A stretch of 64,000 bases of DNA from Planctomycetota bacterium. GTDB taxonomy: Bacteria; Planctomycetota; UBA11346. Positions 1 through 64,000 of the stretch are shown one piece after another. The stretch's first letter is position 1; each line of letters begins with the position of its first letter. The stretch lies in assembly GCA_038231435.1 (NCBI GenBank), contig JBBRLJ010000009.1:32001-96000 (forward strand), read 5' to 3'. The notes under the pieces were generated by a model. The model did not search any database. It worked only from the letters and a program-made list of their open reading frames with translations, and was not told the DNA's origin. The translations under genes and the position numbers were made by a program.

Positions 1-213
1 CTCGAGCAGCACGGGCTCCGGCGCATCGATGGGCGCCAGCCCGCACAGCGTGCGGTGTTCGCCACGCGCCGCGACACCGCCGAGATGATGCGAAGCCTCG
101 ATGAGCACTACCCTGGCACCGGCCTCGGCGGCGGCGACCGCGGCCGCACAGCCAGCGACGCCACCACCGATAACCGCCACCGTCCTTCCCGAGGAGCCGA
201 TGGACGAGGTCAC
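1..213 (-). CDS. FAD-dependent oxidoreductase, N-terminal part (runs off window edge)
   Basis: Manual translation gives VTSSIGSSGRTVAVIGGGVAGCAAAVAAAEAGARVVLIE..LGG, a Rossmann GxGxxG motif. GTG start overlaps the upstream TGA (GTGA); alternative ATG at 222. Confidence 0.8.
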   Translation of the reverse strand, partial: MTSSIGSSGRTVAVIGGGVAGCAAAVAAAEAGARVVLIEASHHLGGVAARGEHRTLCGLAPIDAPEPVLLE

Positions 214-1487
214 GCCGGACATCCGACGAACGCGCGCTCGAGCAGGTGGTGGCGCAGACGGCCCGCCAAGGCTTCTGGCGGAATCACCCGCGCCACGTCC
301 CCGGCAGCGATCAGATCCGCACCGAGCCCCCGGCGATCGCGATGGAACAGCGCCGCGAGCCCGGGCATGCCGGGAACCGCGGCGACGTGATCCACGCCGA
401 GGACCTCGCCGCCAAAGAGCGCATCCGGAAGCGCTGTGGGACCGGTGTTGGCGACCAGGCAGCTAGCGGCAACCCCTGCCTTGAAATAACCGAGCTGGGC
501 GCGCGAGAGGCGCACGCCGATGTAGGGAAAGAATCCCAGCGACGCGGACATCTTGGTGGTCATGTCGGCGGCGACCCACGTGCGATACGCCTCCTTGAGG
601 AAACGCGACGCTTCGCCGAGATCGCGGCTGGCGAGGCCCGCGGGAACGCGCAGGAAGATGAACGAGTGGCAGTTGGCGACCAGCGGCGCGCGCAGGCGAG
701 GCCGGCAGTCGACGGCGAGCGGGAAGAGCACGTCGCCGCGGATGCCGCCCAGGTCCTCGAGGGCGGCAGCGAGACACGCGAGCAGGAACGGCGTCTCGCT
801 CATCCGACCGCTGGCCGCGAGCTGGCGCGCGGTCACGCGCGCGGTCTCCTCGTGGCCCAGAGCGAGCACGGCGTGGGCGAGCGGGGACGCGGGATTCGCC
901 GCCGCGACCGGCGGGCGCCAGAGTCGCGCCATGCGGTGCGGCCGCAGGTGCTCGACCGCCCCGCGCGCGAGCAACCCGCGCGCGGCGGCAGTGGCGGGCA
1001 TCCCTGGCGTATCGCGATGCCCTGCGGCCCACCAGGGATCGCGCAGGCGGCCTCCACCCGCCAGCGCCGGCAGCGCGGCCACCAGCCCCATCGCGCCGCG
1101 CGCATCGCTCAGGCGGTGGTCCCAGGTCAGGACGATGCCCGGATCGCTTCCCGCCACGCAGCCGAGCCGGGCGCGCGGGCCGCGCTCGGGAAGGCCTTCG
1201 CGCAGCTGGTCTACCGCCAGCCGCTCGAGCGAGGCTCCCTGCTCGAGTCCGAGACGCGCCGGACCGCGCACGATCCACTGTGGCCCGCGCAGCGAGGCGC
1301 GCAGATGCGCGCCGAGGGTCCACGCCTCTTCGCCGGCGCGCCGCCAGCCTGTTGCCAATGCGACTGCATCGGCGGCGGAGCCCAAGCGGATGCGGATCTG
1401 CCCGAGATTGCCAGAGCCCCCGTGATCGACGATCACGCGGTGCAGGACCTGGTGGAAGTAATCGGTGCCTGAGAGGCGCAACCGCAT
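210..1487 (-). CDS. Condensation-domain-like / CoA-dependent acyltransferase-fold protein
   Basis: WDHRLSDARG resembles the HxxxDG catalytic motif; directly downstream of an ACP. Confidence 0.65.
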   Translation of the reverse strand: MRLRLSGTDYFHQVLHRVIVDHGGSGNLGQIRIRLGSAADAVALATGWRRAGEEAWTLGAHLRASLRGPQWIVRGPARLGLEQGASLERLAVDQLREGLPERGPRARLGCVAGSDPGIVLTWDHRLSDARGAMGLVAALPALAGGGRLRDPWWAAGHRDTPGMPATAAARGLLARGAVEHLRPHRMARLWRPPVAAANPASPLAHAVLALGHEETARVTARQLAASGRMSETPFLLACLAAALEDLGGIRGDVLFPLAVDCRPRLRAPLVANCHSFIFLRVPAGLASRDLGEASRFLKEAYRTWVAADMTTKMSASLGFFPYIGVRLSRAQLGYFKAGVAASCLVANTGPTALPDALFGGEVLGVDHVAAVPGMPGLAALFHRDRRGLGADLIAAGDVARVIPPEALAGRLRHHLLERAFVGCPA

Positions 1488-1488
1488 G

Positions 1489-1749
1489 CTAGGCGCCGGA
1501 CCGGTCTTTCGTCGCCGCCAGTACGCCGGCCACCAGCGTCTCCGGATTCTCGAGCGCGGCGTCGTCGAGCTCGAGGCTGGACGACAGGCCGAGCGCGCGC
1601 TCGATGTCGAGTAGCACGCGCATCAGCCCATGGCTGTCGAGGCCGAGGCGGTCGAGGCCTTCGCGTTGATGGAGGACCAGCTGGTCCTCGGGCATCTGCA
1701 GCTGGCGCGCGAGCGCGGCGAACACGGCCACTGTGACGGCATCGGTCAT
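1489..1749 (-). CDS. Acyl carrier protein
   Basis: 86 aa acidic protein with LGLDSHGLM (phosphopantetheine Ser motif) and the LDIERALG helix. Confidence 0.85.
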   Translation of the reverse strand: MTDAVTVAVFAALARQLQMPEDQLVLHQREGLDRLGLDSHGLMRVLLDIERALGLSSSLELDDAALENPETLVAGVLAATKDRSGA

Positions 1750-1841
1750 GCGCCCGGAGGATGCTGCCGATCGCGCATGAGGGAAGGCGAGTTTGCTGGA
1801 TAGCGGTTGTCCAGCCGACCATGCCTTCAAGATCGCGCGCC

Positions 1842-2579
1842 ATGCGCAAGTCTGGGATCGTGCCGCTGTCCCTGCTATTGGCGGCGTCGCTCGCTGCCGT
1901 GAGCTGCGGCGTCCGCGTGCCGCAGGTGCCTCCGGCTGCTCGCGGTCAGGTTCCGCATGCCGCACCGACTGGCCCGTGGTTCGCCCAGGGACGGATGGAG
2001 CTGGTGCTGCCGGGCAAGCGCGTGAGCTGCACCGCGCTGGTGCGCGGGCTCGGCGACGGGCGCGCCCGCCTGGCACTGATGAGCGACGAGGGCCTGCAGC
2101 TCGCCGACCTCACCAGCACCGCCGACGGCTACGAGGTCAATCAGGCGCTCGACGATCTCAAGAAGGCGCTGCCAGCACTCGGGCGCATGCTCCGCCAGGC
2201 GTACGCGCTTCCCGCCGAGCAGGGCCACCGCCAATGGTGCAATGGACGCCTGGCCGGGCTCTCGGGCAAGGATACGCGCTGGTTCGGGGGAGATCCGGTG
2301 CTGCTGCGTTCGGTGCAGGGCGACGGGCTGGACATCGCCATCGAGGATTATCGGCCGCTGAGCGCCTCGACGCCGGGAAGCGGCGAGCTGCTCGCGCGCG
2401 AAGTGCGGGCCAATGGGCCGTTCGGAATCACCATCCGCATCCATCTGGGCCAGGCGAAGGTGATGGAATCCAAGCGCGCGCCGGACGCGAAGGCCTCGCC
2501 GCCGAGCGCCCAACCGTCATCGCCGGCGCCGGCGGCTCCGGCTACCGCAACCGTCCCTGGCACTGCTGCCGACTTCTGA
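1842..2579 (+). CDS. Lipoprotein, possibly DUF3261/LolB-like
   Basis: Signal peptide with lipobox LAAVSC; RLALMSDEGLQLADL resembles DUF3261-type lipoproteins found in ACP clusters. Confidence 0.55.
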   Translation: MRKSGIVPLSLLLAASLAAVSCGVRVPQVPPAARGQVPHAAPTGPWFAQGRMELVLPGKRVSCTALVRGLGDGRARLALMSDEGLQLADLTSTADGYEVNQALDDLKKALPALGRMLRQAYALPAEQGHRQWCNGRLAGLSGKDTRWFGGDPVLLRSVQGDGLDIAIEDYRPLSASTPGSGELLAREVRANGPFGITIRIHLGQAKVMESKRAPDAKASPPSAQPSSPAPAAPATATVPGTAADF

Positions 2580-2645
2580 TTCCGCGCCGAGTACCATTGC
2601 GGAATCCCACGCGAGCATGCATACTGAGGCGGTAGGAGTCCCAGC

Positions 2646-3257
2646 ATGACCTCGACGATGATCCTCATCTGCGTCCTGTGCGCGATCGGCCTGGTCGGCC
2701 TGATTGCGGCGCTGTGGGCCGTCGGCGCCTACAACGCCCTGGTCGCGCTGCGCAACCGCTTCAAGAACTCGTTCGCGCAGATCGATGTCCAGCTGAAGCG
2801 GCGCTACGACCTCATCCCCAATCTCGTCGAGGTCGCCAAGGGCTACATCAAGCACGAGCGCGAGACCCTCGAGGCGGTGATGGCGGCGCGCAGCGGCGCG
2901 ATGACCGCGCACGGACGCGCGGTCGCGGATCCCACTGATGCCGGAGCGATGAAGCAGCTGATGGCGGCGGAAGGCACGCTCGGAGGCACCCTCGGGCGCC
3001 TGATGATGGTGGCCGAGGCTTATCCGGACCTCAAAGCCAACCAGACCATGGCGCAGCTGAGCGAGGAGCTGACCAGCACCGAGAACAAGGTGTCGTTCGC
3101 GCGCCAGGCCTACAACGACGCGGTGATGGCGTACAACACCCAGCGCGAGATCTTCCCCAGCGTCTTCATCGCCGGCATGTTCAACTTCCAGGCCGCGCAG
3201 CTCTACGAGATCGAGGACGTCGCGGCGCGCCAGGCCCCCAAGGTCGCCTTCACCTAA
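2646..3257 (+). CDS. lemA: LemA family protein
   Basis: N-terminal TM, YN.LV, QIDVQLKRRYDLIPNLVE, EAYPDLKAN, ARQAYNDAV motifs. Confidence 0.95.
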   Translation: MTSTMILICVLCAIGLVGLIAALWAVGAYNALVALRNRFKNSFAQIDVQLKRRYDLIPNLVEVAKGYIKHERETLEAVMAARSGAMTAHGRAVADPTDAGAMKQLMAAEGTLGGTLGRLMMVAEAYPDLKANQTMAQLSEELTSTENKVSFARQAYNDAVMAYNTQREIFPSVFIAGMFNFQAAQLYEIEDVAARQAPKVAFT

Positions 3258-3275
3258 GGCTCCGATCGCAGCCGG

Positions 3276-5144
3276 ATGATGGATTTCTTCGCGAGCCAAG
3301 ACCGGGCGCGCCGCAATTCGCGTCGCCTGGTGGCGCTATTCGCGCTCTCGGTGGCGGCGATCGTGGTCACCCTCAACGCGGTCGCCTTCGGCGTCATGAG
3401 CCAGGATCCGACCTGGCTCGCGCATCGCCTTGATGTGCACCTGTGGGTGACCTTCGGCACGCTCGGTATGATCGCCGCCGGCAGCGCCTGGAAGACGGCG
3501 CAGCTGTCCAAGGGCGGATCCGCGGTGGCGGCGATGATGGGCGGCCGCGCGCTCGCTGGCGCGAGCTCGATCCCCGCCGAACGCACCCTGCTGAACGTGG
3601 TCGAGGAGATGGCGATCGCCTCGGGCACGCCGGTACCGCAGGTATACGTGCTCGACGAGCCGGGGATCAACGCCTTCGCCGCCGGCCACGGTCCGAGCGA
3701 CGCGGTGATCGCGGTGACGCGGGGCTGCATGGAGGATCTTTCGCGCGACGAGCTGCAAGGCGTCATCGGCCACGAGTTCAGCCACCTGCTCAATGGCGAC
3801 ATGCGCCAGAATCTGAAGCTGATCGGCCTGCTCAACGGCATCCTGCTGCTCGCACTGTCGGGCCGTCTGCTGCTGCGCCTGCTCGGCTCGGGAACCGGCA
3901 CCAGCTCGCGGCGCGAACGCGGCGGCGGCAACGCCTATCTGGCCCTCGCTGCCTTGGCGCTGCTGGCGATCGGCTACATCGGCTATTTCTTCGGCACGCT
4001 GATCAAGGCGGCGCTGAGCAGGCAGCGCGAGTACCTCGCTGATGCGTCCTCGGTGCAGTTCACCCGCAATCCGGATGGGCTCGCGGGCGCGTTGAAGAAG
4101 ATCGGCGGTGCCTCAGGCGGATCGCGCCTGACGAACGAACGCACCGAGGAGGTCAGCCACATGTTCTTCGCTGACGCCTTGTCGTCGCGCTTTCTCGGTT
4201 TCCTGGGCACGCATCCGCCATTACCGGCGCGCATCCGTGCCATCGAACCGACCTGGAACGGCATCTGGACCAGCGCCGCTCCCCCTTCCCGGACGGCCGC
4301 CGTGGTGGAACCAGCCACCCTGCCGCCGACTCCACGCATTCGTTCCGAACAGGTCGTGGGACGAGTAGGCAGGATCTCGCCGGACCACGTGGGTTTCGGA
4401 GCGCGCCTCCTGGCCGCGCTGCCCGCCGCGTTGACCGATGCGGCGCGCCAGCCGTATTCGGCCCGCGCGGCCGTGATCGCGCTGCTGCTCGACCAAGACG
4501 ACGCCAAGGCTGCGCCCCAGTTCGAGGTGATCGAGCGCTCAGAACCGGGCCTGGCGAGCGAGGTCAGGCGCCTGCGCCTGATCGAGAAGCCGCTCGGCGA
4601 CGGCGCGCGTCTACCGATCGTGCAGCTCGCCCTGCCGTCACTGCGGCAGATGAGCGACGCTCAGCGCGGATCCTTCCTGGCGCTGATCCGGTCGGTGGTC
4701 GACACCGACGGGACCGTGACCCGGGCCGAATTCGTGCTCGCCCACCTGGTGAAGATCCATCTCGACGATCGCCCGAGCGCGGCGCCGGCGGTCGCATCCA
4801 TCAGGCCGCTGCTCCCCGATATCGCGCTCCTGCTGACCGAGTTGGCGCGCTGCGGCAGCTCCGATCCGGCGCGGGCCTCCACCGCGTTCGCGGCCGCCAG
4901 TGCCAGGCTGGTGGATCAGGGACTGCAGCTGCGCATGCAGCCGAACGACGCTCGGCCCGAGGACATCGCGCGGGCACTCGACCGCATCGCCGCCGCCGAG
5001 AACGGGGTCAAACGGCGGGTGCTCGATGCCTGCGCGTGGTGCGTCGCCAACGATGGCGAGGTCACTCCGAGCGAGGCCGAGACCCTGCGCCTAGTGGCGG
5101 ATTGCCTGCGCTGCCCGCTGCCGCCATTCCTCGACCAACCCTGA
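3276..5144 (+). CDS. M48 family (HtpX-like) zinc metallopeptidase with C-terminal extension
   Basis: INAFAAG, HEFSH, SRQREYLADA, THPPL motifs; standard pairing with lemA. Confidence 0.9.
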   Translation: MMDFFASQDRARRNSRRLVALFALSVAAIVVTLNAVAFGVMSQDPTWLAHRLDVHLWVTFGTLGMIAAGSAWKTAQLSKGGSAVAAMMGGRALAGASSIPAERTLLNVVEEMAIASGTPVPQVYVLDEPGINAFAAGHGPSDAVIAVTRGCMEDLSRDELQGVIGHEFSHLLNGDMRQNLKLIGLLNGILLLALSGRLLLRLLGSGTGTSSRRERGGGNAYLALAALALLAIGYIGYFFGTLIKAALSRQREYLADASSVQFTRNPDGLAGALKKIGGASGGSRLTNERTEEVSHMFFADALSSRFLGFLGTHPPLPARIRAIEPTWNGIWTSAAPPSRTAAVVEPATLPPTPRIRSEQVVGRVGRISPDHVGFGARLLAALPAALTDAARQPYSARAAVIALLLDQDDAKAAPQFEVIERSEPGLASEVRRLRLIEKPLGDGARLPIVQLALPSLRQMSDAQRGSFLALIRSVVDTDGTVTRAEFVLAHLVKIHLDDRPSAAPAVASIRPLLPDIALLLTELARCGSSDPARASTAFAAASARLVDQGLQLRMQPNDARPEDIARALDRIAAAENGVKRRVLDACAWCVANDGEVTPSEAETLRLVADCLRCPLPPFLDQP

Positions 5145-5218
5145 TCGAACAGAGCGTCTGGATGTGGGCTGCGGCGCGAGGAATGTGTGGCGCGGCGAGC
5201 GGCGTGAAGAACTGCGGA

Positions 5219-6340
5219 TCACGAAACGTGGACGAGGACCAACAGGTTATCGCGGTGCACGGCGGCCTTGGGCAGGGCGTAGCCCAGCGCGGTAGCGGCT
5301 GCATCCAGGCGCTTGCCGCGCACGTGCTCGATCTCGTCTGAGGTCATGCTCGCCAATCCGCGCGCGATCTCCTCGCCCTCGGGCCCGATGATGCCGACGG
5401 TGTCGCCGCGCTCGAAGCGGCCGACCACCGAGGTGATGCCCGCGGGCAGCAGGCTACGGTTCTTGGCGATCAGCGCCTGCGCCGCGCCGGCATCGACGTG
5501 GAGCTGGCCCTTGACGCGACGAGCGACCGCCAGCCAGCGGCGGCGCCCATCCGGTTGCGAGGCGTGGCCGGCTCGGGCGGGAATGCGCGTCCCCACCTCC
5601 TCGCCGGCGATCAGGCGTTCGATGACATTCGGATCCCGCGCTGCGGCGATGTGGGTGATGACGCCTGCTCCGCTCGCCAGGCGCGCCGCCTCGAGCTTCG
5701 AGCGCATGCCGCCGCGGCCGCGCGCGCTCGCGCCGCCGGCCGTCGCCAGCACCTTCGCCGAGACCGTGGGGATCTCGGCCAACCGGCGAGCGCCAGGGTT
5801 CTCGCGCGGATCGGCGTCGTAGACGCCGTCGATGTCGGTCAGGAGCAGGAGATGGCTGGCACCCAGCTGGCTGGCAACCAGCGCCGACAGACGATCGTTG
5901 TCGCCGACGGTGAGCTCCTCGACCGCGACCGTGTCGTTCTCGTTGATCACCGGCACCGCGCCATATGCGAACAGCGCCTGGAAGGTTGCGGTGAGGTTGA
6001 GGTAGCGTTCACGCTCTGTGAAATCGTCGTAGGTGAGCAGCACCTGGGCAGCGATCAGGCCATGTGCGGCGAAGGCCACCTCCCAGCGATGGGCCAGGGT
6101 CGCCTGCCCGATGGCGGCCAGCGCCTGCCGCTCAGGCAGGCCGGGTGGACGCGTGGCCAGCCCAAGGATGCCGAGCCCGCTCGCCACCGCGCCGCTGGTG
6201 ACCAGCACCGGGTGCTTACCGGCGGCGGCCACGCGGGCGAATTGCGCGGCGATGCCGCCCAGGAACGCCGCATCGAGCCGTCCCTGGCGGTCGACCAGGG
6301 CGTTCGAGCCGATCTTGATGACGATGGGATGATCAGACAT
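5219..6340 (-). CDS. proB: Glutamate 5-kinase
   Basis: VIKIGS, VTSGAV, INENDTV, GDNDRLSA, GGMRSKL motifs and C-terminal PUA domain. Confidence 0.95.
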   Translation of the reverse strand: MSDHPIVIKIGSNALVDRQGRLDAAFLGGIAAQFARVAAAGKHPVLVTSGAVASGLGILGLATRPPGLPERQALAAIGQATLAHRWEVAFAAHGLIAAQVLLTYDDFTERERYLNLTATFQALFAYGAVPVINENDTVAVEELTVGDNDRLSALVASQLGASHLLLLTDIDGVYDADPRENPGARRLAEIPTVSAKVLATAGGASARGRGGMRSKLEAARLASGAGVITHIAAARDPNVIERLIAGEEVGTRIPARAGHASQPDGRRRWLAVARRVKGQLHVDAGAAQALIAKNRSLLPAGITSVVGRFERGDTVGIIGPEGEEIARGLASMTSDEIEHVRGKRLDAAATALGYALPKAAVHRDNLLVLVHVS

Positions 6341-7214
6341 CGGGCGTCCCTGCGGCCTCATGCGGATCTCCATCAGGAGGAGCCGGGGGCGGGATGGTCT
6401 TAGGCACCATGAAGCGGCTGGCAACCAGGCCGAGCTCGAAGAGTACCTGCATCGGGATGAACAACGCCGAAAGCGACACCAGATCGGCAGTCGGGGTGAT
6501 GCAGGCGGCGGCGATGAGGTTCGCCACGATCACGTAGCGCCGGGCCTTCGAGATCCTGGTCGGCGTCACCAGGCCGGTGCGCACCAGCACCATGACCAGC
6601 CAGGGGATGTCCATCACCAGACCGAATGCCACCGTCCAGAGGATGAAGTCATCGACGTACTCCGACTGTCTGAGCTGATAGACGGCGGTCTGGTCTCCCG
6701 CCGTGAACTGGATCAGCCAAGCGTAGAAATATGGCAGGCCGACGAAGTATCCCGCGATCGTGCCTGCGTAGAAGAATATCACGCCGAGGGGCACGAACAG
6801 GAACGCCAGGCGCCGCTCCTTCCAGGTCAGCCCGACGACGATGAACTGCCAGAGGTGATAGAGCAGCACCGGCAAAGCGATCGAGATGGCGGCGGCCATC
6901 GAGACCTTCACCGCGGTAGTGGTGCTCTCGGAGATGGACAGCACGGTCAAGCAGCGCATGGGGTGCTGCATGATCGAGTCGAACTGCGCCTTGTCCTTCA
7001 CCAGCCCGACCGCCATGGCGTCGTCGAGGCCGACGATCTGCACCGCGCGCTTGAGCGGCCACACCATCACCTGCTTGGCCTGGTTCTGGTAGGCGAAGCA
7101 CACGAGGAAGATGATGCCGATGCAGATCAGCGGCCACTTCAGGCGGCGGCGCAGCTCGTGCAGGTGGTCGCCCAGCCCCATCGGGACATCGAGCATGCTC
7201 GGCATCCACGCCAT
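6333..7214 (-). CDS. tatC: Twin-arginine translocase subunit TatC
   Basis: DHLHELRRRL motif, six hydrophobic segments, RRY..AACITPT.D. Confidence 0.92.
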   Translation of the reverse strand: MAWMPSMLDVPMGLGDHLHELRRRLKWPLICIGIIFLVCFAYQNQAKQVMVWPLKRAVQIVGLDDAMAVGLVKDKAQFDSIMQHPMRCLTVLSISESTTTAVKVSMAAAISIALPVLLYHLWQFIVVGLTWKERRLAFLFVPLGVIFFYAGTIAGYFVGLPYFYAWLIQFTAGDQTAVYQLRQSEYVDDFILWTVAFGLVMDIPWLVMVLVRTGLVTPTRISKARRYVIVANLIAAACITPTADLVSLSALFIPMQVLFELGLVASRFMVPKTIPPPAPPDGDPHEAAGTPDV

Positions 7215-7220
7215 GCGGAC

Positions 7221-8102
7221 TCAGCGCTCGACCGAGCGACCAGCCGGGCGGTCGGCAGGGCGATCGGCAGGACAAGCGACGTGATTGCCGGCCCGATGTA
7301 CCGCCGCCGCGAGCACGCCCGCGCGAGCGGCGACGATCGCGACCAGCCCCGCCTCCGTTCCGTGCTTCTCGACCAGACGCACCAGATGGCTGCCGACGAT
7401 CACGCCGTCGCCGTGGCTCGCGGCAAGTGCCGCCTGTTCCGGGGTCGAGATGCCGAAACCGATGCATACCGGTGCGTCGGACACCGCCTTCAACGCGGCG
7501 ACTTGTGAGGCGAGATCGGCCGGAAGCTCGGCGCGTTCGCCGGTGACGCCGACCCGGCAGACGTAGTAGAGGAAACCGCGGCTTTCGCGTGCGAGCATCT
7601 TCTTGCGCTTCAGCGGCGTGGTCGGCGCCGCGAGGCACACGTTGGCGATGCCCGCCGAGCGCATGGCGAGCAGGAAATCGGCGCCTTCCTCGGGAGGAAG
7701 ATCGAGCGGCAGGATGCCGTCGACGCCGGCGTCGGCGGCCTCGTGGGCGAACTGCTCGAGGCCGAAGGCAAGGACCGGATTCAGGTAGGTGAAGAACAGC
7801 AGCGGCACCTGGCTGCGCATGCGGATGCGCCTGACCACCCCGAGTACGCCAGCAACGGTGGTGCCGGCCGCGAGCGAGCGCTCGCAGGCCGCCTGGTTGG
7901 CGGGCCCATCGGCCATCGGATCAGAATAGGGGATGCCGAGCTCGATGATGTCCACCCCGGCCTCGGCCATCGCCACCACCAGTTCGACGGTGGCGTCGAG
8001 ATGCGGATCGCCGGCGCAGATGTAGGCGATGAAGGCCTTTTTTCCGTCGCCACGCAGCCTGGCGAAGCACGCCGCGATCCGGTTGGATGGTGCGTCCGTC
8101 AT
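7221..8102 (-). CDS. trpA: Tryptophan synthase alpha chain
   Basis: ELGIPYSDPMADGP, FTYLNP, GVTG, GFGISTPEQ motifs. Confidence 0.97.
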   Translation of the reverse strand: MTDAPSNRIAACFARLRGDGKKAFIAYICAGDPHLDATVELVVAMAEAGVDIIELGIPYSDPMADGPANQAACERSLAAGTTVAGVLGVVRRIRMRSQVPLLFFTYLNPVLAFGLEQFAHEAADAGVDGILPLDLPPEEGADFLLAMRSAGIANVCLAAPTTPLKRKKMLARESRGFLYYVCRVGVTGERAELPADLASQVAALKAVSDAPVCIGFGISTPEQAALAASHGDGVIVGSHLVRLVEKHGTEAGLVAIVAARAGVLAAAVHRAGNHVACPADRPADRPAGRSVER

Positions 8103-8244
8103 CCGTCGGCCGTCTTCCGTCGTCGCTGAGGGCCCTATCCGGCGTGTGCGTTTGGCGAGTGGCTTCATCGAGCGGATCGATCGGAAAGCAGGCACGATCC
8201 ATGCACCACCAGACGACGGACGACTTCCTCTTCGGGACCAGCAC

Positions 8245-9456
8245 TCATAGCTCGATGCCTTCCTTGCGCGCCACCTCGGCCACGTCCTTGTCGCCACGTC
8301 CGGAGACGTTGACGATGATGATGCCGTTCTTCTTCACGCGCTCGGCAGCCTGCTCGAGCACGCCGATGGCGTGTGCGGATTCGAGCGCCGGGATGATGCC
8401 TTCGGTTTCGGCCAGCAGGTGCAGACCCTTGAGCGCCTGGTCGTCGGAGCAACGCACGTATTCGGCGCGGTTCAGGTCGCGCAGCCACGCGTGCTCGGGT
8501 CCGATCGAGGCGTAGTCGAGCCCGGCGCTGATCGAATGCGTGCCCACCACCTGACCATCGGCGTTCTGCAGCACATAGCTCGCCATGCCCTGGAAGATGC
8601 CGAAGCTGCCGCCGTCGAAGCGCGCCGCATGTTCGCCGAGCTTGTCCCCCGTGCCGCCGGCCTCGGCGCCGAGCAGCTTGACCCGCTTGTCCTTGATGAA
8701 GGGATGGAAGAGCCCAATCGAGTTCGAGCCACCGCCGACGCACGCGAGCAGCAGATCGGGCAGCCGGCCTTCGGCCTTGAGGATCTGCGTGCGCGCTTCG
8801 CGGCCGATCACACTCTGGAAATCGCGCACCATCATCGGGTATGGATGCGGTCCGAGCGCGGAGCCGAGGATGTAGTGGGTGCGCTCGACGTTGGTCACCC
8901 AATCGCGCAGCGCCTCGTTCACCGCGTCCTTCAGCGTCTTCGTGCCGCTGTCGACTCCGATCACCTCGGCGCCGAGCAGCTTCATGCGGAACACGTTCGG
9001 GCGTTGCCGGCGCATGTCCTCGGTGCCCATGTAGACGCGGCAATCGAGCCCCAGCAGCGCGCAGGCGGTCGCGGTGGCCACACCATGCTGGCCCGCGCCG
9101 GTCTCGGCGATGATGCGTTTCTTGCCGAGCTCGAGTGCCAGCAGCCCCTGGCCGATGGCATTGTTGATCTTGTGCGCGCCGGTGTGGCAGAGGTCCTCGC
9201 GCTTGAGCCAGATGCGCCGGCCATAGCGCTTCGAGAGGTTGGCCGCGAAGGTCAGCGGAGTCGGCCGTCCGACGAATTCCGCGAGCAGCCGCTTGAACCG
9301 TTTCTGGAACGTCGGGCTCTTGCGCGCTTTCGCATACGCCGTGGTGATCTCATCGAGCGCCGGGATCAGCGTCTCCGGCACATACCGCCCACCATAGCGC
9401 CCGAATCGCCCCCGCGCATCCGGCACCACGCTCCCGAGACCTGCTGTTCCACCCAT
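8245..9456 (-). CDS. trpB: Tryptophan synthase beta chain
   Basis: [41 protein letters not shown] motifs. Confidence 0.98.
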
Positions 9457-9571
9457 GGTGCGCCCATCCTCCGCCCACTTCCCCGGAAGCAAACACGGCA
9501 CCCAACTGACTCAGAATGCGTATCGCCCCGACTGTCTGGCTCCCTAAACCCTCCCCTCTCCCTGTCTCCTG

Positions 9572-9665
9572 GGGGGCAGCGCGGAGCGCGATGTTGGGGG
9601 GCCGTAGCCCCCCAACTGACAGCAGCAGGCCGGAGGCCGATGTTGGGGGGCCGTAGCCCCCCAAC
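9572..9665. repeat. REP-like element with two copies of the hairpin GTTGGGGGGC-CGTA-GCCCCCCAAC
   Basis: Hairpins at 9593-9616 and 9642-9665; 9572-9616 is the exact reverse complement of 62750-62794. Confidence 0.85.
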
Positions 9666-9671
9666 CAAAAG

Positions 9672-10268
9672 CTAAAAGCGATACCCGATCCCGACCGACG
9701 CATCGAGGCCCTGGGCCTTGGCATCGAAGGCCGCGCCCCCCGCGGGGGCGTCGAGACTGAGCTTTTCGACGGTGAAGCCCGCGCTCACACCGAACTGGAA
9801 GTGCTTGGCCATGGTATGGTACCACCCCAGCTCTCCGAGCAGCACCTTGGTCTTGCCGTCCTTGCTGAAGGAGCTCATGGCATTGTGCGAGGTCTCGCCC
9901 AACCCGTACCCGACCGCCAGCTCGAGGTGATCCGTCGGTCCGGCGTAGTAGCCGATCCCGAGCAGGCCCACGCCCTCGAGCAGGTTGCGGGACACCGTGG
10001 GGCCAGCGTCGAGCTTGGCATCGAGGTTCGCGGCCCGGAAACGGATGCCGAGCACGATGCCGAAATCGCTCGCCGCGTCGACCACGTGCTGGTCCTTGTC
10101 CCCGAGATCCCCGCACATCAGGGTCAGCGAGGTGGCGACGCCGTTCGTGCAGGTCACCCCGCCCTGGAGGCGCAGGTCGGCGAAGGTGAGCTCGGATTCG
10201 GTCTCCGCCATGATGACGGGAGCGAACAGCGCGACGGCCGCGATGATCGGAAGGGCGCGCTGGTGCAT
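9672..10268 (-). CDS. Small outer-membrane beta-barrel protein
   Basis: Signal peptide, alternating beta-strands and C-terminal VGIGYRF (terminal Phe). Confidence 0.75.
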   Translation of the reverse strand: MHQRALPIIAAVALFAPVIMAETESELTFADLRLQGGVTCTNGVATSLTLMCGDLGDKDQHVVDAASDFGIVLGIRFRAANLDAKLDAGPTVSRNLLEGVGLLGIGYYAGPTDHLELAVGYGLGETSHNAMSSFSKDGKTKVLLGELGWYHTMAKHFQFGVSAGFTVEKLSLDAPAGGAAFDAKAQGLDASVGIGYRF

Positions 10269-10400
10269 GGGCGGACGCTACCGGGGCATCGGGGCAGGTA
10301 AAGGCGAGGCGCGTCGACCGCACCGCGACCGCACACCAAGCCAAGCACCCTGCTAGCGTTTCGCCTGGAAGCACCAGGATGCGCGGCCACTGGAGACACC

Positions 10401-10838
10401 ATGGCCGAACGCCCTCAATCCTACGCGAACCACCGCCGCATCCAGCCCGTGCTCCATCTGGTGGTGACGCCCATCCTGATGGTCTACCTGGTGTCGACGA
10501 TCGTCTTCGCGGCGAAGGCCCCGTCCTACCCGACCATCCTCAATGCCGTCACCGCGCTGGCGCTGCTCCTGGGCGTGATCGGTGCGCGCTCGATGTCCCT
10601 CGTCGCGCAGGACCGCATCATCCGTCTGGAGATGCGCCTGCGCCTGGCCGAGGTCCTGCCAACCGAGCTCAAGTCGCGCATCCGCGAGCTGACGGTCGGC
10701 CAGCTGGTGGGGCTGCGCTTCGCCTCGGATGCCGAGCTGCCGGAGCTGGTCCGCCGCGTGTTCGCGGGCGAGCTCACGACCAACGAGCAGATCAAGAAGG
10801 CGATCAACAACTGGCAGGCGGACTGGCTCCGGGTCTGA
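10401..10838 (+). CDS. DUF6526-like membrane protein
   Basis: QSYANH, QDRIIRLE.RLR, LRFASD.EL, IKKAI.NWQAD.LRV motifs; GGAG RBS. Confidence 0.75.
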   Translation: MAERPQSYANHRRIQPVLHLVVTPILMVYLVSTIVFAAKAPSYPTILNAVTALALLLGVIGARSMSLVAQDRIIRLEMRLRLAEVLPTELKSRIRELTVGQLVGLRFASDAELPELVRRVFAGELTTNEQIKKAINNWQADWLRV

Positions 10839-10880
10839 CACCTCGCCCGGCATGGTGCCGCCTGGTGCCGGAATAGACGC

Positions 10881-12821
10881 TCAGCCGCCGATGCCGATCT
10901 TGGCCACGCGCTCCTCGGTGCGCCGGACGCGGTCCCAGGCGCTCTTCACGACCTTGTCCTGCTCCGCCGCCGTGTGCGCCGCTGCGTAGCCGGGGATGAC
11001 CCGGCCGCCGCGCTCATCGTCGCGATGCTTGCTGTCCTGCACCAGGGCGGCGTTGACCCGTTCGATCTCGACCAGCCTGCGCATGCGCGCGTTGAAGTTG
11101 CTGTCCGGAAGGAAACGGTCCGCTAGCTCATTGGCGATCTCTGCGGAGCCGGGAATGGTCAGCGTGCCCTCGCGCTCGGACAGGAGCAGCCGGAGCGCGT
11201 AGCGCGTCAGCGCCTGGCCATAGAACTCGATGGCCTTGAGCCGTGATTCCTCGCGTAGGAAGTTCTTGCCGATGCCCTCGATGTCGGTCTCGAGATAGGC
11301 CGGTTTGACCTTCGTCACCGACGAGAGCCGATCGTATGCGTCCTGCACCAGACGCATGATGCGCGGACGCAGGACCTTATAGTCGATGTCGTGGCGGCGC
11401 GCATGGTCCCGACTCGCGAATTTCAGTTCGGTGCGTACCAGACCATAGGCGTTCGAGTACAGGCCCCAGGCCGGGATGATCTCGTTGTAGGCGCGCGGGA
11501 TGGTTTCCTCGTGCTCCTTCAGGGCCTCAGCGGGAATCGTGATCAGGCTGAACGGGAAACGAACCTTCTGCGGCAGCGTGCTCACGCCCATGCCGATCAC
11601 GGTGTACGGGGCTTCGCTGAAATCGGTGGGGAAGCGGATGGCGCAGCCGAGGCCGAAGAATGCCCCTTCGCCCGGCCAGATCTCCTGGTCGGGGGCGCGG
11701 CCGGTATGGTTGGAGCCGACCATGGCGCCGTACGCCACGTTGCCCTTGCCCTCGGGCCAGAATGCGGCGATCAGCAGGCTCTGATGATGAAAACCCACGA
11801 ACGGCCCGAGCAACGTCGCGGTGACCTCGCCCTTGGCGATGGTGGTGTTGGGGCCGATGGCGCTGCCCTCGATCGCGGCATGTTCGTCGGCGGCGCTATG
11901 CTCGAGCATCGCGCTGTGGCGGACGATGGCGTTGCCGGTGATCTTCACCCCCCACTGCAGCACCGAATCGGTCACCGCGCTGCCGCCCGAGACCTCGGTC
12001 GGCTCATCGAGGCTCGACAGCACCGCGACGTTGGTGACTTCCAAGGCGTTGTCGATGATCGCACCGCTGCCGATGTAGGCGTCGCGCACGCGTTCAGCAT
12101 GGCGCACGCGCGCCTTGCGGCGCACCCACGCCACGGGACTGGTGACGGTCTTCTGGTATCTGGCCACAGCCTCGCGCAGCGCTGCTTGTCCGGCCACGTC
12201 GCCGCGATCGCGAGCCGCCATCGCCAGCGAGTCCACCGTGCATTCGGCCCACAGCGGCACGTCGCGGCCGCCCGTTTCGCATGCCAGCGGCAGCGACTGG
12301 CCGCAGCCGAAGTAAGCCGCGCCCGAGCAGGTGATCGATCCGACATCGAAGAGCACTGCGTCACGCTCGACGATGAGGTTGGCGGCGAAGCGCACGTTCT
12401 CGAGCAGGCAGTCGTTCCCAACCTGGCAGGAGATGAGCGTGCAGTCGTAGATGCCAGCCGCGAGGGTGATGCCCGGCATCACCTCGACTTCGCCACCGAA
12501 GCGGCCGAGCACGCAGCGGCCCTTGAAGTGCGTGCGACGGACGCGGAAGCAGTCGAAATCCTGAGCGACCTGGACCTCGGCCCAGTCGGAGGCCCGACAT
12601 CCGCGGTCCTCCATGAGGGCGATCTCTTCACGAGTGAGGTCGCGCAGCAGCAAACCGAGAACGTTGTCGCGCCGCTTGGCCACCTGCTTGGATGCGTCGG
12701 CGAGCTCGGAGCGCTCGCCGATCTGCGCGGCGAGCTCGCTGAGCGTCCTGGGCTGATTGGGCGCCTTGAGCGCGACGTGGAGGTTGCTGTCCTTGGGATC
12801 GGGCAGGGGATTGCTGCTCAC
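10881..12821 (-). CDS. DUF4954 family protein (hexapeptide/beta-helix, GlmU-acetyltransferase-like)
   Basis: LLGPFVGFHHQSLLIA..GKGNVAYGAMVGSNHTGR..PFSLI motifs; GTG start after GGAG. Confidence 0.75.
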   Translation of the reverse strand: MSSNPLPDPKDSNLHVALKAPNQPRTLSELAAQIGERSELADASKQVAKRRDNVLGLLLRDLTREEIALMEDRGCRASDWAEVQVAQDFDCFRVRRTHFKGRCVLGRFGGEVEVMPGITLAAGIYDCTLISCQVGNDCLLENVRFAANLIVERDAVLFDVGSITCSGAAYFGCGQSLPLACETGGRDVPLWAECTVDSLAMAARDRGDVAGQAALREAVARYQKTVTSPVAWVRRKARVRHAERVRDAYIGSGAIIDNALEVTNVAVLSSLDEPTEVSGGSAVTDSVLQWGVKITGNAIVRHSAMLEHSAADEHAAIEGSAIGPNTTIAKGEVTATLLGPFVGFHHQSLLIAAFWPEGKGNVAYGAMVGSNHTGRAPDQEIWPGEGAFFGLGCAIRFPTDFSEAPYTVIGMGVSTLPQKVRFPFSLITIPAEALKEHEETIPRAYNEIIPAWGLYSNAYGLVRTELKFASRDHARRHDIDYKVLRPRIMRLVQDAYDRLSSVTKVKPAYLETDIEGIGKNFLREESRLKAIEFYGQALTRYALRLLLSEREGTLTIPGSAEIANELADRFLPDSNFNARMRRLVEIERVNAALVQDSKHRDDERGGRVIPGYAAAHTAAEQDKVVKSAWDRVRRTEERVAKIGIGG

Positions 12822-12897
12822 AAGACGGCTCCATGGCGAGCGATCGGGCCAGACGACGGGAGACCGGCGGCCGGAAGGTGACGATGCATCGAGGCCA

Positions 12898-13665
12898 CTA
12901 TTCGGCTTCCGCCATCTCGAGGTGCTCCGGGTCGAGCTTGGACGCGGCATCGCGGTCGACGACGATGGTGAGATGCTTGTGGCCGGTGAGCAGGCTGGCG
13001 GGCAGGCCTGGGCCGACCTTGCCCTCGACCATGCGGCGCAGGGATTCGGCCTTGCCCAATCCGGTGACCGCCAGCAACACGGACCGCGACTCGAGGATGG
13101 TCGCGACGCCCATCGAGATGGCGCGCGATGGGGTGGTTTCGAGGTTACGGAAGCGTTCGCCTCCGGAGATCGCGGCCAGGGTCGACGGCGTGAGATCGAC
13201 GAGGCGAGTGCGGCTCTTGGGCGAGCTTCCCGGCTCGTTCAGTCCGACGTGGCCATTGTGGCCGAGGCCAAGCAGGACCAGGTCGATGCCGCCGCGCGCC
13301 TCGATGAGCAGATCGTAGGCCTTGCACTCCGCCTCGACATCGAGCGCGTCGCCGCGTGGGACGTAGGTCTCCTCGCGGGGTATGTCGACTTGGCGAAACA
13401 GGTGCCGGTTCATGATCGCGCGGGTGCTGCGGCGGTCTTCCGGGCGCAGGCCCACGTATTCGTCGGTATTGAAGGTGGACACGTGCGCGAACGAGAAGCC
13501 GCCGCGCTCGTGGTAGCGGCTGACCAGCTCATCATAGGCCACCAGGCTGGTCCGCCCCGCGGACAGGCCGAGATTGAGGCGCGGATTCTTGGTGATGGCG
13601 GCGGCCAGCATGCCGGCGATGAGGTCACCAGAAGCCTCGCGATTCTCGCAGACGATGATCTTCAT
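12898..13665 (-). CDS. nagB: Glucosamine-6-phosphate deaminase
   Basis: TFNTDEYVGL, GGIDLVLLGLGHNGHVGLNEPGS, PASLL motifs. Confidence 0.9.
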   Translation of the reverse strand: MKIIVCENREASGDLIAGMLAAAITKNPRLNLGLSAGRTSLVAYDELVSRYHERGGFSFAHVSTFNTDEYVGLRPEDRRSTRAIMNRHLFRQVDIPREETYVPRGDALDVEAECKAYDLLIEARGGIDLVLLGLGHNGHVGLNEPGSSPKSRTRLVDLTPSTLAAISGGERFRNLETTPSRAISMGVATILESRSVLLAVTGLGKAESLRRMVEGKVGPGLPASLLTGHKHLTIVVDRDAASKLDPEHLEMAEAE

Positions 13666-13821
13666 GTGCTCCACCCCGCGAGTCCACCGGACCATCGCCC
13701 GCGGGCTACGGCCCGACGAGCACTTTCCAGGCCGCGTCCACTACGTCGTGGCCACAAGCGGCGCCAGCCTAGCGCCGCACCGACCCCCTGCCAGGCCTTT
13801 GGCTTACGACTTGCTCCCAAC

Positions 13822-13850
13822 GATTTCGCCGGCTCATCGCCGGCGAAATC
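13822..13850. terminator. Perfect 12-bp stem-loop downstream of gap (possible terminator or mRNA stabiliser)
   Basis: GATTTCGCCGGC-TCATC-GCCGGCGAAATC; no clear U-tract. Confidence 0.45.
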
Positions 13851-13885
13851 AAGTCCAGTACAACCATTGGCTGGGCCCACGGGCC

Positions 13886-13905
13886 GCCGTAGGGGCGGAG
13901 CCCCT
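13886..13905. repeat. REP-like hairpin GCCGTAGGGGC-GGA-GCCCCT
   Basis: One mismatch to 59465-59484; lies just 3' of the gap stop codon. Confidence 0.6.
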
Positions 13906-13910
13906 GACTG

Positions 13911-14990
<1,080 letters not shown>

Positions 14991-15262
14991 CTAGTCCCAT
15001 GGGAATGAATGCAAGGCGGGCGGGGATATGCAGGGGCTTCGTTTTGCCCGTCGCCGACTGGTGTCGGATGGAGGCCATTCGTTGGATCGCCGGCGGCGGG
15101 ATGTGTCCGCGACAGCCCGCGGTATATCACCGCGCTCCAACGCCGCATCTCGCCTCGATCCGAAGTGGCTGCCGTGAACGATTACGTTTGGACGGTACCC
15201 GGGCCGCGCGCCGTCACCACGCGCCGATCATCGACACGCCAGACGCTTTCAAGCGGGCCGTT

Positions 15263-15700
15263 TCATAGGGGAAACGCCGCCTTCCCGACCTCGATCACGC
15301 CGCCGTCCGCCAGCGTCATGCGCACCCACACCACCGTGCCCGTCGCGAGCGGCAGCGGCGCGGAGAGGCGCACGTCGAAGCCGTCCGACATCCCCGGCAC
15401 CGGCAATGCCATGTAAGCGACCGCAGCGGGATCGAAATCGTCGCCGATCCAGCCGGCGACCGACACCGGCGCCGATTGGCCCGCGTCGGCCACGATCCAA
15501 AGGCGCACCGAGGTCATCCCGTCATCCGATCTGTCCATGAGGAAGGCTTGGACGGCGTAGCCGGGCACCGCGCGCTCGCCCAGCAGGCTGGCGACCGGCG
15601 GGTGCGAGTCCGGATCCCCGGAACCTCCACTGACGATGACTCCGCATCCGGGGAGGATGGCGAGTGCGGCGAGGATGACGATCCGGAGATGCGTGCCCAT
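15263..15700 (-). CDS. Hypothetical lipoprotein
   Basis: Signal peptide with lipobox ILPGC; co-oriented with the upstream secreted protein. Confidence 0.6.
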   Translation of the reverse strand: MGTHLRIVILAALAILPGCGVIVSGGSGDPDSHPPVASLLGERAVPGYAVQAFLMDRSDDGMTSVRLWIVADAGQSAPVSVAGWIGDDFDPAAVAYMALPVPGMSDGFDVRLSAPLPLATGTVVWVRMTLADGGVIEVGKAAFPL

Positions 15701-15749
15701 GATGTGCTTCCCATGTAGGAGAATGAAGGGGCGGACCGCGGCGCTGGCG

Positions 15750-17648
15750 TCAACCACTGCCGCCTGGCGTCACCACCACACGATCGAAGACAGCGGTGCA
15801 GAGCACCCCGTTGTCGTGGCTCGTCACGGCCAAGCCGATCTGTACCGGATCGGTCAAGCTGATGGCCACCGATCCGACCGTCGACCAAGTCACCCCATCG
15901 GCCGATTCGTATCCGGTCACCAGCATCCCCCTGCGGACCATTTTCACCCATCGTGGGGCCGAGGCGCGTGAGCCGGCGGTATGCGATGAGGCGCCATCAG
16001 TCGTGATGCGCCGTTGGAACGCCGTCCCGTTGCCAGGGGTCACGCAACAGAACGCATGCTTCGCTCCGGCGGCGGTGCCTTGGCGGATCATCACTCCAGC
16101 CTTCGCCCATCCGTTCGTGTTCTGCACCGATACCACCCGCGCCACGATGCTGCCATCGCCGGTCAGCGGTTGCGAGGCAAACTGAAAGGCGTCGGCGGAG
16201 CCCCAGATGTCCGAGCCCGATCCCTTCAGCGTCCAAGTGCCACCTGACTGGCTCGTCGAGCCTGTCAGCCGCGTGCCGCCCACGTCGCGGGTGGTCCAAG
16301 CCGAGGCCGCAGTCACCGTGATCGACACCGTGGCGGTCGCGGAAGTCGCCGTTCCATCGTTGACGGTGAAGGTGAAATCGTCAGCGCCGGCATATCCAGC
16401 CGAAGGTGCATAGGTCCGGGAGTTTCCGCTGCCCGACAACGTTCCATGGGTAGGGTTGGCCACGATCGCGTAGGTGAGCGGATTGCCGTCCACATCGCTG
16501 CCGCTCAAGGTGATCGCCTTGGCGACGCCCGACGGGGTGGACACGCTCTGGGCATTGGCCACCGGCGGGTGGTTCACGGCGCCGTCGGTCGGCACAACCA
16601 GGGATAGCGCGGATCGCGGGGTGAAGGCCACCGGCCCCGTCGCGTTGAAGTGCATCTCCGGCTCCTGCCACGCGAGGTTGGTGCCGGCGTTTGGACCCCA
16701 ATGACAGGTCGAAGCGTAGGTGATGTTGGCGCTCTTGGTCGAGCCGTTATCGATGGCGCCGAAGATCAACCCATTGCTCGATGGAGTCCCACGGCCCTGC
16801 CAACTCGCCAGGCTCAGGTGATCCGCACGGCAATTGGTGAATACGATGTTCTGCGCACCGGCGGTCGAGAAGGCTCCGTTTCCGAAGTTGATGGCGTCGA
16901 CCTGATCGACGCTGCCACTGCTGGTGACGGAAGCCCCGTACCCCTCGAAGATGATGTTGTCGCCGAACGGACTGTTGTTCCCGTCGATGAGACCACGCGA
17001 GATCGACCAGCCGTTGGACTCGTAGATGTTGATGCAATCCTCTGTCCAGGCGATGTTGCGGTCGTTGACGATAGAGAAGTCGCTCAGTGAACCGTTCGGG
17101 GAATTGTCAGCTTGGATGAGTTGCCCGCGCGGAATCGGACCGCGCATGTCGTGGCCTTCGAGCCAGGTGATCGCCGGTCCATGTGAGCAGCCCACCATCC
17201 AGATTCCGGTGGAGCAGTTCTCCACCCGGACGTTGTTGATCTTGCCGCGCGCCGAACCCACGACGCAGATGCCGAGCATGCCTGGATTGGGGTTCTGTCC
17301 GCGCGCGGGCGCCGCCTTGCAGATGATATTGCAGGTGTCGATCGTGTAGTCGTCGGAACCGCCAGTGATCAGCACGCCATCGCCGAGTTGGTGCTTGATC
17401 AGGCAGTTCAGCAGCTTGCACCCCTTGTGGCCTGACAACGTCACCGCCGGCGTCGCGCTCCCGACGGGAACGACGATCGTCAGTCCCGAGATGGTCTGAT
17501 TGTCTGCGGTGAAGGATACAGGCCCCGATGTCGCGGCATCGGACACGGACGCGGTCGCGAGCAGCACGGCCCCGATGGCGCAACGCCACGCCGCTCCGGC
17601 GATGGACGGCGTTGGCGACGATGGCGGGAAAAGTCGAGGCGTGTGCAT
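15750..17648 (-). CDS. Secreted protein: pectin-lyase-like beta-helix, Ig-like (Big_9/cadherin) domain and C-terminal ConA/DUF1349-like domain
   Basis: Signal-like N-terminus; Asn/Gly-rich beta-helix; NHPPVANAQSV..G.D.FTFTVNDG; GSGSDIWGSADAF..WAKAGVMIR..GLAVTSH. Confidence 0.75.
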   Translation of the reverse strand: MHTPRLFPPSSPTPSIAGAAWRCAIGAVLLATASVSDAATSGPVSFTADNQTISGLTIVVPVGSATPAVTLSGHKGCKLLNCLIKHQLGDGVLITGGSDDYTIDTCNIICKAAPARGQNPNPGMLGICVVGSARGKINNVRVENCSTGIWMVGCSHGPAITWLEGHDMRGPIPRGQLIQADNSPNGSLSDFSIVNDRNIAWTEDCINIYESNGWSISRGLIDGNNSPFGDNIIFEGYGASVTSSGSVDQVDAINFGNGAFSTAGAQNIVFTNCRADHLSLASWQGRGTPSSNGLIFGAIDNGSTKSANITYASTCHWGPNAGTNLAWQEPEMHFNATGPVAFTPRSALSLVVPTDGAVNHPPVANAQSVSTPSGVAKAITLSGSDVDGNPLTYAIVANPTHGTLSGSGNSRTYAPSAGYAGADDFTFTVNDGTATSATATVSITVTAASAWTTRDVGGTRLTGSTSQSGGTWTLKGSGSDIWGSADAFQFASQPLTGDGSIVARVVSVQNTNGWAKAGVMIRQGTAAGAKHAFCCVTPGNGTAFQRRITTDGASSHTAGSRASAPRWVKMVRRGMLVTGYESADGVTWSTVGSVAISLTDPVQIGLAVTSHDNGVLCTAVFDRVVVTPGGSG

Positions 17649-17740
17649 GGAGGTATTCCTGTCTCCGGTGGGATCGGTATCCGTGTCCTGTCGGCCGGTC
17701 GGCGCATGTGACCGTGTTGCTGCGTCGCTTCCGTGCTTCT

Positions 17741-17843
17741 GTGATGCGTGATGCGTGATGCGTGATGACCAAATGAACCACGTGCTGTGCCGTACTGTGG
17801 AAACCTGAGCCATAGACCTGGAGCCCTCAACCCTGAGCCCCCG
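17741..17843. repeat. Heptamer tandem arrays: (GTGATGC)x3 plus GTGATGA, and a degenerate 7-bp array at 17802-17843
   Basis: Read directly from the sequence. Confidence 0.75.
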
Positions 17844-17854
17844 ATCAGAGAGAA

Positions 17855-19768
17855 TCACTTGGCATCATGGGCACCGATGGTGACGCCATGATCGCGCACC
17901 TTCGCCAGCCAACGTTGCCACTCCGCATCCTCGAGTGCGCGGGTGATGGGCATCGTCATGACGCGGTTGCCAGTGGAGCGCGCGTCCCTGCAGTCGAATC
18001 CATCGGCATCCTTGTCGAACCAGAAGTTCGCCGGTTCGGGCGAGCCGCGGGTACCCCACCTGACCCACCCCGAGAGGTTGTCGTGGACGATGTTGTTGGA
18101 GAAACCCATGGGCGCCCGGCGATGGATCCTCGCCAGATCCCACACCGGGAAGGCCGTGTTCTGGGCTCGGATCGGCGTGCCGTCGGGCAGGATGCCGGCG
18201 GAGACCGCGGTGTTCCCCCAGACCTCCTGGTCGTGACCGCCGAACAGGGCGATCGCATGGTTCACGGTGTCCACGAGTTGGTTGTCGTACACCTTGGTGA
18301 AGCCTGGCTGCTGGCCTGAGGCATCGGGCTTCCCTTCGCCCAGGCAGATGCCGCCCCCCTCGTAAACGTCCCGGGCTGGATCGAGCGGATACGCGCCATG
18401 GATGTAGTTGTCGTGGATCAACAAGGGCTGATCGGCGCTGCCGCCGCTCCCCCAGATGTTGATGACGTGCGACACCTGGCTCGTGCGCGGCGCGTTCAGC
18501 ACTTCGTTCCAGGCGATCTCCGCCCCCGCCGCGCGGTCCACGCCATTGAGATTGACGAAATGGGCGGTGGGCTCCTCCTGGATCAGGACCCAGCCCCCCT
18601 TTCCGTCACCGGCGCGTCCGTCGAGATCGCGCACGCGGTTTCGGCGAATGGCGATGCGCGGAACCGCCGCATCCGCGGCTCCATGGATGTCGATGCCAGA
18701 GGTGCCGTCGACCTCGTTGTTCTCGATGATCATGCGCGTGGGCGATTCGGCGTCGACGAAACGACCGGGAGCGCGGCCCGCGACCTCCGGCCGTTCCCCA
18801 ATCGCGTGGCAATCGCGGATGACGACATCGGCTCCACCATCGCACGCGATCAGCCCTCCGGCCCCGCTGAGCCACGAGCCGACGATCACCACCGGCTCAC
18901 GGGTCGCGATGCGCACCGCGGGAATCAGCCGATCGGTCGATCGCCAGGCGCCGCGGTAGTCGCCTCCGGCGGTGATGCGCAGGGGAGGATCGTATGCGGG
19001 CTCGACCGGCAACCCGGTTCCATCGGCACCAGTGACGACCTTGGCCTGGCGATGGGCCGCGACAGGCACGGTCGCGCCATCCGCCAGCCGACGCAGACGG
19101 ACCTGGCCTTCCTCGACGATCAGCCGCGTCGTGGTTCCGTCGTGCTCGAGGCTGAACCGGGTACCGACAACGATGGCCTCGGCGACGGGAGTGGAGATGA
19201 CCAGCCGCTGGCCTTGCCGCTGGTGCGCGGCAACGACCCTGAGCTCTCCGTGCGCCAGGCTGGCGCGCATGCCTTCCGCGGTCGCGGCTATGACCAGGTC
19301 TGTACCCCCTTCCAACGTCACGTCGCTGCCGTCGATCAGCACCACGGTGGCTCGCCCCGCCGCCGGCACGTGGATGCCGTCACCCGATACGAGGTCGAGG
19401 CCGACGGCGGCAACGCGTCCATGCCCGTCGCGCACCATCGATACCTCGCCAACAATGGATTGGAGCCTTCCGGCGTCCGCTGGCGCCCGCCATGTATGGA
19501 CGGACAGGAACACCAGGATGCTGGCCGCGGCCGCGAGCGAGAAGGCCAGTCGCAGCCGCATGTGATGGCGTGGATGTAATCGAGTCCGAGGCACGGTCGC
19601 GAGCGGGCCCAGCGCCGAGGTCAGTGCCTGGTCGAAGCGCAGATCCTCGACGAGATCGGCGACGCGGGCCTTGTCGGCCAGCACGTGTGCCAAGCGCTCG
19701 CCATCGCCAGGCAGCTCTGCTCCGCTGGACCAGCGCTCGAGGAGTTCGGCCGTCTCGGAATCGGTCAT
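17855..19768 (-). CDS. FecR-domain anti-sigma factor fused to a parallel beta-helix domain
   Basis: TM helix AFSLAAAASILVFL; FecR motifs L.DGS.V.L and TP.AEAIVVGTRFSL..L.VEEG.V; C-terminal beta-helix; ATGA overlap with the sigma gene. Confidence 0.85.
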   Translation of the reverse strand: MTDSETAELLERWSSGAELPGDGERLAHVLADKARVADLVEDLRFDQALTSALGPLATVPRTRLHPRHHMRLRLAFSLAAAASILVFLSVHTWRAPADAGRLQSIVGEVSMVRDGHGRVAAVGLDLVSGDGIHVPAAGRATVVLIDGSDVTLEGGTDLVIAATAEGMRASLAHGELRVVAAHQRQGQRLVISTPVAEAIVVGTRFSLEHDGTTTRLIVEEGQVRLRRLADGATVPVAAHRQAKVVTGADGTGLPVEPAYDPPLRITAGGDYRGAWRSTDRLIPAVRIATREPVVIVGSWLSGAGGLIACDGGADVVIRDCHAIGERPEVAGRAPGRFVDAESPTRMIIENNEVDGTSGIDIHGAADAAVPRIAIRRNRVRDLDGRAGDGKGGWVLIQEEPTAHFVNLNGVDRAAGAEIAWNEVLNAPRTSQVSHVINIWGSGGSADQPLLIHDNYIHGAYPLDPARDVYEGGGICLGEGKPDASGQQPGFTKVYDNQLVDTVNHAIALFGGHDQEVWGNTAVSAGILPDGTPIRAQNTAFPVWDLARIHRRAPMGFSNNIVHDNLSGWVRWGTRGSPEPANFWFDKDADGFDCRDARSTGNRVMTMPITRALEDAEWQRWLAKVRDHGVTIGAHDAK

Positions 19769-20280
19769 TCGCCGCTCGTCCGAAGCAGCCGCTTGGCCAC
19801 GCACTGCTTCAGCGCCTGCCGTATGCGCATCAGGCGCATGTTGAGAGCCTCGAGCGTTACGCCGATGCGCTCCGCGATGGACTGCGCCGGACGGCGATCG
19901 ATGTAGCGCTGCTGGAGCAGCGCTCGGGCCGGCTCGTCGAGCCCCTGCAGGCACTGGCGCAACGCACCGAGGCGCTCGCCGTCATCCGGCGGTTCAGCTT
20001 CGAATCCATCCGCCAGCAGGTCGATGATCTTCTCTCCCGAGGGCCGTTCGCGCCCTTGGCGTTGCCAATGCTTCATGATCGCATGCTTGGCGATGGTCCT
20101 GCAGTAGCCGGCGACGTTCTCGATGCTCCGGCCAGCCGTGATCTGCTGCTCCAGGCGCACCCAGGCCTCTTGGCAGATGTCCTCGGTCAGGTGGGGATCG
20201 TGCGTCAGCGCCAACACGAATGCCGCGAGATCCGGGTGGATCGTCAGGAACGCGGTGGTGACGGGGCAAGAGCTGCTCAC
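19765..20280 (-). CDS. ECF RNA polymerase sigma factor
   Basis: Region 2 L.AFVLALT.D..LTEDICQE; region 4 LRQCLQGL..R.LL..RY..IAERIG..RL.RIRQALK.C. Confidence 0.9.
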   Translation of the reverse strand: MSSSCPVTTAFLTIHPDLAAFVLALTHDPHLTEDICQEAWVRLEQQITAGRSIENVAGYCRTIAKHAIMKHWQRQGRERPSGEKIIDLLADGFEAEPPDDGERLGALRQCLQGLDEPARALLQQRYIDRRPAQSIAERIGVTLEALNMRLMRIRQALKQCVAKRLLRTSGE

Positions 20281-20363
20281 GCAACCCTGATCCTCGGACC
20301 GACGCATCTAACGCAACGCTTCCGGCCGTCCCCCGGATGTGTGTGATACTAAACGCAGGCCAA

Positions 20364-21635
20364 TCAGCGCGCATCCTGCCGCACCAGGGACGCCGCGTAA
20401 CCGCCCCCGCGCCACTCGTCGGGCCAGGTGAGGTGCTCGCCGAGCAGACGCCAGCCCTCGAGGGCGTGGGCGATGCCTTGGTTCTCTTGAGGATTCAACG
20501 AGCAGGTGCTGTAGACCAGGCGCCCTCCCGGAGCCACCAGCGTCGCGGCCGCGCGGATGAGCGCCCGCTGCAGCTTCGCGAGGCTGTCGAGATGCTTGCG
20601 ATCGTAGCGCCAGCGCGCCTCGACCCGCCGGGCGAGCACGCCGCTGTTCGAGCACGGCGCATCGACGAGGACGACATCGAAACCCGCGACCAGCGCCGGC
20701 CGGGTGCCGTCCTGCGCGAGCCTGAGCGGCAAACCCTGGAGCTTGCGCGTCTTCTCGAGCGAGACGTCCGCTGACACTACCCGACAACCCCGATCCACGA
20801 GCGCCAGAGACTTGCCGCCCGGCGCGGCGCAGACATCCAATACCAGATCGCCCGGCCGGGCCGCGCTCAACGCCACCACGTCTCCCTGGGTGCGGTCCTG
20901 GACCACGCAGATGCCGTCGGGGACCGGGCCCCTGAGCGGCTCCTGCGGGTCGTCCCACCAGGTCCAGTCGCCGTCGCGCTTCAGGATGCTGGCGCCTTGG
21001 GGCACGGGCTTGCCGGCGCGCGTGCGCGTGCACAGGTGCGGCACGCGGTTCAGGGCCGCGAACGCGGCTTCACGGCCCAGGCCGCTGGGCACGACCTCGC
21101 GCAGGTCGTCGATGAGCGCCGAGGGCAGGCCAAGCCGCACCGCGAGATCCTCGGGCTGATCACGCGCGGCGAGGCGACCGAGCGGGCCGTCGCAGGTGCG
21201 CTCAGGCGTGCGCAGGTCCGCGAGCCGGCGCGAGACCGCGTTGGCGACCGGCACGAGATGGCGATGCCCGGCCGAGCGCAGCGCCTCGATGGTGTCGTGG
21301 AGCGCCGCGTGTGGCGGCACACGGTCGAGCGCGAACAACTGGTGACAGACCAGGCGCAATGCGGCGCGCAGGACGTCTGGCGGGGATCCGCGCCTGAGGA
21401 ACCTCTCCGCCAGCGCGTCATAGAGACGGCCATGGCGCAGTGCGCCATAGGTGAGCTCGCGGGCGAGGCCGGCATCACGCGGGTCCAGCCCGGCGAGGCG
21501 GTCGAGCCCCTCGTCCAACCGCTCGATCGACGCGGCGTGCCAGTCGACGAGCACCCCCAGCGCCGCTTGTCGCGCGCTGGGAACGGCGCTTCGTCGAGCG
21601 TCAGTGCTGCTGGGCTTTGGTGATCTCGATCTCAT
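20364..21635 (-). CDS. rsmB: 16S rRNA m5C methyltransferase RsmB/Sun (NusB-like N-terminus); start uncertain
   Basis: ELTYGALR, VLDVCAAPGGKS, VLVDAPCSNSG, LVYSTCS motifs. Confidence 0.85.
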   Translation of the reverse strand: MRSRSPKPSSTDARRSAVPSARQAALGVLVDWHAASIERLDEGLDRLAGLDPRDAGLARELTYGALRHGRLYDALAERFLRRGSPPDVLRAALRLVCHQLFALDRVPPHAALHDTIEALRSAGHRHLVPVANAVSRRLADLRTPERTCDGPLGRLAARDQPEDLAVRLGLPSALIDDLREVVPSGLGREAAFAALNRVPHLCTRTRAGKPVPQGASILKRDGDWTWWDDPQEPLRGPVPDGICVVQDRTQGDVVALSAARPGDLVLDVCAAPGGKSLALVDRGCRVVSADVSLEKTRKLQGLPLRLAQDGTRPALVAGFDVVLVDAPCSNSGVLARRVEARWRYDRKHLDSLAKLQRALIRAAATLVAPGGRLVYSTCSLNPQENQGIAHALEGWRLLGEHLTWPDEWRGGGYAASLVRQDAR

Positions 21636-22848
21636 CGCGCAAATTGCGATCGAGGGATTGGGTGTCGTAGACCCCATAGGTGGTCATCGCCTGCGACACT
21701 TGGTCGTCGTCCCACCCATGCTCCTTCGCGACCTTCTCGAAACGCTGGCTCGCCGCGCGCATGTCCTGTAGCTTCACTCGAGCGCTGGTGAGCTTCGCCA
21801 GGTCATGAGTCCCGAGCGCCGACCGGGCGGCGGACTTGGCGTCCGCGACCGAGGTCTTGATGCTGGCGCTCACGTCCTCGAAGCCCTTCGGCACGCCCGC
21901 ATTGCTGTGGCCGGTGGTCTTGACGATCAATCCGATGCCGAACACCAGCACGACCAGCAGGCTCATTCCGCTCAGCAACATCATCTGCTGGCTGTTGCCC
22001 TTGGACTTGCGCGAGCGCGCCGCCTTCGAGGCCTTTGAGACCTTCGATGATGAACCGGGCCGGCCCTTGGCGGTGGAGCGCGACGAACCCTCACGCTTGC
22101 GCGATGATGAATCGTTCTGCGGCTTGTCCGAGGCCTCGATGTGATCGGAGACCGCAGTCTCGGATTTCTCGCCGTCGCTTAGGGCATCGTCATCCTTGTT
22201 GCCGCGCCCGAGGGCGTCGCCGACACGGACGCCGCCATCTTCATCGCCGTCGGTATCGGCCCTGGCGTCCGCGGTCGCCTGCTTGGCGTCGAACGGTGAC
22301 ATAGGCTGCACCGCCTGCGCCCCGCTCTCGTCGAGCTTGGGAACGGGCGTCTCCTCGAGATCCTCGTCGTCCTCGTGGGTGGGGCGCTTCGACGGCGTCA
22401 ACGCGGCGAAGCCTGCCGCCGCCGACGAGAGCTCCTGATCCATGACCGCGACTTGGGCGGTGTCATCGGGGGTCTCGTGCGCATCCGGGGGGAAGGGCGC
22501 GCTCGGCAGCACCACCGGGGACACGGGCTGCTGAGGGATGTCCTCGTCCATGGTGCGCACGCGGTCGCGCGCGATGTCGACCGGATGGGACGGGAATGAC
22601 GGCCGGGGCGTGGGATTGGAGCCGATGCCCGACGGCCCGACCGACGACGAGCTGTTGGCCGCTCCCGCTCCAGCCATGGCCGTGGCCTTCTGGGCTTGGT
22701 GCGCATGCTGCGCGCCCCAATCCTTGCCCTTGCCCAGATCCAGGCAGGCGGCGCAAATGACATCGTTACGCCGGCGCATGCCGTGGCCGCTGTGCAGATC
22801 GACATCGGTGACGCGCACGCCACAGACATCGCAGAAGTAGACATTCAT
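21601..22848 (-). CDS. Hypothetical single-pass membrane protein with N-terminal Cys4 zinc finger
   Basis: YFCDVCG..ICAAC, long acidic/Ser-rich linker, basic patch, TM helix, helical C-terminal domain. Confidence 0.7.
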   Translation of the reverse strand: MNVYFCDVCGVRVTDVDLHSGHGMRRRNDVICAACLDLGKGKDWGAQHAHQAQKATAMAGAGAANSSSSVGPSGIGSNPTPRPSFPSHPVDIARDRVRTMDEDIPQQPVSPVVLPSAPFPPDAHETPDDTAQVAVMDQELSSAAAGFAALTPSKRPTHEDDEDLEETPVPKLDESGAQAVQPMSPFDAKQATADARADTDGDEDGGVRVGDALGRGNKDDDALSDGEKSETAVSDHIEASDKPQNDSSSRKREGSSRSTAKGRPGSSSKVSKASKAARSRKSKGNSQQMMLLSGMSLLVVLVFGIGLIVKTTGHSNAGVPKGFEDVSASIKTSVADAKSAARSALGTHDLAKLTSARVKLQDMRAASQRFEKVAKEHGWDDDQVSQAMTTYGVYDTQSLDRNLRDEIEITKAQQH

Positions 22849-23033
22849 GCGCGCGATCCTCGGGCCAGGGCCAGCGTACTTGGGGTCCCGCGATCTCTAG
22901 AGGGAAGTGAAAGCGTCGCGTCGCCATTGAGTGACACCCGATCGGTACCCAACCGGCGCGCTCGCCTCGGCTTAAGTGCTCGTAGGAATCCCCGGAGCGG
23001 CTCTCGGCGCTCTCCGCCCAGAATGGTCCCGCG

Positions 23034-23070
23034 GCGACTCGGCTGCGACTCGACGGCGACTCGACGGCGA
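23034..23070. repeat. 11-bp tandem repeat (GCGACTCGACG-type), about 3.4 copies
   Basis: Units start at 23034, 23045, 23056 and 23067. Confidence 0.7.
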
Positions 23071-23108
23071 AAAGTCCTCGTGGATACGATCCATCCGCCC
23101 CTGTTCGC

Positions 23109-24053
23109 TCAGCGCCCGCGCACCACCCGCTGGGCGTTGAGCGCCAGCAGTTCGAGGGTCAATTCGCCGTGATTGCCGCTCTGGCGCATCTGGCGCTGGG
23201 CGAGGACCATGCCCTGGAGCAGGCGCAGGAGCGTGGCCCGGCCGAGGTCGCGGGCGCGCTTGCGCGCGTAGTAGAGGTTGCCGCGTCCCCGGCCGCCGGC
23301 CCAGGCCACGGCGTCGCCGTCGTCGCTGGTCTCGCAGCAGGCGATCAGCTTGCGGGTTTCTCCAACCAGCGCCGACAAGGCCGGCTGGGGCTCGATACCG
23401 CCGCCCGCATAGATCATGTCGATGGCCTTGCGCGCATTTCCTTCGAGGAAGGCACCGGTGAACTCGTAGATCGGTCGCTCGGCGGTACCGTTGGCGACCG
23501 CGCGGACCGCTGCGACGTCTAGCGGCTGCCCGCCGGCGTAGAGCACCGCCAGGTCCAGGGTCGCGAGCAGGGCATCGGGCTCGGCGCCCACGTGCTCGAC
23601 CAGCTCCTCGGCGACGCTGCTCGGGCGCTCGACCCCCTCAGGGATCGCGGCCAGCCGCGCGCACAGCCACTCGACGATCTCTTTCGGCCCCGGCACGGCG
23701 GCGATGTGCAGCGCCTTCCTCGCGGCGAGCGCCTTGGCCAACTTGTCCTTGGCCTCGAGCCCGGGCACCACCAACACCAGGCAACCGTTGGCGACCTCCT
23801 TGGCGGCCGCGCCGAGCAGCGCTTCCTGGTGCTTGCGCAGGTACTTCTCGTCGGCGCGCAGCACCCACAGCGCCGGCTCCTCGAGGAACGATGGCGTGTC
23901 CAGATCGAGCAGGATGCGTTGAGGGTCTGCTGGCTCGGTCACGCGCTTGACCGGGCCGTTCCAGGCGCCGGTGAGCGTCGCCAGGATCTCATCGCGCAGG
24001 CGGACGCTGTCGCCGACCACCGCGTGCACGCGCGCTTGCGACAGTTCGACCAT
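23109..24053 (-). CDS. holA: DNA polymerase III delta subunit
   Basis: LDTPSFL motif, 314 aa, overall delta-like layout ending in ELTLELL. Confidence 0.75.
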   Translation of the reverse strand: MVELSQARVHAVVGDSVRLRDEILATLTGAWNGPVKRVTEPADPQRILLDLDTPSFLEEPALWVLRADEKYLRKHQEALLGAAAKEVANGCLVLVVPGLEAKDKLAKALAARKALHIAAVPGPKEIVEWLCARLAAIPEGVERPSSVAEELVEHVGAEPDALLATLDLAVLYAGGQPLDVAAVRAVANGTAERPIYEFTGAFLEGNARKAIDMIYAGGGIEPQPALSALVGETRKLIACCETSDDGDAVAWAGGRGRGNLYYARKRARDLGRATLLRLLQGMVLAQRQMRQSGNHGELTLELLALNAQRVVRGR

Positions 24054-24106
24054 GCTGGTTTATAGGGTGCGGATCGGAGAGGCAAAGCGCCGTGCGGCCG
24101 AAAAGT

Positions 24107-24826
24107 TCAGAGCTCGAAATGCTCGCCGAGGTACTTCTGGCGGACGATCGGATTCTCGACGATCTCCTTGGGCGTGCCCTCGGCCAGGTTGCTGCCAGCG
24201 TCCATCACGTAGAGCCGGTCGACCATGCTCAGGATCGCCTCGGCATGATGGTCGGTGATCAGCACGGCTACGCCGCGCTTGCGCAGCGCGTGGATGATGC
24301 GCGAGATGTCGGCACGGCTCTTGGGATCCACGCCCGCGAACGGCTCGTCGAAAAAGAGCAGCTTGGGCTCGACCACCAGCGAACGCGTGATCTCCAGCCG
24401 CCGCCGCTCGCCGCCCGAGAGCTGGCGCGCGTAGCTGTTGCGCAGGGACGCGAGCCCCAATTCATCGAGCAGCGCGTCCAATCGGCCGTCGTGCTCGGCG
24501 CGCGGATAGTGCTGCTCGAGGATGATGCGTACGTTGTCGGCGACGGTCAGCTGCGAGAACACCGTCGGTTCCTGGGCCAGGTATCCCATGCCGAGCCGGG
24601 CACGGGCGTACATCGGCAGGCTGGTCACGTCTTCGCCATCGAACTGGATGCTGCCCGCATCTGGGCGCAGCAGGCCGACGACCATGCGGAAGGTCGTACT
24701 CTTGCCGGCCCCATTGACCCCGAGCAAACCGACGATTTCACCGGGTTCCACACGCATGCCGAAGCCCGAGACCACGTAGCGCTGACCGAAGCGCTTCGAC
24801 AGTCCCTCGACGGCGAACAGCGTCAT
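24107..24826 (-). CDS. lptB: LPS export ABC transporter ATP-binding protein
   Basis: GVNGAGKSTTF, LPMYARARLGMGYLAQE, LSGGERRRLEI, DEPFAGVDP, LITDH, YLGEHFEL motifs. Confidence 0.92.
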   Translation of the reverse strand: MTLFAVEGLSKRFGQRYVVSGFGMRVEPGEIVGLLGVNGAGKSTTFRMVVGLLRPDAGSIQFDGEDVTSLPMYARARLGMGYLAQEPTVFSQLTVADNVRIILEQHYPRAEHDGRLDALLDELGLASLRNSYARQLSGGERRRLEITRSLVVEPKLLFFDEPFAGVDPKSRADISRIIHALRKRGVAVLITDHHAEAILSMVDRLYVMDAGSNLAEGTPKEIVENPIVRQKYLGEHFEL

Positions 24827-25052
24827 TGTGGAAAACTCGGGGGGACGGAACGCGCCATCCACCAGTTTCCCTGCTCCAAGGCCAGCCACATATACCCGTT
24901 AACAGGTAGTAAGTGGCTTTGAATACCTGAGATAGCGGGATCTTCACAGACGTTTTTGGCATTGCGAATTGCAGTGGCTAGCTTTGGCATCCATGGTTTC
25001 AACCACGATTTCCCGTGGAAAACCCGCCCAAAATCAGTGATTTCCGCGTTCC

Positions 25053-26657
25053 TCACTTGACGATCCGCCAGCGAGTGAAGGGCATGACCACCGCGAAAGC
25101 CCGACCACGGAGGTTCTCCTCGGGGACCCAGCCCCAGGCGCGGCCATCCCAGCTGTGGGGGCTGTTGTCGCCAAGCATGAGATAGGCCCCCTTGGGCGCG
25201 GTGATGGCGGTCTCTGGGCTGCAGCCCCATTCCGAATTCAGATCCTTCGCCTGGAATTGGTGGCGCACCGAGTCGATGTCCCGGATTCGGCTCTTCAGCT
25301 TGTCACGGAGCTCGGCACCCGAGGCGTTGGCGTAATCGCCTTCCAACTTCTGCCGATCCTGGACCTCGTTTTTGAGGATGTAATTCTTGGTGTAGTGCAC
25401 GTCCCGCTGGATGTGCAGACCTGAGACTGCCAGCGATCCGATTCCGGAGATCGACAAGGCAGCGCGGTTGTTGAAGTCGTTGGGGTCGAGCACCGGGACG
25501 TCGATGCGCGCCAATTCCTTCCCGCCGATGGTGAGCAGGCACTGGCAATCGAGATGGGCCAGCGTGAACGGCTTTCCGACGACCGTCTCCGCTCCCGAGG
25601 CCAGCGGCTTATCCGCCGCGAGCGCGTCCACGCCGATCAGCTGCCAGCCCTCGGAGGACAGCGCCAGGCGGACCCCCTGCTTTTTGCCCTGGCGTAGGAC
25701 CACGCTCGGATGCCCGTCCAACGACGTCACGGTGCCAGCGATGCGCACGTCGCCGACGTACTCGTCCTGCACCGCGTTCAGCCAGTCCTGCCGAGCGACA
25801 GCGCCGTTGTCGATGTCCGCGCTGGTCAGACGTTGGATCTCCCAGTTGTCGAGATCCCAGATGTTGCCGACTACGCCCCGATCGTAGGTGAATTGCGGCT
25901 TGGTCATCGAGACGTCGACGAGGATGCCTTCGCCGCTCGCGGGCAGCTTGCGCACCCGCACCGTGCCCGGCTTGACATACAGGTTCCGGAATGGCTGGGT
26001 GAACGTGACCGCGCCGCCTTCCGTGGTCGAGAAGGCGAGAATCCCGCCTTGGGCGGACACCCCGCAGCTGGTACCGGCGACCCACGGCAGGTAGTCCTTC
26101 TGCTCACCGTGACGATACACGTCCTGCCAGAGCGCCTCCTGGATCGCCGGCGGCTTGCGCGACGGCTGGAAGCTCCCGTCGGGCTGCTTGAGGAAGATAT
26201 CTCCGCCAAAGATGAAGAACGTGTCGCCGGGCAGGATCACGCAACGCTTGACGAAGTTGCGGAACATGAGTGGCCGGATCATCGGGATGTCGAGCCGGTT
26301 ACCGTCAGCATCGACGGCCGGCCGTGCGTCGTTACCCGATTCGATCTCGGGCTGCGGAAACTGGAATACCGTGACGTCCCAGCGGTGGATGCCGCGGAAG
26401 CGGAACAGCAGTTTGTCGACCACGACGTGGTCGCCTTTCAGGAACCCTGGATCGCCATAGAGCATCGGCTCCATCGACGCCGTCGGGATGCGGAACGCCT
26501 CGACGACGAAATGGCGGATCACCATCGCCACCAGGAACGCGAAGATCCAGTTCTCGCAGGTGCGATTGATCCAACGCTGCGCCTCGGGCAGGCTCGCCTC
26601 GAAATCTGGCGCCCTGGCGATCGAGGGCGCGGGGGTCGTAGCTGGTGCATCTACCAT
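25053..26657 (-). CDS. lepB: Signal peptidase I with a large internal insertion
   Basis: EAFRIPTASMEP (Ser), FVKRC (Lys), LMLGDNSPHSWDGR motifs. Confidence 0.9.
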   Translation of the reverse strand: MVDAPATTPAPSIARAPDFEASLPEAQRWINRTCENWIFAFLVAMVIRHFVVEAFRIPTASMEPMLYGDPGFLKGDHVVVDKLLFRFRGIHRWDVTVFQFPQPEIESGNDARPAVDADGNRLDIPMIRPLMFRNFVKRCVILPGDTFFIFGGDIFLKQPDGSFQPSRKPPAIQEALWQDVYRHGEQKDYLPWVAGTSCGVSAQGGILAFSTTEGGAVTFTQPFRNLYVKPGTVRVRKLPASGEGILVDVSMTKPQFTYDRGVVGNIWDLDNWEIQRLTSADIDNGAVARQDWLNAVQDEYVGDVRIAGTVTSLDGHPSVVLRQGKKQGVRLALSSEGWQLIGVDALAADKPLASGAETVVGKPFTLAHLDCQCLLTIGGKELARIDVPVLDPNDFNNRAALSISGIGSLAVSGLHIQRDVHYTKNYILKNEVQDRQKLEGDYANASGAELRDKLKSRIRDIDSVRHQFQAKDLNSEWGCSPETAITAPKGAYLMLGDNSPHSWDGRAWGWVPEENLRGRAFAVVMPFTRWRIVK

Positions 26658-26692
26658 GAAGCGGTCGAGTGTCTCGCCACGGTCGACACTTA

Positions 26693-26731
26693 CAACCCGG
26701 TGGACCAACCTGGTGGACCAACCCGGTGGAC
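26693..26731. repeat. 13-bp tandem repeat CAACCYGGTGGAC x3
   Basis: Units start at 26693, 26706 and 26719, upstream of lepB. Confidence 0.8.
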
Positions 26732-26772
26732 GCAGCCGTTGCGCTGGCGCGTCCTCGAGCGCCTTCCCCGCC

Positions 26773-27498
26773 TCAGCGTTGCCGCAACGGTGCCACTCCC
26801 AGGTCGCGTTCCTGGCATTCCATCCAGCGCTGCAGCCGCAGGGTGACCCAGGCATCCTGGGCTCGCGAATCCAATCCCGCCGGCGGCCGGATCGGCGTGC
26901 CGAAGCGGATCTCCATCGGCGCGCCCCACAGGCGTGGGACCAGGGCGCCGCGCGGCCAGCAGCGCTCGGTGCGATGCAGGTACACCGGCACGATCGGCAC
27001 GCCCGCCCGTCGCGCGAAGAGCGCGGGGCCATCACGCATGCGCCCGACCCGCCCGTCGCGCGTGCGGGTGCCCTCAGGGAAGACCAGCACTGGTATCCCC
27101 TGGCGCAAACGCTCGACCGCCCCCTTCATGCTGGACAACCCGGGATTGTCGCGTTCGACAGGGATGCCGTACATCACCGCGAGAATCAGCCGGAGGACCG
27201 GATTGCGCCACAGATCGGCGCGCGCGAAATACGACATCGGCTCGCGCTGCCACATGCCCACGAATGGCGGGTCGAAGAAGCTGCGATGGTTGGCCGCGTA
27301 CACGCAGGCGCCTTCGGGCTGCCCCTGGGCCTTGCGCACGCGCACCCGGAAGGTGAACAGCACCAGGGGCCGCAGGATGAGCATGCCCACGGCCTGGATC
27401 ATGCGCGGCAGGTAGGCATGCGGCGCGAAGGGCACGGTAGGGACGTTCGAATCTGGGAGTCGCGAGGCAAGCGCCTGGCCCCCAGCCGCGGTCAGCAC
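26773..27498 (-). CDS. plsC: 1-acyl-sn-glycerol-3-phosphate acyltransferase family; start uncertain
   Basis: ANHRSFFDP, VFPEGTR, PIVPV motifs. Confidence 0.85.
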   Translation of the reverse strand: MLTAAGGQALASRLPDSNVPTVPFAPHAYLPRMIQAVGMLILRPLVLFTFRVRVRKAQGQPEGACVYAANHRSFFDPPFVGMWQREPMSYFARADLWRNPVLRLILAVMYGIPVERDNPGLSSMKGAVERLRQGIPVLVFPEGTRTRDGRVGRMRDGPALFARRAGVPIVPVYLHRTERCWPRGALVPRLWGAPMEIRFGTPIRPPAGLDSRAQDAWVTLRLQRWMECQERDLGVAPLRQR

Positions 27499-27526
27499 CT
27501 CCTGGGTGCTCGACTGGGTGTCCGGG

Positions 27527-28036
27527 TCACTTCTTGGATTGGTCCTTGTTGTAGCGGTCGCTCAGCACAGCCGAGAAATCCGCGCTGCGGTACCGGCTCG
27601 GTCCAGTGATCAGGATGTTGAACGAGAAGGCGGTATCCTCGCTGCGCGGAACGCGGATGAATGGCACCTGATGGTGCTGGGCGGCCTGGGCGTCGAGTGG
27701 GCTGTCGCCGATGAACACCGCATCCGCAGCCGCGACCTTGAAATCCGCGAGCGGCAGGTCGAGGCGTTTGCGTTGCCGCTGGTCCGGCAGCGCCTCGGAG
27801 GCGTTTCCAGCGTGGTAGATCGCCTGGAAGAAATGACGGATGCCGGCCTGCTTGAGCGTGCTGGCGATCAGCTCCTCGGTGGCGTCGCTGATCACCACCA
27901 CCGGCACCTTGAGATCGCGCACGAAGTGCTGCAGGAATTGCCCGATCCCCAGGCGAGGCGCATAGGCTCGGCCCTTGAGTTCGACCAGGGTCTCGAAGCA
28001 ATCCATCAGGATCAGCTTCACGCCCCGCGCGATCAT
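27527..28036 (-). CDS. HAD-superfamily hydrolase
   Basis: ILMDCFETLV (motif I variant), VISD, VFIGDS..D motifs. Confidence 0.75.
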   Translation of the reverse strand: MIARGVKLILMDCFETLVELKGRAYAPRLGIGQFLQHFVRDLKVPVVVISDATEELIASTLKQAGIRHFFQAIYHAGNASEALPDQRQRKRLDLPLADFKVAAADAVFIGDSPLDAQAAQHHQVPFIRVPRSEDTAFSFNILITGPSRYRSADFSAVLSDRYNKDQSKK

Positions 28037-28199
28037 GGTTTCGCCACCGAACTGCTGCATCCATGCAGTGTCCCCAGGCGGAGTCCGTTTCAATCCACTT
28101 TCGTGTCGAGACGTATCGCGGCGAGCGCCGATCCGGCACGATCGATCAACGTCAACTAAGGCCGGCGTGCGTGATCTAGGACTGCCGTCGAATCGCGTT

Positions 28200-29714
28200 T
28201 CAGTCCAATGACGCCTGTTCGCCGGTGCGGATGACATCCAGCACCTCGGCGGCGGTCTCGGCGTTCTTCAGGCGGTCCTCGACGTACTCGCTGTTCTCGA
28301 GGATGCCGGCGATGCGCGCCTGCAGGCGCTGATGGACGCGCGCCATGCCGGCCGGGGTGAGCAATACGAAGAGCAGATTGGCGCGCTCGGTGGTGCCCTC
28401 GACCGGGATCCCCTGCTCGGAGCGGATGAACAGCAGCGCCGGTCTCGGCAGGCCGGGGATGCGCGCGTGGGGCAGGGCGACGCCCTTGCCGAGGTAGGTG
28501 CCGGCGACGCGCTCACGCTCGAGCACCGCACGGATCACCGATTCGGTGTCGAGTCCCAGGTCGCCCTCGGGGATGCGTGAGAGCGCCTGGCGGATCGCCG
28601 AGGCCAGCGAGCCGGCCTCGATGCCCAGGATGACACGACCGACGGTGATGACCTCGCCCAGCTGGATCGGCGTGTCGACCTCGAACTCGTCGGTGACCGT
28701 GCCGATGATCTCCTCGATGATGTCTTCCATGGTGATGAAGCCAGTCCAGGCGCCCTCGGCGCCGATGACGATGGCGACGTGGATGCGCCGGCGCTGCATG
28801 TCGGCGAGCAGGTTCTCGAGCGCGGTGGACTCCGAGGTGATCAGGTACGGCCGCGCCAGCTTCATCAGATCGGGCTCGGGCATCGGCTGCAGCAGCAAAT
28901 CCTTCACGTGCACCATGCCGAAGGGTTTTTCGGCATGCTCGTTCTCGAGCAGCGGAAAGCGTGAGTAGCGATAGGCCCTCAGCACCTCGAGGTTCATCTC
29001 CCAGGGCGCGTGCAGGTGCAGGAAGCGCACGCTGGCACGGCGGCGCATCGCGTCCGCGACCTTGAGCTCGCCGAGCTCGAAGATGTTCTCCATGAACAGC
29101 AGCCGACGGAACGACATGATGCCGGTGGACTGCGAGCGGTCGAGGATGATGCGCAGCTCATCCTCTGAATGCTGCTCGCCCTCGGCCTGGGGCTTGAGGC
29201 CGAACAGGCGCAAGATCACCTGCGAGGCACCGTTGAGGATCTTGAGCGGGACATAGAAGATGGTGCGCGAGATGCTCAAGGGCAAGGCCGTGAAGGTCGC
29301 CGCCTTGTCCGACAGGCGCAGCGCGACCAGCTTGGGAATCTGCTCGCCGAACAGGATGTGCACACCGGACACCACGAATACGCCGATCAGACTGGCGACG
29401 CCGTGTGCCCATTCATCGACGTGCGGCAGGCCGAGCTTCTCGATGTAGGGCTGCACGAGCATCTTCGCCATCGGCTCGCCGACGAAACCGAGCGCGATCG
29501 AGGCGAAGGTGATGCCGACCTGGCAGACCGAGAGATACTCGTCAAGATTCTCGTTGATGTGCTGGACGAGCTTGGCGCGCGCGTTGCCTTGATTGATCAG
29601 CTCCTCGATCTTCGACGAACGCACCTTCACCGCCGCGAATTCGGCGAGCACGAAGAAGGCGTTCAGCAGCAGCAGGCACGCCGCGGCGATCAGATAGAGC
29701 ATGACGGCGGTCAT
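28200..29714 (-). CDS. CNNM/CorC-family (DUF21 + CBS) membrane protein fused to a PTS EIIA domain
   Basis: LNAFFVLAEFA, QVGIT, GEQIPK, YSRFP, TMEDIIEEIIG motifs; C-terminal LERE..T.LGKGVALPHAR. Confidence 0.88.
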   Translation of the reverse strand: MTAVMLYLIAAACLLLLNAFFVLAEFAAVKVRSSKIEELINQGNARAKLVQHINENLDEYLSVCQVGITFASIALGFVGEPMAKMLVQPYIEKLGLPHVDEWAHGVASLIGVFVVSGVHILFGEQIPKLVALRLSDKAATFTALPLSISRTIFYVPLKILNGASQVILRLFGLKPQAEGEQHSEDELRIILDRSQSTGIMSFRRLLFMENIFELGELKVADAMRRRASVRFLHLHAPWEMNLEVLRAYRYSRFPLLENEHAEKPFGMVHVKDLLLQPMPEPDLMKLARPYLITSESTALENLLADMQRRRIHVAIVIGAEGAWTGFITMEDIIEEIIGTVTDEFEVDTPIQLGEVITVGRVILGIEAGSLASAIRQALSRIPEGDLGLDTESVIRAVLERERVAGTYLGKGVALPHARIPGLPRPALLFIRSEQGIPVEGTTERANLLFVLLTPAGMARVHQRLQARIAGILENSEYVEDRLKNAETAAEVLDVIRTGEQASLD

Positions 29715-29793
29715 CGGGGGGAGCAGTGTCGCAATCCCGCCCGAATGAGAAGAGCCGGCTTGTTAGTGCTTTGCTATACAGTGCTTACACAAG

Positions 29794-32721
29794 TCACAGC
29801 GCCATCGACCGAAGCGGTTCCTGCCAAGCCGCCTTGAGACCATCGATGCCGGCTGCGAGCGCCCCGCCCATCCCGCTGACCCGCAGTTCGCGGTGCGAGG
29901 CGACTTCGCCGACGGCCGCGTGCGGCACGGAACCCAAGAGCGCTCGCGCCTCGGCCAATCGCGCCGCTGGCACGGTGAGCACGATGCGGCTGTTCGATTC
30001 GCTGAACAACAGCTGGTCGAGCCGTTCGAGACCCTTGGCGCGAGGGATCTTCGCGGCGTCGACGTCGAGACCGAACCCGCCCGCAAACGCCATCTCGGCG
30101 AGCGTGACGCCGAGACCGCCATCGGAGCAGTCGTGGGCCGCGGACACCACCCCGGCCCGGCAGCACGCAGCGACCGCGGCGAGCACCGGTTTCGACAGCG
30201 CGCGGTCGAGCTTCGGGATGAAGCCGCCGGACACGCCGAGCATGGCCAGGTACTCGCTACCACCCAGTTCGTCGCGGGTCTCGCCGACCACCACCAGCGC
30301 ATCGCCCGGACGCTTCACGTCCATGGTGACCGCCTTGGTGCAGTCGGGCATGACGGTCATCGCGGTGATCAGGAGCGTATGCGGGATGCGGATGGTGCGT
30401 CCCTCGTAGGTGAACTCGTTCGAGAGGCTGTCCTTGCCCGAGATGAACGGTGTTCCGTAGTACATCGCGAGCTCGTAACAGGCCTGGCATGCGCGCACCA
30501 GGGCGCCGAATACGTCGGGGTCCGTGCATTTCGCCCAGCTGAAATTGTCGAGGATGGCGACGCGCTCGAGCGGCGCTCCGACGCACGCGAGATTGCGCAG
30601 CGCCTCCTCGATGCCGGCGGCGGCGGCATGCCACGCGTCGACGTCCCCGAAGTTGGTGTTGAGCCCGCACGCCACCGCGACCCCGCGGTCGCTGCCGGGG
30701 CGCGGAGCCACCACCGCCGCATCGCTCGGGCCATCATGGGTCACGCCGACCAGCGGCTTCACGATCGAGCCCGCCTGCACCTCGTGGTCGTATTGGCGGA
30801 TCACCCATTCCTTGCTCGCCACGTTGGGCCTGCCGAGCACGCGCGCGAGCGCCTGCCCCAGATCGGCTGGCGCGGCGAACGCCGCTGCCGCCTCGGGCTT
30901 GGGCACGAAGCGGGCCGATCTCTTGAGGCGCGGCACGCCATCGTGCAGGAAATGCATATCCAGGTCGCCGACCTGCTCGCCGTGGTAGCGCAGCTCGAGC
31001 CGGTGGGTGCCGGTGATCTCACCGATGTCGGTCGCGTCGACGCCCTCGGCGGCGAAGATCGCCAACGCCTTGGCGAGCATGGCGGTCGAGACCGCCGCAA
31101 CCATGCGCTCCTGCGACTCGCTGATCCAGATCTCGGCGTAGCTCAGGCCCGCGTACTTCAACGGCACGCGATCGAGATGGACGACGCAGCCGAGCTCGCC
31201 GGCCATCTCGCCGACCGCGCTCGACAGGCCGCCCGCGCCGCAATCGGTGATGGCGGTGAAGCAACCGGCGTCGCGCGCCTGCAGCATGGTGTCGAGGACC
31301 TTCTTCTCCTCGATGGCGTTGCCGATCTGCACCGCGCCGCTTGAGACTACCTCGGACTTGTCGGTGAGCTCGGCGCTGCTGAAGGTGGCGCCGTGGATGC
31401 CGTCGCGGCCGGTGCGGCCGCCGATCACCAGGATATGGTCGCCGATGCGCGCCGCCTTGTCGACCGCCGCGCGCGGGATCAGGCCGCCGGTCCCGCAGAA
31501 CACCACCGGATTGCCGACGTAACGCTTGTCGAAGCGGATGGCGCCGTTGACGGTGGGGATGCCCATGCGGTTGCCATAGTCGCGCACGCCGGAGACCACG
31601 CCGCGCATCAGGCGGCGTGGATGGATGGTGCCGGGCGGCAGCGAATCGGCTTCCGCGTCGAGCTCGCCGAAGCAGAACACGTCGGTGTTGAAGATGGGCT
31701 TGGCGCCGATGCCGGTGCCGATGACGTCGCGCACCACGCCACCGAGCCCGGTGTTAGCGCCGCCGTACGGCTCGATCGCCGACGGGCGGTTATGGGTCTC
31801 GACCTTGATGCAGACGCCGAAATCGTCGTCGTATGCGATGACACCGCTGTTGTCCTTGAACACCGACAAGCACCACGGCGCGGCCAGCTCGGTGGTGGCC
31901 CGGGCGATGGTCTGCTTGAGCAGGTTGTCGATCACCACGGTGCCATGCGGCCCAGGACGCCCGGCGGAATCGACCCCCTGCGGACCGGTGTATTCGACCA
32001 GACCCTTGAGGGTCTTGTGCACGCAGTGCTCGGACCAGGTCTGGGCAAGAGACTCGAGCTCGATGTCGGTGGGTTCGCGCTTGGCCTTGGCGAAGTGCGC
32101 CTGGATCTCGCGCATCTCCTCGAGGGTCAGGCTCAGGCAACCGTCGCGCGACAGCGCGTTCAGGTCTGCGTCGCTGAGATCCGACAGGCGGACCTCCGTG
32201 CGGACGTGTCGGTCCTGGGTGGCGGGCGAGCGCAGCCGGATCGGCTCGACCGGATCGATCGCGACCTCCTCGATGGCCTGGTTGGCCAGGCACTTCCATG
32301 CGAGCTGGCTGAGATCGCCGTCGCTGCCGCCGATCACCTCGAGGCGCGTTCCGACCCGCACCAGCGACAGCCGCATGCCCAGGTCGGCGGCACCCTTGAT
32401 GATCGAGGCCTCGACCGGGTCCATGACGCCGGTCTTGCGCTGCACTTCGATGACGCGCCGCGTGGCGCCGGCAACGCTCCGTCCATTGCCGGCCGGAGCG
32501 ATCGCGGCTCCGGCCACCACGGCGGTTTCGATCACCGGATCGCAGAGCAGGCGTTCGGCGAGCCGCGTGGCCGCCTGGCGATCGATGTCGCCCTCGACCA
32601 GGTAGTAGCGGCTGCGGCGCAGGTCGGTCAGGCGATTGAGCCCGAGCAGCCGCGCCTCGCTGGCCAGGTGGTGGTCGTGGGCCGGCGCCGCCGGCAGGAC
32701 ATCGATGCGGAAGGTGGCCAT
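29794..32721 (-). CDS. purL: Phosphoribosylformylglycinamidine synthase PurL with PurS-like N-terminus
   Basis: QTWSEHCVHK, KVETHNRPSAIEPYGGA, TDCGAGG, SESQERM, ISGKDSL, AHDCSDGGL motifs. Confidence 0.95.
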   Translation of the reverse strand: MATFRIDVLPAAPAHDHHLASEARLLGLNRLTDLRRSRYYLVEGDIDRQAATRLAERLLCDPVIETAVVAGAAIAPAGNGRSVAGATRRVIEVQRKTGVMDPVEASIIKGAADLGMRLSLVRVGTRLEVIGGSDGDLSQLAWKCLANQAIEEVAIDPVEPIRLRSPATQDRHVRTEVRLSDLSDADLNALSRDGCLSLTLEEMREIQAHFAKAKREPTDIELESLAQTWSEHCVHKTLKGLVEYTGPQGVDSAGRPGPHGTVVIDNLLKQTIARATTELAAPWCLSVFKDNSGVIAYDDDFGVCIKVETHNRPSAIEPYGGANTGLGGVVRDVIGTGIGAKPIFNTDVFCFGELDAEADSLPPGTIHPRRLMRGVVSGVRDYGNRMGIPTVNGAIRFDKRYVGNPVVFCGTGGLIPRAAVDKAARIGDHILVIGGRTGRDGIHGATFSSAELTDKSEVVSSGAVQIGNAIEEKKVLDTMLQARDAGCFTAITDCGAGGLSSAVGEMAGELGCVVHLDRVPLKYAGLSYAEIWISESQERMVAAVSTAMLAKALAIFAAEGVDATDIGEITGTHRLELRYHGEQVGDLDMHFLHDGVPRLKRSARFVPKPEAAAAFAAPADLGQALARVLGRPNVASKEWVIRQYDHEVQAGSIVKPLVGVTHDGPSDAAVVAPRPGSDRGVAVACGLNTNFGDVDAWHAAAAGIEEALRNLACVGAPLERVAILDNFSWAKCTDPDVFGALVRACQACYELAMYYGTPFISGKDSLSNEFTYEGRTIRIPHTLLITAMTVMPDCTKAVTMDVKRPGDALVVVGETRDELGGSEYLAMLGVSGGFIPKLDRALSKPVLAAVAACCRAGVVSAAHDCSDGGLGVTLAEMAFAGGFGLDVDAAKIPRAKGLERLDQLLFSESNSRIVLTVPAARLAEARALLGSVPHAAVGEVASHRELRVSGMGGALAAGIDGLKAAWQEPLRSMAL

Positions 32722-32878
32722 TGGGGTGGCGTGAGTGTGTGGGCGTGGCGGGGTCGGCAAGCCGGGGTTCGGTACCAGGCCTGGCGATGTTCGGAATGCG
32801 CCTTTGTGATTGGTAGTCGCGCATCAGGGAGTTAGGTATTTCGGCAGCCCCGCACCGAAACCCCAGGCCCAACGTCCC

Positions 32879-34204
32879 ATGCCCGATCCCTTCAAAGCCT
32901 ACGACATCCGCGGCCTCTACCCGCAGGAACTCGACGAGGATCTCGCCTACCACATCGGCAACGCCACCGCCCAGGTGCTCGGCCTGGCCGGCAAGCGCTA
33001 CACCGTGGGCAGGGACATGCGCATGTCCGGCCCGATGCTCAAGGAAGCGCTGATCCGCGGCCTGGTGGACGCGGGGGTATCGGTGGTCGACGTCGGCATG
33101 CTCTCGACGCCAGCCCTGACCTTCGCGATGCACCATCTGGATACGGCCGGCGGAGCCCAGGTCACCGCCAGCCACAACCCCGCCCCCTACGGCGGCGTCA
33201 AGATCACCGGTCCCGGCTGGAAGCCGATCGGCGGTGGCAGCGGCATGGAGGAGATCGAGGCGCTGGCGCGCGCCAAGAAGGTCGTCAAGGCCGCGGGAGG
33301 CCGCATTGACGAGGCGCTCACCATCGACGCCTACGCGACCTTCCTCGCCAAGCTCTTCAAGCCCTCGCGCCCGCTCAAGGTCGTCGTCGATGGCGGCAAC
33401 GGCATCATCGGCACGATGTTCCAGGCACTGTTGCCCAAGCTCACCGGCATCACCATCGTACCGATGTATTTCGATCCGGATGGGCGCTTTCCGCATCATG
33501 AAGCCAATCCCCTCAAGGAGGAGAACCTCAAGGATCTGATCGCGCGCGTGAAGCTCGAGAAGGCCGACTTCGGCGCCGGCTTCGACGGCGACGGCGATCG
33601 CTGCGCGCTCGTCGACGAGAACGGCAAGATCGTCCCCTGCGATCTCGCCACCGCGATCCTGGCCAAGCATTTCCTCACCACCGAGGGCCCCAGCGCGGTG
33701 GTCTACGATCTGCGCAGCTCGAAGGTGGTGCCGGAATACATCCGCTCGCTGGGTGGCACGCCGGTCGAGACCCGCGTCGGCCACAGCTTCATCAAGAAGA
33801 CCATGAAGGAGCACCACGCCTCCTTCGCCGGCGAGCTCAGCGGCCATTACTATTTCCGCGATTTCTTCGGCGCCGATTCGGGGCTCTACGCCTTCCTGCT
33901 GCTCGGCAACATCATCGCCTCGGCGACGAGCCTCAGCTCACTGGTCAAGCCGCTCGAGAAATATTTCCATACCGGCGAGATCAATTTCAAGGTCGCCGAC
34001 GCGGCCGTGGTCATGCAGCGGATGCGCTCCATGCCCGGTGCCCAGGTCAGCGAGCTCGACGGTGTCACGGTGCGATTCGCGGATTGGTGGTGCAATGTCC
34101 GCGCCTCCAACACCGAGCCGGTGGTACGTCTCAATCTCGAGGCCGACAGCGCGGCGTCGAGGGATGCCAAGCTCATCGAGGTGAGGAAGCTCATAACCGG
34201 GTAG
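32879..34204 (+). CDS. Phosphomannomutase/phosphoglucomutase (alpha-D-phosphohexomutase family)
   Basis: FKAYDIRG, VTASHNP, FDGDGDR, GELSGHYYF, VRASNTEP motifs. Confidence 0.92.
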   Translation: MPDPFKAYDIRGLYPQELDEDLAYHIGNATAQVLGLAGKRYTVGRDMRMSGPMLKEALIRGLVDAGVSVVDVGMLSTPALTFAMHHLDTAGGAQVTASHNPAPYGGVKITGPGWKPIGGGSGMEEIEALARAKKVVKAAGGRIDEALTIDAYATFLAKLFKPSRPLKVVVDGGNGIIGTMFQALLPKLTGITIVPMYFDPDGRFPHHEANPLKEENLKDLIARVKLEKADFGAGFDGDGDRCALVDENGKIVPCDLATAILAKHFLTTEGPSAVVYDLRSSKVVPEYIRSLGGTPVETRVGHSFIKKTMKEHHASFAGELSGHYYFRDFFGADSGLYAFLLLGNIIASATSLSSLVKPLEKYFHTGEINFKVADAAVVMQRMRSMPGAQVSELDGVTVRFADWWCNVRASNTEPVVRLNLEADSAASRDAKLIEVRKLITG

Positions 34205-34288
34205 AATGTCCCCTCGCGGGCCGTGGCCGGCACAAGCCTGAGACGCCCCTGACGAGGAGGACCCATGTTACCGCTCCGTGCAGCCGAA

Positions 34289-35101
34289 TCAGGCCGGCAG
34301 CGTGAAGGTCACCGTTGCGCCTGCATTCAGCTGTCCGGCGATGGCTATCCGTCCGCCGTGCTGCTCGACGATCTTCTTGCACAACGCCAGGCCGACGCCA
34401 TTTCCCGGATAATCCTCGCGGGCATGCAGGCGCTGGAATATGTCAAAGACGCGTGCGCCGTCCGTGTCGACGATGCCGATGCCGTTGTCCGCGACCGTGA
34501 AAACCCATTCCCGATCCTGGCGCTTGGCCGAGATCCTCACCAGCGGCACCACGGACGGCGCTTTCGAGCGGAATTTCACCGGGTTGTCGATCAGCTGCTG
34601 GAACAAGGTGGTCAGCTGGGCGCGATCGGCCACGAGTTCGGGCAAACCTGGGGAGATCTCGACGACAGCCTTGGTGCGCGAAATCGCTTCACCGGTCCTG
34701 ATCACGGCCTCCTGGACCGCCTCGGCCACCTGCATGGGCGCCGGCTTCCGCCCAGTGCCGCAGCGCGAAAACGTCAGCAGGTCGTTGAGCAACTCGTCGA
34801 TGCGCTGCGCCCCCGACATGACGAATCCGAAATACTCCTTCTGCCGATCGTCGAGCGCGGGGAGCTTGCGCTGCAAGAGGCTGAGGAAGCCGGTGATCAT
34901 GCGCACCGGTTCGCGCAGATCGTGCGAGCAGATGTAGACGAACTTGTCCTTCTCGGCGTGGGCCCTCGCGACCTCGCCGCTCAAGCGAGCGATCTCCGCA
35001 TCGGCGTCAACCGGCCCGGATTCGATGGGGACGGGCCCCTGCGACTCCACGCTTGGCGGAGGAGTCGCGGTGCTCGCTGATGAGATGATTCGCTGGGCCA
35101 T
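34289..35101 (-). CDS. Cytoplasmic histidine kinase (HisKA + HATPase), no sensor domain
   Basis: SHDLREP H-box, DNGIGI, FQRLH, GNGVGLALCKKIVEQHGG motifs. Confidence 0.88.
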   Translation of the reverse strand: MAQRIISSASTATPPPSVESQGPVPIESGPVDADAEIARLSGEVARAHAEKDKFVYICSHDLREPVRMITGFLSLLQRKLPALDDRQKEYFGFVMSGAQRIDELLNDLLTFSRCGTGRKPAPMQVAEAVQEAVIRTGEAISRTKAVVEISPGLPELVADRAQLTTLFQQLIDNPVKFRSKAPSVVPLVRISAKRQDREWVFTVADNGIGIVDTDGARVFDIFQRLHAREDYPGNGVGLALCKKIVEQHGGRIAIAGQLNAGATVTFTLPA

Positions 35102-35183
35102 GTTGTCGTCGGTCGTCAAAGCGACTTAAACCCATTGCCGGGAACGGGCAACGACCCGCAGGGGCAAGGCTCGACAAGAATCT

Positions 35184-36824
35184 TCAACGGGGCGCGCCAG
35201 CTGAGGCGACGTAGCCTGGAATCTTGCTCAAGTCGACCGGATCTATCTGTTCCGGGTTCAAGAACTTGCGTGCATAGACCATATGCACCCCTTCATTCAG
35301 GAACACATTGAAGAGATCCGGGTCGATGTGGCCATCCACGGCCATGCGCCCGAGGATCCCCAGGGCCATCGACAGCTTCATCGCCTTCTTGTAGGGGCGA
35401 TCGTCCGCGGTGAGCGCCTCGAAGATGTCGGCGATGCCCATCACCCGCGCCTGCACCGACATCTGCTCGCGCTTGAGGCCCTTGGGGTAGCCCTTGCCAT
35501 CCATGCGTTCGTGATGGCCGCCCGCGAACTCTGGCACGCGGCGCAGATGCTTGGGATACGGCAGCGCCTCGAGCATCTTGATCGTCGCCACGATGTGGTG
35601 GTTGATGACGGCGCGCTCCTCGGGCAGGAGCGTGCCCTTGGCGATGGTCAGATTGCGCACCTCATTTTCTGTCAACAGCTGCTGGAGCGAGCCGTCGGGC
35701 GAGCGCCAGGTGCGGCTTGCGATGGCGCGTACCCGCTCCTGGTCCTCGGGCTTCATGAATTCGCCGCCAGTGTTCACGCGGCGGATGAAGGCGAGGTCCT
35801 CATCGAGCGAGGAGACCGCGGCTGCATAGGCTCCTGCCGCCGCGGCGGCGTCGATGCCCGAGGCGATGTGGCGGAGGTGCTCGATCTCGAGATCGCGCCG
35901 CACCACCTCGAAGCGGGTCTCGATCAGGCCAATGCGGTCGTAGATGGTTTGGAGCTTGGTGGCCTTGTCCATGATCGACTCGGGCGTGGTGATCTTGCCA
36001 CAGTCGTGGATCCACGAGGCGATATGCAGTTCGTAGCGGTCGCCTTCGTTCATCGAGAAATCAGCGAGCGGGCCGCTGGTGGTGCGCGCGGCGGCCTCGG
36101 CGAGCATCATGGTCAGCTCCGGCACGCGCCGGCAGTGGCCGCCGGTGTACGGTGACTTCTCATCGATCGCGGTGGCGATCAGCTGCACGAATGATTCGAA
36201 GAGCTTGCGCATGCCCTCGATGAGTTCGTGCTTGGTCAGCGCCGTCGCCGCCTGCGAGGCGAGGCTCTCGACCAGGCGCTGATCGGCTTCCGAGAACGCC
36301 ACGATCCGCCCGTCGTCCGTGCGGGCGTTCAGGAGCTGCAGCACGCCGGTGATCTCGCCTTCATGGTTTCGCATCGGCACGGTGAGCATCGAAGTCGACC
36401 GGTAGCCGGTCTTCTTGTCGAACGCGCGCGTGCCGGCGAAATCGAAGCCCTCGGCATGGTAGGCATCGGGGATGTTGACGGTCATGCCGCTGAGCACGGT
36501 ATGCGCCACCACCGACGCGTGGTTCGGCCCGCCGTCTTCGCGGCGCAGCGACAGCTGCTTGTAGGGTATCGACACGCCGCTCGAGCCCCCCATCACCAAC
36601 CCGAGGGTGTCGTTGCGCAGCATCTCGAAGCGCAGCAGGCCATCGCTGGTAACCGAATAGACGGTGCCGGCGTCGGAATTGGTGATGTCCTTCGCACCGA
36701 GCAGGATCTGCTCGACCAGGCGCGTGGGGTCCTTCTCGGACGACAGGGCGATGCCGATGGCATTGAGCTTGTCGATGCGTCGCAGCAGTTGAGCGACGGC
36801 GGGAATATCGACGGCGGTGGCCAT
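35184..36824 (-). CDS. GAF + HD-GYP phosphodiesterase
   Basis: GAF FDKKTGYRSTSML.VPM; HDCGK, HHERMDGKGYP, ADIFEALTA.DRPYK motifs. Confidence 0.9.
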   Translation of the reverse strand: MATAVDIPAVAQLLRRIDKLNAIGIALSSEKDPTRLVEQILLGAKDITNSDAGTVYSVTSDGLLRFEMLRNDTLGLVMGGSSGVSIPYKQLSLRREDGGPNHASVVAHTVLSGMTVNIPDAYHAEGFDFAGTRAFDKKTGYRSTSMLTVPMRNHEGEITGVLQLLNARTDDGRIVAFSEADQRLVESLASQAATALTKHELIEGMRKLFESFVQLIATAIDEKSPYTGGHCRRVPELTMMLAEAAARTTSGPLADFSMNEGDRYELHIASWIHDCGKITTPESIMDKATKLQTIYDRIGLIETRFEVVRRDLEIEHLRHIASGIDAAAAAGAYAAAVSSLDEDLAFIRRVNTGGEFMKPEDQERVRAIASRTWRSPDGSLQQLLTENEVRNLTIAKGTLLPEERAVINHHIVATIKMLEALPYPKHLRRVPEFAGGHHERMDGKGYPKGLKREQMSVQARVMGIADIFEALTADDRPYKKAMKLSMALGILGRMAVDGHIDPDLFNVFLNEGVHMVYARKFLNPEQIDPVDLSKIPGYVASAGAPR

Positions 36825-36915
36825 GTGTGGTCGGACGCTCCGTGACTGGAATATCCGCAACCATGGTAGGAAGCCGGTGGGGGACGGCAATGCGCCGCCA
36901 CCCTCCCGCGCCGGC

Positions 36916-38520
36916 TCAAGGCGCGGGTGCGGCTGGCAGCTTGTCAGGTTCCGGCTTCTTGCGCGGGAGCGCCTGGATGGGCCTGGCAGCCGACATCAGG
37001 TCCTTCTTGGTGAGACCCTCACCGTTCAGCCATTTCCGTGCGAACGTTGCAGCCGCGTCCATGCCGACGGCCGCGCGCAACGATTCCAGCCAGTCCGCGT
37101 CCTGGACATAGCCGAAGCGGTGTTCGGCGAGCCACGAACGCAGGAAGCCGAGGAAGGCGTCGTCGCCGATCTGTCGGCGCAGCGCCTGGTACATCAGGGC
37201 CCCTCGACCGTAGATCACCCCCTCGTAGCGGACCATGTCGTAGGCGTCCGCGTCGGACGTCAGCGGCGCGGCGATGGGACCAGCCGAAGCGGTGGCGCAT
37301 TCGAGCAGGCAGGTGTTGAAGCCACCGGCGCCGAGGATCGCGCTCTTGCGCTGTTCGAGATAGTAGCAACCACTCCAGTTGGTCAGGCTCTCGTCGAGCC
37401 ACGGATGCAGCCAGGCGTCGCTGCCGACCATCCCGTACCACCATTGGTGCGCGATCTCGTGAGCCACCACTTCGTTCATCATGAACAGCGGCATCGAGTC
37501 GTGCTGGCCATCGTCGTTGCGCAGCGCCGCATAGGCGTCGCCGCTGATCAGCACCAGCCCAGTGGATTCCATGCCGCCGACGCTGCTGCCGAGCCGCACC
37601 TCGACGATGTCGAGCTCGGAATATGGATACGCGCCGAAGCGTTCGCTGAACAGCGCCAACGCATCGGCGGCCACGTCACGAGCGACGCCGCCTGCGTTGG
37701 CGTCATCGGCGAAGCACCACGACGAGATCCTGGTGTCCCCGACCTGGACGGTGGTCGGGCGCAGTCCCTTCGCCGCCACCATCGCGAGATTGCGCGTGAA
37801 CGGGCTGGCGATGGTCAGATGGACGGTCGCCCCCTCGGCGCGGCGCTCGACCTCGATCCCCGATGACACCAGACTCCAGGCGTCTGGAATGACCACCTCG
37901 GCGATGACGTGCGCACTCTCGCTCTGCGTCGGGTCGCCATGGTCGCCCACCGGATGCAGCTGCCAGGCGCCGTCACGCCAGACGGCGAGGTCGGGATACC
38001 AATTGTACAGGCACTCGACGCCGTCCTCGGCAGCGTTCAGCCCGTAGAGGCCGCCTTCGGACGACATCGTCGCCTGGTATTCGAGCTCGATGCAGGCGCG
38101 GCCATGAGGCGCTAGCGGCGCTGGCAGGGTGATCGAGATCGAGGTGCCATCCGAGCTCGGCTCGACGCGCTGCGCCACGCCATCGACGCGCGCGGCGGTG
38201 ACGCCCATGCTCGCTCCGTGGTACGACTCGGCGTTGGCGAAGGCATGGAACGCGAGCGTAGGCCAGGGATCGGGGGTCCGGTTCACCACCCATAGGCGCA
38301 ACGAGCCGGTGATCGCGCGTCCCTCGGTGTCGAGTCGAGCCCGCACGTGGTAGAGCGGCAGATCGTGGACCGTGGCCAACTCTCGCACGCCCGCGGGTGT
38401 CAGCGCTTTGGCCAGCAGCGGCTGGTCGGCGGTGAACGGTGCATCGAACTCCGACGCGCCCAGCGCCCCGATGCACAGCATCGCCAGCGATAGGAGCGTC
38501 GGCCGAATCCAGAACCGCAT
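36916..38520 (-). CDS. Secreted M1 family metallo-aminopeptidase
   Basis: Signal peptide, GGMES, HEIAHQWW..WLDESL, IYGRGA motifs. Confidence 0.88.
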   Translation of the reverse strand: MRFWIRPTLLSLAMLCIGALGASEFDAPFTADQPLLAKALTPAGVRELATVHDLPLYHVRARLDTEGRAITGSLRLWVVNRTPDPWPTLAFHAFANAESYHGASMGVTAARVDGVAQRVEPSSDGTSISITLPAPLAPHGRACIELEYQATMSSEGGLYGLNAAEDGVECLYNWYPDLAVWRDGAWQLHPVGDHGDPTQSESAHVIAEVVIPDAWSLVSSGIEVERRAEGATVHLTIASPFTRNLAMVAAKGLRPTTVQVGDTRISSWCFADDANAGGVARDVAADALALFSERFGAYPYSELDIVEVRLGSSVGGMESTGLVLISGDAYAALRNDDGQHDSMPLFMMNEVVAHEIAHQWWYGMVGSDAWLHPWLDESLTNWSGCYYLEQRKSAILGAGGFNTCLLECATASAGPIAAPLTSDADAYDMVRYEGVIYGRGALMYQALRRQIGDDAFLGFLRSWLAEHRFGYVQDADWLESLRAAVGMDAAATFARKWLNGEGLTKKDLMSAARPIQALPRKKPEPDKLPAAPAP

Positions 38521-38537
38521 CGGCCGTGTTCCGCCGA

Positions 38538-39551
38538 TTATTTGCGCGTCTCAGTGGAATTGATCCACTTCATCATCTTGCGCAGCTTGCGGCCGACGTC
38601 CTCGATCGGGTGCTGGGCCTCCGACTTGCGCATCTTGTTCATGAAGGGCTTGCCCTTCGCGCATTCCTTGCGGAACGCCTTGGCGAACTTCACCTTCTGG
38701 ATGTCCTTGAGGACCTTGCGCATGGTCTTGCGCGTCTTGTCGGTGATGATCTTCGGACCGGTGACGTAATCGCCGTACTCGGCGGTGTTCGAGATCGAGT
38801 AGCGCATGTAGCTCAGGCCGCCCTCGTACATCAGGTCGACGATCAGCTTGACCTCGTGCAGGCATTCGAAGTACGCCATCTCGGGCGGATAGCCGGCCTC
38901 GGTGAGCGTCTCGAAGCCCGCCTTGATCAGCGCGCTGAGGCCGCCGCAGAGGACGACCTGCTCGCCGAAGAGATCGGTCTCGGTCTCATCCTTGAAGGTG
39001 GTCTCGATGATGCCGGCGCGGGCGCCGCCGATGGCGTTACCGTAGGCGAGCGCGCGTCCCAGCGCCTTGCCGGTGGAATCTTGCTTCACGGCGACCAGGC
39101 ACGGCACACCACCGCCCTTGAGGTATTCGCTGCGCACGGTGTGGCCCGGGCCCTTGGGCGCGATCATGGTGACGTCGACGTCGCGCGGCGGCTTGACGAA
39201 GCCGAAGTGGATGTTGAAGCCATGCGCGACCATCAGCATCATGCCGGGGCGCAGGTTCGGCTCGATGTCCTGCTTGTAGACCTCGGGCAGGAATTCGTCG
39301 GGAACCAGGCACATGACGATATCGGCCTGCTGGACGGCCTGGGCCGGGGGCACCACCTTGAAGCCATGCTTGAGCGCCAGCTTGGCGTTGGGGCTGGTGG
39401 TGTTGTGGTTGCCGACCAGCACCTTCACGCCGCTGTCGCGCAGGTTCTGGGCGTGGGCATGGCCCTGGCTGCCGTAGCCGATGACGGCGACGGTGCTCTT
39501 CTGGATGGGGGCGAGCTTCGCGGTCTTCTCGTAGTGGACCTTGATGGCCAT
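38538..39551 (-). CDS. ilvC: Ketol-acid reductoisomerase
   Basis: [41 protein letters not shown] motifs. Confidence 0.97.
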
Positions 39552-39696
39552 GTCGGCTCCGTCGGGGCGTTTATGAGGGTTGATGAGGGTTGCAGATGAT
39601 GGGACAAGCGTGTCGCGTGCGCGGGATGCGCCCTTGGATGCGCTGGGGAAGGGGCGGCAGCATAGGGGCCGCGGGGCAAAAGCAAAATAGTTGAAT

Positions 39697-40266
39697 TTAC
39701 GCGGGCTTTTTCCCGCCAAAACGTGCGCGCAGGGCCTCGACAACACACGCGTCGGCCCGGGGCGATACGAGCTCGACCGGCGAGATGCCACGGCGCACGG
39801 CGAGCGCGGCCGCGGCCAGCAGCGCAGCTATGGTGATGGCCGCGTTTTGCCAGGACGACAACCCCCACTGGCCCGACCACGACCAGCCGAGATCCGAGAA
39901 CGGCTGCAGGAACGGGATGGGCCACTGGTTGCCATCCGGTCCACGCGCGCCGATCAGATCGCAGGCCAGATGGCCGAGCGCCGCCGCGAGGGCCAAGGCC
40001 GCGACCCGCCAGGTCCTCCCGCCGAACATCCAGGCGCAGCCAGCGATGGCGACGCAGGCCAGCAGGTTGTGGGTGAGGTGGTGATGGAAGCGGTGGAACC
40101 ATTCGATGGGGTGGGCGCTGTCGCGGGTCAATGCCTCGAAGGGATAGCCGAAGCCATCGAGGTCGGGAGCCAGCCCGGCGAGGGTGATGGCGATGCGGCC
40201 GCGCCGGTCGATTCCTGGAGCGTTCGCGAGCAGCCAGCTCAGCAGCCCATGGGTGACCGGACTCAC
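39697..40266 (-). CDS. Membrane-bound metal-dependent hydrolase (YdjM/DUF457-like)
   Basis: TH..LAPDLD..HH.LTH..GHLACD pattern. Confidence 0.75.
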
Positions 40267-41033
40267 GCCGTGGGCTTGCGCTGCGTGGCGGAGCGCTCGG
40301 CGAGCAGGCGTTCGGCGTACGCGAGATCCGCCGGCGTGTTCACGCCGAGCACCGAGGCCACGTCGTCGGTGGTCACCAGCTCAATGGGCTCGCCTGTGGC
40401 CGCGAGCATGCCGACGACGTCGGTCAGGTAGTATTCGCCCTGTGCGTTGTTCGGCTTGACCGCCGCAAGGCAGCGGAAGAGATCGGCGCGGCGGAAGGCG
40501 TAGATGCCACTGTTGACCAGGTCGATCCCGCGCTCGTCTGCGGTCGCGTCCTTGTGCTCGACGATCCTGGTCAGCCTGCCCGAGGCATCGGTGACCATGC
40601 GCCCGTAGCCGGTCGGGTCGCTCATGCGTGCGGCCACGCCGGTGCATGCCGCGCCGGTCCGGGCATGCTTGGTGAGCAGGTCGTCGAGCAGTCGAGCCGG
40701 CGTCAACGGACAGTCGCCGCACAACACCAGTACGGTGTCGCCACGCACCACCGGTTCGGTCACGCGCACGGCATGGCCGGTGCCCAGCTGCCGGTCTTGC
40801 AGCACGCAGTCCGGTTTCCACGGAGCGACCGCCTGCTCGACCCGCTCGCGCTGCCAACCGACCACCACCACGGTCTGGCCGACGCCGAGTTGAGCGCAGG
40901 TATCCAGCACGTGCGCCACCAGCGGCCGGCCCGCGAGAGGATGCAGCACCTTCGCCAGGTCGGAGCCCATGCGCGTGCCCTTGCCCGCCGCGAGGATGAC
41001 GGCGGCGACGGTACGATGCTGGTTCTGGGACAT
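40263..41033 (-). CDS. GlmU-like N-terminal uridyltransferase domain only
   Basis: ILAAGKGTRM.SDLAKVLH, QLGTGHAV, DPTGYGR, NNAQGEYYLTD, GVNT motifs; ends at 256 aa with no beta-helix domain. Confidence 0.88.
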   Translation of the reverse strand: MSQNQHRTVAAVILAAGKGTRMGSDLAKVLHPLAGRPLVAHVLDTCAQLGVGQTVVVVGWQRERVEQAVAPWKPDCVLQDRQLGTGHAVRVTEPVVRGDTVLVLCGDCPLTPARLLDDLLTKHARTGAACTGVAARMSDPTGYGRMVTDASGRLTRIVEHKDATADERGIDLVNSGIYAFRRADLFRCLAAVKPNNAQGEYYLTDVVGMLAATGEPIELVTTDDVASVLGVNTPADLAYAERLLAERSATQRKPTA

Positions 41034-41143
41034 CCACTCACCGTAGTCCGGACCCGCCTATCGTCCAGGCTCGAGGAATGGCGCTGTCTGTCGTCCATCG
41101 TCGACAGCCGGAGACGGACAGGAGGTACATCGTCAGTCGATGA

Positions 41144-42505
41144 TCACAGGTCTCGTGGTGTCGGTCGGACTGCCTCCCCGTTGTCCGACGACGAACCACG
41201 GACAATGGACGACGGATGGTCATCCATTCCCACCTGCCCATGCAAACAGCGCGCGGTGGCCACGCTGACACGCGTGCGCTCGGCGATGCAGAAGCCGGGG
41301 ATCCACACCACTCCTTCGGCATCGGCCACCACCGCGACCTCGGCGCGCGTGCGCGCGTCGACGCGGTGGTCGGAGAGATATTTGCGCACGCCTTGGTGGC
41401 CTGGGGATCCCAGCGGCCGCCAGGCATCGTCCATCCGCCATGGCCGCCAAGTCAGAGGCCAGTGGATACTGGCCGCATCGAGCCAGGCCTCGCCAGCCGC
41501 GGCGCGAGGATCGCTCGGCGCGAGCGAGCTCTGGAGGATCAGGCGCTGACCGCCGCGCCGATATGATCCTGGTCCTTCGATCGCGACCACTTCGACACTC
41601 GGTTCGCTCGTCTCGCGCTCCCACCGCACCCCATCGCGAGCGCGTTCGAACATCCACGGCCCCAACCGCAGCCGTCGACCGACGGCGCCGACCTCGAGCT
41701 CCTCCAATCGCCGGATGCGCTGCCGGCTCGGCTCGATGCCGAGTCCGACCAGCAGCTCTCGCCAGCGCTCGCCGGCCGCCGGCCGCCGCGACGAGGCATC
41801 TCCACGCGGCGCGTGGCGCGCGAGCGCGTGGCGCAACAGAGCGTCGACGGTGCCAGGAACGGCCGCCTCCAAGAGCGGCAGCACCCGCGCGCGGATGTGG
41901 TTGCGGCGGAAGCGCACGTCCGCGTTGCTCGCGTCCTCGCGCCAAGAGACCGAGCGTTCGGCGAGGTAAGCGCGCAGACGTGCGCGCGTGAAGGGCAGGA
42001 GCGGACGCACCAACGGCAGTCCTTCGAGATCGCGCGTAGCCGGCATGCCCGTTCCACCGGCGCTGCCAGCGCCGCGCAGCAGGCTCATCAGCACCGTCTC
42101 GGCTTGGTCATCGCGATGATGGGCGGTCGCGATCGCCGATGCTCCCGTCTCGCGCGCTACCGCGCGCAGACGTTCGTAGCGGTACCGGCGGCCAGCCTCC
42201 TCGATGCCGCAGCGCCAGCGGCGCGCGAGGTCGGCGATGTCGGCGCGCTCAACCACCGCGACCGCGCGGCCCGCGCCCGACGCGATCTGGATCTCATCGA
42301 CCAGCGCGCGCACCGCGTCGGCATCGGCTGCCGATTCCGCGCGCAAGCCGTGGTCGAGATGGAAGGCCACCAGCGGCCAGCGGCCGGCGGCGGCCAGCAG
42401 GTCGAGGAGGGCCACGCTGTCGGCTCCGCCGCTCACCGCGACCACGATGGTAGCGCCATCGGACGGCAGCAGCGGGCGCGCGTGGGCGAGGAATTCGGCG
42501 AGCAT
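41144..42505 (-). CDS. tilS: tRNA(Ile)-lysidine synthetase
   Basis: VAVSGGADS, HLDHGLR, TAHHRDDQAETVL, RPLL, RRNHIR motifs. Confidence 0.93.
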   Translation of the reverse strand: MLAEFLAHARPLLPSDGATIVVAVSGGADSVALLDLLAAAGRWPLVAFHLDHGLRAESAADADAVRALVDEIQIASGAGRAVAVVERADIADLARRWRCGIEEAGRRYRYERLRAVARETGASAIATAHHRDDQAETVLMSLLRGAGSAGGTGMPATRDLEGLPLVRPLLPFTRARLRAYLAERSVSWREDASNADVRFRRNHIRARVLPLLEAAVPGTVDALLRHALARHAPRGDASSRRPAAGERWRELLVGLGIEPSRQRIRRLEELEVGAVGRRLRLGPWMFERARDGVRWERETSEPSVEVVAIEGPGSYRRGGQRLILQSSLAPSDPRAAAGEAWLDAASIHWPLTWRPWRMDDAWRPLGSPGHQGVRKYLSDHRVDARTRAEVAVVADAEGVVWIPGFCIAERTRVSVATARCLHGQVGMDDHPSSIVRGSSSDNGEAVRPTPRDL

Positions 42506-42521
42506 CGACGTCCTTCGACGG

Positions 42522-42630
42522 GTCATCGGTCAGACATCGGCCGGACATCGGCCGGACATCGGCCCGACATAGCCCGGACTGCTGCCAGCATCTGCTGGAC
42601 GTCCGCAAAGCATCCGCAAGACATCGGCAT
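42522..42630. repeat. Degenerate 11-bp tandem array (GACATCGGCCG-type), about 10 units
   Basis: Units at 42522, 42533, 42544, 42555, 42566, 42577, then 42587, 42598, 42609, 42620. Confidence 0.7.
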
Positions 42631-42651
42631 GATGGCCGATTGCCGGTCGGC

Positions 42652-43458
42652 TCAGGTGAGGCGGCGCTTCTGATCCTGCACCGTGCGCGATGTCAAGAGA
42701 TCGACGAGCCCGGGCAGCACGTCCTTCGCGGTCCCGCGGATGCTGCAGGTCGCGATCGGCGAGAACGGCGTCTCCTCGGTGTTGATCTCGACCACCGGCT
42801 GGTTGGCGATGACCAGGTCCGAAGGGATGGCCGAGGCCGGTTGGACCAGGCACGATGATCCGACCAGCAGACAGCCGTCGGGATTGAACTGGGTGATCGC
42901 CTGCAGCGGGGGCAGCGGCAGGGCCTCGCCGTACCACACCGAGCCGGGGCGGACGGGCGCCCCGCAACGCGGGCAGGGCATCAGGCTCAGGGCGTTGTCG
43001 CCGTCATCGGCTGCCCTCCACCCGCAAGCGGCTGAGCAGATGGTCTCGAACAGCGAACCGTGCAGGTGCAGTACTGGGGACACCCCTGCGCGCTCGAGCA
43101 GGTCATCCTCGTTGGTGGTGGCGATCAGCACCTGGCCGGGAGTCGGGAAGTGCCGCTGGAGCAAGGCGATGGTACGTTGGCCGGGATGCGGCGCCGACGA
43201 GGCGACCTGCAGGCGACGCTCGCGGTACCATTCCCAGACCAGATCCGGGTCGCGCGTAAAACCATCGGGGTGCGCCAGGTCCTCGAACTTGTGATTCTTC
43301 CAGAAGCCGCCCTCGCAGCGGAACGTGGGGACTCCGGCATCCGCGCTCATGCCCGCGCCGGTCATCACCAGCAGGCGGCGGCACGGCCGCAGCAGCTTGG
43401 CCGCTTCCGATTGGGCGCTTTCCAGCGCTCCAGGAGCATCGGTGGTTCGCTGGCTCAC
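42652..43458 (-). CDS. cobB: Sir2/CobB-family NAD-dependent deacylase (divergent)
   Basis: TGAGMSADAGVPTFR, WYRERR, LHGS, C..C zinc pairs, RPGSVWYGE, VEIN motifs. Confidence 0.8.
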   Translation of the reverse strand: MSQRTTDAPGALESAQSEAAKLLRPCRRLLVMTGAGMSADAGVPTFRCEGGFWKNHKFEDLAHPDGFTRDPDLVWEWYRERRLQVASSAPHPGQRTIALLQRHFPTPGQVLIATTNEDDLLERAGVSPVLHLHGSLFETICSAACGWRAADDGDNALSLMPCPRCGAPVRPGSVWYGEALPLPPLQAITQFNPDGCLLVGSSCLVQPASAIPSDLVIANQPVVEINTEETPFSPIATCSIRGTAKDVLPGLVDLLTSRTVQDQKRRLT

Positions 43459-43509
43459 AGGGTGTATTTGTACTGGTCAGCCCTCTGGGGATCAAGAGAT
43501 TCCGGTCAG

Positions 43510-43818
43510 GTGCCGGATCTCGATTGCCCTTCCCTGCAGGTATTCGTGGCCGAGGCGCGCGCCCGCGGCCTGAAACGGGCGGTCGTGGCGTGGCGTGAGG
43601 AATTCGGCCCGCTGCCCCGCCCCGACGGTGCCGCCGACTACGGCCGCGTGCGCGAAACCACTGCGCTCGCCTACGATGGCGGCACCATCCTCCGTCATCA
43701 CGCCACGGGCGAGAGCGCGGACCGCCGAGCGATGGCCCAGGCGCTCGCCGAGGCCGGACTCGCGGTCGAGAGCCGCTGCCGAAACCTCACCGGCGACATC
43801 GGCTCGCGACCGTCCTGA
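43510..43818 (+). CDS. Hypothetical protein
   Basis: 102 aa GTG-start ORF filling the gap divergent from cobB; high-GC3 codons; no recognised motif. Confidence 0.45.
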   Translation: MPDLDCPSLQVFVAEARARGLKRAVVAWREEFGPLPRPDGAADYGRVRETTALAYDGGTILRHHATGESADRRAMAQALAEAGLAVESRCRNLTGDIGSRPS

Positions 43819-43979
43819 TTCCGGCAGGTGAGCCCGGCTCCGCACCCCGTCGCTCCGGTGCGCCTGATTGACCATCCCGCCGCGAGGGCTCCAATGCGAG
43901 TTCTTCCAGGCCTCCTGCCTGGTCCAGCCCAGCGGCGCAGCCGCGCAGCGCGATCGACGATCGCACGGAAAGCAGTCTC

Positions 43980-44780
43980 GTGTTCACTCTGATAGACGAT
44001 GTGGCGGTAGTGATCGGCGGAACCGGGGTGCTGGGCGGCGCATTGGCCGAGGGTCTCGGCCGCGCCAAGGCGAGCGTCGCCATCCTCGGCCGTAATGCCG
44101 AGCGGGGTGAAGCGCGCGCGCACGCCATCCGTGAGGCAGGCGGCAAGGCCCTGTTCGTCGCCTGCGACGCCCAAGATGCCGACAGCCTGAAACGCGCGAG
44201 CCAGGACATTACCCAGAAACTCGGCGAGCCGACCGTGCTGGTGAACGCTGCCGGTGGCAACGACCCCAAAGTCACGGTGGTGGGCGACAAGAGCTTCGAG
44301 TCGATCGCGCTCGCCGACTGGAAGGCCAACTACGACCTCAACCTGATCGGTGGCGCGCTGCTCCCCTGCCAGGTGTTCGGACCGGGCATGGTGGCGCGCA
44401 AGCGCGGCTCGATCGTCAACATCGCTTCGGTCAGCGCGCACATCCCGCTGTCGCGCGTGGTCTCGTACTCGTCGGCCAAGGCGGCGGTGCTGAGCCTGAC
44501 GCAGTTCCTCGCCCGTGAATGGGCCCGCTCGGGCGTGCGCGTGAACTCCATCACTCCCGGCTTCTTTCCCGCCGAGCAGAACAAGCGCCTGCTCTTCAAC
44601 CCTGACGGCACCCCCACCGCACGTGGCCAGCAGATCCTCGGCCACACCCCGATGGGTCGCTTCGGCGAAGCCGACGAGCTGATCGGCGCAGTGGTGTTCC
44701 TCGCCTGCCGCGAGGCGAGTGGTTTCGTCACTGGCAGCGACATCCGCGTCGACGGCGGATTCCTGGCGCAGACGATATGA
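43980..44780 (+). CDS. SDR oxidoreductase, D-mannonate/gluconate dehydrogenase-like
   Basis: GGTGVLG, NAAGGN, YSSAK, PGFFPAEQN, VDGGF motifs. Confidence 0.85.
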   Translation: MFTLIDDVAVVIGGTGVLGGALAEGLGRAKASVAILGRNAERGEARAHAIREAGGKALFVACDAQDADSLKRASQDITQKLGEPTVLVNAAGGNDPKVTVVGDKSFESIALADWKANYDLNLIGGALLPCQVFGPGMVARKRGSIVNIASVSAHIPLSRVVSYSSAKAAVLSLTQFLAREWARSGVRVNSITPGFFPAEQNKRLLFNPDGTPTARGQQILGHTPMGRFGEADELIGAVVFLACREASGFVTGSDIRVDGGFLAQTI

Positions 44781-44826
44781 ATCGGAACGGGCGGCAGGCG
44801 GCGTGCGGCGAGCGGCGATCGTAGCC

Positions 44827-46377
44827 GTGCTGGTCCTCGCCATCGACATCGGCACCTCGTCCACGCGCACCGCGCTGTTCAACGAATCCGGCGCGCGCAT
44901 CCTCGCCACCTCGGCGAGCGAATCCTACCCGTTGGTCACCGACGCCGCCGGACGCGCCGAGATCGCGCCGGGGCGGCTGCTCGCGGCGGTGCGCGGCTGT
45001 GTCGGCCGCACGCTCGTGGCGGCGAGGACGCTGAAATCACTGCGCGGGCGCCCGATCGCGGCGGTCGGCACGTCGTGCTTCTGGCACAGCCTGATCGGCG
45101 TCGATGCCGATGGCGAAGCGGTCACGCCGATCATCACCTGGGCGGACAGCCGTTGCCGAGTCGACGCCGAACGCCTGCGCCGCCGCCATGACGAGCACGC
45201 CATCCACGCGCGCACCGGCTGCATGCTGCGCGCGTCGTTCTGGCCGGCGAAACTCGCCTGGCTCGAACGCGTGCATCGCGGCACCTTCCGCCAGGCCGAG
45301 CGCTGGATGTCGCCGGCGGAATGGCTGTACCTGCACATCTGCGGTGGCCTGCGCTGCGCGCACGGCATGGCCACCGGCACCGGCCTCTACGATCCCGCGG
45401 CCATGACCTGGGATGGCGACGCGGTGGCGCGCGCGCATCTGCGCCCGGCGCAGCTGCCGCCGATCTCGGACGAGCCGCTGATGCTGGGCGCCGCGGCGCG
45501 GCGCTCGTGGCCCGAGCTCGCGCAGGCGCGCTGGTTCCCGGCGATCGGCGATGGCGCGGCGAACAACCTCGGCGCCGGCGCCACCCGTCCGGGGTGGGCG
45601 GCGATCAACTTCGGCACCAGCGCCGCGGTGCGCATCATGCGCGACAAGCCCTTTCCGGGCGACCGCGGCCCGCGGGCGCCGTACGGGCTGTTCTGCTACC
45701 GCGTGGACAGCGAGCGCTTCCTGGTGGGTGGCGCGATCTCCAACGCGGGTTCGCTGCGCGCATGGTGCATGGAGCACCTCAGACTGCCCGACGATGCGAC
45801 GATCGAACGCCAGCTCGCGCGCCGCGCCGGCCCGGCGCACGGCCTGCGCGTACTGCCGTTCTGGCTCGCCGAGCGCGCGCCGAGCTGGCGCGACGATCTC
45901 GCCGGCGCGATCGTCGGCATCACCCAGTCGACCAGCGCGCTCGACCTGCTGCAGGCGATCACCGAGGCCAGCTTCCACCGCCTGGCGACCATCGTCGACG
46001 CGCTGCCCGGATCGGGCGCCAGGCTCCGCTTCGTGGTCGGCGGTGGCCTGCAGCGCTCTCCCGCCGGCCTGCAGCGCCTGGCCGACGTGCTCGGCCGCGA
46101 CCTGCTCGCATCGCACGAGCCCGAGCTGTCGCTGCGCGGCGCGGCGGTGTTCGCGCTCGAGAAACTCGGGGCTCCGCCCGAGCGCGGCGCGGCGAGCGGT
46201 GAGCCCGTGCGCGCGCGGCGCACGCAGGCCCACGCCTACGCGCGCGAACGTGCGCGCCTGCTCGAACTCGAAGGGGAATTGCATCCGCTGCCATCTGGCG
46301 CCGGCTCGCCTCCCACCGCGAAGCGCAGGGCGGTGCGCCGCGGCCGGACCACCCGCAACGCGAGGACTCAGCCATGA
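44827..46377 (+). CDS. gntK: FGGY-family carbohydrate kinase, gluconokinase-like
   Basis: LAIDIGTSSTR, WHSLIGVD, ITWADSR, GDGAANNLG, FGTSAAVR, LFCY, AERAP.W motifs. Confidence 0.8.
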   Translation: MLVLAIDIGTSSTRTALFNESGARILATSASESYPLVTDAAGRAEIAPGRLLAAVRGCVGRTLVAARTLKSLRGRPIAAVGTSCFWHSLIGVDADGEAVTPIITWADSRCRVDAERLRRRHDEHAIHARTGCMLRASFWPAKLAWLERVHRGTFRQAERWMSPAEWLYLHICGGLRCAHGMATGTGLYDPAAMTWDGDAVARAHLRPAQLPPISDEPLMLGAAARRSWPELAQARWFPAIGDGAANNLGAGATRPGWAAINFGTSAAVRIMRDKPFPGDRGPRAPYGLFCYRVDSERFLVGGAISNAGSLRAWCMEHLRLPDDATIERQLARRAGPAHGLRVLPFWLAERAPSWRDDLAGAIVGITQSTSALDLLQAITEASFHRLATIVDALPGSGARLRFVVGGGLQRSPAGLQRLADVLGRDLLASHEPELSLRGAAVFALEKLGAPPERGAASGEPVRARRTQAHAYARERARLLELEGELHPLPSGAGSPPTAKRRAVRRGRTTRNARTQP

Positions 46378-47645
46378 CCGTCTGGTTCGCCAAGGGTTCG
46401 TCCACCACCGTGCTCGGCGAAGACGATCTTCGCGCAGCACTCGCGTCGGTGTTCGCACGGCTCGGCGACAGGAAGAAGGTGCTCGCGGTACCGCCTGACA
46501 TGACTCGCTTCAACAGCCGCGCCGGCATCCTCACGCGTATCGCCTACGAGCACTACGGCGACGCCATGACCGATGTGCTGCCGGCGCTGGGCACGCACGT
46601 GCCGATGCCCGATTGGCAGATCGCCAAGATGTACGCGGGCGTGCCCCGCTCGCTGTTCCGTGACCACGATTGGCGCAACGACGTGGTCACCATCGGCACC
46701 CTGCCGGCCGAGTTCGTCAGGACCGCGACCGAGGGCATCTACGACAAGCCCTGGCCGGCGCAGCTGAACAAACTGGTCTGGCATGGCGGCCACGACCTCA
46801 TCCTCTCGATCGGCCAGGTGGTGCCGCACGAGGTCGCTGGCATGGCGAATGGCGCCAAGAACCTGTTCATCGGCACTGGCGGCGCCGACGGCATCAACGA
46901 GAGCCATTTCATCGGCGCAGCATACGGCATGGAGCGCATGATGGGCCGCGCCGACACGCCAGTGCGCCGCCTGCTCGACGAAGCCCAGAAGCGTTTCTGC
47001 GCGCATCTGCCCATCGTCTATGTGCTGACCGTCGTCGGCGCCCAGGCCGACGGCAGCCTGGTCACGCGCGGGCTGTTCGTCGGTGACGGTCCCGAATGCT
47101 TCGCCCTAGCTGCGAAGCTATCACTCGAGGTGAACTTCAGGCTCCTCGACGAGGAGATGGCCAAGGTGGTGGTGCTGCTCGACCCCGAGGAATTCCACAC
47201 CACCTGGCTGGGCAATAAATCCGTATACCGCACGCGCATGGCGATCGCGGACCGCGGTGAACTGGTGGTTCTCGCCCCGGGCCTGAAAGGGTTCGGCGAG
47301 GATCCCGAGATCGATCGGCTGATCCGCAAGTACGGCTACCGCACCACGCCCGAGGTCATGCGTTTCGTGGGCGAGAACGAGGATCTGCGCGCGAACCTCT
47401 CGGCGGCGGCCCACCTCATCCACGGCTCGAGCGAGGGCCGTTTCAGCGTGACTTATTGCCCGGGCCACGTGTCGCGCGCTGAGATCGAAGGCGTCGGTTA
47501 CCGCTACGCCGATCTCGCCGAGACCACGCGCCGCTACGATCCCGCGAAACTGAAGGACGGATGGAACGACGTCGCGGGCGAGCGCGTGTTCTTCATTTCG
47601 AATCCGGCGCTGGGACTGTGGGCTTATCGCGGCCGCTTCACCTGA
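46374..47645 (+). CDS. LarA-family (lactate racemase domain) epimerase
   Basis: PPDMTR, PALGTH, HDWR, VVPHEVAGMANGAKN motifs; ATGA overlap with the kinase. Confidence 0.8.
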   Translation: MTVWFAKGSSTTVLGEDDLRAALASVFARLGDRKKVLAVPPDMTRFNSRAGILTRIAYEHYGDAMTDVLPALGTHVPMPDWQIAKMYAGVPRSLFRDHDWRNDVVTIGTLPAEFVRTATEGIYDKPWPAQLNKLVWHGGHDLILSIGQVVPHEVAGMANGAKNLFIGTGGADGINESHFIGAAYGMERMMGRADTPVRRLLDEAQKRFCAHLPIVYVLTVVGAQADGSLVTRGLFVGDGPECFALAAKLSLEVNFRLLDEEMAKVVVLLDPEEFHTTWLGNKSVYRTRMAIADRGELVVLAPGLKGFGEDPEIDRLIRKYGYRTTPEVMRFVGENEDLRANLSAAAHLIHGSSEGRFSVTYCPGHVSRAEIEGVGYRYADLAETTRRYDPAKLKDGWNDVAGERVFFISNPALGLWAYRGRFT

Positions 47646-47669
47646 CCCTCGCCGACGTCACCACGGCAG

Positions 47670-47972
47670 CTACACGGGCTTCTTCGAGCCATCCAGGACA
47701 TGCGCGTCGAACGCGTCGGCGATCTCTTGCAGGCGGTACTCGTGCTCGTCGAGCGCCTGCACGTACGCGTACAGGTAATAGCCGTCCTTCGAGCGGTTGA
47801 GCTCGGTCTTCATCATGCACTCCGGATCCTTGTACCGGAACGTGTAGGTGCCGGTCGGCTCGAAGCCGAGGTCGTTGAAGACCGAGGTGAAGTGGTCGAG
47901 GTCATGGGTGAAGTCGACGATTTCCTTGGGGTCCAAGGAAATGGCGAACTTGCGGACGGTGATCGTGCCCAT
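47670..47972 (-). CDS. Hypothetical protein
   Basis: 100 aa with strong C/G third-position bias; no family recognised. Confidence 0.7.
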   Translation of the reverse strand: MGTITVRKFAISLDPKEIVDFTHDLDHFTSVFNDLGFEPTGTYTFRYKDPECMMKTELNRSKDGYYLYAYVQALDEHEYRLQEIADAFDAHVLDGSKKPV

Positions 47973-48154
47973 GTACCGGGAGTGTACATCCAGCCAGCGA
48001 GCGCGGCAAGACAGCCTCGGGCGGTATGCGAGCACCAGCCCCTTAACACCCGCATTCCCCGATCAACACGGCCCTTGCATCCACCCCCGATGCCTCGAGC
48101 CGGGCAGGCGGCGAAGCCCGCAGCCGGCAGTAGCGGCGAAGCCGCCGGTGGCCG

Positions 48155-49372
48155 TCAGCCCGAGCCGACGATCTCCGCCTCGCCCTTGGCGGTGCCGGTC
48201 GGGCTGAAGAAGTACTTCGGCCGGATGATCGGCGTACCCTTGCCTTGGCGGGCCTCGCAGCGCTCGTAGACGATCTGCGCGGCGATGCCGACGACGCGGC
48301 TGAGGCCGAAGAGCACGGTGTAGTAATCCGGATCGGTGAGGCCGCAGGCCATCAGCAGCGATCCGGAGGCGCTATCGACGTTCGGATGCGGATCGCTGAT
48401 CTTGGGATTGGCCGCGAGGATCGGCGGCACCACCTCGGCGAGCAGTTTCACCATGCGGAAGTTGGGCTCATCTGGGCAGAGATCCTCGCCGACGGCGCGC
48501 AGCACCTTGGCGCGCGGATCCTCGACCCGCAGCACCGCGTGACCGAAACCGTAGACGACTTCCTTGGCCGAGAGCTTCCGCTGGATGAGCTCGCGCACCG
48601 CGTCGGCATTCAGCTTGTCGCCGACCTTGGCGACGCACTCCTGCACAAACTCGAGGCATTCCTGGTTGGCCTTGCCATGCAAGGGGCCCGCGAGCCCTGC
48701 CATCGCCGCGCCCATGCTCTCGTACATGTCGGCCTTGCCCGACGCCACGGCCTTGCCGACGAAGGTCGAGAGGTTGCCGCCGCCGTGATCGAAATGCACG
48801 ACGTCGAACACGCGCATCAGCTTGGTCAGCTTGCGCGTCTGCTCGGCGCCCAGGCCCGGTACGCCGAGCATGTACACGAAGTTCTCCATGTAGCCGAGAT
48901 CGGCGCGCGGAGCGATCGGCTCTCCCCAGCCGGAACGGATGCGGAAGATCGCCGCGGTGAGCGCGGGGATCTTGGCGATGAGGTCGATGCACTCCGTGCG
49001 GTAGTCGCCCGAGGCGCAGACCATGCCCAACGCGTTGATCGCGTGGATGAACCATTTCATCGGATGGCCTGAACGCGGCAGCGCCTTCAGCGAATCGAAT
49101 ACCGCCTTCGGCACATCCTGGTTCGCCTTCAGCAGCTTCGAGAACTCGGCCGCCTGGGCGGGCGAAGGCAGGACCTTGTGCAGGAGCAGATGGATGACTT
49201 GCTCGGGATCGGTGTTCGCCAGCTCTTCCACGGGGTGACCGACGTAGAAGAGGCCCTTGGCCGCCTCGACCGAACTCGTGGTGCAGTAGCCGACTGGGAC
49301 CCCGCGCAGGCCGGTCTCAAGCGTGTCCTTGGTGATCTCCATGAGCACCGCGCTCTTGGCGCCTTCCTTCAT
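48155..49372 (-). CDS. gltA: Citrate synthase, eukaryotic-like type
   Basis: DHGGGNLS, LAGPLHGKANQE, YGFGHAVLR.EDPR, PNVD, YYTVLFGLSR motifs. Confidence 0.9.
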   Translation of the reverse strand: MKEGAKSAVLMEITKDTLETGLRGVPVGYCTTSSVEAAKGLFYVGHPVEELANTDPEQVIHLLLHKVLPSPAQAAEFSKLLKANQDVPKAVFDSLKALPRSGHPMKWFIHAINALGMVCASGDYRTECIDLIAKIPALTAAIFRIRSGWGEPIAPRADLGYMENFVYMLGVPGLGAEQTRKLTKLMRVFDVVHFDHGGGNLSTFVGKAVASGKADMYESMGAAMAGLAGPLHGKANQECLEFVQECVAKVGDKLNADAVRELIQRKLSAKEVVYGFGHAVLRVEDPRAKVLRAVGEDLCPDEPNFRMVKLLAEVVPPILAANPKISDPHPNVDSASGSLLMACGLTDPDYYTVLFGLSRVVGIAAQIVYERCEARQGKGTPIIRPKYFFSPTGTAKGEAEIVGSG

Positions 49373-49590
49373 GGCGTTCCCCTCGGTTCGGCAGGCAGTT
49401 GAGCTGGCCGTCAGCCCTGCCGTGGGACGGCAGACGCACAGGTCACGACGACCTCTGATCATACGTATTCGAAGCGCTCCGGCCTCGCAAAAATCGACAC
49501 TGACACGTCCGCGTTTGGGTGCAAGCACAGGGGGCGCAGGTACGCACGGATGCGCTCCGCGACTGAACGCGATGCGCGCGGCACATCGCC

Positions 49591-50667
49591 TTGTTCGCAG
49601 GCCGGTTCGATGAACAGTCCCGATCCGTGCCCGAACTGCAGCCTGCGCCGTCCACGCTCTACCGCCAGGTCTCCATCGCGGCCTGGGATTGCGTCAGCGT
49701 GGCCGGCGATGCCGAGGCCTCTTGGAGGGCGGTTCGAGACGGGCGCTCGGCGCTGATGCTGGTCGATGGCCGCTGGCGTGGCCGTCTCGACATGGCATCG
49801 GCCGTACCTGACGACCAGCTGCGCCTGCTCGCGATCTCCGCCGCGCGACGACCCTGGACGGCGATCGCAGGTGGCCGCGGTCCGGTGGCCTGGTCGGCGA
49901 GCACCAGCAAAGGGGACCCGTTGGCGCTCGACGCGGCGCTCGCCGGGGACTCGCGCCGGTTCATCGACAGCCTACCTGGGATGCCCGGCCAACGCCTCGC
50001 GCGGGATCTCGGCGTCGATCCGCGGAACGATCCGCTGCTGCCCTGCCCGGTCGCCGCCGCATGCTCGACCGGCCTGTACGCTCTGCTCGCCGCCGCGGAC
50101 TTGATGGAATCAGGGAGGTGCGCACGAGGATTGGCCGGAGCCGCAGACAGCTCGCTGACGCCGCTCTTGCTCGCTGGTTTCGACGCGCTCGGGGTCGCGA
50201 CCGGTGCACGTCGACCACTGGCCTTCGTCGATGATGGAGCCACGCCTACCGGATTCGCGCCCTCCGAGGGCGCAGGCTTCGTGGCCATGGCGCACGCGGG
50301 CCCATGGCGTCTGGTGGCAGGCGTCCGCCTCAGCGACGCCACCCATGAGACGCATTTCGGCGATCCACGCACCCTCGCCGGCTGCCTGGCGGCGCTGTGG
50401 AGGCACGCTCCCGAACCCGAGCTGATCATCACCCATGGCACCGGCACTGCCGCCGGGGATGCCTACGAGCGCGCCGGCTTGGATGCCGGACCCTGGCGCG
50501 GGGCGCGGCGCATCCACTGCAAGCCGATCATCGGTCATAGCCTGGGCGCCAGCGGAGCGGTCGAACTAGCTCTCGGCCTGAGCTCGTCGGCAACGACGCT
50601 CTGGAAGATCAGCCTGGGCTTCGGGGGGCATCTGGCCGCGGTGGCGGTGCAGCGCATATCGGAATGA
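49591..50667 (+). CDS. Short beta-ketoacyl-ACP synthase-like protein; start uncertain
   Basis: AAACSTG (Cys), THGTGT (His), GHSLGASG (His), SLGFGG motifs. Confidence 0.8.
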   Translation: MFAGRFDEQSRSVPELQPAPSTLYRQVSIAAWDCVSVAGDAEASWRAVRDGRSALMLVDGRWRGRLDMASAVPDDQLRLLAISAARRPWTAIAGGRGPVAWSASTSKGDPLALDAALAGDSRRFIDSLPGMPGQRLARDLGVDPRNDPLLPCPVAAACSTGLYALLAAADLMESGRCARGLAGAADSSLTPLLLAGFDALGVATGARRPLAFVDDGATPTGFAPSEGAGFVAMAHAGPWRLVAGVRLSDATHETHFGDPRTLAGCLAALWRHAPEPELIITHGTGTAAGDAYERAGLDAGPWRGARRIHCKPIIGHSLGASGAVELALGLSSSATTLWKISLGFGGHLAAVAVQRISE

Positions 50668-50858
50668 CCGTGCCGCTCCCAGCCGAATCCCACGCCCCGA
50701 AATTTCTTGAAAAGCAAATTTTTACGTCGATATGCCGCTAAAATCAACGAAGCAACCGGTACGGTTAAGCCCAAGCGCAGTTTTGCCGGAACATCACGGC
50801 GTTAGATTCTAAGTGCCTGTAAATCCTTATACTGTATGCGATCTGACGACCGTTACCA

Positions 50859-50874
50859 TGGCCCTTGCTTTGCC
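50859..50874 (+). promoter_or_regulatory. Candidate sigma54 -24/-12 promoter
   Basis: TGGCCC-TTGCT-TTGCC with GG at 50860-61 and GC at 50872-73, the canonical spacing; lies in an AT-richer intergenic region. Confidence 0.55.
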
Positions 50875-50904
50875 GCTGGCGGCCGATATCTACACTCCTC
50901 ACAA

Positions 50905-50920
50905 CGGCAATCCATTGCCG
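50905..50920. promoter_or_regulatory. Perfect palindrome, candidate operator
   Basis: CGGCAAT-CC-ATTGCCG, 7 bp before the nrpR ATG. Confidence 0.55.
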
Positions 50921-50927
50921 ATAAGCC

Positions 50928-52097
50928 ATGCCTGACCGTACGGGAATCCTGCCGCAATCGCCCCGCCACGACGGGGATGAGGATGAATCGCTGTTTCCAG
51001 CGGGCTCGGTGAAATCCGTATCCGCGGACGACATGCGTGACTTGCTACGCCAGCACGGTGAACGCTTCCAGCCCATCCTCGCCGCCCTGCGCGATCAACC
51101 GTGGAAGGAGCTCGTCACCACCCGCGATCTGATGGACAGCCTCTCGGCGCAGGGCCTCGACCTGTCCGAGCGCACGCTGCGCCTGTATCTCGCCGAGATG
51201 GCTGAGGTCGGCCTCATCGAACGTCACGGACGTCGTGGCTACAGCCTCGCCGAAGCCGGCGTCGAGGTCGCGCGCGAGCTCACCATCTCGCGCCGGCTCG
51301 GCAGCATCCTCTACCGCATGGAGGAGACCATGTGCCAGACCAGCTTCGATCTCGCCAGCGGATCGGGTCTGGTCTCGATCAATGCCTACGTCATCCCGCG
51401 GCGCTACGTGCTCGCCCTGTGCGATGAGCTCGAAGCGGTCTTCGCGGCCGGGCTCGCGGTGGGCTCGCGCGTGCTCGTGGCCGCGCCGGGCGAGGACATC
51501 CTCGGCCGCGTCGTGCCCCAGGACTGCATCGGGCTGGGGACCATGTGCTCGCTCACCCTGGCCGGCATGTTCATGCGCCGCGGCATTCCCAGCCATCCCA
51601 TCTTCGGCGGTCTGTTGCATGTCGAAGCTGGTAAGCCCGAGCACTTCCTCGAGATGATCCGCTACGATGCGACCACGCTCAGCCCGAACGAGGTCTTCAT
51701 TCGTGCGAATTTCACCAGCGTCTCGACCGCCGCGCGTACCGGCAAGGGCGCCATCACCGCGTCGTTCCGCGAAGTCCCGATGAGTGCGTTGCCGCGACTG
51801 CGCGAACTGGTGAAAGAGTGCGAGGACGCGCGCTTCCCCGGCATCATGCTGGTCGGTCGGCCAGGCCAGCCGGTGATGAACATCCCCGTGCACGAGGGCC
51901 GCGTCGGCGTGGTGCTCGCCACCGGATTGAATCCGCTCGCCAGCCTGTGGGAGCTCGACCATCGCGGCGATGCGGTGCAGCTCGAGAGCTCGCGGCCGAT
52001 GGTCGGACCCGCCCCCTACGAGAGCCTGATCCCCGTCGCGGATTTCCGCAAGCGCGCCACCGGCCTGGCCGGCGCCACCGCCTCCGCCTCCGCCTGA
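50928..52097 (+). CDS. nrpR: NrpR-family nitrogen transcriptional regulator (wHTH + NRD/DUF128)
   Basis: wHTH DLSERTLRLYLAEM..GLI; NRD motifs G.GLVSIN, GTMCSLT, FGGLL, YDATTLSP.EVFI, ASFREVP, GLNPLA. Confidence 0.82.
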   Translation: MPDRTGILPQSPRHDGDEDESLFPAGSVKSVSADDMRDLLRQHGERFQPILAALRDQPWKELVTTRDLMDSLSAQGLDLSERTLRLYLAEMAEVGLIERHGRRGYSLAEAGVEVARELTISRRLGSILYRMEETMCQTSFDLASGSGLVSINAYVIPRRYVLALCDELEAVFAAGLAVGSRVLVAAPGEDILGRVVPQDCIGLGTMCSLTLAGMFMRRGIPSHPIFGGLLHVEAGKPEHFLEMIRYDATTLSPNEVFIRANFTSVSTAARTGKGAITASFREVPMSALPRLRELVKECEDARFPGIMLVGRPGQPVMNIPVHEGRVGVVLATGLNPLASLWELDHRGDAVQLESSRPMVGPAPYESLIPVADFRKRATGLAGATASASA

Positions 52098-52209
52098 TCC
52101 CCATGACCGGAATCACCACATCTAGCCGCGCCAGCGCACGACCCGACTTCTCACGACCAGGCATCTTCACGATCAGCATCACGACTAGCGTCACGAAAAT
52201 GGACACGCC

Positions 52210-56793
<4,584 letters not shown>

Positions 56794-56855
56794 GCCCGCC
56801 ATCGTCTCGAACCGGCACCGCCTCATCCGCACCAGCATCGTCGAAGGAATCCGTC

Positions 56856-58337
56856 ATGGGTGATCCCAAGGGCTTCATGAAGCATACCCGTCAGGTGCCC
56901 AAGTACCTGCCGGTGGATCTGCGCCTCGCCAATCACGAGGAGCACATCGAGGAGTTCAGCGAGGAGCAGGTGCAGACCCAAGCCAGCCGCTGCATGGACT
57001 GCGGCGTGCCCTTCTGCATGACCGGCTGCCCGCTCGGCAACCTCATCCCGGAATGGAACGACCTGGTCTTCCGCGGACGTTGGAAGGAAGCGCTCGCCGC
57101 GTTGCACGCCACCAACAATTTTCCCGAGTTCACCGGCCGTGTGTGCCCGGCGCCGTGCGAGAACTCGTGCGTGCTCGGCATCAACGAGCCCGCCGTAGCG
57201 ATCAAGCTGCACGAGGTCTCGATCGTCGACAAGGGCTTCGCCATGGGCTGGATCAAGCCCACGCTGCCGCCCTCGCGCACCGGCAAGAAGGTGGCGATCA
57301 TCGGCTCCGGACCCGCCGGGCTCGCTTGCGCGCAGCAACTCAACCGCGCCGGACATGCGGTGATGGTGTTCGAGAAATCAGATCGCGCCGGCGGCCTGCT
57401 CATGTACGGCATCCCGCACTACAAGCTGCGCAAGGAGAAGGTGCAGCGCCGCGTCGACCTGTTGGTCGCCGAGGGCGTCGAATTCACCTTCAGCTGCCAT
57501 GTCGGCGTCGACGTCACCTGGGAGAAGCTGAAGGCGGATTACGACGCAACGGTGATCTGCACAGGCGCCGAGCAGCCCCGCGATCTCGCCATCGAGGGCC
57601 GTGAGCTCGACGGCGTGCACTTCGCCATGGAATTCCTGCCGCAGTCCAATCGCCGCAACTGGGGCGACGAAGATCTCGCCGCGCTGCATCCGAAGAAGCA
57701 GGCCATCGGCGCCGCGCACAAGAAGGTGATCGTCATCGGCGGCGGCGATACCGGATCCGACTGCATCGGCACCTCGCTGCGGCAGGGCGCCGCGAACGTC
57801 ATCAACTTCGAGCTCCTGCCCGAGCCCCCCGGCGCCCGCCCGAACAACAATCCTTGGCCTCAGTGGGCGCGCGTGAAGCGCATCTCGTCCTCGGTCGAGG
57901 AGATGACCGCGAAGGGTGGTGATGTGACCTACTCGGTGGCGACCAAGCGCTTCACCGGCGAAGCGGGTAAGGTGACGGGCCTGGTGACCGTGAAGCTCGA
58001 TTGGTCGTCGGGAAAACCAGTCGAAGTCCCCGGCTCCGAGGAGACCTACGGCTGCGATCTGGTACTGCTCGCAATGGGCTTCCTCGGACCGCGCAAGCTC
58101 GGCATCGTCGAGCAGATCGGCTGCGCGCTCGACCCGCGCTCCAACGTGCAGACCGATCCCGATACGCGCATGACCTCGGTGCCGGGCGTGTTCGCGGCCG
58201 GCGACGCTCGGCGCGGGCAGAGCCTGGTGGTATGGGCGATCAGCGAGGGCCGCGAGGTCGCACGCTGCGTGGATTCGTGGTTGATGAAACATGAATCCCT
58301 CCTACCAAGCGTGCGCATCGAGGCGTTCGCCTACTAG
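56856..58337 (+). CDS. gltD: Glutamate synthase small subunit
   Basis: RCMDCGVPFC..GCP, TNNFPEFTGRVCPAPCE, IGGGDTGSDC, AGDARRGQSLVVWAISEGR motifs. Confidence 0.98.
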   Translation: MGDPKGFMKHTRQVPKYLPVDLRLANHEEHIEEFSEEQVQTQASRCMDCGVPFCMTGCPLGNLIPEWNDLVFRGRWKEALAALHATNNFPEFTGRVCPAPCENSCVLGINEPAVAIKLHEVSIVDKGFAMGWIKPTLPPSRTGKKVAIIGSGPAGLACAQQLNRAGHAVMVFEKSDRAGGLLMYGIPHYKLRKEKVQRRVDLLVAEGVEFTFSCHVGVDVTWEKLKADYDATVICTGAEQPRDLAIEGRELDGVHFAMEFLPQSNRRNWGDEDLAALHPKKQAIGAAHKKVIVIGGGDTGSDCIGTSLRQGAANVINFELLPEPPGARPNNNPWPQWARVKRISSSVEEMTAKGGDVTYSVATKRFTGEAGKVTGLVTVKLDWSSGKPVEVPGSEETYGCDLVLLAMGFLGPRKLGIVEQIGCALDPRSNVQTDPDTRMTSVPGVFAAGDARRGQSLVVWAISEGREVARCVDSWLMKHESLLPSVRIEAFAY

Positions 58338-58500
58338 CATCCTGGCGCTGCGTGCGCCAGAATGCTCGTGCGCCAGAATGCTCGTGGTGCGGCGCCTTCG
58401 GCGCCGTCGGGCTTCGCCCGATTCGCCGCTGCGCGGCGGCACCTCCGTCCAGGCGGGGGGATCGAAAGCGATCCCCCGCTCCACTACGCTTCGACTGTGG
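58336..58500. repeat. Hairpin cluster with a 16-bp tandem duplication (REP/BIME-like)
   Basis: CGTGCGCCAGAATGCT x2 at 58351-58382; GGCGCC-TTC-GGCGCC; GGGC-TTC-GCCC; GGGGGATCG-AAAG-CGATCCCCC. Confidence 0.6.
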
Positions 58501-58629
58501 CTCATCTCCGTCCCCCCTCTGTGCCATACAAAGTTTTATTGGTGTCTGGAGGCGCTCCTGGCGAAATGCTTCCCGTCCGCAGGCCGTCTACGTGGTTTGA
58601 TTGGACGAGGACGGCGCCATGGTTTGGGC

Positions 58630-59250
58630 ATGTACAATCCAGCGCAGTTCGTCGTCAGCGATCCTGACGTGTTGGTCGCGTTCATGCGGGCGCATGCATT
58701 CGCGACCCTGATGACGCGCGATGGCGAAGGGGACATGCGGGGGTCGCATATACCGTTGTTGGTTGAGCGTGAGGGCGGGCGGATGCGCTTGCTCGGGCAC
58801 ATGGCGCGCGGAAATCCGGGTTGGCAGGACGGCGGGCGGCCGGTGCTGGCGATCTTCCACGGACCGCACGCGTTCGTATCGGCGGCGTGGTATGACGAGG
58901 CGGATACGGTGCCGACGTGGAATTACCAGGCGGTGCACGCGACCGGGACTCTCGCCGTGATCGAGGATGCGGCGCGCTGCCGGGAGATCATCGAGCGACT
59001 GGCTGTGGAGCACGACGCCGAGCTGGCCCGGCGCTGGCAGTCGCGCTTGTCGGATGGACTGCGGGAGAAGCTGATGGCGGCCATCGTCTTCTTCTCGATC
59101 GAGGTCACCGAGCTCGAAGGCAAATGGAAGCTCAGCCAGAACCATACCCCCCAGCGGCGCCAGCGCGTCATCGACGAGCTGCGCAAGCGCGGCGGAGACG
59201 ATCGCCGCGGAGTCGCGGACGCGATGGAGGCGACGCTCCCGTCAGCGTAA
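58630..59250 (+). CDS. PaiB-family FMN-binding protein
   Basis: MYNP..F, SHIPLL, GHMARGNP, FHGPHAFVS..WY, VPTWNY.AVHA.G, GKWKLSQN motifs. Confidence 0.9.
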   Translation: MYNPAQFVVSDPDVLVAFMRAHAFATLMTRDGEGDMRGSHIPLLVEREGGRMRLLGHMARGNPGWQDGGRPVLAIFHGPHAFVSAAWYDEADTVPTWNYQAVHATGTLAVIEDAARCREIIERLAVEHDAELARRWQSRLSDGLREKLMAAIVFFSIEVTELEGKWKLSQNHTPQRRQRVIDELRKRGGDDRRGVADAMEATLPSA

Positions 59251-59319
59251 CCCGCACCGGAACGAAGCGAACCAGCGCCAAGCACCACGGCATCGCCCCC
59301 GAGTTAGGCCCGCAGAGCA

Positions 59320-59484
59320 CTGGGGGCGATGCCCCCCATCCGGAGCGAAGCGACCGGGCGCCGAGTGGCGGTGGGCGGATAGAATGGGCGTAGCCCATCC
59401 GCCCACGTTGTCGCCGGCATCCGGCGACAACGTGCCACGACAAATCCCGTGGGGTAGGCCGCAGGCCGTAGGGGCGAAGCCCCT
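59320..59484. repeat. Hairpin cluster between convergent paiB and leuD (REP-like; possible terminator)
   Basis: 14-bp stem CACGTTGTCGCCGG-CAT-CCGGCGACAACGTG at 59404-59434; ATGGGC-GTA-GCCCAT; GCCGTAGGGGC-GAA-GCCCCT at 59465-59484. Confidence 0.65.
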
Positions 59485-60088
59485 AGACGAAACCGCTGAC
59501 GTAAGGCAGACCGGCGGCGGTTTTACGCACCGCATCCACGCCAGCCACGAGCTCGCCCGCGGCGTCCCACTGGCCGGTGAGGAACTGCTTCCTGGGTCCG
59601 TCGGCCATCTTCGCCGCGATCGTGGACGTACCGTAGCGGACCTCTCCCTTGGCGAGATCGACGGCGACCTGGATCTTCGGATCCTTCTCGATCGCAGTCT
59701 GCAGGGCGTCGGCATCGACGGCTGCGACGTGCACGCAGGGCAGGCCCATCGCGACGCAGTTGCCGAAGAATATCTCGGAGAAGCTGACGCCGATGATGCC
59801 CGCGATGCCCCACTTGGCGATCGCCTGGGGGGCGTGCTCGCGCGAGGAGCCGCAGCCGAAATTGCTGTTCACCACCAGCACGTTGGCGCCAGCGAAGCGC
59901 TGGTCGTCGAACGCATGGGTCTTGCCCTGGGCGGTGAGCTGTTTGCGGTCATCCTCGAAGGCGTACTGGCCGAGACCGTCGAAAGTCACGCAGCGCAGGT
60001 AACGCGCCGGGATGATGCGATCGGTGTCGATGTCGTTGCCGCGCAAAGGTACGGCGCGGCCGACGATGGCGCTGATGACACTGCTCAT
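59483..60088 (-). CDS. leuD: 3-isopropylmalate dehydratase small subunit
   Basis: [36 protein letters not shown] motifs. Confidence 0.96.
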
Positions 60089-61524
60089 GACTTCTTCCCC
60101 GTTGCCGCTTTCGGAGCGAGCACGCTCCGCACGTCGGTGACCTTGCCCTCGAGCGCGGCGATCGCGACCATCGCTGGACTCATCAGCAGCGTGCGTCCGA
60201 CCGATGAACCCTGGCGGCCCTTGAAGTTGCGGTTCGATGACGACGCGCTGACCTGTCGGCCCTGGAGCTTGTCGGGATTCATCGCCAGACACATCGAGCA
60301 GCCGGCGTTACGCCACTCGAAGCCGTGCGCGATGAAGACCTTGTCGAGCCCTTCGGCCTCGGCGGCGACCTTGACCGCCTCGCTTCCAGGGACGATGAAC
60401 GCCTTGACCGTGGAGGCGACCCTGCCGCCGTGCGCGGTGATCACCTTGGCCGCCTCGCGCAGGTCGCTCAGCCGCCCATTGGTGCAGCTGCCGATGAAGG
60501 CGACGTCGATGGGCACCCCGGCGATCGGCTGACCGGCCTTCAGATCCATGTACTGGTACGCCTCGTCGATGGTCGCCCATTCGTCCTTGCCGAAATCGGA
60601 TTTGGCCGGGATACGCTCACCGACGCCCACGCCATGGTCAGGCGAGATGCCCCAGGTCACGGTCGGCTCGATGTCCTCGGCCTTGAAGGTCTTGATATCG
60701 TCGTAAACCGCGTCGGCACTCGACGCGACCTGCTTCCACCAGGCCACCGCCTTCTCCCAGGCGACGCCGCTCGGGGCGTATTCGCGGCCCTTGAGATAGG
60801 CGAAGGTGGTCTGATCGGGGTTCACGTAGCCGCAGCGCGCGCCGCCCTCGATCGCCATGTTGCAGATGGTCATGCGATCCTCCATCGACATGCGATCGAT
60901 GCAGGTGCCGGCGAACTCGTAGGCGAAACCCACTCCACCCTTGGCGGTGAGCACCCGCAGCACGTGCAGGATCAGGTCCTTGGCGTAGACGCCGGGCTTG
61001 AGCGCGCCGTCGACCTGGATCCTGCGTACCTTGAGCCGCGACATCGACAGGGTCTGGCTGGCGAGCACGTCGCGCACCTGCGACGTGCCGATGCCGAAAG
61101 CGATGGCGCCGAAGGCGCCGTGGGTGGCGGTGTGGCTGTCGCCACAGGCGACGGTCATGCCTGGCTGGGTCAGGCCCTGCTCGGGAGCGATGATGTGCAC
61201 CACCCCCTGCTTGCCGCTTCCCGGCTGGAACAGGCGGATGCCGAACTCGCGGCAATTCCGCTCGATCGCGACCATCATCTCCTCGGCCAGGGTGTCGGCA
61301 TAGGGCCGCGCCTGGTTCTCGGTGGGCACGATGTGGTCGACGGTCGCCACGGTCCGGCCCGGGAACGGCACCGTCAACCCGCGTTCGCGCAGCATCGCGA
61401 AGGCCTGGGGGCTGGTCACCTCGTGGATGAGATGCAAGCCGATGAACAGCTGGGTCTGGCCGCTCGGCAGGGCACGGACGGCGTGGAGATCCCACACCTT
61501 GTCGAACAACGTCTTGCTGCTCAT
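60085..61524 (-). CDS. leuC: 3-isopropylmalate dehydratase large subunit
   Basis: [44 protein letters not shown] motifs. Confidence 0.97.
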
Positions 61525-61809
61525 CGGCATCCTTTTCGGGGACGCAACAGTCTGGGCTCGGAGCGCTGCCATACAAGCGTAGGATCGCCGTATTCTGCGC
61601 CCGTTCACGACTCAACACCCCGATCGCGGCCTCCATAGAGACCGGTCCTTCGGCGGTCGCAGCGCCGAGAAACCACCCCGCCCGGCAGTTCGCGCGGCCC
61701 CGGCCCGCACCCCCGACCGGTCCGAGTTTTCGACGAAGCAGCTAGCGTCGGGTTAGTCGGCGATGGACTTGCGCCACTCGTTCGGCATCCACAATCGCGC
61801 ACTGACGAT

Positions 61810-62661
61810 ATGCTGAAACTTGAAGTCCTGAACACCGCCTTCAAGGGCAAGCAATTCAAATACAAGGCCGGAATGAAGATCGGCAGTGGCGCGGACTGCC
61901 AGATCCGCGCCCAGTCCGATGACATGCAAGACGTCCATGTGCGCTTCTACGACGAAGGCGATCGCCACATGGTCGAGGTCGCGACCGACAAGGCGCGCCT
62001 CTACGTCAACGGCAAGGACGTGATGCGCAGCGAGATCCGCCACAACGACCAGATCGTGGTCGGGCCGTTGAAGCTCAAGATCCTCGATGACGCCAAGATG
62101 AGCCAGTCGGCGATCCGCCTCGACCAGCTGATGGCCGAGTTCGAGGCGCACTCCGCGGACGAGATCCACGACTTCGCCAAGGTGGACCTGTTCTACCTGT
62201 CGACCAAGGATCCCATCCTGCGCCAAGCGGTGTCGTTCGTCATTCCCAGCAAGGACAAATTCATCGATCAGGCCCAGGTGTTCCTCGCGCGACTGGTCAA
62301 GCAGAGCGGCATGGAGGAGCAGAAGGTCGACGCCTTCATGACCTGCGCGAAGGAACTGATCCTCAACGCACACCGACACGGCCACAAATACGACGAGACC
62401 AAGAAGATCGTGATCCGCTACCGCGATCGTGGCGACCGCCTCGCCTTGAGCATCGAAGACGAAGGCACCGGCTTCGACCACCGCGCGATCATCGGCGCGA
62501 TCAAGAGCAAGGACGCCGCCCAGGCCGCGCGCGAGCGCTACCAGGCCGGCGGATTCGGCGGCCTCGGCTTCAAGATGATCTCGCACATGTCCGACGAACT
62601 CGCCTACAACGACTCGGGCAACCAAGTGACCTTCGCCGTGCTGAAGAAGGCTCCTGAATAA
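61810..62661 (+). CDS. FHA-like domain + anti-sigma-type (RsbW/SpoIIAB-like) HATPase_c protein
   Basis: KIGSGADCQI..LYVNG..IRHNDQIVVG; KELILNAHRHG, IEDEGTGFD, GGLG motifs. Confidence 0.78.
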   Translation: MLKLEVLNTAFKGKQFKYKAGMKIGSGADCQIRAQSDDMQDVHVRFYDEGDRHMVEVATDKARLYVNGKDVMRSEIRHNDQIVVGPLKLKILDDAKMSQSAIRLDQLMAEFEAHSADEIHDFAKVDLFYLSTKDPILRQAVSFVIPSKDKFIDQAQVFLARLVKQSGMEEQKVDAFMTCAKELILNAHRHGHKYDETKKIVIRYRDRGDRLALSIEDEGTGFDHRAIIGAIKSKDAAQAARERYQAGGFGGLGFKMISHMSDELAYNDSGNQVTFAVLKKAPE

Positions 62662-62743
62662 GCGGACATGGCGGAATTGGCAGACGCGCCGGATTTAGGT
62701 TCCGGTCCCGCAAGGGGTGTGGGTTCGAGTCCCTCTGTCCGCA
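62662..62743 (+). tRNA. tRNA-Leu (anticodon TAG), CCA not encoded
   Basis: Acceptor stem GCGGACA/TGTCCGC, D-loop GGAATTGGCAGAC, anticodon arm CCGGA-TTTAGGT-TCCGG, long variable arm, TTCGAGT T-loop. Confidence 0.96.
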
Positions 62744-62749
62744 CTATCT

Positions 62750-62794
62750 GTTGGGGGGCTACGGCCCCCCAACATCGCGCTCCGCGCTGCCCCC
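62750..62794. repeat. REP-like element, inverted copy of 9572-9616
   Basis: 45/45 identity to the reverse complement of 9572-9616. Confidence 0.85.
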
Positions 62795-63061
62795 TGGGAA
62801 GGAACGGGTAGGGAGGGCTAGGGGCGCGAACTGCTGATGCTGATGCTGATGCTGCCTGACTGATTGGCGTGTGGTGGTTCTGAGCAATGCCCCAGGTGCC
62901 TTCGCTTAAGTCCTCAGGTTGAAGACGGTTGAATCGTATCACTCACCGCTTTCCGGGGGTTCGGGGGTGGTGTCCCAATAGATGGCTGCGCAGGCACTTG
63001 CTGCATCGGGGGCGGGGATTCGGGCCGATCGGGCCTGAACGTCGCTTCCAGGGGATGCACC

Positions 63062-63826
63062 ATGGTTCCAGCCAGCACCGCCTGCCTTGTCCGCGTGCCT
63101 ATCCAGCGGCGCCGCCGCTCGCTGCGCTCCGGCTTCACGGCGATCGAGCTGCTGGTGGTGATCGGCATCATGATGGCGGTCATGGCGATGGCGATGCCCT
63201 CGGTGATGAATTCGCTACGTCGCGGCAAGGTGAGTTCGGCCGCCACCGACATCATGCAGTGCTGGCGCCAGGCGCGGAACATGGCCTTGATGCGCTCGAT
63301 GCCTGATGCGCCGAACGGAACCGTTCCGAAGCACTACGGCATGATGCTCGTCCAGCATGCAGGACAGCAGTGCTACGCCGCGCTCATCTACGACAACCAG
63401 GCGGCGGCGAACATCTCGAGCACACCCGAGGCATCCGTACTGCGCGCCGATCCGACCAGCGGCAGCACCAGCGACGCGGTGAATCCACCGGTCGCGAAGT
63501 ACGTGTTCAACCGCAATGTCGTACTCGCCAGCGCCGACACCCCGGCCCAGCAGCCTGACACCCACGACCGCGTACTGGTGGTGTACGCGCAGTACCGCAC
63601 CGGCCTGCCCATCTCCCCCGAGGTGGTGGTGGATGGCAAGGCGCCGAACGCGTCGGCGATCGGCGTCGGACTCGCCGACAATCCGACGTTCGGCTTGGTC
63701 GCCGGCACCATCAGCGCGCAGATGCGCTTGCAGACGCTCGACTACACCTTGGGAACGGTCAAGCGTGGGTATGCCGTGGGCGTCACGCTGTATCCGATCG
63801 GCGTCGTCGCGACCCAGGAACTGTAG
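63062..63826 (+). CDS. Prepilin-type (type IV pilin/pseudopilin) protein
   Basis: Basic leader followed by GFTAIELLVVIGIM (class III signal peptide). Confidence 0.85.
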   Translation: MVPASTACLVRVPIQRRRRSLRSGFTAIELLVVIGIMMAVMAMAMPSVMNSLRRGKVSSAATDIMQCWRQARNMALMRSMPDAPNGTVPKHYGMMLVQHAGQQCYAALIYDNQAAANISSTPEASVLRADPTSGSTSDAVNPPVAKYVFNRNVVLASADTPAQQPDTHDRVLVVYAQYRTGLPISPEVVVDGKAPNASAIGVGLADNPTFGLVAGTISAQMRLQTLDYTLGTVKRGYAVGVTLYPIGVVATQEL

Positions 63827-64000
63827 ATGAAGGCTCGGAAGGCCGCGCGCGGATCCGCTCCCATCAGCCGGGTCGTCTGCGCCGGCCCTATCGGCTCCGT
63901 CGCCACCGGCGGCGGAATCAGAGGCATCGGCAATGAGAAGCCGCGCGGCTTCACGCTGTTCGAGGTCGTCATCAGCATGCTGGTTCTGAGCATCGCGGTG
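63827..64000 (+). CDS. Second prepilin-type protein, N-terminus only (runs off window edge)
   Basis: Manual translation MKARKAARG...KPRGFTLFEVVISMLVLSIAV; ATG directly after the previous TAG. Confidence 0.75.
   Translation, partial: MKARKAARGSAPISRVVCAGPIGSVATGGGIRGIGNEKPRGFTLFEVVISMLVLSIAV

Follow-up and report, generated by a model that had tools for sequence, protein, structure and literature searches.

The question and the locus

Which enzyme acetylates glucosamine phosphate in a bacterium whose GlmU consists of the uridyltransferase part only? This question is raised by a planctomycete window of 64,000 nt (the whole stretch of DNA that was analysed). The GlmU encoded here lacks the acetyltransferase domain, as had been stated in a preliminary description: its match to TIGR01173, the profile of the bifunctional enzyme, stops at position 243 of 452. 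A frameshift was considered and rejected; the adjoining gene is an unrelated one of the YdjM type and no second half is found. An artefact of the 87.6% completeness was rejected as well, since neither the source genome nor 24 family relatives hold a true match to the missing C-domain or another GlmU-type acetyltransferase. Genuine GlmU C-domains reach 1e-22 to 1e-26; of the weak matches the best three were inspected and proved to be LpxD (six weaker ones exist).

The candidate for the missing step is a DUF4954 protein, encoded 27 kb from the short GlmU, which is outside its operon (Table 1). The gene follows nagB on the same strand with the previously described gap of 76 bp, the nagB stop codon ending at 12898. 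No promoter, terminator or riboswitch was found near this nagB-DUF4954 operon. With 163 bits against a Pfam gathering cut-off of 26.2 the protein clearly belongs to PF16314; one subfamily of this family alone comprises at least 8000 sequence clusters. It is encoded by a single-copy gene in the source genome; two spirochaete genomes have two copies each. The predicted layout is a long left-handed beta-helix followed by a helical C-terminal region, and about 400 residues outside the core are without GlmU counterpart. None of the GlmU profiles, including TIGR01173, matches the protein. The profile of the alternative bacterial GlmU, TIGR03991 (cut-off 225 bits), has no match at this locus either, and genome-wide it hits only LpxD (E 0.003).

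Table 1. Positions of the genes and of the putative active-site region within the window
Feature	Position	Strand	Basis
DUF4954 protein, 646 aa, GTG start	10881..12821	-	Pfam PF16314, E 9e-48
GlmU-like active-site coil region G331-G390 with E332, H345, H346, N361, N371, H372	11652..11831	-	conservation and register with E. coli GlmU
nagB, glucosamine-6-phosphate deaminase, 255 aa, ATG at 13665	12898..13665	-	TIGR00502 216 bits, just below the cut-off of 236.9
gapA-like gene, upstream of nagB	13911..14960	-	name read from translation
phosphohexomutase, PMM/PGM type	32810..34204	+	PRK09542 426 bits (best); TIGR03990 334 (cut-off 439); TIGR01455 183 (cut-off 448)
uridyltransferase-only GlmU, 256 aa, presumed downstream partner	40263..41033	-	TIGR01173 positions 2-243 of 452 only

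The activity that we infer, and consider likely, is that of a stand-alone glucosamine-phosphate N-acetyltransferase which replaces the second domain of GlmU; it would correspond to EC 2.3.1.157 or 2.3.1.4. This was also the proposal of the preliminary description. In its favour stand a GlmU-like fold, a conserved His, the negative search for another GlmU-type acetyltransferase and the phylogenetic profile; the fold, however, turned out not to be specific for GlmU.

Predicted fold and trimer

The AF2 model of DUF4954 (pLDDT 94.9, pTM 0.93) matches the left-handed beta-helix of GlmU. The first six rows of a Foldseek search are GlmU, and VIA structural comparison with GlmU 1g97 gave Z 18.1 and rmsd 4.5 for 202 aligned residues. 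A hexapeptide left-handed beta-helix is equally indicated by VIA Z values of 17-18 to GlmU, QdtC, LpxA and LpxD. For the whole model YdcK ranks before QdtC and GlmU (Z 22.1, 18.8 and 18.0), and for the core model the scores are tied (QdtC 17.6, GlmU 17.4, LpxA and LpxD 17.2 each). When only the core was submitted to Foldseek, other N-acetyltransferases and gamma-CAs ranked first. Thus, the modelled fold does not single out GlmU among the beta-helix acyltransferases.

YdcK (2f9c/2pig), the best whole-model match with rmsd 3.3 over 273 aligned residues, is a putative acyltransferase and itself uncharacterised; against the DUF4954 core alone it reaches Z 12.8, and E. coli YdcK lacks the active-site motif. 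The archaeal ST0452/MJ1101 type (TIGR03992; 5z09) aligns to the core with Z 16.4 and rmsd 2.2 over 150 residues. QdtC, other amino-sugar-nucleotide N-acetyltransferases, LpxA and LpxD share the fold, and their alignments extend into the helical parts after the beta-helix, but the identity of the QdtC/LpxA/LpxD group to DUF4954 is 8-13%.

Like the C-terminal domain of GlmU (TIGR01173; 1hv9, 2oi6, 1g97), the protein is predicted to form a trimer. For residues 228-530 the prediction scored 0.64 against 0.00 for the best control. This clears a threshold that 20 of 30 solved pairs and one of 23 single chains reached, but resemblance to beta-helix trimers of known structure may account for the result. 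At least 86% of the contacts agree between the runs, with pLDDT of at least 78. H346 and E332 sit in the predicted subunit interface, a placement which likeness to solved trimers may likewise drive, and the invariant polar residues of DUF4954 cluster there.

A GlmU-type active-site pattern

The E-x5-LG-x6-H register described before was recovered both by direct comparison and by profile alignment with GlmU of E. coli K-12, where E349, H363, N377, N386, G404 and P412 align with E332, H346, N361, N371, G390 and P398 of DUF4954. In the gene, E332 is encoded at 11826-11828 and H346 at 11784-11786, between G331 (nt 11831) and G390 (nt 11652). The LG in this register is not diagnostic: position 338 is Leu in 38 of 147 relatives, and the Gly is substituted in one subfamily. 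The His is conserved indeed; among the covering representatives of distant relatives H346 is invariant (147/147) and E332 is found in 146 of 147, and E332, H345, H346 and N361 are common to three DUF4954 subfamilies.

In the protein a Glu is followed 14 positions later by a His and further on by two Asn in the GlmU register. The exact GlmU spacing, E-x13-H-x13-N-x8-N, occurs in 22 of 22 GlmU, in 120 of 120 members of the second DUF4954 subfamily and in 8 of 4490 shuffled sequences, but in none of 150 sequences of the window protein's own subfamily, which differs from GlmU by insertions of one to two residues. The looser E/H/N/N pattern is present in 140 of 150 cluster representatives and in all 120 close relatives, compared with 54 of the 4490 shuffled sequences and 8 of the 10894 ORFs in a six-frame translation of the genome. 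None of the eight other beta-helix proteins of the source genome has E-x13-H-x13/14-N, LpxA and LpxD among them, whereas TIGR03991 proteins have E-x13-H-x13-N in 20 of 20 cases.

Other features set DUF4954 apart from GlmU. It is a stand-alone protein of 646 aa without nucleotidyltransferase domain, carries a long N-terminal extension and the helical C-terminal region, is missed by GlmU HMMs and has a structural identity of 14-21%. Tyr-Asp follows neither the His nor the second Asn; Leu-Leu/Ile and Asn-His-Thr are aligned to the Tyr-Asp and the Asn-Tyr-Asp loop, which, together with the CoA-binding C-terminal tail, have roles in the GlmU site. A tail of this type is absent from DUF4954; the invariant R463, K467 and R471 may stand in for its residues.

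Sequence profiles gave a mixed picture. In hhalign a broad DUF4954 profile aligned with GlmU-C at probability 96 (E 3e-9, 128 columns) with E/H/N/G/P in register; a narrower profile had its register shifted, and restriction to the core lowered the probability to only 10-32. An HMM of the GlmU core did not detect the window protein in its own genome. A phmmer search against the PDB had no matches, direct PDB sequence searches returned nothing specific, and the ESM Atlas matches, all below 0.9, serve as leads only.

Distribution

Phylogenetic profiling, as proposed earlier, included 221 Planctomycetota, 111 Spirochaetota and 14 control genomes, with B. thetaiotaomicron as the only representative of the Bacteroidota; the counts include related genomes and are not independent. 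DUF4954 and the known GlmU acetyltransferases are near-complementary in two phyla. Among the Planctomycetota 33 have DUF4954, none of them together with a full GlmU and four with TIGR03991, and of the 188 without it 163 possess a full GlmU or TIGR03991. Among the Spirochaetota 53 have DUF4954, 53 TIGR03991, one both and six neither. In the control set only B. thetaiotaomicron has DUF4954; it is also the sole one failing TIGR01173 at 1e-25 and is not among the TIGR03991 matches. TIGR03991 resembles DUF4954 in occurring in genomes with a short GlmU and without canonical GlmM, but the two show no profile match, exclude each other nearly completely and differ in architecture and length.

The exclusion is not absolute. 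All six spirochaetes with a full GlmU carry DUF4954 too, and of 44 further genomes with DUF4954, 12 score above the cut-off of TIGR01173, although most of these GlmU look eroded: of 18 GlmU-like genes retrieved, six have the exact motif and two of these six the full C-terminal tail. Fourteen DUF4954-negative planctomycetes are without any candidate; therefore, further solutions exist.

Most Bacteroidetes have been concluded to be unable to make GlcNAc, a monofunctional uridyltransferase being found in 30 of 45 genera (PMC4358021), and the UDP-GlcNAc pathway was found to be incomplete all across the FCB group and the Spirochaetes (PMC7725333). Both studies interpret the absence of the GlmU acetyltransferase as a lost pathway; probably, DUF4954 fills the gap. 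If true, a stand-alone DUF4954 acetyltransferase closes part of this hole, with TIGR03991 covering another part, gives a function to the family, constitutes a cell-wall enzyme distinct from canonical GlmU and corrects the metabolic models of bacteria from the gut and the environment. With respect to essentiality, neither DUF4954 nor PF16314 is found in nine supplementary files of PMC8121099 or in the body text of bioRxiv 10.1101/2025.10.10.681549.

Gene neighbourhood and proposed route

Among the 74 related loci that offer room for it, 60 have nagB upstream of DUF4954; the order ROK-nagB-DUF4954 occurs in six loci. Elsewhere glmS, nagA-like, ROK and SIS genes are neighbours, and in two giant proteins GlmS domains are fused with DUF4954. 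The gapA-like neighbour is restricted to close relatives (18 of 80 related loci).

In the proposed route GlmS (contig C65) would supply GlcN-6-P, the archaeal-type GlmM, which scores above its cut-off on contig C1, would shift the phosphate, DUF4954 would acetylate, and the short GlmU would complete UDP-GlcNAc synthesis by uridylylation. DUF4954 would thereby complement the latter as the GlmU C-domain does. As a homotrimer DUF4954 would use a thioester as donor, acetyl-CoA or in certain lineages perhaps acetyl-ACP, and acetylate the amino group at C2 of glucosamine phosphate. By analogy with the roles of the corresponding GlmU residues, the base would be His346, held in orientation by Glu332 in a cleft where subunits meet; Asn361 and Asn371 would be placed as in GlmU. 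The phosphohexomutase at 32879, previously suggested as a possible link between the steps, is probably not the GlmM in question: it falls below both GlmM cut-offs, it is unmatched in all 80 DUF4954 loci, and the enzyme on C1 fits better.

The GlmU-like site and the GlmM-type mutase tentatively suggest GlcN-1-P as substrate. GlcN-6-P, to which the conserved neighbours point as all of them act on 6-phosphates, would be a slightly less likely choice. In the eukaryote-type route GNA1, an enzyme of the GNAT fold, acetylates GlcN-6-P before the mutase step; the nagB, glmS, ROK and nagA neighbours would suit this pathway logic, but DUF4954 is a beta-helix. The lack of canonical glmM says nothing about a 6-phosphate route: TIGR01455 is found in 0 of 33 DUF4954 genomes, and most genomes with the alternative GlmU lack it likewise.

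An addition to the acetyltransferase reading, rather than an alternative, is that NagB works as an aminating enzyme and hands its product straight to DUF4954, as a glutamine-independent GlcNAc-6-P route parallel to GlmS. NagB of the window is the second paralog of the genome and shares 30% identity with the one encoded next to a nagA-like gene on contig C40; the family retains the nagB-DUF4954 pair in the absence of nagA (0 of 8 relatives); and in genome G057 nagB adjoins DUF4954 and no glmS match was found. Yet glmS is present in the source genome and in 8/8 family relatives; among the DUF4954 genomes tested, 29 of 32 planctomycetes and 33 of 42 spirochaetes have it. Therefore NagB need not run backwards, as had been considered possible. 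Nothing in the sequence indicates a direction, and we regard this addition as quite unlikely. Its widest form is unlikely, too: DUF4954 as a third, so far unrecognised enzyme family for the acetylation step on the way to UDP-GlcNAc, which would act on GlcN-6-P and, together with NagB, convert Fru-6-P, ammonium and acetyl-thioester to GlcNAc-6-P reversibly and without glutamine, with eukaryote-like step order and GlmU-derived fold, in Bacteroides, many spirochaetes and several PVC-type lineages, in some with an acyl carrier protein as donor.

Alternative functions

DUF4954 might instead acylate another acceptor, an amino-sugar nucleotide as QdtC does or in a lipid A-type acyl-ACP reaction, leaving the GlmU step to an unrelated enzyme, for instance of the GNAT type. 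The tied fold scores, the large extra domains and the genomes in which DUF4954 stands alongside a motif-bearing full GlmU would agree with this. The E/H/N/N spacing of the GlmU type, the near-complementary distribution in two phyla, the hexosamine neighbours and GlmS fusions, and the separate LpxA and LpxD of the source genome make it improbable.

Only slightly less probable is a catabolic or reversible transacetylase, which would replace hydrolysis by NagA: the acetyl group of GlcNAc-6-P would be passed to CoA or an acyl carrier and so be saved as thioester, while NagB drains GlcN-6-P towards glycolysis. The tight link to nagB, the six loci with ROK, the gapA-like neighbour, the ATP-grasp gene (by inference of the acyl-CoA synthetase type) before nagB in locus L207 and the nagA-free family relatives are consistent with it. 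However, DUF4954 and nagA do not exclude each other in Spirochaetota and Planctomycetota: nagA occurs in 23 of 53 DUF4954 spirochaetes (3 of 53 with the alternative GlmU) and in 11 of 32 DUF4954 planctomycetes (24 of 48 others tested), and in locus L209 a nagA-like gene directly precedes DUF4954. Moreover, acetyl transfer from amide to thioester is uphill, and the exclusion with GlmU acetyltransferases would be left unexplained.

A non-catalytic beta-helix, a scaffold or NagB regulator comparable to those of eIF2B or GlgC, is highly improbable: the best PDB sequence-profile matches are gamma-CA-like proteins and eIF2B subunits, but they are limited to generic repeats before the core (profile positions 195-308), the invariant polar residues cluster at the predicted interface, and in many genomes DUF4954 is located away from nagB.

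Pathway content of the genome

The gene calls place DUF4954 (PF16314) behind nagB on the same strand, as the preliminary description had stated, and the GlmU of the window indeed lacks the acetyltransferase domain (see table). In the genome holding the window (G000, completeness 87.6%) glmS and an archaeal-type glmM were found above cut-off, on contigs C65 and C1; contig C40 carries a second nagB and a nagA-like gene. Profile searches of this genome revealed neither a GlmU C-domain nor the alternative bacterial GlmU, TIGR03991. With glmS, the archaeal-type GlmM and the short GlmU present, acetylation is thus the sole step without a known enzyme. The E. coli acetyltransferase core as query had no true match in this genome and 24 relatives of its family, which are labelled Planctomycetota: outside the family, real acetyltransferase domains reach 1e-22 to 1e-26, and the three best weak matches within the family are LpxD. 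Therefore, the gap is lineage-wide and not an assembly gap. The hexapeptide-repeat matches of the genome comprise eight frames which, named from their translations alone, are LpxA, LpxD, CysE, DapD, GlgC, two gamma-carbonic-anhydrase-like proteins and one unknown. Possibly, a GNAT-type enzyme substitutes for the acetylation step here.

Features of the window and one locus on another contig of the same genome
Feature	Coordinates	Strand	Remarks
DUF4954 gene	10881-12821	minus	646 aa; Pfam E 9e-48
nagB	12898-13665	minus	same strand as DUF4954; 76 bp between nagB stop and DUF4954
PTS EIIA domain fused to CNNM/CBS membrane protein	28200-29714	minus	
PMM/PGM-type phosphohexomutase	32810-34204	plus	
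GlmU, short	40263-41033		model positions 2-243 of 452 only; next gene an unrelated membrane protein
NrpR-type nitrogen regulator and glutamate synthase genes for both subunits (large, small)	50928-58337	plus	regulator directly upstream of the synthase genes
tRNA	62662-62743	plus	sole Rfam match within the window
Beta-helix protein L007 (contig C8)	77348-80284	minus	weak mannose-1-phosphate guanylyltransferase-type match only; no E-x13-H-N motif

Active-site pattern

DUF4954 belongs neither to GlmU nor to TIGR03991. We consider it probable that it is a stand-alone, GlmU-related glucosamine-phosphate N-acetyltransferase. For such a role, already proposed in the preliminary description, speak the fold, the conserved histidine, the absence of another GlmU-type acetyltransferase from the searches of the genome and the distribution of the family; against it speaks that the fold is shared with QdtC, LpxA and LpxD.

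In an alignment of 149 representatives of 50%-identity clusters, from which two giant proteins were excluded, H346 is invariant in all 147 covering representatives and E332 is found in 146. The histidine is kept across the three subfamilies recognized among the genome loci, which have E182, R186, E332, H345, H346, N361, R463, K467 and R471 in common. In E. coli GlmU, His363 presumably acts as base in catalysis, and substrate is bound by the Asn residues. The E349-H363-N377-N386 spacing of this enzyme is exact in 22/22 GlmU and in 120/120 proteins of the second DUF4954 subfamily; the subfamily of the window shows it with one or two additional residues (140 of 150 representatives, 120 of 120 close relatives). 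Among 4490 shuffled sequences, the exact spacing occurred 8 times and the looser one 54 times. The shorter pattern E-x13-H-x13/14-N is absent from the eight other beta-helix frames of the genome and from YdcK. The E/H register with GlmU, previously aligned by eye, was recovered by hhalign with a broad DUF4954 profile (all active-site residues in register, 128 columns, probability 96, E 3e-9), though with a narrower profile the alignment shifted to another coil. Core-only comparison with GlmU gave probabilities of 10-32, and a GlmU-core HMM search did not detect the DUF4954 protein.

Predicted structure

The AF2 model (pLDDT 94.9), with an N-terminal extension and a helical C-terminal part, matches the GlmU beta-helix at Z of about 17-18. 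For the whole model the top six Foldseek rows are GlmU; VIA has YdcK, QdtC and GlmU tied at Z 18-19, and a wide structure search ranks YdcK (22.1) before QdtC (18.8) and GlmU (18.0). On the core (residues 270-475), QdtC, GlmU, LpxA and LpxD are tied at Z 17.1-17.6, whereas YdcK, which lacks the E-x13-H-x13/14-N pattern, falls to 12.8. Foldseek on the core ranks other enzymes above GlmU, yet the GlmU structure 1g95 has the best listed query TM-score (0.61 at 2.5 A). Judged from the model, the fold identifies a beta-helix acyltransferase and nothing narrower. A trimer predicted for residues 228-530 scored 0.64 versus 0.00 for the best control, with at least 86% contact agreement between runs and pLDDT of at least 78; the score mark is met by 20/30 solved pairs and 1/23 single chains. 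In the predicted trimer, H346 and E332 sit on two surfaces that face each other. The pass may stem from likeness to solved trimers.

Gene neighbourhood and a possible catabolic role

Among the best 80 of 116 related loci, a set skewed to close relatives, 60 have a same-strand nagB no more than 2.5 kb upstream, 14 do not, and 6 leave no upstream room. Record titles for the linked loci include Planctomycetota, Omnitrophota, Sumerlaeota, Latescibacterota, Lentisphaeria and Spirochaetes. Many of the 51 neighbours scanned are unrelated; others adjoining DUF4954 are a ROK gene (6 loci, likewise L109), and at single loci L209 has a nagA-like gene, L227 and L228 have divergent glmS-type genes, and L119 and L121 have SIS genes. 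The mutase and GlmU of the window had no match in any of the 80 loci. Two giant proteins with apparent signal peptides, P0147 (2641 aa) and P0190 (3342 aa), combine GlmS-like domains and an entire DUF4954, its motif intact, in one chain. The NagB of close relatives (window and L028-L057) is a subtype distinct from that beside more distant DUF4954 genes: its phosphate-loop motif at the N-terminus is altered, and it carries an insertion at about residue 165-175.

Since glmS is widespread in genomes with DUF4954 (8/8 family relatives, 29/32 planctomycetes, 33 of the 42 spirochaetes tested out of 53), the formerly suggested aminating direction of NagB is optional. That DUF4954 instead replaces NagA in catabolism is improbable: nagA is indeed found in 0/8 of the family, but the exclusion expected from such a replacement fails, as nagA occurs in 23/53 DUF4954 spirochaetes versus 3/53 with TIGR03991, and in 11/32 DUF4954 planctomycetes versus 24/48 others tested. 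In G275, G338, G348 and other spirochaetes the nagA matches lie within open frames of about 655-690 aa, which suggests NagA fused to a second domain.

Distribution against GlmU acetyltransferases

A role of DUF4954 in acetylation agrees with phylogenetic profiling, in which it and the GlmU acetyltransferases are near-complementary in two phyla. Among 221 Planctomycetota (220 with at least 90% completeness, plus G000), 33 genomes from 10 families carry DUF4954. None of these has full GlmU (27 short, 6 without GlmU); four have TIGR03991 and two more a stand-alone TIGR03991-like beta-helix. The 188 others include 116 with full GlmU (two in-frame matches; 113 by score over cut-off) and 50 with TIGR03991, 163 having either; 11 more have a stand-alone TIGR03991-like piece and 14 none. 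Of 111 Spirochaetota, 53 hold DUF4954, 53 TIGR03991, one both and six neither; in this last group glmS is missing from four genomes and nagA is present in four. Bacteroides thetaiotaomicron is the sole DUF4954 carrier among 14 controls and the sole one without a TIGR01173 (bifunctional GlmU) match at 1e-25. The Fisher p of 2e-17 for Planctomycetota is inflated by kinship; therefore, we put weight on the repeat of the pattern in two phyla.

Eighteen planctomycetes (including G008, G011, G017, G046, G065, G082, G099, G189 and G218) have only a partial TIGR03991 match at about positions 175-358, possibly stand-alone acetyltransferases and another split-GlmU solution. The 14 without any candidate (G001, G016, G022, G027, G029, G034, G035, G038, G042, G050, G053, G163, G195, G203), several with canonical glmM, may hold a further enzyme remaining to be found.

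The full-text literature searched, with most subscription journals outside it, contained no functional assignment of DUF4954. It is a mere label in the T. pallidum gene list of PMC6953169 and in a passage of PMC9498942; nine supplementary files of PMC8121099 and the main text of bioRxiv 10.1101/2025.10.10.681549 had no match to DUF4954/PF16314. PMC4358021 shows C. canimorsus to lack GlmM and the acetyltransferase, and describes a monofunctional uridyltransferase in 30/45 Bacteroidetes genera, with auxotrophy inferred; an incomplete UDP-GlcNAc pathway in the FCB group and Spirochaetes is stated in PMC7725333.

Exceptions

Against exclusion counts that the full-GlmU cut-off was passed in 12 of 44 other DUF4954 genomes and in 6 spirochaetes, all with DUF4954, 4 of which had entered via the DUF4954 locus set itself. 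Among 18 GlmU-like genes examined, 2 look canonical. Four retain the motif but stop short of the C-terminal tail, and in another 4 N377 is replaced and the canonical tail is missing; the site is decayed in 5, 2 are truncated, and the remaining one belongs to another family. At L198-L204 (G254, G226, G224, G235, G237, G261, G225) the GlmU acetyltransferase domain is found at stages of decay in genomes that carry DUF4954: motif residues are lost, loops have gained insertions, or the protein is truncated at about residue 330-360. From the sequences, this looks like graded erosion of GlmU after displacement by DUF4954. The spirochaetes G264 and G253 each have two DUF4954 genes of different subfamilies and a full-length GlmU, and the second DUF4954 copy likewise adjoins nagB (L206, L207).
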